A stretch of 64,000 nt of DNA from assembly GCF_018977255.1 (NCBI RefSeq), contig NW_024704742.1:109804001-109868000 (forward strand). The letters are read 5' to 3'. This document shows, piece by piece, positions 1 to 64,000 of the stretch. Each line of letters opens with the position of its first letter. The first letter of the stretch is position 1. A program made the position numbers and the translations under genes. The notes under the pieces are model-generated. The model had not been told where the DNA came from. It saw nothing but the letters and a program-made list of their open reading frames with translations, and did no database searches. The stretch is from Callorhinchus milii. Its lineage: Eukaryota.

Positions 1-26600: not shown

Positions 26601-28198
26601 TGGGTTTTCACCCAAAAGTACCACATATGCATTTGTATGAAATGGCATGCCTATTCTCCATGGAGAGACGCACCCTGCTTAATCCTGAAAGGTTATCCAA
26701 ATGGCAAGAACCAAGTTTGTGGGAACTCAGAGTATGAATTGGAATTTAATTAGCTAAAACTACATGGCTGGCCATTGTGAACTTCTCACTGCTTGTCCAA
26801 TTAGGACCACCCTACCCAGTAGTGATTTGGTTCCTAGCCCTTCATACCAAGTCTGTTACTCCCAAGTTCTGCTGATGTGCTTGATCAACAGTGTCTTGGA
26901 GTACTGAGAACCTGTCTGGCTCAGAGACTGGATGAGACTGCCACAAAAGATCGACTCAAATCCAATATTTCATTGATTGGCGTGGTTCCTTGGAGACAAC
27001 TCAGACCCAAATATGTAAACAAAAATTTGAATTAATGTAATATTTAAACTTCAACCATAACTAAGATTAACTTAAACAATAATTTTCAAGAACATTTTAA
27101 AACAATAACATTTACATGTATATATTGTCGTACCTTTCAAACAAAGTATGGCATATTTCATATTGTTATTTCCAGCAATCTGTAAAATGAAAACGTAGAA
27201 AATAAACGTTATCCGCATAAAATAAAATGTTAAATTTTAATTGCGATTTGGGCAATAAAAATAGATGATGATGACAATAGAATGACAAATTAATATCATC
27301 TAAACTGAAGATTGAAAGTGATTCATATAGTTTCCTCCTATGGACATTCCCCTCCACAAATTTCATTCATTTAAGCTTATTTCTAATTTATCTTATTTAT
27401 ATCATGATGTTATATACAATAATGTGTATCAATTTATGTCCATGGAAATACCATATATTTATCCATTTTCTTCCCCGCTACATATATAGATAGAACTATT
27501 ATGGCGATAAGCGGATATAAGAGGTGTTATATACATTGTCTGTCTCTATAATTTTCTTACCTCAGTCACACATATTGCTTAACTGAATATTGTTCCTAAT
27601 ACTAAATTGCTTATTGATTTATGACCTCCATTTTATTATAGTTGAATAGTGTAAATTACTGGTTTGACATATAGCTTTAGAATGCACAAATAATTAAGAT
27701 ATATGATTTTTCTTGTTCTTCGTTCTATGATAAATATATCAGTGTTAGCATTCAAATGTCTCCAATTTACCACAATAATAATCTGAATAATATTGTGATA
27801 TATTCTTAAAATAGGTTGGATGTTGTCATACAATTCACCTATTTTGTCTGTTAATCTACATTGCATCATAGACTATAGACACTATGAATATAATTTCCAA
27901 CAAGTTTCAGCCATTTTCTTCTGTTGTCCGATCAATATATACTGCTTGAAATTTGTTTTGCAATAGTATTGTTTGATATCAAATCTTGGCTTTCGTGGCA
28001 GTTTCTTTCCACAACATTGTATTTCCAATCTGATGTTCAAAACAGGACATTTTACCTTGATTATTTTGCAAACTTCTCCATCCTTAGTGGGGTTGCCTTG
28101 GAGCTGAACTGGTTTGAAGGTGACCTTTCAAGGCAAAATCGAGGCAACCCTCTGTGGGGGTCTCGTTAGCCCAGTTCCTGAGCCAAGTGAATCCACAG

Positions 28199-28510
28199 TA
28201 ATAATAATCCTTGCATTTGATATAGCGCTTTTCATGTCGGGAGGACGTCCCAAAGTGCTTCACAGAACACACTGTAAAGTGAATTGACTGTATATTTGTG
28301 GGCGAACGCGGCAGCCAATTGTGCACAGCAATGTCCCACAAACAGTCGTAGATTGAAAATGACCAATTTATTATTGTTTTGGGTTTTGGAGGGATTATTA
28401 TTAGGCGTGTGGAGTAAGGAAACTTGCCCAAGGTTTCGCCCTGCCTGGAATTGAACTCAGGTCTCTCGCTTGAAAAGCGAGTGCTCTAACCACTGAGCTA
28501 CAGGACTCCA
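28199..28510 (-). mobile_element. Full-length tRNA-derived SINE, same young family
   Basis: Near-identical reverse complement of 32414-32729. Confidence 0.9.
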
Positions 28511-30675
28511 AGGGCATTGCTGATTTCAGCCCAGGCAGCCTGGCTCAGGGCAGGGACTCTTCCCACTGAGCTCCCCTGCAAGCCAAAGCCTAATGGGTAG
28601 AGTGGTCCTTTCTGGTCAAGCAGTGGGAAAGCTTTCCAGAGAATGCTTTGAATGGCATGCTATTCAGGTTTAGCTGGTTAGACTCCAGCAGTACCCCAAT
28701 ATACACACTCGGGTCCCCAAACGTTGGTTTTCATCAACCTGCATCGAATACCTTACTGAATTTGGTGGGCAGGATGTGTCTTTCCAGGGAGAGATGGTGC
28801 ATTCGATTCCAATAAAATTAACTCTGGAATTTCCATTTATAGGTGAGATGCAGGAACTCTCGTACTGGGTTTCCGCACCTGTTAGACACCCGCTGACCAA
28901 AAAAATGTTATCATTTCAGGAAGCATCTGCATTATCATTTCACCAAAGCATTTACTTCCCTGCTTTATGTGTATTCTTATCTCAGATACCTCTCTCTCTA
29001 TATATAATATATATATTAATAACAATAATCAACACATTTGGTATAGCATCTTTCATATTCAGAGGATGTCCCAAAGCGCTTCACAGGATATACTGTAAAG
29101 TGGACTTACTGTCTAATTTGTGAACAAACAATTTTCATTCAACTTTGGCACACAGATTGTGTAAGAACAACTAGTTTCTGTATGTCTGTTAATAAACCAC
29201 TGCACAGAAACAGCCATAGAGATTGGTAGAGTACCAGATTTATCTTTGGTCTAGTTTCACTGAGGTGGTGGTGGGCATGATGCCATTGACCTCAGTTCCG
29301 TTGGACTATGAAGGTAAAATATCATCCAGAGTTCATACGGTTTAGTTATACTGTGACGCTTGTGTGGATATTGTGAAAAAAACATGATTGGGCTCAGTTG
29401 CAATAACTATTTAAATAGGGGTTATCATATCACCCACACTCTGTCTTAGCATGGGGATCAGTTAGTTATGAGTTATAGCAAACATGTTGAGTAGAAATAC
29501 CTGTATTTGATTCATAACACTGATTTTTGTGCAGAGAACAGTTAATTATTTAAGAATTTGTTTTCACACCAGGTATAAATATAATCCTGTTTTGGTTGAG
29601 AATATGCTGGAACACAAAATTAATTATCATTGTTCAGTTTGTCTTTATGTATTATACATGGCCTTTTATATATATCATATATGTAATCATAAGTCAGTGA
29701 ATAAGATGCAAGTGTTCTGAAGACATCAAAAATAAATCATTATCAAAATCTGAGATGAGATTTCAGCCTTGGAATCACTCCAAACTTTTGACCAGTTTTT
29801 ATAATGTGCTGCACAGTTTATTTTTTTGTTGACATCAATCATGGCAAATGCAAATGGTCCACAAATGTGTTTCCCCCACAAAATAGACAGTCAATTCACT
29901 TTGTACTATATTCTGTGAAGCACTTTGAGACGTCTTGAAGATGTGATAAGGTGCTATATCAAATGCAAGGATTATTATTATCATGATCAGTGTGCTATGT
30001 GTTGATATCCATATTAAAAGAATAATAATTCTGGTGCAATTACTGGAGACTTGTTGAGTAATAATCTACAGTTAATTAACATGAAATATAGTCAGTATAC
30101 AGTATTGTAATTTGCTATTGTAAACTAACTTTGAAATAATTCCTATTGAACATGCAGGTGCACGTGAATTTGTTGGACTTGCAATTTATATTCCAGTAAT
30201 AAGGAAAGTTTTGTTTTATGTCCATTTCAGCATGATGGAGAATCTGGCAACACATTATGTTATAAGGTATATACAATAGTAATAATCCCTGCATTTGATA
30301 TAGCGCCTTATCACATCTTCAAGATGTCTCAAAGTACTTCACGGAATACTGTAAAGTGAATTGATTGTATATTTCGTGGACGAAATGTGATTATGAATTA
30401 TGTTGTAAGGCATATATGCAGTGTATGTAAGTTTAAACATATAATGATGCNAAAAAGGAAAAGTTCTAAATACATGTATTCATTAACAATTTTCAAAAAG
30501 CTAGATAATACACCATTAAGGTTTAGAAACATAAATTTCAACACAGAAAGCGGTCATTCTGTCCATGGTGTCTGTGCCACTATGGCATGTTTTGTTTGTT
30601 TTGCAATGAGGTAATTTCCCATTTTGTGATGACTGGTTGGTTAAAGCTCTTCTCCTATGAAATACTAATAATATA

Positions 30676-31060
30676 GTAATAGTGTTTGTAATTTATATCG
30701 CGCCTTATCATGTTCACAGGATATACTGTAAAGTGGATTGACAGTATTTTGTGGGCAAAACCCGGCAGCAAGTTTGTGCACAGCAATGTCCTAAAAGCCA
30801 CGGAGTGACTGACCAATTTCATTTGGGGGATTTGTTGGCCAGACAATGGGAGAAACCTTCTTTTCGAATGGTGCCATGGGATCTTTACTGTCGGAACCTC
30901 AGTTTAACACCTCATCCAAACGATGGCACCTCTGACAATACAAAAACACCCTAGCACTGCATTGTAGTGTCACCTTAGACTATGTGATTCCAAGTCCCGA
31001 CGTGGGGCTTCAACCCACAAACCTTCTGACTCAGTGGCGAGAGTGCTACCACTTGGCTAA
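30676..31060 (-). mobile_element. DeuSINE of a second family (SacSINE1/AmnSINE-like), near full length
   Basis: Different tRNA-like head, plus the Deu core TTCGAATGGTGCCATGGGATCTTT...TTTAACACCTCATCCAAACGATGGCACCTCTGACAAT and the shared L2-like tail. Confidence 0.8.
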
Positions 31061-31780
31061 CACACACATAATATGTAGTGTTTGCTCTAATTTTGTAATA
31101 AAGATAACGTTGGAATCTCAGTCACTTGGTTCTTTGTCACTTTGTGGCTGATTTGAAGGCTAATGCACTAAAAGTGGTGTCGATACCTATCAGATTTTAT
31201 TGTGTTGTTGTTCTTGTATCTTCTTCTCTTCTATTTTGCACCATTTCCTGGCCAAGAGTGTGTCTAGTTTACCTTCTCCCAGATCTCTCCATTGCTTTTC
31301 TTAAGGTGATTGCTATTTTTCTTCTGGCCAGGCAGGTGTCTGACATGTGTGGAGACCCCTTACTGTGTTTAAGAGTCTTCAGTTCCAGCTATCAAAAAGT
31401 CACAGAAATGGTTTGTGTTTGCCAATGTGAAGTGCCCAGAGGGAGCTCATACACACCTGCAGAAGCCAAGACACTAGGGTCTCGCATGTACTTCCGAGGA
31501 CTGAATTTATACCCACTACTAGCCTGTGAAATCGTTTCAATTTGGAAACTAATTCTGTTTAAGACCTATGGAAAATGGCTTTCAAATCAAGATACATTTT
31601 CCATAATTCTTTGTGATCTTAACTGTGAATAGAAAACAGAATGGAGCATCTTAGCCACTTTCACATCAGGATTTTCAGATATTTAAAGATCAACTGGTGA
31701 CTATCCTCTGGGGATTGCTCCAAGGTGTTATGGACACCATTGGCAGATTGGAATTAATCAATCCTCTGTGGCAGTCTGAG

Positions 31781-31943
31781 TAATAATAATAATAATCTTT
31801 ACATTTGCTATAGTGCCTTATCATGTCTTTGTGTCGACTCAAAGCGCTTCATAGAATATACTGTGAAGTGAATTGACTATATTTTGTGGGTGAAATGCGG
31901 CAGCCAATTGTGCACAGCAGTGTCCCACAAACAGTCATGGATT
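31781..31943 (-). mobile_element. SINE 3' half, truncated at the ERV LTR start
   Basis: (TAA)n tail and body stop at CAGTCATGGATT, immediately followed by TGTCACG. Confidence 0.8.
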
Positions 31944-33111
31944 TGTCACGATTACTCTATTCTTGCAGTCTTTTGTATTGTGTAAATAATTATGTATATG
32001 TAACTATATAATATTATTTAAGGGAAATGGGGAGGTCTGCCACTTTGAATGGGTTCTGTAAGATTCCAAATTGCAGAAGCTGCTTGCAGCAGAGTTAGCC
32101 ATTAGCCTACACGAGTTACAACCATGTACAGGCCCAGGGCTGCTTGATTGACAGTTGGCTAATAAGCACTAAGAAGCAGCCTGCAGAGTAAAATAACATC
32201 TGGGCGCTAGCGTATGAAAAAACCCTTATATTTGCATTATATGGTGGTTGGAGTCACACACCGAAAGCAATGCTCGGCGCTCCTTGTGATTGCTAACTAA
32301 TGGTCATCATCCAGCACGTACTGACGTGTACAGGACTACTGTACAGTCAGGTTGGTTAATATTTATTTACTAATGCCAGTTATAGTTATGTGTGATTGTT
32401 ATATTTTATGTTATGTGGAGTCCTGTAGCTCAGTGGTTAGAGCACTCGCTTTGCAAACGAGAGACCTGAGTTCAATTCCAGGCAGGGCGAAACCTTGGGC
32501 AAGTTTCCTTACCTCACACGCCTAATAATAATCCCTCCAAAAAACAATAATAAATTGGTCATTTTCAATCTACGACTGTTCGTGGGACATTGCTGTGCGC
32601 AATTGGCTGCCGCGTTCACCCACAAATATACAGTCAATTCACTTTACAGTGTGTTCTGTGAAGCGCTTTGGGATGTCCTCCCGACGTGAAAAGCGCTATA
32701 TCAAATGCAAGGATTATTATTATTATTATTTGCATCCATTGTTGTACATCTTAAATTGTTGTGTTCCTTATATGCAAGGTAGCCTAGGGTTCCTCGGTTT
32801 TAATAAAGAGCTGTTGTTTCCACTGAATGTATCCTCGAGTCTCTAGTATTCTAGACAAGAAAAGGAGTAAGCACTTTGGAGGGTAGTTGTCAACATTGGA
32901 GGTCAACTAGTGTGAGCAGACTCCGATTAGACATTCCAGTTACCAGGCATTGGGGTTAACTGGGAATACCTGTTTGTGTGTGACTCTGACTTGGTTGGCT
33001 CACCTTTGAAATAGGGACTCACACCGACAGGGTTAGGAGAGAAGCAGAGGCCACTTAGTACGAAAGCGTTAGTAAGATTTGCACGTACATCGAGGGGTGA
33101 GAACAGTTGCA
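31944..33111 (+). repeat. Putative 5' LTR (~850 bp after removing the SINE inserted at 32414-32729)
   Basis: Starts with TGTCACG exactly where an older SINE is cut off. Ends ...GTTGCA 2 nt before the PBS. AATAAA at 32802-32807. There is no second LTR to confirm the 5' boundary. Confidence 0.6.
32414..32729 (+). mobile_element. Full-length tRNA-derived SINE (Deu-domain-like body, L2-like 3' tail), inserted in the LTR
   Basis: Box A TAGCTCAGTGG (32426-32436) and box B GAGTTCAATTCC (32468-32479). Body GTGGGACATTGCTGTGCGCAATTGGCTGCCGCG. Tail GCGCTTTGGGATGTCCTCCCGACGTGAAAAGCGCTATATCAAATGCAAGGA(TTA)n. Confidence 0.9.
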
Positions 33112-33113
33112 CT

Positions 33114-33131
33114 TGGCGCCCAATGCGGGGC
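33114..33131 (+). promoter_or_regulatory. Retroviral primer-binding site, tRNA-Lys1,2 type
   Basis: TGGCGCCCAATGCGGGGC versus the canonical TGGCGCCCAACGTGGGGC (16/18), followed by TCGA as in foamy viruses. Confidence 0.88.
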
Positions 33132-33189
33132 TCGAGGACATTGATGTAGAACTTCAGAATTTACTTCTACTGGAGTGTAAGGATAAGTT

Positions 33190-34700
33190 AATGGTAGATA
33201 CAACAAAATGCGACCAGGACAAATTTCTTAACACACAACATTCTGCATTCTAGGAAACATACGGGACGAACCCATCGAGAAACAATTCCGATGGGGGAAT
33301 GGCTATATGAATGAAGCATAGCTACTACCAATTCAGTAACTTGAGAGAATCGAGGTCCTTAGCGTGAAAAAACTTAATGAGTCTGATGAAGAAATAGAGT
33401 ATTTAGCATATAGAGACTGGGATAGGCAAACCCTCCAACTGAAGAAATTAAAATGTTAAAATTGACCCAAAGAGGCAATTTTAACTACAGTAGCAGAAGT
33501 AGAGCAGGAGCGAGTGCTTTGTTGCAGCTGAGGAAAGGCATAAGGTTAACCGACCCAAATAAGGAAAGCAAATCAAAACAAACCTCCTCGGGTGAGCAGT
33601 TTAGACTCAACTATACCTGGCTCCTTACAGCCCGGTATGTGGTTCAAGAACGGAGATCTCCGGCTAGCTCAGTGACTAGAAGATCCTATTTGAAGGGTTC
33701 TTGGGGCACTGCGTGGGATGCCAACACAGAATTTTTTTTAAGCTTTGTACGAGGCACCAAGTGTACTGGCAGTGAAAGAGAGAGCGCGAGGATGGTTGCG
33801 GAGACCGCATGGGAGGAGGCCATAGAGGAAAATTGGGAGGGAAACCTCACAAAAGTACTCACTCAGTTCAAAACCTGGGGAAAAGCTTTCTAAGGTACCA
33901 GCGGAATGCCTGATAATTGGCTCCGCTCCCAAATTAAGAGCAGACCCGTTGCTGCATTTAAATCATGGTGCAGATTATCTTCAAAAAGCGCAAATGGGAG
34001 CAGCAGTCTTCTCCCTCCCATCGGGACTAGTAGCAGGAATACATTTAACCTGAAAATATCGAGAATATACAAAAAATGCAACAGAGGCTTTTGAGCCACA
34101 GAAACAAATACTTTCCGAAATATACGAAAATAAAGTAACTGAAATAAATATAGCTTTGCGAGAAATGTAGGCTGATGTGCAGAGGTTGTCCGATCAACTT
34201 CTGTAAGCATATTATATTATAGTGAATAAGATATTATAGTGCAATTAAGGTTAGATGAGGCAGGGCAGCTGTCCCAAATAACGGAATTAAAAGCACAATT
34301 AACAAGTAAGGGACTCTTAAACGAGGGACCAGAAGTTTTAATGAGCGTAAATTGCGCACGGGAAAACATCCACGTGGCAAATGATAATGGTGTACAGTTG
34401 GCGAATTACTCACACACTGAAAGTGGGCTGGGCTTAAATCCTTAACAGGCACTGTGCCCGAATTTAAAGAAATTGAAAGCTGGCTGGATTCGCGACAGCG
34501 AAATTGGTAGATTATCTGAGTAAAGCCGCCGTGCAGATTTATTTGCAACAGTAAATAAACGCTAGAGGGACCTGATCAATCCCAAGTAGGATAATTTGGT
34601 TATGGTGCTTAGCGAAATTAAAGGAACAGTCGTAAGAGAAGGATAAAATAGACCAGGTTAGGGCGTTAAAAAACGGACATCCCCAAGTGCTAGCGTCCAA
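33190..34700 (+). pseudogene. Probable gag remnant of the ERV
   Basis: A-rich coding-like sequence between the PBS and RT, with a residual 146-aa ORF (33453-33893). Assigned by position only; no diagnostic motif recognised. Confidence 0.45.
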
Positions 34701-34914
34701 AATCACCAAATTATTTTCAAAGGAGCTCTGGGAGAAATGTTTCTAATGGCAATGCCACCAGATAGAAGAAGTTTCGTCCTTGCCTCTGACGTCGATCCAC
34801 TCAAGCCAGGGCGCTGGGACTTAATAATTAAAGGGCGTAAAAGCATTACCGTTTTTATTGTACAAACAATTTATTTGTTGAAAACAATCAATGTCATGAC
34901 AATTATGATCAGTG

Positions 34915-35580
34915 ACTCAAACGCTGATCTAAAAAATATTATCCAGGAATTAGAAAGGAGAGATATAATTACAAAATGTGAATCTTCAGCAAATTCACCT
35001 CTTTTGCCGTTGCGTAAAGCAGATGGGTCATGGTGACTGGTTATAGAGTTCCGTCAGTTAAATACTGCTACCGAAACAACAACGGGTCAAAGCACATCAT
35101 TTGGTGGAAATTTAGACAATCTTCCTAAGGGAAAATACAAAACGACCTTGGATCTGACTAACAGGTTCAAGAGTGTTCCCTTAGCTAAAGATGATAGGTG
35201 GAAAACAGCATTTGCCTTCCGTGGACAGCACTTCCATTGGTCCCGACTGCCGTAGAGATGGAAAAATTCTCCTGCCATTTTTAACGAGTGCACACAACAG
35301 ACCGTGATTGGGATCCCTGGTGTCATTTGTTATGTAGATGATATTTCGAACATCTTAAGAAATTGGAAGGCTGGAGGTGCTCACTTCTGCGAGATCTAAA
35401 ATAAACCTTAAGAAAAGCTAGATAGGCTGATATAAAGTAGATTTCCTTGGCCATGCTTTCTGAGAAGATGTGGTAGGTCTGTTGGAGGGTTATCTAGAAA
35501 AAATTTAAAAAATGGTGACTCCTAAAAACAGGAAACAATTACAAGGAATTTTGGGGCTCTGTAATTCTGGCCGCAATTTT
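34915..35580 (+). pseudogene. pol: Retroviral pol (reverse transcriptase) pseudogene, foamy-like
   Basis: Manual translation: ADLKNIIQELERRDIITKCESSANSPLLPLRKADGSW*LVIEFRQLNTATETTTGQSTSFGGNLDNLPKGKYKTTLDLTNRFKSVPLAKDDRWKTAFAFRGQHFHWSRLP*RWKNSPAIFNECTQQTVIGIPGVICYVDDI (YVDD at 35331-35342). After a disruption it continues KINLKKS*IG*YKVDFLGHAF*EDVVGLLEGYLEKI*KMVTPKNRKQLQGILGLCNSGRNF. Confidence 0.9.
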
Positions 35581-36390
35581 GAAGGGATTTTGGGAGGCAG
35601 TTCCAGAGAGTGGGAACATAGTGGCTGAAGACTTAGCTGCCTTGAAAATATCTTTACATTGTTTTTTTGCCATTTTACAGTGGTTGGACTAGAAGATTTG
35701 ACTCCCAGCTTCAGTTTCCATTGAAAGCATTTAATGGGCACTTTGAGCAATTTATTTCTTTATCAGACCAATAGAAAGACTAGTAGTGGATGGTACCTTG
35801 GTGGGGGAGAAAAAACACTAAGAGGGATAGGTGATCATGGAATGGTCATGACGGAGGAATTCAGTGACCTAGTTCATTCCTGTCCTGAAAGATTCATAGT
35901 GGTGGGTTAGGAACAAAGGGACAAAAAACAGGCAATGTACCCAACAGATGTCTGGCAAGCTTTCCCGTTGCTTGTCCAGCTAGATCCACCCTACCTGTTA
36001 GGGTTTTGGCTTGGAGGGTTAACACAAGCTGAGTGGGAGGATTCCTTGCCTCCAGTGACTGGTCTGCCCTTCCAAGTCCTACTGATGAGCCAGGATGGCT
36101 GTGCTGTCATCAGCAGTACCCTGGATTACTGCGGACCTGCGGAGCTCAGGAACTGGACTACCGAGACCACCACAGAGGGCTGGCTCGAATTTGACATTCT
36201 GTTGCCAAACATGTGACCTTGGAGCCAGTTCAGCTCCAAGGAGACCCTGCTTAGCTCCCCCACCCAAAGGAGGATAGTCACTAATTGGTCATTTGACATT
36301 CAACAAACACAGGTTTGAGTCCTTACTAGGTGGATGGTAGACACCAGGAACTCCCTGCGAGTTTCCTGTTGGGCTACACAGCTCCGCTTG

Positions 36391-36600
36391 ACACAAAATA
36401 TTGCAGAGGCTGGAAAACTGAAATAAAAACAGAAGTCACTGGGAACACTCAACAGGTCAGGCAGCATCTATGGAGAGAGGAAAGTGAGTTTTCATTTCAG
36501 ATCTGACGAAAATTCAGCGACCTGAAACGTTAACTCACTTTCCTTGCTCCATAGATGCTGCTTGATCTGCTGAGTGTTCTCAGTGACTTCTGTTTTTATT
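36391..36600. repeat. Palindromic interspersed repeat (chondrichthyan Penelope-terminus/MER6-like type)
   Basis: Arms 36421-36490 and 36532-36600 are reverse complements; the centre contains CTGACGA...GAAACGTT. A related copy is at 19100-19232. Confidence 0.75.
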
Positions 36601-38856
36601 ACAGCTCAGCATGAAATATGTGAGAGCATTGTCGCCATCTTCCTGTTGACAGCTTGGGCACACATCCCTTCCCATTGAGCGATGGTTCAGAGGGGTTTAT
36701 TATTATGAACAGAGCAGCTGGAATATGACTATTATTTCATCAACTAGTACAACACTGTACACACTGACATTTGAAGTACTAAAGAAATTTAAGGATTGAA
36801 AATTGCAAATAAAAGAGTAACCAGGAGCCAACCTACACGGGCACTTATTGGTGTAAAATTTAAGGTGATCACCCCTTTAAATCCAGACAATACTTTGAGA
36901 ATACTTTGAATTTTGGAGAAAATGTTATTGCATGCACAGACATTGCCAAAAAATAGACTTTTGATGTAAGTAGGAAAATTGTTTTCATTTTTTTTGTTAA
37001 AATGTGTTTCAATTATTCTACAATGTTTTGACTCATTACCTCCCAGATAAACTTGGGACTCAGCCGTGACCTCACCAGTACTCTGGTCCTCTTTCCTTGT
37101 TGACAGCCTTGACCCTCATCTCCCTCTCACAATTGCCCTGGCTCTCTTCTCACACAGTGATTTGAATCTGGTCTTCAGGTCTTGCTCTCACTTGATGCAA
37201 ACTTCTGGTTGTTTTTTTGGGGGGGCGCAGGAGGGAGGTGGTCATTCCAAAATTATGGGTATGTATATGCTAGTAACTTTTTCCAACTATGAAGTAAAAC
37301 GATTTTCCCTGAATGTTGGTCAACGTTTTAATAATCTGGAGTGACAGAACTATCTATGACACTGCTTCAGGCATTTCCATTGCAGGATTTGTTAGGACTG
37401 ATAGTCATGGCTCATAATAGACTTTTTAGTCCACTCTACTTGCATATCATAGTTGAGTGCAAAAACAAGTTCATATAAGAGCGCTTAATTGGCTAGGCAC
37501 AAGAACAATAATTCAAAATAAGAAGAATTGTTTTTAATTTTTGTATAGTAATACAGAATTTATAAGTGGTGGTACTTGGCCAAATGTTCATACACTATTT
37601 GCTGTGAAGAACACAACAATAAATTGCATTTGTATAGCGCCTTTCATGTTGGGAGGATGTCCCATGGCGCTGAACAATATAGAAATATAGCATGTATAGC
37701 ACCTAAATAGAAATTGAACCCATTTTATTCTTTTGAACCTTTTAAAACAAAATGTGTTCACTTTCAAACAATGGATCATTTCAGTTCAAGAAGGTGGGCA
37801 AATGATTGTTCCTAGGCCCCAGTATTGTCCTAACCATAACAGAGATGTGCAAAAGTAACATTATTATTATTTCAAGACAACTATGTTGTCACATTTGGTA
37901 GTTTTGTCATCCAGTGGGAAAGTTCAGAAATCAGGACAGAAATCACTGTCCTTCTAATCCTGGTGCATTCCATTGGTACAGCAATATACGTGAAGTCATA
38001 TTTTTGAAACAGTCATTACGGCCTAGAGTAAAGCAAGTTTATAATGTTATATATAATTATTCACTAGAATTTCTAATGAAGATACATAAATAAAGTTAGC
38101 ATTTAGTAGCAACATTTTAACACAGAATATTGCGCTGTGGGAAATACTAGTATTGTTGTATGGTTCCATTAGGAGGGTGAGGAAAATCGTAGGCTGAAGA
38201 GCCAATCAGTGCGCTCAAGCCATCACAATTGCCTATTGAGTCCGAGCAGATCAGCTACTACTTATTGAGCAACTGACACAGGTGGAGTGGCTTATGCATC
38301 CTTGCTGCCGGAAAAATTGAGTAGCTCTTTCCATGACAATGTTAGGATGTTTTGGGCCTGCTCAGTTAAGGAAATTAACCAAACCGCTGGTCATTTTGTC
38401 CTTTACTCTGCATCATATGTCATTCAGCACACTCTTTGCCATGACATCTACATACTGAAACACAAAACAAATTCTGCCCCTCCAACCTCACAGTGAAGAA
38501 AGCAACTAAAAAATGTTAGTTCAATGTGAGAAACTTTTATTGTGCTTCCGCACCTCAATGTAAACCCAACAGATGCCTGTTGTGCAATCCATGAACTTGC
38601 ATGCAATTGGCACCTTCCAAGCATTATACTTTGTCTTTGCCCATTATGACAAGTTACAAATCACTTGTATGCTACAAAGACATTTTGGCTTGTTTCACTA
38701 ATAATGTGTCATTACATTATTCATTACAGTTTAAAACTATTTCATTACAGATATTACTTTGAAACATAACTAAATTATTATTACATGTAGGAGAAGTAAT
38801 GATTCTTGTGTATATTTGGATACTAATTCAGACCCATCTCCTGATATCAAGTAAGA

Positions 38857-41800
38857 AAACAACAACAACAACAACAAGATTCCATTTATAGAGCGCCTTT
38901 CACGTCAGGAGGACGTCCCAAGGCGCTGCACAGTTGGGTCATGACCCGAGCAGGGGGAAATGGTCAGGGTGAGGGGAGGGAAGGGAGGGAGAGAGGAGGG
39001 GGAAATGGTCAGGGTGAGGGGAGGGAAGGGAGGGAGCGAGGAGGAGGAAGAGAGTCGAGAGGGGAGCTGAAGGCACGGTCAAAGAGAAAGGTTTTGAGAC
39101 CGGCCTTGAAGGAGGAAAGGGAGGAAGCAAGGCGAAGGCACTGGGGGATGGAGTTCCAGAGCCTGGGGGCTGAGAGGCTGAAGGCCCGACCACCGATAGT
39201 AGGGCGGTTGGGGCGGGGGACGTGGAGCAGACCGGAGCCAGAGGAACGGAGGGTACGGGCAGGTAGGTAGGGGGATAGTAGGTTGGAGAGGTAGGAGGGA
39301 GCAAGGCCGTGAATGGCCTTGTAGGTGAGGATGAGGATCTTGAAATCAATCCTCTGGGGGATGGGGAGCCAGTGGAGGCGAGCGAGGGTGGGAGTGATGT
39401 GATCGCGAAGCCTGGTGCGGGACAGTACACGAGCTGCAGAGTTCTGAATGACCTGCAGCTTGTGGAGGGAGGTGGCGGGAAGGCCGGCGAGGAGAGAGTT
39501 CCCATAGTCCAGCCTTGAGGTGACAAAGGCGTGAACCAGGGTTTCAGCGGCGTGAGGGGTGAGGTAGTGCCGTAATCTGGCGATATTCCGGAGGTGATGG
39601 AAGGCGGTGCCAGTTGTGGTGCGGATGTGAGGGAGAAAGGACAGCTCAGGGTCGAACAAAACGCCGAGGTTCCTGACTGGCTTTGAGAGGTGGAGAGTGC
39701 AGCCTTGGATGCTGATGGTGTCAGCGCCTGAGGTGCGGAGGCGCTGACGTGAGCCAATCAGGAGGGCCTCGGTTTTTCGCACGTTGAGCTGAAGAAAGTT
39801 GTCTCTCGTCCAGGACTCGATGTCGGACAGGCAGGCTGTCAGGACATCGGTGGTCGTGGAGTTGAGAGTAGAGGAGGAAAGGTAGAGTTGGGTGTCATCC
39901 GCATACATGTGGAAGTTAACCCCATGTTTGCGGATGATGTCACCAAGGGGGAGCATATAGAGGGTGAAGAGGAGGGGACCGAGGACAGAGCCCTGAGGGA
40001 CACCACATGAGACAGTACGGGGGGTGGAGGAGAAGCCATTCGTTGAGACGAAGTGAAGACGGTGGGAAAGGTAAGAGCTAAACCATTCAAGGACAGTGCC
40101 TTGAAGGTTGAGGTGGGAGGACAAGCGGTGGAGTAGGATAGCGTGGTCGACCGTATCGAATGCTGCCGATAGGTCGAGGAGGACGAGGAGACAGAGGGAG
40201 CCCTGGTCACAGATGGTCAGGATATCATTGGTGACCTTGACCAGGGCAGTTTCTGTGCTATGGGCAGCACGGAAACCTGACTGAAGGGGTTCGAAAAGAG
40301 AATGGGTGGAGAGGAAAGAGCGCAGTTGGGAGGCGACAACTCTTTCCAAGACCTTGGAGAGAAAGGGGAGGTTGGAGATGGGCCGGTAGCTTGATAGCTG
40401 CGACGCATCAAGGGAGGGTTTTTTCAGGGTGGGCGTGATGATGGCAGTTTTTAATGGAATGGGGACAGAGCCAGAGGAGAGGGACAGGTTTATGATGTCA
40501 GTGATGTGTGGGGCAAGAAAATGGAGCTGGGAGATAAGGAGTGGAGTGGGGATGGGGTCAAGGGAGCAGGTGGTTGGTTTTAGGGATAGGATGAGTTCAG
40601 TGACAGAGGGTGGGGAAACGGGTACGAAGGTGTGTAGGGGAGGATGGGTAGGAGTCGGAGTGTGGGAGGGAAGGGGTGGGTGGTGGGTGGAAGTTGGAGG
40701 GGAAGTGACCGCGGAGCGGATTCCCTTGATCTTGGATTCAAGGAAATCCAGCATCTCCTCGCAGTGAAGGTTGGAGGAGATGACCTGCGCGGGGTGGCGG
40801 GGGGGACGGAGGAGTCGGGATGTGGTGGAAAACAGTAGCCTGGGGTTGTTCTTCGCCTCCAGGATTATCCTGGAGTAGAAGGACGACTTGGCCGAGGCTA
40901 GAGTGGAGCGGTAAATTTTGAGGAGGTCCAGCCAGATTTGTCGGTGGACCGTTAGGCCAGATTTGACACAGGTGCGCTCAGCAGCCCGCACCTGGCATTT
41001 CAGTGAGCGGAGGTGGGTGGTGTACCAGGGGGAGGAGCGGGAGTAGGAGACAGTGCGGGAAGTGATGGGGGCAAGAGTATCGAGTGTGGAGGAGAGGATA
41101 TTGTGGAGGAGGGAGAGAGGAGAAGAGGGGTCGGTGAGGGTTGAAGGCCAGAGGGAGAGGAGTTCAGAGGACTCCAAGGCATCGGTTAGGGATTGTGGGG
41201 GTAACTTCTTCCAAGGGCGGTAGAAGATGGTGGTGGGTCTGGTGGAGGTGGGGAGGGGGGTGGAGGTGGTGAAGGAGATGAAGTAGTGGTCGGAGATGGC
41301 CTTGTCGGTAATAGTGACATCCGAGACACTGAGGCCCCGGGTGATCACCAAATCGAGTGGGTGGCCGTGACTGTGAGTGGGGGAGTTTATGTGTAGGGAA
41401 AGGTTGAGTGAGGAGAGCAGGGAAGAGAAGTCTGTGGAGATGGAGCAGGAGGGGGTGAAGTGTAGGTTAAAGTCGCCCAGGATGATGAGGCGATCAGAGG
41501 AGAGGCAAAGAGATGTGAGGAGTGTTGAAATGTCAGAGATGAAGGTGGGAGAGGTTTTAGGGGGCCGGTAGAGGAGGAGGATTTTAAGGGAGAGGAATGA
41601 GGGGTGGGAGAGGGTGAGGTGCTCGAAGGAGGGGAAAGAGCCAGTGGAGTAAGGGGATAGGGCAAGTGGTGTCCTTGAGATAAGGGCAACACCACCGCCA
41701 CGGCGGTTGGGGCGGGGGATGTGGTGGGAGGTGTAGCCGGGTGGCGTGGCCTCCGTGAGGGGGAAGGTGTCGCCTGGGGTGAGCCAGGTTTCTGTCAAGG

Positions 41801-42195
41801 CCATGATATCAACGTTCTCATCAAGGATGAGATCGTTGATGACCAGGGCCTTGTTGCAGAGGGAGCGGACATTTTGCAGTCCGATGTGGAGGGAGCGGTT
41901 GACAGAAGGGTGTGTGGGAGGGGAGGGGGTTCCAGGTTGTGAGGCAGGGGTGGGGGGAATGGGGATGAGGGAGGAGAGGTTGACTCCCCGGGTCTGTGTC
42001 CGGGGTGGCTGGCGAGAGTGGTGGGGAATGGGGCAGTCGGTGTGGCTGCTGCTGGACAGCCAACGCCGAGTGCCACGGTGAGCCCGGCGGAGGATTCCCA
42101 GGCTGGAGCAGAGGGAGGTTGTGGGAGGGTCAAGTGGGGATAGAAGACGAGAGGGACGGAGAGAGAGGAGGAGAGAGCGGGAGAGTCTTGAAAGG
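38857..42195 (-). mobile_element. L2-clade LINE retrotransposon, 5'-truncated, young copy
   Basis: GC-rich 3.3 kb block with sharp edges against AT-rich flanks. Minus-strand 3' end reads ...GCGCCTTGGGACGTCCTCCTGACGTGAAAGGCGCTCTATAAATGGAATC followed by a (TTG)n tail. Contains the APE endonuclease + RT ORF. Confidence 0.93.
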
Positions 42196-42287
42196 GTAAA
42201 AAATGAAATTTGCAGTGGTTGAAAAGAACGTTCAGCTTCTGCCATCATTTGTAATGACGCTTGGTGGTATAAGTCGATGACCTTCAT
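39009..42287 (-). CDS. LINE (L2) ORF2: apurinic-type endonuclease + reverse transcriptase, 1092 aa, no internal stops
   Basis: Endonuclease motifs LQNVRSL, LTETWL, GDFN, DLVIT, SDH. RT motifs [43 protein letters not shown] (39894-39905). L2-type C-terminus [10 protein letters not shown]...[13 protein letters not shown]...[15 protein letters not shown]. The first ~30 codons appear to come from flanking host DNA. Confidence 0.93.
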
Positions 42288-42345
42288 TTAAAAATCCCTT
42301 TCAGCTGAAGAATATTGGAGTGTGGGTATGCAGCGGATGACATTG

Positions 42346-42653
42346 ATAATAATAATCCTTGCATTTGATATAGCGCTTTTCACATCTAGACGTCTCAAAG
42401 CGCTTCACAGAATATACTGTAAAGTAAATTGACTATATTTGTGGGCGAATTGCAGCAGCCAATTGCGTACAGCAGTGTCCCACAAACCGTCATAGATTGA
42501 AGTGAGCAATTTTATTATTGTTTTTTTTTCTTGAGGGATTATTATCAGGCGTAAGGAGTAAGGAAACTTGCCCAATGTTTCACTCTGCTGGAAATCGAAC
42601 CCAGGTCTCTCGCTTGCGAGGCGTGTGCTCTAACCACTGAGATACAGGACTCC
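42346..42653 (-). mobile_element. Full-length tRNA-derived SINE
   Basis: Same head, body and tail as 32414-32729, more diverged. Confidence 0.88.
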
Positions 42654-45600
42654 CTAATTGATGGCAGGGAAAGGTATTCAAAGCTAAATACTTGAAGATA
42701 AATGAAACTTTTGTGAAACTGCGGCATTAGTGCAATACTCGAAAAGCAACTCAGATACCATTATAAAATAAAGGTAAAATGTTGTAAAAATTGACCATGT
42801 GATAAAGTGAAAAGAATGAAGGATAATAATAATAATTCTTGCATTTGATATAGTGCCTTATCACGTCTTCGATACGTCTCAAAGCGCTTCACAGAATATA
42901 TTGGATATACATTGAAGTCCTTTTCAAATGTGGTGTTTGGGATCCATAAAGTTCCAACTCACATTATTGGAAGGCACAATAGCAGTTTTAACTGCACATG
43001 CACACAGCCAGCAGCACTTTGCTTCCTGCACATTGCCACCTTTTGAATTATCTTTGTTTTTGCTGCTCATGCGTAAAGATCATGGAAACTATTGTTTAAC
43101 AGTTTTGTTGCTTTGTTGCTCCAAATGCTGTGATGCACTCTTGCTTCCACACTGGAAGGTGAATCATTCCTCTTGGTACTTGCTTCTTCCCTGCCATTTG
43201 CTCTAAACCATGCCCATTTTGACTGGCTCTGTTGTAGATTGGCACCTGACCATGCTAGTTTTCATAAGTTGAGGTGTTTGCTCCAGTAGGAGATGATATT
43301 GGCATGTTCGAGGGGAAGGAATCTGTTCCAATGACCATCTGCCTTGCACAAGTGGTGACGCTTGCAGGCTCTGCGGAAATAAAATGTCTTCCTTGGGGAA
43401 AGTGGATATTTGCAGTGCAGAATCTTGATCAGCCAGCAGATGTTGAGGTATACTCATGCTCACTCCACAAGCCCGCCACATCATGGGGTAGAGTGCTAGG
43501 CATCACTACAGAATGGTTAACTGCCAAATAATTCCATACATATTGAAGAAAACCCTGATGTGTTTCTTCACATCCAAACATTGTTTCAAGTGTATCGAGC
43601 AGTAAACCAAGAATATCTATAAACACAAGATGAGTTTGGTTTTGTTCAGGCATGGTGTGGAGAAGAAGTTTTCTGTGAAGTTCTTTTCTGAGTGCTGATC
43701 TGCAAAATGGCATTTTTAATAATTCTTCAAGTTCCAAGAAAGATTACCATGGTTTATTTTTTAATGTTCCTCCGTCAATCTTCAAAATCTGAGCTTTTCA
43801 TTAGATGCAAAATTGGCACAAAGAGCAGTTTTACAGCTCATGAAAAATGTGTTTTCAAAATGTGGCTTCCACCACCAAAATGGCCGGTGGGAAAAAAGAG
43901 GCAGAAGAAATCAGAAATGTTTCAAGATTAAATAATTTAGAAAAAAGTGTTAGACAAGCTAGAAAGCAGTAAAAAATTAACTTTAAATTAAAAACATTAG
44001 ACAAACTGGAATAACACACACAGGGAAAAGGAGATGGCAGGGTGAACACATGTAATTCAATTTGTAAAAAAGAATCAGTTTAGGGATAATATACTAATCA
44101 AGATATCCTAGTAGTAACTTTCCTACTGTAAAATTAATGTTTCTTTTCAGCACTACAGTGCCAGAGTTTGAAAGTTAAGGACATTTTCAGCCAATTAGAT
44201 GAGATTTTATAGACTTGATTGCTATTTCAGCTCCCACTCCCAACACCCTGTTTTTTGTGACTCAGCTAAGAACTGAAGAAACACGAGGTGGTTTCACTCA
44301 AGTGGCTGGGAGTATTGTCTCTATTTACATGCAAGACGTATAGATTTGTTAACAAATGTTTATCCAATATAATACTAAAGTAATGCTACTGTAACATGTA
44401 GTTGCATTATTTTGTAGATAATTGTGGTTATCTGGTTACTGTGTGATTGTAAAGATAAATAGCTGATGATTAAATTAGCTAAAAACTGTTGCAAATTATT
44501 TTATGTTTGGAATCGGATACTCTTTAAAAATTTATCCTGCACTTCTGTTGCATAGTGATGGAAGAATTTTTACATGCGCTCCAGAACATAACATTGAAAG
44601 TGCTCAGATTTACTCACAGGGTGGGTAGATATGAGGCATGCTGACAAAAGAGCACTTACCCATGGCAGAGCACTTTGTATCAAGATAATTTTCTTCTTGG
44701 CCTGTCGTGACCTTTCTGACCATTTTCCTATACAAAGAGCAATAGACTGAATGCTGCCATTTCAGTCTGTGCAGTAGACTGCAACTTACGTCTTTTTAGT
44801 CTGTTTTGGTGGGAGGAGAGAGTATAACAAAACTGAAAGAAATCTTGGCCGATTGTGAAAAGTTGCATTAGGCAACAGGGTGAAGGCTGGCATTTACTGC
44901 AAATGAGGTTTGTTAGCTATTTCTATACAGAGAATGGAAAAAAAAATTTGTTTGAAAAGTTGTAATATAGGACCAGCTCTTACACATGGATGACTGAAGA
45001 GAGTGCTCTCAAAGAGAAACCCAGGTACTGAGTAAAATGGCAAAACCTCTTTGATATCTTAAAATAAAAAGCAGTTTTTAGGCATCAATGACTGATGACG
45101 TTTCTGATGATGTGTCTGATTAATAGACAGATGAATTTGTATTGAGCAGTCTTTAAAATATTGCATGCACATTTTGCACCCTTAATTTGTATTACAAATA
45201 AACTAGCAATGCATTATTTTATTTGTACTAATGTATCAGAAAATAATCACATGAGGTAATTAACACATATTTTATAGATTGTTATGTGGTGAAAAGTTTC
45301 TTCATACCCACTTTCAGTGACAGATGACCTTTGCAGATTTGACAACATACCCATTTTCAATCATATAACATTTGCAAAACTTATTTTCGGCACTGAATAT
45401 TACAAAGCAGAATTAGATGAATTTATGACACCATAGATTTTTATTTGGCACCTGATGTTCTTCGAATAAATCAAAAATAGTATTCCTGTTATGCTTTGAA
45501 TTTTGTCATAGATATTCCACTGTCAAACTTGAAAATTCCTGCACATAGGGTTAGGTTAAAATGAAATACAAAATAGGAGAAAGTAATTCTTCTTATTAAA

Positions 45601-47384
45601 ATGATTTTCCAGTATATGTGTCATACCACAAACCCAATAAAGCACATTTCCAATTCAGGTTGACAAAGCAGCAGAAAGGTTACTCCAATCAGGTTCTTAG
45701 AGTAACGCCTACAAGTTGCTCTACCATAACAAAGCCGATATCCTTTGAAATCTGAAATTGATGTATTGTCACTGCTACTGTCAGTCATTTAGCTGGACTA
45801 CCACCACCAGCTCTGGGCCAAAAGGCTATGGCATATGACTTTGTGTAAGTGGCAGCTCCATTCAGATTGTTTTTCACAGTGTATTGACTGCAAAGGCACC
45901 CTGGTCTGATCAAATGTAAACATTGAGGGCATCACTGATGAGATTAAAAATGGATCTGTTGACCAAGGTGCTAAGTGTCAAAGTCTATAACATTTATTTT
46001 TTACTCATCCTTTTATAAAGACACTTAACTATATTGTCATCATGTAATTATGAATTTGTTCTTGAAACAGAAATTTTAAATAAATGAGGTGATTGCAGAG
46101 ATTAGTTTTGGTGTTGATTTTGAGTTTTAGAGCTAGTCTTTAAGAACATATTTAAATCGATAAGAAAACAATTAAAATCTATTTCCAATTAAAAAACATA
46201 TTTATTGACATATTTTAGCATTTAATGATTCTACAGTTTAAACAAACTAATTTCCATATTTATGGGGGTTAATTATGCATAATAATCAGCAACGAAAGTC
46301 ATACAATTTTAGTACGAGTGAGCAACTTGGGAAATAGGTCATGAGTAGTGAAGAACACCACTAAAATTGAAAAGAATAGAAGAATCAAGAAGTAGGGATA
46401 AAGTGACACTGAGTGTGGGTTTTAGAATGACTGTAAGATGAACAATATCAAATTGTTTTCTTTAATTGGTGTTGATTTTGAGTTTTAGAGCTAGTCTACC
46501 TGAGTTAAATTACGTTTTTTTCTAAAGGCAAATTATTTTCATTATGAAAAAAATATTTTGTGTACGTGTTTTATTTTACATAAAAAGAGAACATTTAATG
46601 GCAATTATATTGCAGAACTACTGCAAGAAGTAATGGATTTACACTAGGAAGAGGAACAGAACTGCTTGCACAAATGCACTCATTTGCAAAACTGAACAGT
46701 GCTGTCTCCAGTGGCATTATTTATATTGCTACTAGAAGCAGTATGTTTTTGGCAAAAACATGGTGAATTTTGGAGCCATTACTTGATTCTGCATATATAC
46801 TACTGGAAGCAAAGTGGTTTTACATCTGTCAGTAAAACGATTGGAGGAAGAAACTTGATTCATACTACTTGCTCTTCATGGCATTATATCAGAGCAAGTA
46901 AAAACAATTGAAACATGCTTTCAGAATACCAAACAAAACAAGATTTCAGAATACCAAGCATGGGTAGCAGCATAGGATTTTTTTATGTTATTAGTAGTTG
47001 GTTAAGAAATCAACTCTTCACTAATATTAGAAACGGTTGTTTCAGAAATATTGGTCTGTCCATTCGACCATCCAAGATCTTTAAACGCAGCATAGGAGGC
47101 TGATGCCAATTCAGTTGAATTGTTCCTGATTCCAATTCCTCCAGGTGGTGTCAGAGTTGAGTTACCTTAATTCAGAGTTCCAATGAAAGCTGAAAAACAT
47201 TCAGTATTTAGGTAGCATTAAATACTATGCCTAACAGCGAAGGTGGTTCTGCTATCATTGTCAGTGTGCTAAATGAATAGAACACCAAATCAAGCATACA
47301 AATAACTCCAAAAGATCAAATGTAATAATAATAATCCTTGCATTTGATGTGGCGCTTCTAGACGTCTCAAAGTGCTTCACAGCA

Positions 47385-49100
47385 GGAAAGAGGTTAAAAA
47401 GACAATTAGGAAACTAAGGAGGAACTATGAGGAGAAATTAGCAAACAATAAAAAAGAAACAGGAAAGCATTCTGTATGTATGTTATCAATAAAAGAATGG
47501 ATAAAGTAGGGATAGGACCATTAAGGGGAGAAGGGGATAAGCTCACAGCAGATAAGAAAATAGCAGAAATAATAAATGAATATTTTGCCTCAGATTTCAC
47601 AAAGAAAACTGATAAAGAAAATTTAGTAAGAACAGAAGGGGAAGGGTGAAAAATTGCTCACAGTTAAAATAGGGATAAGGGATGTATTAAATAAATTACA
47701 CAAGCTTAAAGAGGACAAGGCACCTGGCCCAGATAGACTGCACCCAAGAATCCTTGGGAAAACTGGGAAGCAGCCAGCTGAACTCCCAATATGTATATTT
47801 AAGAACCCTGTAGAGAAAGGAATCGTGCTTTGCATTCAGATTTGGTGTCAAAACTTTCAGATGGTAATAATAAATAACAATAATAATCCTTGTATTTGAT
47901 ATAGCGCTTTTCACGTCCTCTAGACGTCTCAAAGCTCTTCACTGTAAAGAGAATTGAATGTATATTTGTGGGTGAAACGTGGCAGCCAATTGCGCACAGT
48001 AGTGTCCCACAAACAGCCGTGGATTGAAGTGACCAATTTATTATTTTTTCTTTCTTGAGGGATTATTATCAGGTGTGTGGAGTAAGGAAACTTGCCCAAG
48101 GTTTCGTCCTGCCAGGAATCGAACCCAGTCTCTCTCTTGCGAGTGCTCTAAACAATGAGCTACAGGACTCCACTACAGCAGTTAACTTATTGTGGTCAAG
48201 GTATCAGAATCTATATTAAAAGATGAAGTGACGAGTCATCTGGAGAAGGAGACCGTATTAAGACCAGCATGATATAAACCTGGAACTGTGAGGCTAAGGC
48301 GTGAAAGGGATCACAAAGAATGTAGGAAGACACAAACAGGCTATCTGAATGGGCAGAAAGACGGCAAATTAAGTTGAATGTCGGAAAATGTAAAGTAATT
48401 CACTTCGGCAGGAAAAATAAGGAAGCTATCTTTCGTCTAATAATAATAATCCTTCCATTTAGATGGTAGCAAACAGATCTGGGGATTCAGAGCCACAAAT
48501 CTCTAAACGTGATCACACAGGTAGATAAGGCTATAAAAAGACTAATGGAAACTTGTGCTTTATATCCAGAGGGATAGAATATAAAAGTGAGTAGATGATG
48601 TTGAATTAATTCAAACTTTTTGTCCAATTCTGATCTCCACACCATAAGAAGGATATAACAGGAAAGTTTCCTTACTCCACACGCCTTTATTTACCTAGCA
48701 GTAAGTAGTTGGCGGATCGCTTTTCCAGGGTAATAATCCCTTCCCAAAAAAATTAAGAAGGATTTGGCCAGTCAATCCATGGCTGTTTGTGGGACACTGC
48801 GTTTCAACCACAGTATATTTGAGATGCCTCGAAGACATGAGAAGGCGCCATATCAAATGCAACTAATATTATAGGTTAGGCCTTTTTTTGCTAGAGAAGG
48901 TACATATGAAGGGGGAATTAATTGAAGTCTTGAAAAATTATAAAATGGTTTGATAAGGTTAATACAAATCACTGAATCCACTGTCGGGAAATCCAAAAGC
49001 AGAAAAACCAAAAAAGATTGAGACTAGGTCTGAAAGAGATTTTAGAAGGAACTATTTCATGCAGAGGGTAGTGAGATTATGGAACTCACTGCCTGTTGGG
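47385..49100 (+). mobile_element. Fragmented CR1 LINE ORF2 remnant with nested SINE pieces
   Basis: NRKAFCMYVINKRMDKVGIGPL...AEIINEYFASDFTK and LHKLKEDKAPGPDRLHPRIL, later KLNVGKCKVIHFGRKN and FRRNYFMQRVVRLWNSLP. Confidence 0.85.
47866..48172 (-). mobile_element. Full-length tRNA-derived SINE nested in a CR1 fragment
   Basis: Same family; CR1 coding-like sequence continues on both sides. Confidence 0.85.
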
Positions 49101-50380
49101 CCAATATAGTCTGCTTCAGTGCTTCTTTTCAGTGCTTTACCTTTTAATTCTTTGTAACTGTTTCAATAATCAGTGTGGAATGCCATTACCAAACTGCATT
49201 TAAGTGAATAGCTGATAAGTGAGGCCTAAGAAAGTCATGTTTTTTTGGTCCAGAAATTGCGGCCACATTTGCTGAATTTGTGGATTTGGTGTAGTTAGCT
49301 CAAGTTTAAGTACAACAAATAACAACAACAAAATTACATTTGCAAAGCGCCCTTCACGTCAGGAGGACGTCCCAAGGCGCTGAACAGTCGGGTTACCTTC
49401 AGTGAGTACGCGTTCCCATTGGACCATTCACCTGTTCCATCAACCCGCCCATGCTCTCATTGAACCATCCGCCTGGGCATCATCCCATCTGTGCTTTCAT
49501 TGGACCATCCTACTGACAGGATATTGTGTCTCCTCACAGATAGCGAAAATATGGGAAAACATTCTATGGAATTAAGAATGTGGAGACTTGAACCAATTTT
49601 AACTAGCATTTACTTATTTTACTGAAGTATAAACAGAAGAGTATGCATGAATGCAAATAGTTTTTGGTCACAGCAAACTTTCTTCTCCAGATGATATATG
49701 TATGCACAGGATAAATTGCATGACACTCTAGAATGAATTGTATGTGTGTTGTGGGCAAGAAAAGTGTAGAAATAATCAAATGGGATTAACAGAGTACAGT
49801 TCAATTTTTAAGCAATGGTAACAATTGTATTGGTAGAGACCAAGTCTTCCTTCAATCAATTTGCTGAAAACGGTCTTATTATTTCCTAAGTACCTTTATG
49901 AAAAATCCACAAAGTTTTCACATTATCATTTTATCAATAAAAAATATACACTTAAAAACTGTTCATAGAAAATATACTTAGCATTAGATAGTCAGTTAAA
50001 AAGTTCATGTTTTCTACCACACAAGCTGAATAAATTGTACAAATAAATTAAAAATGGATTTATATGCTTAAAAGTAAAAGGTTGTTTGTTTTGTCATGGT
50101 TAATTAGTTATATATATTTTGGAATTATGCATGCCTGATGATGGACTTTCTTACTTGTGCGGTACCTCAAATTTGGTGTAAAAGTTGAATAGACAAGTAG
50201 TTGAAGTAACAGTATAATTAATGATTTATTCAATATTTTAATGAAACTGAAAACACCCTACATATTTCATATTTTTAACTGAATGCCAGAGGATTCATAA
50301 CAAGTCTGTAATATTAGGTTAAAATTGCATTGTTGCTTGTACAGTTATGTATAATACAATATTTGTGTCATTTTAAATAG

Positions 50381-50598
50381 GAGGGATATGGAGTAATAGT
50401 CCTAAATACCAACGAAAACTACATTGAAGTGGAGAAGCCAAAAAAACAAGTGCAGTCACTAGCCAATGATACCGATGAGCCAGCAGAAAAGAAAGAGAGA
50501 AAAGATGAGAGTCAAAAAGAACAAAGAAACGGCGAGACTTTTATGAGAAATACCGAAATCCTCAAAAGGAAAAAGAATCAAAGCACATTCCCATTAGG
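50381..50598 (+). CDS. FAM172A: Internal coding exon of FAM172A/ARB2A (cotranscriptional regulator, Arb2/alpha-beta-hydrolase-like domain), with an apparent 1-nt deletion near 50519-50521
   Basis: Acceptor ttttaaatAG|GAG and donor ATTAGG|GTgagt. Reads [47 protein letters not shown], then in a shifted frame [26 protein letters not shown]. This matches the recalled human FAM172A segment [21 protein letters not shown]...[21 protein letters not shown]. Confidence 0.93.
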
Positions 50599-51490
50599 GT
50601 GAGTACTTAACATTTTCCAGTAATATACTAATATAATAACCAGCGGGTAAGAATCCCCCCAAATGTAGATTTACAAAGTACAAAACAGCAAACAGATAAC
50701 GTATCCATGTCACCAATGTATTTTTATTTGGAAATTGCAATTAATTTCTGAAACTTATTAAAACATGATATTTTAAACAATTTAAACAGTTAAAGCATGG
50801 TAGATTTAATTTTCTGAAATTTTATTGATTGACCAGGACAGAGTTTCCTGGTAAAATCTAACTAAAATATTTTACTTGTTAGGTTTGGTCTTATGCACCA
50901 TAACAAGATAATAATTATTATTCAAACTGTGGAAGTTGTCCACTGTAACTAAGAATTCATGTTATGGAGCCTACTTACTTAGGAATTGTGTGGCACAAGC
51001 CAAGTAATTCCAAAAGAGCTTCAGTAGTGAAACTGCAGCACAACAAAAGGGAAATTATTAATCTCTTAATAAATATTTAAGGTAGAATAGTAGTTGTATG
51101 TTATAATGAGCAAATTGTGTCCCTTGCTCTGCTCCATCACTTATTCAGTGCACTCTTGCACTTTGTAATGCTAGCAGCATGAGATCGTTATAACAGTGCT
51201 GCCCACAGTTCTCCATTTCTGCAGGGGGCAGAGACAATATTATTCAGAGTTTGACATTAGCTGGATCTATGCATTATACATTGCTTCCAGGTTTATGCAA
51301 TATCATAGGTGCTTATTAGAACCCAGAGTTCACATTTCACCATATGGAAATTTCCACACAATTTGAAAGTTGATTGAAAATTGACATTGACTTACATTTG
51401 TTAATGATACAGTATTTATATTATATGATGATTCAACACAAGTTCAAACAAATTATAAAACTCTTTGGCTAAGTGATTTTATAAATAAAA

Positions 51491-51766
51491 CAATGACATG
51501 GCAAAAGGGAGGTTTTCTAATAGAACACTGGGTACTGTGACAAAACCATTCACACGTTCCTACACCTGATAACTCGGGAATTGTTCAAAGAAACTTTTTT
51601 GGATTGCTGGAAAGAACCTTCAAAGTTGACTCTTATAAGTATGAAGACAGCAATCCAAAAAAGTTTCTTTAAACAATTCCTGAGTTATCAGATGTAGGAA
51701 CTTGTGAATAGGTTTGTCACAGTACCCAGTGTTCTATTAGAAAACCTCCCTTTGGCCATGCCATTG
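51491..51766. repeat. Long inverted repeat, 119-bp arms and 38-bp spacer (MITE/foldback-like)
   Basis: 51491-51609 versus the reverse complement of 51648-51766: 8 mismatches and no gaps by manual alignment. Confidence 0.9.
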
Positions 51767-51771
51767 ATTGC

Positions 51772-52132
51772 AATCCTGTAACTCAGGGTTAGAGCAATGG
51801 CCTCACAAGCGAAAGACCTGGATTTGATTCCTGGCAGGGTGAAATGTTGGGCAAGTTTCCTTACTCCAACGCTTCTGTTTACCTAGCAGTAAGTAGGAAC
51901 CAGATTATTAGTCGATTGGTGGATAGCTTTTTTGGGGAAAATAATCCTTCAAAAAAAAGAATAATAAATTGGTCACTTCAATCCACGACTGTCTGTGGGA
52001 CACTGCTGTGCGCAATTGGCTGCTGTGTTTTGCCCACAAGTCATTTCACTTTACAGTATATTCTGTGAAGCGCTTTGAGAAACCTAGAAGACATGAAAAC
52101 CGCAATATCCAATGCAAGGATTATTATTATTA
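51772..52132 (+). mobile_element. tRNA-derived SINE, longer subfamily
   Basis: Degenerate box A/B head, GGGCAAGTTTCCTTACTCCA, Deu-like body and (TTA)n tail. Confidence 0.85.
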
Positions 52133-54374
52133 TAAATTCAAATGAAATTAAACCATTCGTAATGAGGAGCAACTTAGCTCCTAAACGTACCTTAATCGTC
52201 ACGTACAACTGTTTCATTAAGTGTTGATTCTTGTAATGAGCATCCTATTTTTGTTATCCTATTTTTTCAGTAATTTAGATGCCAGTCTGAAGAGATTTAC
52301 TCCTTATTTCCTGTTAATTATATAATTACGTAATTCCCCCTTTCATGTGTTTCACATTTTAAAAAGTAATTATGCTGCATTCTTTTGTCGACCATGGCTT
52401 CGTTGAAGCCTTGCAACGTGTGTGAACAGTTATCCATTTGTGGTTGCAGCAAAGCCTTCTAAGCTGTGAGACAATTTTGTGTGAACACTGTGCAGGTTAA
52501 CTCCAGTATGGGGTGGTACAGACCACCTGCATACAACATGATGGGCCTCCACAAGCAAGTTAAAAATAAAGTTCAATTGATTAATACAGTTCCTTACACA
52601 CATTAATAAGCTCTTAACCGCTTTAACCAAGCTCACTTTTTTCAGTCCAACATCTTTTATAGCCCTCTATAGAGTGCCTAACCTCCTAATCTCTGTATTA
52701 AAGTAGTTCTTTTGCGGATCACAGTCCATTGGTTCATGTAGAGTGGTACGGAGTCTGTTATTACTTGTTACACAGAAATTTGGGAGCTGATTTCGCCCTG
52801 AAATTTCAGCACTAATCCATTTACCTATTTTCTGTCAGCCAAGCGAAGGAAGACTACAGACAAAAGACATTGATGGCTTTAAAGCCAAGAAAGGGAGTTC
52901 ACTGGGGCTTAACTAGGTTGGCCAAGAATTGAAGTGTTTCAGAGAATAGAGGACAATAAGCAAGAAGATCTAAATGTTTCTTAAAGAGACACATTGCAGC
53001 TTTGTTACAGATATCTTCATGTTTATAAAGTATAAGACTCAATGGGTTACGGCATGCAAAACATTTGTACTTTGCCAGTTTTTACTAACTGCAGCTGCTT
53101 GGTTCCTTTAATCCACTTAATCTGTGCTATGCCATGGCAACTAAAGAAAAATTCAAAGAACTTTTTAGTCTAACATTGTCAGGATATGGAATAGCAGTTG
53201 AATCTCATCCCAAGTAACTACAGAATCCTTTTCAATTATACATCGTGCAATATCTATGTACAAGAGTGCTTTTTCAGACAAGATCTCTGAAGTTCAAGTT
53301 AGAGGTTCCCTCCCAATCTTCTGGTTAGGTCAACCAAAAAAAATTCTGATATGATAGCAGGTCAGGGGAAGAAATTCATATCAAAACAACTTCCCGCCAT
53401 GTCATTATGACAACCTGCTGTAACAACTGTGGCTCTGTTTTAACGTATGTCAATTAATTGCTAAAAGTAATTTAATCTGACAGTGGCAGGATGTTGAAAG
53501 GTTTGCAGAGATGTCACAAAGGCGACCTTTCTGTTCATGTGCAGCCAAAAGCCATTTTTAACAAGGAATCTAAGAGCCAGTGCAAATTCTATTGTACTTT
53601 GTTAATTAGTTATTGATCAGAAACAATGCACTACAAAATATTTGAGATTAGCTTGGTGCTAGTAGGTTGTGAAGTGACAGCCTGTTTCAGATAATCTTTA
53701 TAGTATGTATGACTTTTTAATGAGATGTTCTGTTTAAACTTCCTTGTTGTGGTATCCGAGATAGAATGTCATGTTTTACAATTCTTACCCTTTGCAGTTT
53801 AAAAACTAATTTAAGATGTTGCTAAGTGATAACTTAATAGGGTTTTTTTTAGTTTTTGAAAACTGTTGACATTTGTGCAGGTCAGACGTGATGTAAATTT
53901 ATAAAGTGCCACGTGGTACATTTAAAGAAGTTGGAACTGCAGTAGTGAATGGTTTAATCTAAATTTTAAAAAATCATGCTTCAATTTTCTGTAATTTTAG
54001 TATTTTAAAACCCTGCTCAGTCTTGTGTCTTTCCTTACTCATTGTTGTTATTTGTGATTAGTTCTAACTTACAAATAATTTAGTTCTCAGAATTGCCTTG
54101 AGATTTCATTCGAGGGACAGTTATTTCATGTTTAGATTGCACATCAGTTATAAAAAAAAAGCAATCCCAAAAACTGCTAGTTATTCAATGAAACATATTA
54201 TCTATCAGGCTCAAAACATTTAAAAAAATATATTCTCAATTCATTTGGATTACCAAAATAATCAGTAAAACCTGAAAGCATGAAGTAGACAACACATGAG
54301 TATTACAAAAGACAATCTTAAGAATGCCATAGTTTTGAAAATGTTGCATCTGATCCAGTTGTTCTTTGTGTCAG

Positions 54375-55365
54375 TCTGGCTCAGTTGTTAGCACTCTTGC
54401 CTCTGAGTCAGGACTTGAAACTCATTTTGTGTAGGTTGATGCTCTATTGTGGGGGTGTGCTGCATTTTTGGTGGTGTTATCCTTTGGCTGAGATGTACAA
54501 AAAGTTATCAAAGAGGCTAATGGGATGTTGGCCTTTATCTCACGGGGGCTGGAATATAAAGAGGAAATGATCCTTCAACTACACAGAGCCTTAGTCAGAC
54601 CCCATCTGGAGTACTACGTTCAGTTTTGGGCACCGCACCTCATATAGGATATATTGCCTCAGGAGGGGCTGCAGCACAGATTCACTAGACTGATACCAGG
54701 CCTAAAGGGTTAAATTACGAGGACAGGTTGCATAAACTTGGTCTCTATTACCTGGAGTTTAGAAGGTTGAGGGTTTTTTTTGATTGAGGTTTTTAAAGTA
54801 ATAAAGCAATTAGATAGGGTAGATACAGAGAAACAATTTCCTCTGGTGGGGGATTCCAGAACAAGGGGCATGATCTTAAAATTAGGGCTTGGCCATTTAG
54901 GAGTGAAATCAGGAGGCAGTTTTTCACCCAAAGCGTAGTGGAAATCTGGAACTCACTCCCCCAAAAGGCCATTCACATTTTCAAGACTGAGGTGGATTGA
55001 TATTTGTTAGGTCAGGGTATTATGGGATAGGGGGCACGGGTGGTAATTGGACTTGAGATACAGATCAGCCATGATCTTTGTAGAATGCTGGAACAGGCTC
55101 TAGGAGCTGAATGGTCTATTCCTGTTTCTATGTTTCTAACCAAGATCCTATCCACTTGTCCAGATAGATGTTAAAGATCCCATACTGCTTTTAAAAAGAG
55201 TGGGGAGTTTAATAATTCACTTCATGGCTGTTTGTGGGACATTGTTGTGTGGAACTGGCTGCTGCATTTGCCCACAAAAATCATTAGACCACTTCAGAGT
55301 ATATCCTGTGAATCATTTTGAGACATTCTCTCGACGTGAAAGATGCTACACTGAATGTAAGGGAA
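54375..55365 (+). mobile_element. DeuSINE split by a CR1 3' fragment
   Basis: SINE head and 5' body at 54375-54495; the SINE resumes at ~55140 (GTTAAAGATCCCAT...GTTTGTGGGACATTG) after the CR1 insert. Confidence 0.7.
54496..55139 (+). mobile_element. CR1 LINE 3' fragment
   Basis: Degenerate CR1 ORF2 C-terminus (ALVRPHLEYYVQFWAPH...FFTQSVVEIWNSLP) and a 3' UTR ending GGAGCTGAATGGTCTATTCCTGTTTCTATGTTTCT. Confidence 0.85.
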
Positions 55366-56748
55366 TGTAAGGATTGAATTACTTTTGTTATTTATTATGA
55401 AGTAAGCTGTTAATATAAGTTGCTGGAAATTGTTTTTCAAATTGTTGACATTTGCTGGATTACATTTTTCCTATAATAGGAAATGTGTTTTTTATTTGGC
55501 CAAAAATATTTCTCTTGCCATGCAGAGCTCACTTGTTTTGTTTGTCATTCAACTATAAAAATAAATAGAAGATTGTGGGAAGTAGAAATATGTTAAAGTA
55601 ATTTTGGAGATAGTAACTTGTTGAGTGTTACAAAGGCTCTCAAAGCCTTAGATACAGCCTGTCGACATTGAATAAAATATTATTTTGAAAAGATATAGAA
55701 AGTAAACAAATGAATTTTAAAAATGTAGGAATGCATGACGGGAATGAAATTAATCCATATTCTATTGAAAACTTCAAACTTTGGTAAAGAATGGTTTATG
55801 TTTATGACCTGTTATTACAAATCTGATCTAAAACTGTTTAGAAAGTAGCAGCTAGAGAAAACTTTCATTGCATAATTATCGTAATTCTGATAGAATTAGA
55901 TATAATTGTTTGCTTCACAACAGCACTAAATTCTGTTGTTGCAATACTGTGTCATAGAAATAGAGATACTGGAGAAACAAATGTGATACACCTTTTGTAA
56001 TAATGATGCAGGATTGTGGTGTAGTGGGAACAAACCAAAACCTTTTATTATGGTATAGTGACTGACGGGCACCAAATGTATTTTGTATTTTGTTTTGCTG
56101 CCACATAGATATAGCCACATAGTTCTATACCATCAGTCTGTTCTTTTATTTATTACTTGAAGAAGTAAGCATGCCTTAGAAAGTGTATTTGTAGTTAGTT
56201 ATACCTTAAAGGCCAAGCTGATTACCAGATGGTCACATTGTAGCAACATGTACTGAAAATATGCAGCGTTTTACTGAAATATATTAGACGTCTTGTATGT
56301 AACCTAGCAACTTTTTCAGTTCTATGTGGATTATTTTGCTTTATGCACTCCATGCAATAATTTGTTGCTATGGCAAAGCACTTTTTTGTCCTATTCATTT
56401 TGCAGATTTGTTGCTTGTCTTTATAAATAATAATAATTTATTAATAACACTACATTCTAAATATAAAAATAATTCTGCATTTAAAGTTGCATTAAGTTGT
56501 TAATTACAAGCATACAGGGATAAATGCAAAATTTACCAAATGGAGAAGATTAATGGTTTTGCTGCATGGAGAAGAGTATCCTTTTTCTATGTTTATGTGT
56601 GCTGTATAAACTGCCTAATTTTTCAGATTATGCATTTAAAAAATCTGAAGCTTTAACCAGAATAATACTTTTTGTACCTGATACTCAAGTAATGAGATTT
56701 TTGATTCGTAAAAAGGCCATAAACTGGCAATCAAATGCAGCGACCCAC

Positions 56749-57079
56749 AATAATAATAATAATCCTTGCATTTGATATAGCGCTTTTCACGTCGGAAGGA
56801 CGTCCCAAAGCGCTTCACAGAACACACTGTAAAGTGAATTGACTGTATATTTGTGGGCGAACGCGGCAGCCAATTGCGCACAGCAATGTCCCACAAACAG
56901 TCGTAGATTGAAAATGACCAATTTTATTATTGTTTTTGGTTTTGGAGGGATTATTATTAGGCTTTGTGTGGAGTAAGGAAACTTGCCCAAGGTTTCGCCC
57001 TGACCTACCTGCCTGGAATTGAACTTAGGTCTCTCGCTTGCAAAGTGAGTGCTCTAACCACTGAGCTACAGGACTCCAC
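56749..57079 (-). mobile_element. Full-length tRNA-derived SINE, same young family
   Basis: Near-identical to 28199-28510, with a (TAA)n tail and tRNA-like head. Confidence 0.9.
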
Positions 57080-59793
57080 AAGTTGAAAGTCCAACTAATA
57101 CATATGTATTAATACATCTAATAATAATAATAACCCATATGTAATCTGTCTAAACTTCACTTGTTATCTCTAGATCCCAATAGAATAAAAACAGTACAAC
57201 TGTTAACCAATAGTGTTATAAATCTCAAATGAAAAAAAATGTTTCTTGGTTAGGATAAATTAGACAATAAGACTGAATCCTTCATACATGTCGCAATACT
57301 CTATAATTAGCAGAATTATAAGAAATTAGCATTTTGCAAGGAAAAATAATACTGTAATGATTAAAATGAATCACTAAAATAGCTGGCAAATGCAGATAGG
57401 ATAGATCAGTTGATTAGATGTATTTTACTCAAACAATTAAGCAACATTAATATTTTCCCATACAAAATATCCTTAACAAATTCCAACACAAAACTGCAGC
57501 TTACAAATATATAACAGTTTCATAGAGAAAACTTAATACACAAATAATTATATACCTGTTCTGACTAATAATATCTTTCAGAATCTACAGTAATTCAGTC
57601 ATTTCATTAGTCAGTGTCAAGTGGATAAACCGAAGTGTGGTGTACTAAGTGAGGGTTTGAACATCTAAATCAAAGATAAGAACGATTTCAATTAATTATT
57701 ACCATAACTGAAAAACTGTTGTATGAATCTGGATGTGTTTTTTTTTACTCTCTAATATTCGGCACTTAATGTTTACTAACAATATTTTTTGCAGGTGTCA
57801 GATAGCAAAAAGGTGTTTTATTATGAAAGTTGTGAAGGGTTATCAGTAGGGGGTCCATCAAATTTGGCATTGGTACAGGAAATATGTAAACCTATCACTG
57901 TAAGCATTCTCGAAGGGTGAACTGCTTGGCAGGAGCTAATTAACCTAAGAAAATAATTACACAAATATGCAAATCTTGTTTAGATAATTTCATGTGTAAT
58001 CACAAGAAGTAGTCAATCACACAAGCGGGCACCACATTTGCCCAGGTGTTAATCTGTGTGTACTTAAAAGGGATTTTATACCTGATTGTCAGCTATTTTT
58101 TACTGGTGATAAATAACTCTAAAAGTAAGACATTTTAAGATTAGATTACCTTCAGTAATTGCCATGGTATCTGACCTTTGGTAACAGTTGTACTATAGGA
58201 GAAATTGGGCCGATATCAAATCTATTCAGACAACTAGGGAGTGTTTTGGTAGCCCAATCTTGGCACTCACCCAGACACTGCCTTCTCAGAGGAGGCCAAC
58301 TTTAACACCAATACATTTTTCTAGTAAATAGAGGAAATAATGTTCCCTGAAGTAGGAGAAGCTGGGACACAAGGCATGTCACCCTTGCCCCCTTTTGGGA
58401 ATGAGTAGAGTATCTATAACTCATCAGTTTTTGACTTGTAGGCAGATTTATTATTTTTGTTGCATTACTTTTAATTACTTTCATGGTACTATAGCTGGCT
58501 TTAAGAGCTTTTAGTCTTTGTGGAGCCATATCTGTTGTTATGTTTATATTGTTGAGCTATTATGTTGATCCTGGAAATGTCATTATTGATACAGGTAACT
58601 TTGCCTCTATTCCCTTGTAGAGATGGGTGAGAAGTAACTACAGTATTTCTGCATCCCTAAATTCTAGCTTTCCAGTACTGGATCAATCTTAGTGGACCAA
58701 TAATTTCCTTCAACCTTTTGTTTTTTTTTGCATATTTGAAAAATGCTTATTGCTTTTGGCAGTTTTATATTTACTGCTTTTCCTGATTACTCACCAAGAT
58801 TTGATTATCAATATTCTAAGGGTTATCTCTACCCTACTGTCCAATTTTTAGTTTAAATTTTATCTATAATGTAAATGTGGGGTGAACTTAGGTTTAAATT
58901 TACACTGATAATTTTTTCTTTTAGGATTCACCCAGTAAAGTGTGCAATAATACTGACGTTAAATCAGTGTAAATACTGATATCTAAAACAAAGGAAATGA
59001 AATAGCATAAATAATACATCACATTTAAAATATGGATGACCAGTTGTTTTTTTTGGCCGCACATGTGAAACCCATCACAAGCTTAAGAGTCCCAAACCAA
59101 AGTATTGAGAGTTTCAGATATTATGGTTTAAATTTTCTGGGATCATATTTTGAAACCATAGAAATTGAACAATAGAAATTTACAGCACACAAGAAGGTCT
59201 TTCTGCCCATCGTGTCAGTCGGCCTTTACCTTATCCCACAGAATATAGGTACAAGTTGGCAAGAGCTAAGGCTTAGAAACCCCACTGTGTGCATTGTGGA
59301 GTTCCCAAGCTAAATTCATCCACTCAGTGCACTGGCAAGCCACCTGCTGCTGGCCCAACTGGGACCATTGTACACATTAAGGGCTTTGTTTCATGGGGTA
59401 TCTATCTGCAGCCAAGTGAGAAGAATCTCAGCTGCCAATGATTGATCGCTCCTCCATGTTCCACTGACAAGCTGGACTCCCTGTTCTGTTATCAACACTG
59501 GCCTGGAGTACTTCTCAGGTATTGGACTACTATAACAGAAGATTGACTGAATTATGATCCTCTATTGTCAATGCCAAAGAAACCCTGCTTACTTTCCTTT
59601 GTGAGGATTTTAGTCAACTGTGGGTCATTTTGCCTGACAAGTGCAGGTTAGAGCCCTCGCCTAGGGAGATACCATGACATGTGTGAGTGCTTTGCCAGAG
59701 TCGTCCTGACCAGAGACACATCTCTCAAATTGGGTGGTGGTTCCATCAGTTGGAGGTATGAAGGTTTAACAGTATCTGCTTGCTTCTCAACAT

Positions 59794-60340
59794 ACAACAA
59801 CAACAAATTACATTTGTATAGCGCCTTTCACATCGGGAGGACGTCCCAACGTGCTGGACAGTCAAGAGTTTCAGACCTGAGCTGGGGGTCCGGATTAGGG
59901 AGGGTGGAGGGCGGGGGGGAAGCAGGGTGATCAAAAAGCACAGTCGAAGAGGAGGGTCTTAACATGGCAACAACAACAACAACAGATTCCATTTGTATAG
60001 TGCCTTTCATGTCAGGAGGATGTCCCAAGGTGTTGGACAGTCAGGAATCTGCACCTGAGCTGGTGGTTAGGATCATGAGAGGTGGAGGGCACGGAGTGTA
60101 GGGGTAGGAGGGTGACCAAAGAGGAGGGTCTTGAGACAGGTCTTGAAGGAGGCAAGGGAGGAAGCGAGGTGGAGGGACTGTGGGATGGAGTTCCAGTGGG
60201 TGGAGGCACAGAGGCTGAAGAGCCGCTCGCCAATGGTGGCTCGGGCAAGGCGGAGGACGTGAAGCAGGCCGGAGCCCTTTGAGTGCAGCTTAGTAGGGGA
60301 TTAGGAGGTAGGGAGGGGGCTTTGAAGGTGAAGATAGACA
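59794..60340 (-). mobile_element. Two adjacent L2 3' fragments (59794-59960 and 59968-60340)
   Basis: Each begins with (CAA)n plus ATTTGTATAG(C/T)GCCTTTCA and matches the L2 3' region at 38857-39340. Confidence 0.82.
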
Positions 60341-62169
60341 CCAAACCCTGTATCTGCCCTCTTCCCCTCTCCCCATATTAAGAAACAGACTTATCCAACA
60401 CTAGATCCGTCAGGTGGACTTGACATAGATAATAGTCTTGCTTAAATATATGAAGAACAGGAAGAATGTGTATCCAATTAGCATAGGAATGCAAACAGGG
60501 AACATTCCAGCTATGTAATTTGGAACAAGGAAAAAAACATGCACACAACTAAGTTTCTCATAAATATAACTTTGTACAAATAGACTTGTCATACAAGTAG
60601 ACTTAGGTGTGATTTAAAATCAAACAAAGTCATGGCATTATTCTTGCACTTAATCATTATTTAACTGTTAAAATTATTGGATAACAAGATTTTAATTCTT
60701 CATTTCTAAATTTTAAAAACAGTAAAAAGCCTCTTTACACATTCCACTATTACCTTGCCTACTCTGGACTGGATTGGATGTCACATTTGAGCCATATGTA
60801 AGAAAAGGGGAGGACGTGTAGTTCCACATGAAAAAGTCTTAAAGCGGAAGGCGTACCGAGGGATTTCCCCTGTCGTTATGCTGACTTTTTTTCTCTGAAG
60901 GATAGCTTAATTTAATGTGAGGAGTTAATCTACTTTTCTTAACCCTTATGAGAGCTGCACTCGTTGCATGCACTATATAGAGTTCTTGTTTATGTTTCTA
61001 TTCATTGAGTAGAATGAGGTTCAAATAAGAATTAAATGCTTCTGAATTCTGGGACCTATTAAAATAAATTGAAGGCAAAAATATTTTAAACTTTAAAAAT
61101 AGTTTATTTTAGAACTGCTTAATCGCCCACAGGAGATGGCTAGTTAAATATACTATTGGGCCAGAAATCTCACCTACTCTTAACCTTTGATGCCATTCTG
61201 CCTTAAAATGTAAAACTGCTCAGAATTTGGGAGACACTCTTAATTTGGAAGGACGTTCCACAATGTTGGACAATCTTAAACTTTAAGACAAAATAGTTTT
61301 ATATGCAAAGACTAGCTAATATTTTTGGCTTTGGATTGAAACTCAAGTCATAGAGACCGGGGAAGGTTTATCTGCTGAGTTAGTCAGTATCAAGTTGGAT
61401 AGCAATGAAGAGTTGTGATGAGTCAGATAGATTCCAATTTCTAAATGTTCAGAGAAGTGTTTTTCCAATGCACAATATTCCCAATTTTTGAGAGTGACGA
61501 TTCATGTAAGAGCAGTGTCTATCTGACCATTTCTAGATTTTTCAACTTTGCGATCTTTCAACATGATACACAGCAAGAATTGTTAGGTTCACGAATTTTA
61601 GAAATTAAAGATTCCACTTATGGGAATTATTGTGTTTCTCATTCTCGGCATCCGTCACACACTGTAGAAGGAGGTCTGTATCACTACTGTGCCAGAAAAT
61701 TCCACCAAATGGACAACTTTGCTTTACATTGCGTTATACTTATTTTAGAGGAAAAATATTCTGTAACATTGCCCAACTCCCATTCTTGTACCCAAGGAAA
61801 CGCTTCATGAGTTTTTTTTCACAAATTCCAGCTCAGCTCCAAGTTGGCCCTGCTCACCTCCTCCCCAAGGAGGATAGTCCAGAGATGAGAGTTACCAATT
61901 GAACCAAGCTGATATCTATACATAATTGGTACCTGGGGTGGTTTCCTCTCTGACCAAGTTTAATCATCTTTTCTGCCTAATGAAGCAAAGTACTATTATA
62001 AAACTGCTGATTTATTGACTGTTGAAGTGGTTTAGATATGCTTTTCATGCTTTAAATTAAACACTTCCTCAAATATGCTGTACTGTCCATCCATCTACTC
62101 ACCAGAAAGTATTGGAACTCTCTAAGTTGTATTTATATTAATTTATCTTTGTTTTTTCTTAACTTACAG

Positions 62170-62289
62170 AATAATAGCACTCCAGAAGAGCACACACTGT
62201 ATGTCTGGGATCACTTTATTTCCAAATCTTCTGTCAAGAATGTAGTATTTGTTGCCCACAGTTATGGTGGACTGGTATTTGTGGAGTTG
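62170..62289 (+). CDS. FAM172A: Next coding exon of FAM172A/ARB2A (120 nt, phase 0-0)
   Basis: Polypyrimidine tract, ttacAG|AAT acceptor and TTG|GTaagt donor. Encodes [40 protein letters not shown] (recalled human [40 protein letters not shown]), including the AHSYGG nucleophile-elbow-like motif. Confidence 0.95.
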
Positions 62290-64000
62290 GTAAGTATTTC
62301 TTTGTTTTCATTGTCTGTTACAACTCAAATTGTTCTATTTTCTTTACCACGTGGGTGCACATCAAACATATACCTCTCTATTCAGAGAATTCCAGAACTT
62401 TACCACTCATCCAAGGAAGGAAAATCTTTTTTTTAATCAGGGCAAAATATCAGGTGACTGCACTGACTAATTAATATATTTTACTTTGTTAGTAGTATGA
62501 AGCTTAATGGTAAAATTGGTCGATAGCAATTAAGTGAAAATGGTGTAAGTCTGTTTTTCTTGCTTTGAATCTGACTGGGATGAATATAAAGTCATCAAAT
62601 ATCATATTGTAACGATATTTTATGAATCTGAAATTCAAATTTGGGTACATCATCTGAAAAAGCTTTGTTGTTTTTTGATTAGAATGAATATCTTTCTTTT
62701 TGATTAATTACTGACAGTAATGCAAACTTAATTTATATTTTGGGATAGCAGCTGGGATTTCTATCATAGACGATGAAGCATTACTGTAAATGGTGACATC
62801 AAGTTTTAAAAAGACAGCAGTTCTTTCTATCTCCATAAAAAATGGAGAAGATCTTTATCCTTTACATTCTTAAAATGCTCTTGCATTATTCCCTTAACGG
62901 ACATAGATTTGAAAGTGATTTATTTTTGCTTTCATGCTTTTTGTTATTAAAATCTAGTCAGACACATTTTTAAACTAAACTGATTTAGTTCAGACCGAGT
63001 TTAACCCTTTGGTTAAATTAAATGTGCTATGAAAACTGTTTTAAATGTAGCTAATGTTGAGTTAATAAATGTGAATTTATATGAAGTAAAATAAATTAAA
63101 GCTTACTGTACAGTAATGCTGTTTTTGGGTTTGATAGAAATTAATATAAACAATAGAGAATTACATACTGGTCCATCACAACATTGTGTAGTGGATGTGC
63201 AGCTTACTAAGAAAAGAATATCAAGGAGAAAACGTGTTAGCTTGTTTTATTTATTCTTTGCGCACCAAAAGCTGGTAAAGTGGTGCATAACTAATATGGA
63301 TTTATTTGGATTTAATCCAAACACTTGGATTTATAATTGTTCTTGCTTCCCAAAAAAATTAGAAGAGGAATGTGCAATGTCTTGTGTTTGTAATAAGAAA
63401 TATTATTAATTTTTGAACAGAAAAGTAAGGTGTTTCAGCAGAAAAGTTGATATGTATGATTCAGATTTAGTGATGCATTTTGTGAATTTTTCATGGAGTG
63501 TAATTGTGTCACCAACTGCAGTTTTGAAATAGACTATGAGCTGATTGACCTTTAGACGGTGAAGTAGTGGTGCATTCTATGGATATGGTAAATGATGTTT
63601 GCCCTCAGACCAAACAATTACAAGTCTTCCCACCTAAAGACATAAATGAAGGGTCGTGGATGACCACTGTGACATTCCTTCTGTCTATGTCTCTCATCAC
63701 ACTGGTGGATATTTTTTCCTCCTTTGTTCTGTGTTACTATAATGCATCCAGATGTCTCAGGGTAAGACTTGACATCTGACCTTGGGGCTTTAGGGTGAAG
63801 GTGCCCCCTGAGCCTGTGAATTTATCCCAGGCTGGGCTAAAGTCTTCCACAAGGCATTTTGGTCTTGGTGCAGGAAGTAACCAGTAAGTAAGAAATTACA
63901 AGGGTGCTTTGTCAGGAAAAGAAGATAGTAGGAGGAGCAAGTTCTGAAGACTGCTTACACTGCAGGAGCTGAATGCATGAACGGCATGACATAATACATC

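What the first reader, a model, noticed from the sequence alone, without database searches (positions are those of the whole stretch)
31944..35600. Endogenous foamy-virus-like retrovirus fossil in a FAM172A intron
Seen in sequence: LTR-like block, Lys1,2 PBS followed by TCGA, and a stop-interrupted RT that the ORF track captures only in part. Established knowledge (recalled): prototype foamy virus RT reads DGRWRMVLDYREVNKTIPLTAAQNQHSAGIL...KYKTTLDLANGF...TAFTWQGKQYCWTRLPQGFLNSPALF...IPNVQVYVDDI...LKKSEIGQKTVEFLG...PPKDLKQLQSILGLLNFARNF. The fossil follows this block for block, including KYKTTLDL and KQLQGILGLCNSGRNF. Foamy-like ERVs are known from fish and a chimaera but are rare. Inference: this may be a divergent or undescribed lineage relevant to the deep origin of spumaretroviruses.
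Basis: partly seen in the sequence, partly recalled or inferred. Interest (0 to 1): 0.85.

Follow-up and report, generated by a model that had tools for sequence, protein, structure and literature searches.

The report
Dead foamy-like retrovirus copy, elephant shark
This is a real but long-dead, half-deleted copy of a foamy-virus-like endogenous retrovirus in an elephant-shark gene intron, from a multi-copy family with no envelope gene, in a species where such fossils are already published.

Summary
Window 31944-33111 is a TG...CA LTR, split by a later SINE at 32410-32721. A tRNA-Lys(CTT) primer-binding site follows at 33114-33131, matching 16 of 18 bases and unique in the window. Next come a gag-type region, a ~720-bp deletion that removed the protease and the RT N-terminus, and an RT remnant at 34926-35580. 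The copy stops at 35581 with no RNase H, integrase or 3' LTR.

The RT matches solved foamy-virus PR-RT best: E 1e-28, against Ty3 2e-13 and HIV 1e-10. In an IQ-TREE it falls inside a 100/100 clade holding feline foamy virus Pol and proteins from hosts of known foamy-like ERVs.

The genome is Callorhinchus milii. The family has about 20 internal loci and at least 258 LTR candidates. Fuller copies read LTR-PBS-gag-pro-RT-RNaseH-IN-0.54 kb-PPT-LTR, about 7.2 kb, with no room for env in any of 13 loci examined. One LTR pair differs by K2P 0.108.

Foamy-like ERVs of this species (CmiFLERVs, pol only) were published in 2017. One published locus is sister to this family but only about 34% identical. 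I could not compare the other four. The result is real and ordinary; the new detail is the full env-less structure and evidence for a gag gene.

The parts
31944..33111 (+). 5' LTR, TG...CA. About 856 bp is native sequence and 312 bp is a later SINE insertion. AATAAA lies at 32802-32807.
   Evidence: Aligns to both LTRs of the C2 provirus and to LTRs of other copies. Termini read. At least 258 first-look LTR candidates in the genome; the 39 scored besides the window's own were 86-90% identical.
32410..32721 (+). tRNA-derived SINE inserted into the LTR after integration. Not part of the virus.
   Evidence: Absent at this point from the LTRs of C2_75.2M, C4_57.76M and C2_89.79M. tRNA-like head at 32420-32489. 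85-97% identical to many SINE copies.
33114..33136 (+). Primer-binding site for tRNA-Lys(CTT) (Lys1,2). The 18-nt core is 33114-33131 and complementarity runs on to 33136.
   Evidence: 16 of 18 bases match the complement of the host tRNA-Lys 3' end. Unique in the window, with 0 of 100 shuffles matching. The copy on C2 at 75.2 Mb matches 17 of 18.
33137..34911 (+). Leader plus decayed gag-type gene, with at least 24 stops in every frame. A possible start ATG at 33191 (M-V-D is seen in the three copies whose translations I read) is inference.
   Evidence: 78.6% identical over 2239 aligned columns to the C2 provirus. No Pfam hit. No CCHC box in 5 of 5 copies. In the homologous gag C-terminal stretch of C2_75.2M, compared with the divergent copy C2_6.84M, differences fall on third codon positions: 38/27/77, p 4e-7.
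34911..34951 (+). Junction of a private ~720-bp deletion that removed the protease and the N-terminal part of RT.
   Evidence: The C2 provirus has 740 bp here (4963-5703). Other copies have 560-760 bp.
34926..35580 (+). Reverse-transcriptase remnant (fingers, palm with YVDDI, start of thumb). It carries 6 stops, frameshifts and a short deletion just after YVDDI.
   Evidence: Pfam RVT_1 E 5.3e-13. Foamy-virus PR-RT in the PDB E 1.3e-28, gap-free over 141 residues. tblastn with feline foamy virus RT: 36% over 140 aa and 43% over 67 aa, E 1.9e-33.
35581..35581 (+). 3' truncation point. RNase H, integrase, polypurine tract and 3' LTR are missing from the whole window.
   Evidence: BLAST of the full C2 provirus against all 64 kb finds nothing of the family beyond 35581. 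35581-35630 resembles a LINE-related fragment.

Best explanation
The window holds a dead, partly deleted and 3'-truncated provirus of a multi-copy, env-less foamy-like endogenous retrovirus family of Callorhinchus milii.

What replication looked like when the family was active:
- Transcripts ran from the 5' LTR (inferred).
- Minus-strand DNA synthesis was primed by host tRNA-Lys(CTT) at the PBS (the site is shown; its use is inferred).
- Plus-strand synthesis was primed from a purine tract just before the 3' LTR (seen in fuller copies).
- Integrase inserted the DNA with an approximately 4-bp target duplication (seen, imperfect).

All examined copies lack env. The family therefore most likely multiplied inside germ-line cells, or with envelope supplied in trans (inferred).

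The window copy then picked up a SINE in its LTR, lost its protease and RT N-terminus through a ~720-bp deletion, lost everything past mid-RT, and decayed neutrally. It has no coding capacity now.

Its only conceivable present effect is an LTR with an AATAAA signal, in sense orientation inside an intron. That effect was not tested.
For: RT identity:
- Pfam RVT_1 E 5.3e-13.
- The five best rows of the PDB search are foamy-virus PR-RT chains (7o0h, 7o24, 7o0g, 7kse, 7ksf) at E 1.3e-28 to 1.1e-27. Ty3 scores 2e-13 and the best HIV-1 1e-10. No MLV-type chain is among the 60 rows shown.
- An exhaustive HMMER search of 1.84 billion representatives with a fuller copy's RT-RH-IN ranks feline foamy virus Pol 10th, at E 2.3e-40.

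Phylogeny (IQ-TREE, 53 rows, 304 columns), support as UFBoot/SH-aLRT:
- The 8 family copies group at 100/99.
- Adding C. milii XP_007889123.1: 98/81.
- Adding FFV Pol, a Pleurodeles protein and one unnamed row: 94/81.
- The 26-row clade holding these plus teleost and catshark proteins: 100/100.

Retroviral landmarks:
- TG...CA LTR, Lys1,2 PBS, purine tract AGAGGGGGAAGGAAA before the 3' LTR.
- 4-bp flanks matching 3 of 4 bases in 2 of 2 full copies.

Family structure:
- The C2 provirus is 7.7 kb with paired LTRs, plus Pfam RVT_1, RNase_H and integrase SH3_11 hits.
- The integrase end abuts the 0.54-kb pre-LTR segment directly in 9 loci and within 350 bp in 3 more. One further copy has a private LINE-like insert there.

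Gag was a real gene:
- Between the two sublineages, differences fall on third codon positions in gag (38/27/77, p 4e-7), as they do in RT (16/15/47, p 2e-6).
- Within-family comparisons and LTR controls are flat.
Against: - No env, no accessory genes and no room for them, unlike exogenous foamy viruses and the characterised teleost and newt elements.
- No Pfam match at E <= 0.01 to any foamy-specific Gag, protease or Env family in the frame translations of 4 copies.
- No PDB hit for gag or for the integrase core of the one copy tried.
- The protease remnant reads as a DTG-type site (ALVNTWAQ in one copy). Exogenous foamy viruses have DSG, which I recall and did not test.
- The tree has no labelled gamma, epsilon, ERV-L, SnRV or lokiretrovirus rows. 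Exclusion of those groups rests on PDB scores and on unlabelled sister clades.
- The word-index search found only Ty3/gypsy-like proteins, which reflects how that method picks candidates.
Confidence: 0.9

Rival explanations
1. The family is a FLERV lineage of the elephant shark that is not among the published CmiFLERV loci, so it is an undescribed lineage.
For: The one published locus I could identify (P0030, taken to be the protein of XM_007890932.1 on the strength of NCBI's paired numbering, which no call checked) is only about 34% identical in protein to the family.

The genome also holds a separate group of 8 loci that cluster with a Xenopus tropicalis protein. The 2017 paper stresses a frog-shark cluster, so the published loci could be those instead. 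The paper lists only 5 loci and found no gene other than pol.
Against: The published screen used foamy RT queries on the same species' assembly. This family has at least 8 RT-bearing copies scoring E 1e-11 to 1e-44 against feline foamy virus RT, so it is hard to miss. The paper reports two shark clades, which fits P0030 plus this family.
Confidence: 0.35
2. It is an ERV-L-type or other non-foamy class III ERV, not a foamy-like one. Env-less gag-pol elements are typical of ERV-L.
For: The family has no env. No foamy-specific Gag, protease or Env profile matches. A sister clade of 11 rows includes bird, coelacanth and frog proteins that may be class III ERVs.
Against: A 100/100 branch separates the family from that sister clade and puts it with feline foamy virus Pol. 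The PBS is Lys1,2, not Leu. No dUTPase profile hit in full frame translations of two long copies.
Confidence: 0.05
3. It is a Ty3/gypsy LTR retrotransposon whose RT resembles foamy RT only superficially.
For: Its gag-pol-only structure. The word-index protein search returned only gypsy-type proteins, 14 of 14.
Against: Foamy PR-RT scores 102 bits against 53 for Ty3. Gypsy-like rows lie outside a 39-row clade that has 99 SH-aLRT support in the quick tree. The copies match Pfam RNase_H (PF00075) and the retroviral integrase SH3_11 domain, and no gypsy-type RT_RNaseH domain.
Confidence: 0.02

Closest known systems
CmiFLERVs, the foamy-like ERVs of Callorhinchus milii (Aiewsakun & Katzourakis 2017, PMC5512871; passages and Supplementary Table 1 read)
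   Same: Same host species. Foamy-like RT. The locus XM_007890932.1, whose protein I take to be XP_007889123.1, is the sister of this family in my tree at 98/81.
   Different: That locus is only about 34% identical in protein. The paper reports pol only. Here I describe LTRs, a Lys1,2 PBS, a purine tract, a gag-type gene and an env-less layout. Identity with the other four listed loci could not be tested.
Exogenous foamy viruses: feline foamy virus Pol (P0026); marmoset and prototype foamy virus PR-RT (PDB 7o0h, 7kse)
   Same: Best RT match of all solved structures, gap-free over 141 residues. 36-43% RT identity. tRNA-Lys PBS, as in most mammalian foamy viruses according to PMC5512871.
   Different: No env, no tas/bet-type genes and no room for an internal promoter. 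No match to any foamy-specific Gag or protease profile at E <= 0.01. DTG-type protease remnant. Dead and endogenous.
Teleost FLERVs AciFLERV and AliFLERV (PMC5512871, passages read)
   Same: tRNA-Lys PBS after the 5' LTR. Proteins from teleosts, one of them a host named in the paper (Larimichthys crocea), sit in the same 100/100 clade.
   Different: Those elements are very large, with env and several accessory ORFs, and their LTR pairs differ by 0.2-1.1%. This family is about 7.2 kb, env-less, and has an LTR pair at K2P 0.108. It sits in the other half of the clade.
ERV-L (class III, env-less; features recalled, not from a call)
   Same: Env-less gag-pro-pol element with many solo LTRs. It works like ERV-L as an intragenomic amplifier.
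   Different: PBS is Lys1,2 and not Leu. No dUTPase hit. RT groups with foamy virus.
ERV-Spuma.0-Sca of the small-spotted catshark (Song et al. 2023, PMC10699275; passages read)
   Same: A chondrichthyan foamy-like ERV, also with no recognisable Gag domain.
   Different: It is reported to group with ray-finned-fish FLERVs. In my tree a Scyliorhinus torazame protein likewise sits in the teleost half, while the elephant-shark family sits with feline foamy virus and a salamander protein.

Membership tests
Foamy virus / FLERV clade (Spumaretrovirinae-like) | RT groups with foamy viruses and known FLERVs in a phylogeny | tested here: met
   26-row clade at 100/100 with feline foamy virus Pol plus proteins from teleosts, a catshark and a salamander. 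The family itself is at 100/99. No labelled orthoretrovirus or ERV-L rows were available.
Foamy virus / FLERV clade (Spumaretrovirinae-like) | Closest solved RT is a foamy-virus RT | tested here: met
   7o0h, 7o24, 7o0g, 7kse and 7ksf at E 1.3e-28 to 1.1e-27. Ty3 2e-13. HIV 1e-10 or weaker.
Foamy virus / FLERV clade (Spumaretrovirinae-like) | PBS complementary to tRNA-Lys1,2 (most mammalian foamy viruses and teleost FLERVs; PMC5512871) | tested here: met
   16 of 18 in the window and 17 of 18 in the C2 copy, against the host tRNA-Lys(CTT) 3' end.
Foamy virus / FLERV clade (Spumaretrovirinae-like) | Gag without Cys-His zinc knuckles (feature recalled) | tested here: inconclusive
   No C-X2-C-X3-5-H-X3-5-C in any forward frame of the gag region in 5 of 5 copies. 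But every frame has 12 or more stops, so loss by decay cannot be excluded. GR boxes were not tested.
Foamy virus / FLERV clade (Spumaretrovirinae-like) | Match to the foamy-specific Pfam Gag and A9 protease families (their existence is recalled) | tested here: not met
   No family other than RVT_1, RNase_H and SH3_11 at E <= 0.01 in frame translations of 4 copies. Song 2023 also reports no Gag domain in shark and lamprey foamy-like ERVs.
Foamy virus / FLERV clade (Spumaretrovirinae-like) | Foamy-type env and 3' accessory genes | tested here: not met
   The integrase end joins the 0.54-kb pre-LTR segment directly in 9 loci and within 350 bp in 3 more. One copy has a private LINE-like insert there. 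No env profile hit.
Foamy virus / FLERV clade (Spumaretrovirinae-like) | 4-bp target-site duplication (feature recalled) | tested here: inconclusive
   AAGA/AAGC and ATAT/ATAG flank the 2 full copies examined, 3 of 4 bases each. The window copy lacks its 3' end.
Published CmiFLERV loci | Near-identity to a listed locus | tested here: not met
   XP_007889123.1, taken on paired numbering as the product of XM_007890932.1 (no call checked the pairing), lies at G000:C5:60470764-60472218. It is about 34% identical to the family's RT. This covers one locus only.
Published CmiFLERV loci | Near-identity to the four AAVX02 contig loci | not testable with these tools
   The accessions are listed. No sequence text was found in the supplements by motif search, and no tool fetches these records.
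ERV-L (class III) | tRNA-Leu PBS and a dUTPase after integrase (features recalled) | tested here: not met
   The PBS is Lys(CTT). No dUTPase hit at E <= 0.01 in two long copies.
Ty3/gypsy | RT groups with Ty3/gypsy; gypsy-type RT-RNaseH domains | tested here: not met
   Gypsy-like rows are outside the 39-row clade, SH-aLRT 99. The copies match PF00075 and PF18103, and no gypsy-type RT_RNaseH domain.

The most novel reading that the evidence does not exclude
The family is an unreported holocephalan foamy-like lineage that lost env yet kept a gag gene under purifying selection. It would belong to a branch shared with tetrapod foamy viruses rather than with the teleost and catshark FLERVs.

That would imply that two foamy-like lineages already co-existed before chimaeras and bony vertebrates split, or that an ancient cross-class transfer occurred. 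It would also mean Lys1,2 priming goes back to the base of jawed vertebrates.
Probability: 0.25. Interest if true: 0.45.

Novelty: new member of a known kind. Interest (0 to 1): 0.22.

Why it matters
Foamy-like fossils in cartilaginous fishes anchor the argument that retroviruses arose in the sea more than 450 million years ago. For the elephant shark, only pol fragments are in print.

This locus and its fuller relatives give a complete layout for the family: LTR, Lys1,2 PBS, a gag that was once under selection, pro-pol, a purine tract, and no env. They also hint that chimaera elements sit nearer to tetrapod foamy viruses than catshark and teleost ones do.

That refines a known picture. It does not open a new one, and the window copy itself is an inert remnant.

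Tried and rejected
- The word-index protein search with the fuller copy's RT-RH-IN returned only 14 Ty3/gypsy-like proteins and no foamy protein. I used those only as outgroups.
- Integrase region of the C2 copy against the PDB: 0 hits at E <= 0.01.
- Gag C-terminal stretch against the PDB: only chance-level ribosomal uL29 rows, E 0.14 or worse.
- Pfam PF09757 in the own genome found nothing, and nothing in the controls either. PF22749 then found the Arb2 exons.
- The idea that the SINE in the LTR is shared with the C5 copy was rejected. The C5 SINE sits about 60-70 bp away, at a different junction.
- An AU test of whether all named chondrichthyan rows could form one clade did not finish in two runs and was dropped.
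- Searching the 2017 supplements for RT motifs to recover the published sequences found none.
- The LTR pair of the second long copy (C2 at 12.27 Mb) was unusable for dating because its 3' LTR is interrupted.
Full report
**What is in the window**

The block 31944-33111 begins with TG and ends with CA. It aligns to both LTRs of a 7.7-kb provirus on contig C2, which I call C2_75.2M; its LTRs are at oriented positions 2313-3160 and 9214-10013. The alignment skips window 32410-32721.

That skipped stretch is a tRNA-derived SINE. ARAGORN reads a tRNA-like head at 32420-32489. The SINE is absent at this point from the LTRs of three other copies, so it is a later insertion.

Two bases after the LTR lies TGGCGCCCAATGCGGGGC, at 33114-33131. 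The host genome carries ...GAGCCCCACGTTGGGCG in 12 of 12 pattern hits. In 3 of 3 loci checked, that sequence is the 3' end of a tRNA-Lys(CTT) gene. The site therefore matches 16 of 18 bases, and the copy on C2 matches 17 of 18. It is the only match in 64 kb at up to 2 mismatches, and none occurred in 100 shuffles.

**The coding part**

Window 32722-34911 is 78.6% identical to C2_75.2M across the rest of the LTR, the leader and gag. About 720 bp present in every other copy is then missing. That stretch encodes the protease and the RT N-terminus.

The RT remnant runs from 34926 to 35580:
- One frame of 34902-35399 has 3 stops and a second frame of 35347-35640 has 6.
- There is a short deletion and frame changes just after YVDDI.
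- Pfam RVT_1 scores E 5.3e-13.

Nothing of the family lies beyond 35581 anywhere in the window. The copy therefore lacks RNase H, integrase and its 3' LTR.

**Is it foamy-like?**

Against all PDB sequences, the five best rows are foamy-virus PR-RT chains at E 1.3e-28 to 1.1e-27, with a gap-free 141-residue alignment. Ty3 follows at 2e-13 and HIV-1 at 1e-10 or weaker. No MLV-type chain is among the 60 rows shown.

A word-index search found only gypsy-like proteins. I therefore ran an exhaustive HMMER search of 1.84 billion representatives with the RT-RH-IN of C2_75.2M, reading X at stops. It gave 26,619 hits at E <= 1e-3, and feline foamy virus Pol ranked 10th at E 2.3e-40.

I extracted the RT region of the hits. 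For each genomic copy I joined the tblastn pieces with X at each break. I chose 53 rows after a FastTree of all 172. The IQ-TREE analysis used LG+C20+F+G4 on 304 columns and gave these supports (UFBoot/SH-aLRT):
- The 8 family copies: 100/99.
- Plus C. milii XP_007889123.1: 98/81.
- Plus feline foamy virus Pol, a Pleurodeles waltl protein and one unnamed row: 94/81.
- A 26-row clade that also holds proteins of Scyliorhinus torazame and five teleosts: 100/100.

Gypsy-like rows fall outside. A sister clade holds bird, coelacanth and frog proteins.

The main limit is that no labelled gamma-, epsilon-, ERV-L-, SnRV- or loki-type sequence could be obtained. The exclusion of those groups rests on PDB scores and on unlabelled neighbours.

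**Host**

XP_007889123.1 is found at 100% identity over all 485 residues at G000:C5:60470764-60472218. The source records it on a contig of 69,331,348 bases, which is exactly the length of C5. The genome is therefore Callorhinchus milii, as earlier notes of this scan also said.

**The family**

The RT region has 29 further matches in the genome, and the RT-to-integrase region marks about 20 loci. The 3' part of the LTR has at least 258 first-look candidates. Forty were scored, and the 39 besides the window's own were 86-90% identical. Only 1 of those 39 runs on into the PBS, so most are probably solo LTRs.

C2_75.2M carries Pfam RVT_1, RNase_H and the retroviral integrase SH3_11 domain. It has a purine tract, AGAGGGGGAAGGAAA, directly before its 3' LTR, and 4-bp flanks AAGA/AAGC. 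A second long copy has ATAT/ATAG.

The integrase end abuts a conserved 0.54-kb segment that leads into the 3' LTR. The junction is direct in 9 loci and within 350 bp in 3 more, and C2_75.2M has a private LINE-like insert there. So there is no room for env or accessory genes in any of the 13 loci. No env, dUTPase or foamy-specific Gag, protease or Env profile matched at E <= 0.01.

**Gag**

The region between the PBS and the protease has no recognisable domain. It has no CCHC box in 5 of 5 copies.

It was nonetheless a gene. I compared C2_75.2M with the divergent sublineage copy C2_6.84M. Differences by codon position are 38/27/77 in gag (p 4e-7) and 16/15/47 in RT (p 2e-6). Comparisons within the family are flat, and so are comparisons of LTRs.

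The two sublineages therefore diverged while replicating under selection. The copies within the family then decayed neutrally after insertion.

**Age**

The LTR pair of C2_75.2M differs by K2P 0.108 over 773 sites. That corresponds to about 25 My at a mammalian rate of 2.2e-9 per site per year. At the ten-fold slower rate that Han (2015, PMC4422223, whole text read) assumed for this species, it is about 245 My. The window copy has one LTR only and cannot be dated this way. It is 78-83% identical to its relatives.

**Context**

Two + strand exons match the Arb2 domain (PF22749). One is at C1:109778528-109778713, before the window, and one is at window 62164-62295. The element lies between them in sense orientation. 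The LTR start abuts half of a SINE at 31781-31943.

**What is already known**

- Aiewsakun and Katzourakis (2017, PMC5512871; passages and Supplementary Table 1) list five foamy-like RT loci from C. milii. They describe two shark clades, one tied to a Xenopus element, and state that no gene other than pol was detected in this species.
- The same paper reports tRNA-Lys PBSs in teleost FLERVs and most mammalian foamy viruses.
- Xu et al. (2018, PMC6001957; passages) place a foamy-related clade across jawed vertebrates.
- Song et al. (2023, PMC10699275; passages) describe a catshark ERV-Spuma with no detectable Gag or Env domain.
- Han (2015) found only SnRV-like and epsilon-like ERVs, because env was required.

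One published locus is the sister of this family, but only about 34% identical. I link that locus, XM_007890932.1, to XP_007889123.1 by NCBI's paired numbering, which no call checked. The other four loci could not be fetched, and the supplements hold no sequence.

A wider look at the genome shows more foamy-clade sublineages: three further sublineage loci beside the family (C4:78.46M, C13:8.66M, C12:8.88M) and a separate branch at C12:8.78M. It also shows a separate group of 8 loci that cluster with a Xenopus tropicalis protein. That group may be what the paper's frog-shark cluster refers to.

**Verdict**

The window copy is an inert, deleted and truncated member of an old env-less family, in a species whose foamy-like ERVs are already reported. 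The additions here are the full layout of the family and the evidence for a gag gene. Interest is low to modest.

Noticed in passing
window 39009-42287 (-): An uninterrupted 1092-residue LINE ORF with endonuclease and RT domains. A copy 92.7% identical over 2.75 kb is inserted into another copy of the foamy-like family on C2 at 89.79 Mb, so this LINE was active after the ERV family.
   Followed up: partly
window 31781-31943, 32410-32721, 30275-30385, 42346-42653, 42823-42903: Many copies of one tRNA-derived SINE of about 315 bp with an (ATT)n tail. The half-copy at 31781-31943 ends exactly at the LTR start. Either the provirus landed inside a SINE and the other half was lost with the 3' end, or a truncated SINE landed beside it.
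   Followed up: partly
G000:C5:60470764-60472218 (L029): The sister lineage of the family is a single locus with a 494-residue open frame covering RT and RNase H, annotated as gene LOC103177007 (XP_007889123.1). An open frame in such an old lineage could mean co-option.
   Followed up: no
G000 loci C5:55632661, C33:1126742, C30:1790522, C15:6259599, C8:670312, C5:11761256, C2:34052714, C1:120108404 (L033-L037, L040-L042): Eight loci of another ERV group cluster with a Xenopus tropicalis protein at SH-aLRT 98, outside the foamy clade in my tree. Several have open frames of 280-595 residues. This may be the frog-shark cluster of the 2017 paper.
   Followed up: partly
G000:C548:27124-28488 and C364:71202-72062 (L043, L038): ERV pol frames of up to 1296 open residues on unplaced scaffolds. 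They are nearly identical to a protein assembled from public reads (P0094) and group with an Oryzias protein. This looks like a young ERV lineage.
   Followed up: no
window 36418-36604: A 188-bp stretch matches its own reverse complement at 84%, so it is a hairpin-forming inverted repeat. Parts of it recur at window 19113-19208.
   Followed up: no
window 62164-62295 (+): An exon matching Arb2-domain profile positions 169-212. The preceding detected exon (positions 67-126) lies about 25 kb before the window. The exon for positions 127-168 was not detected.
   Followed up: no
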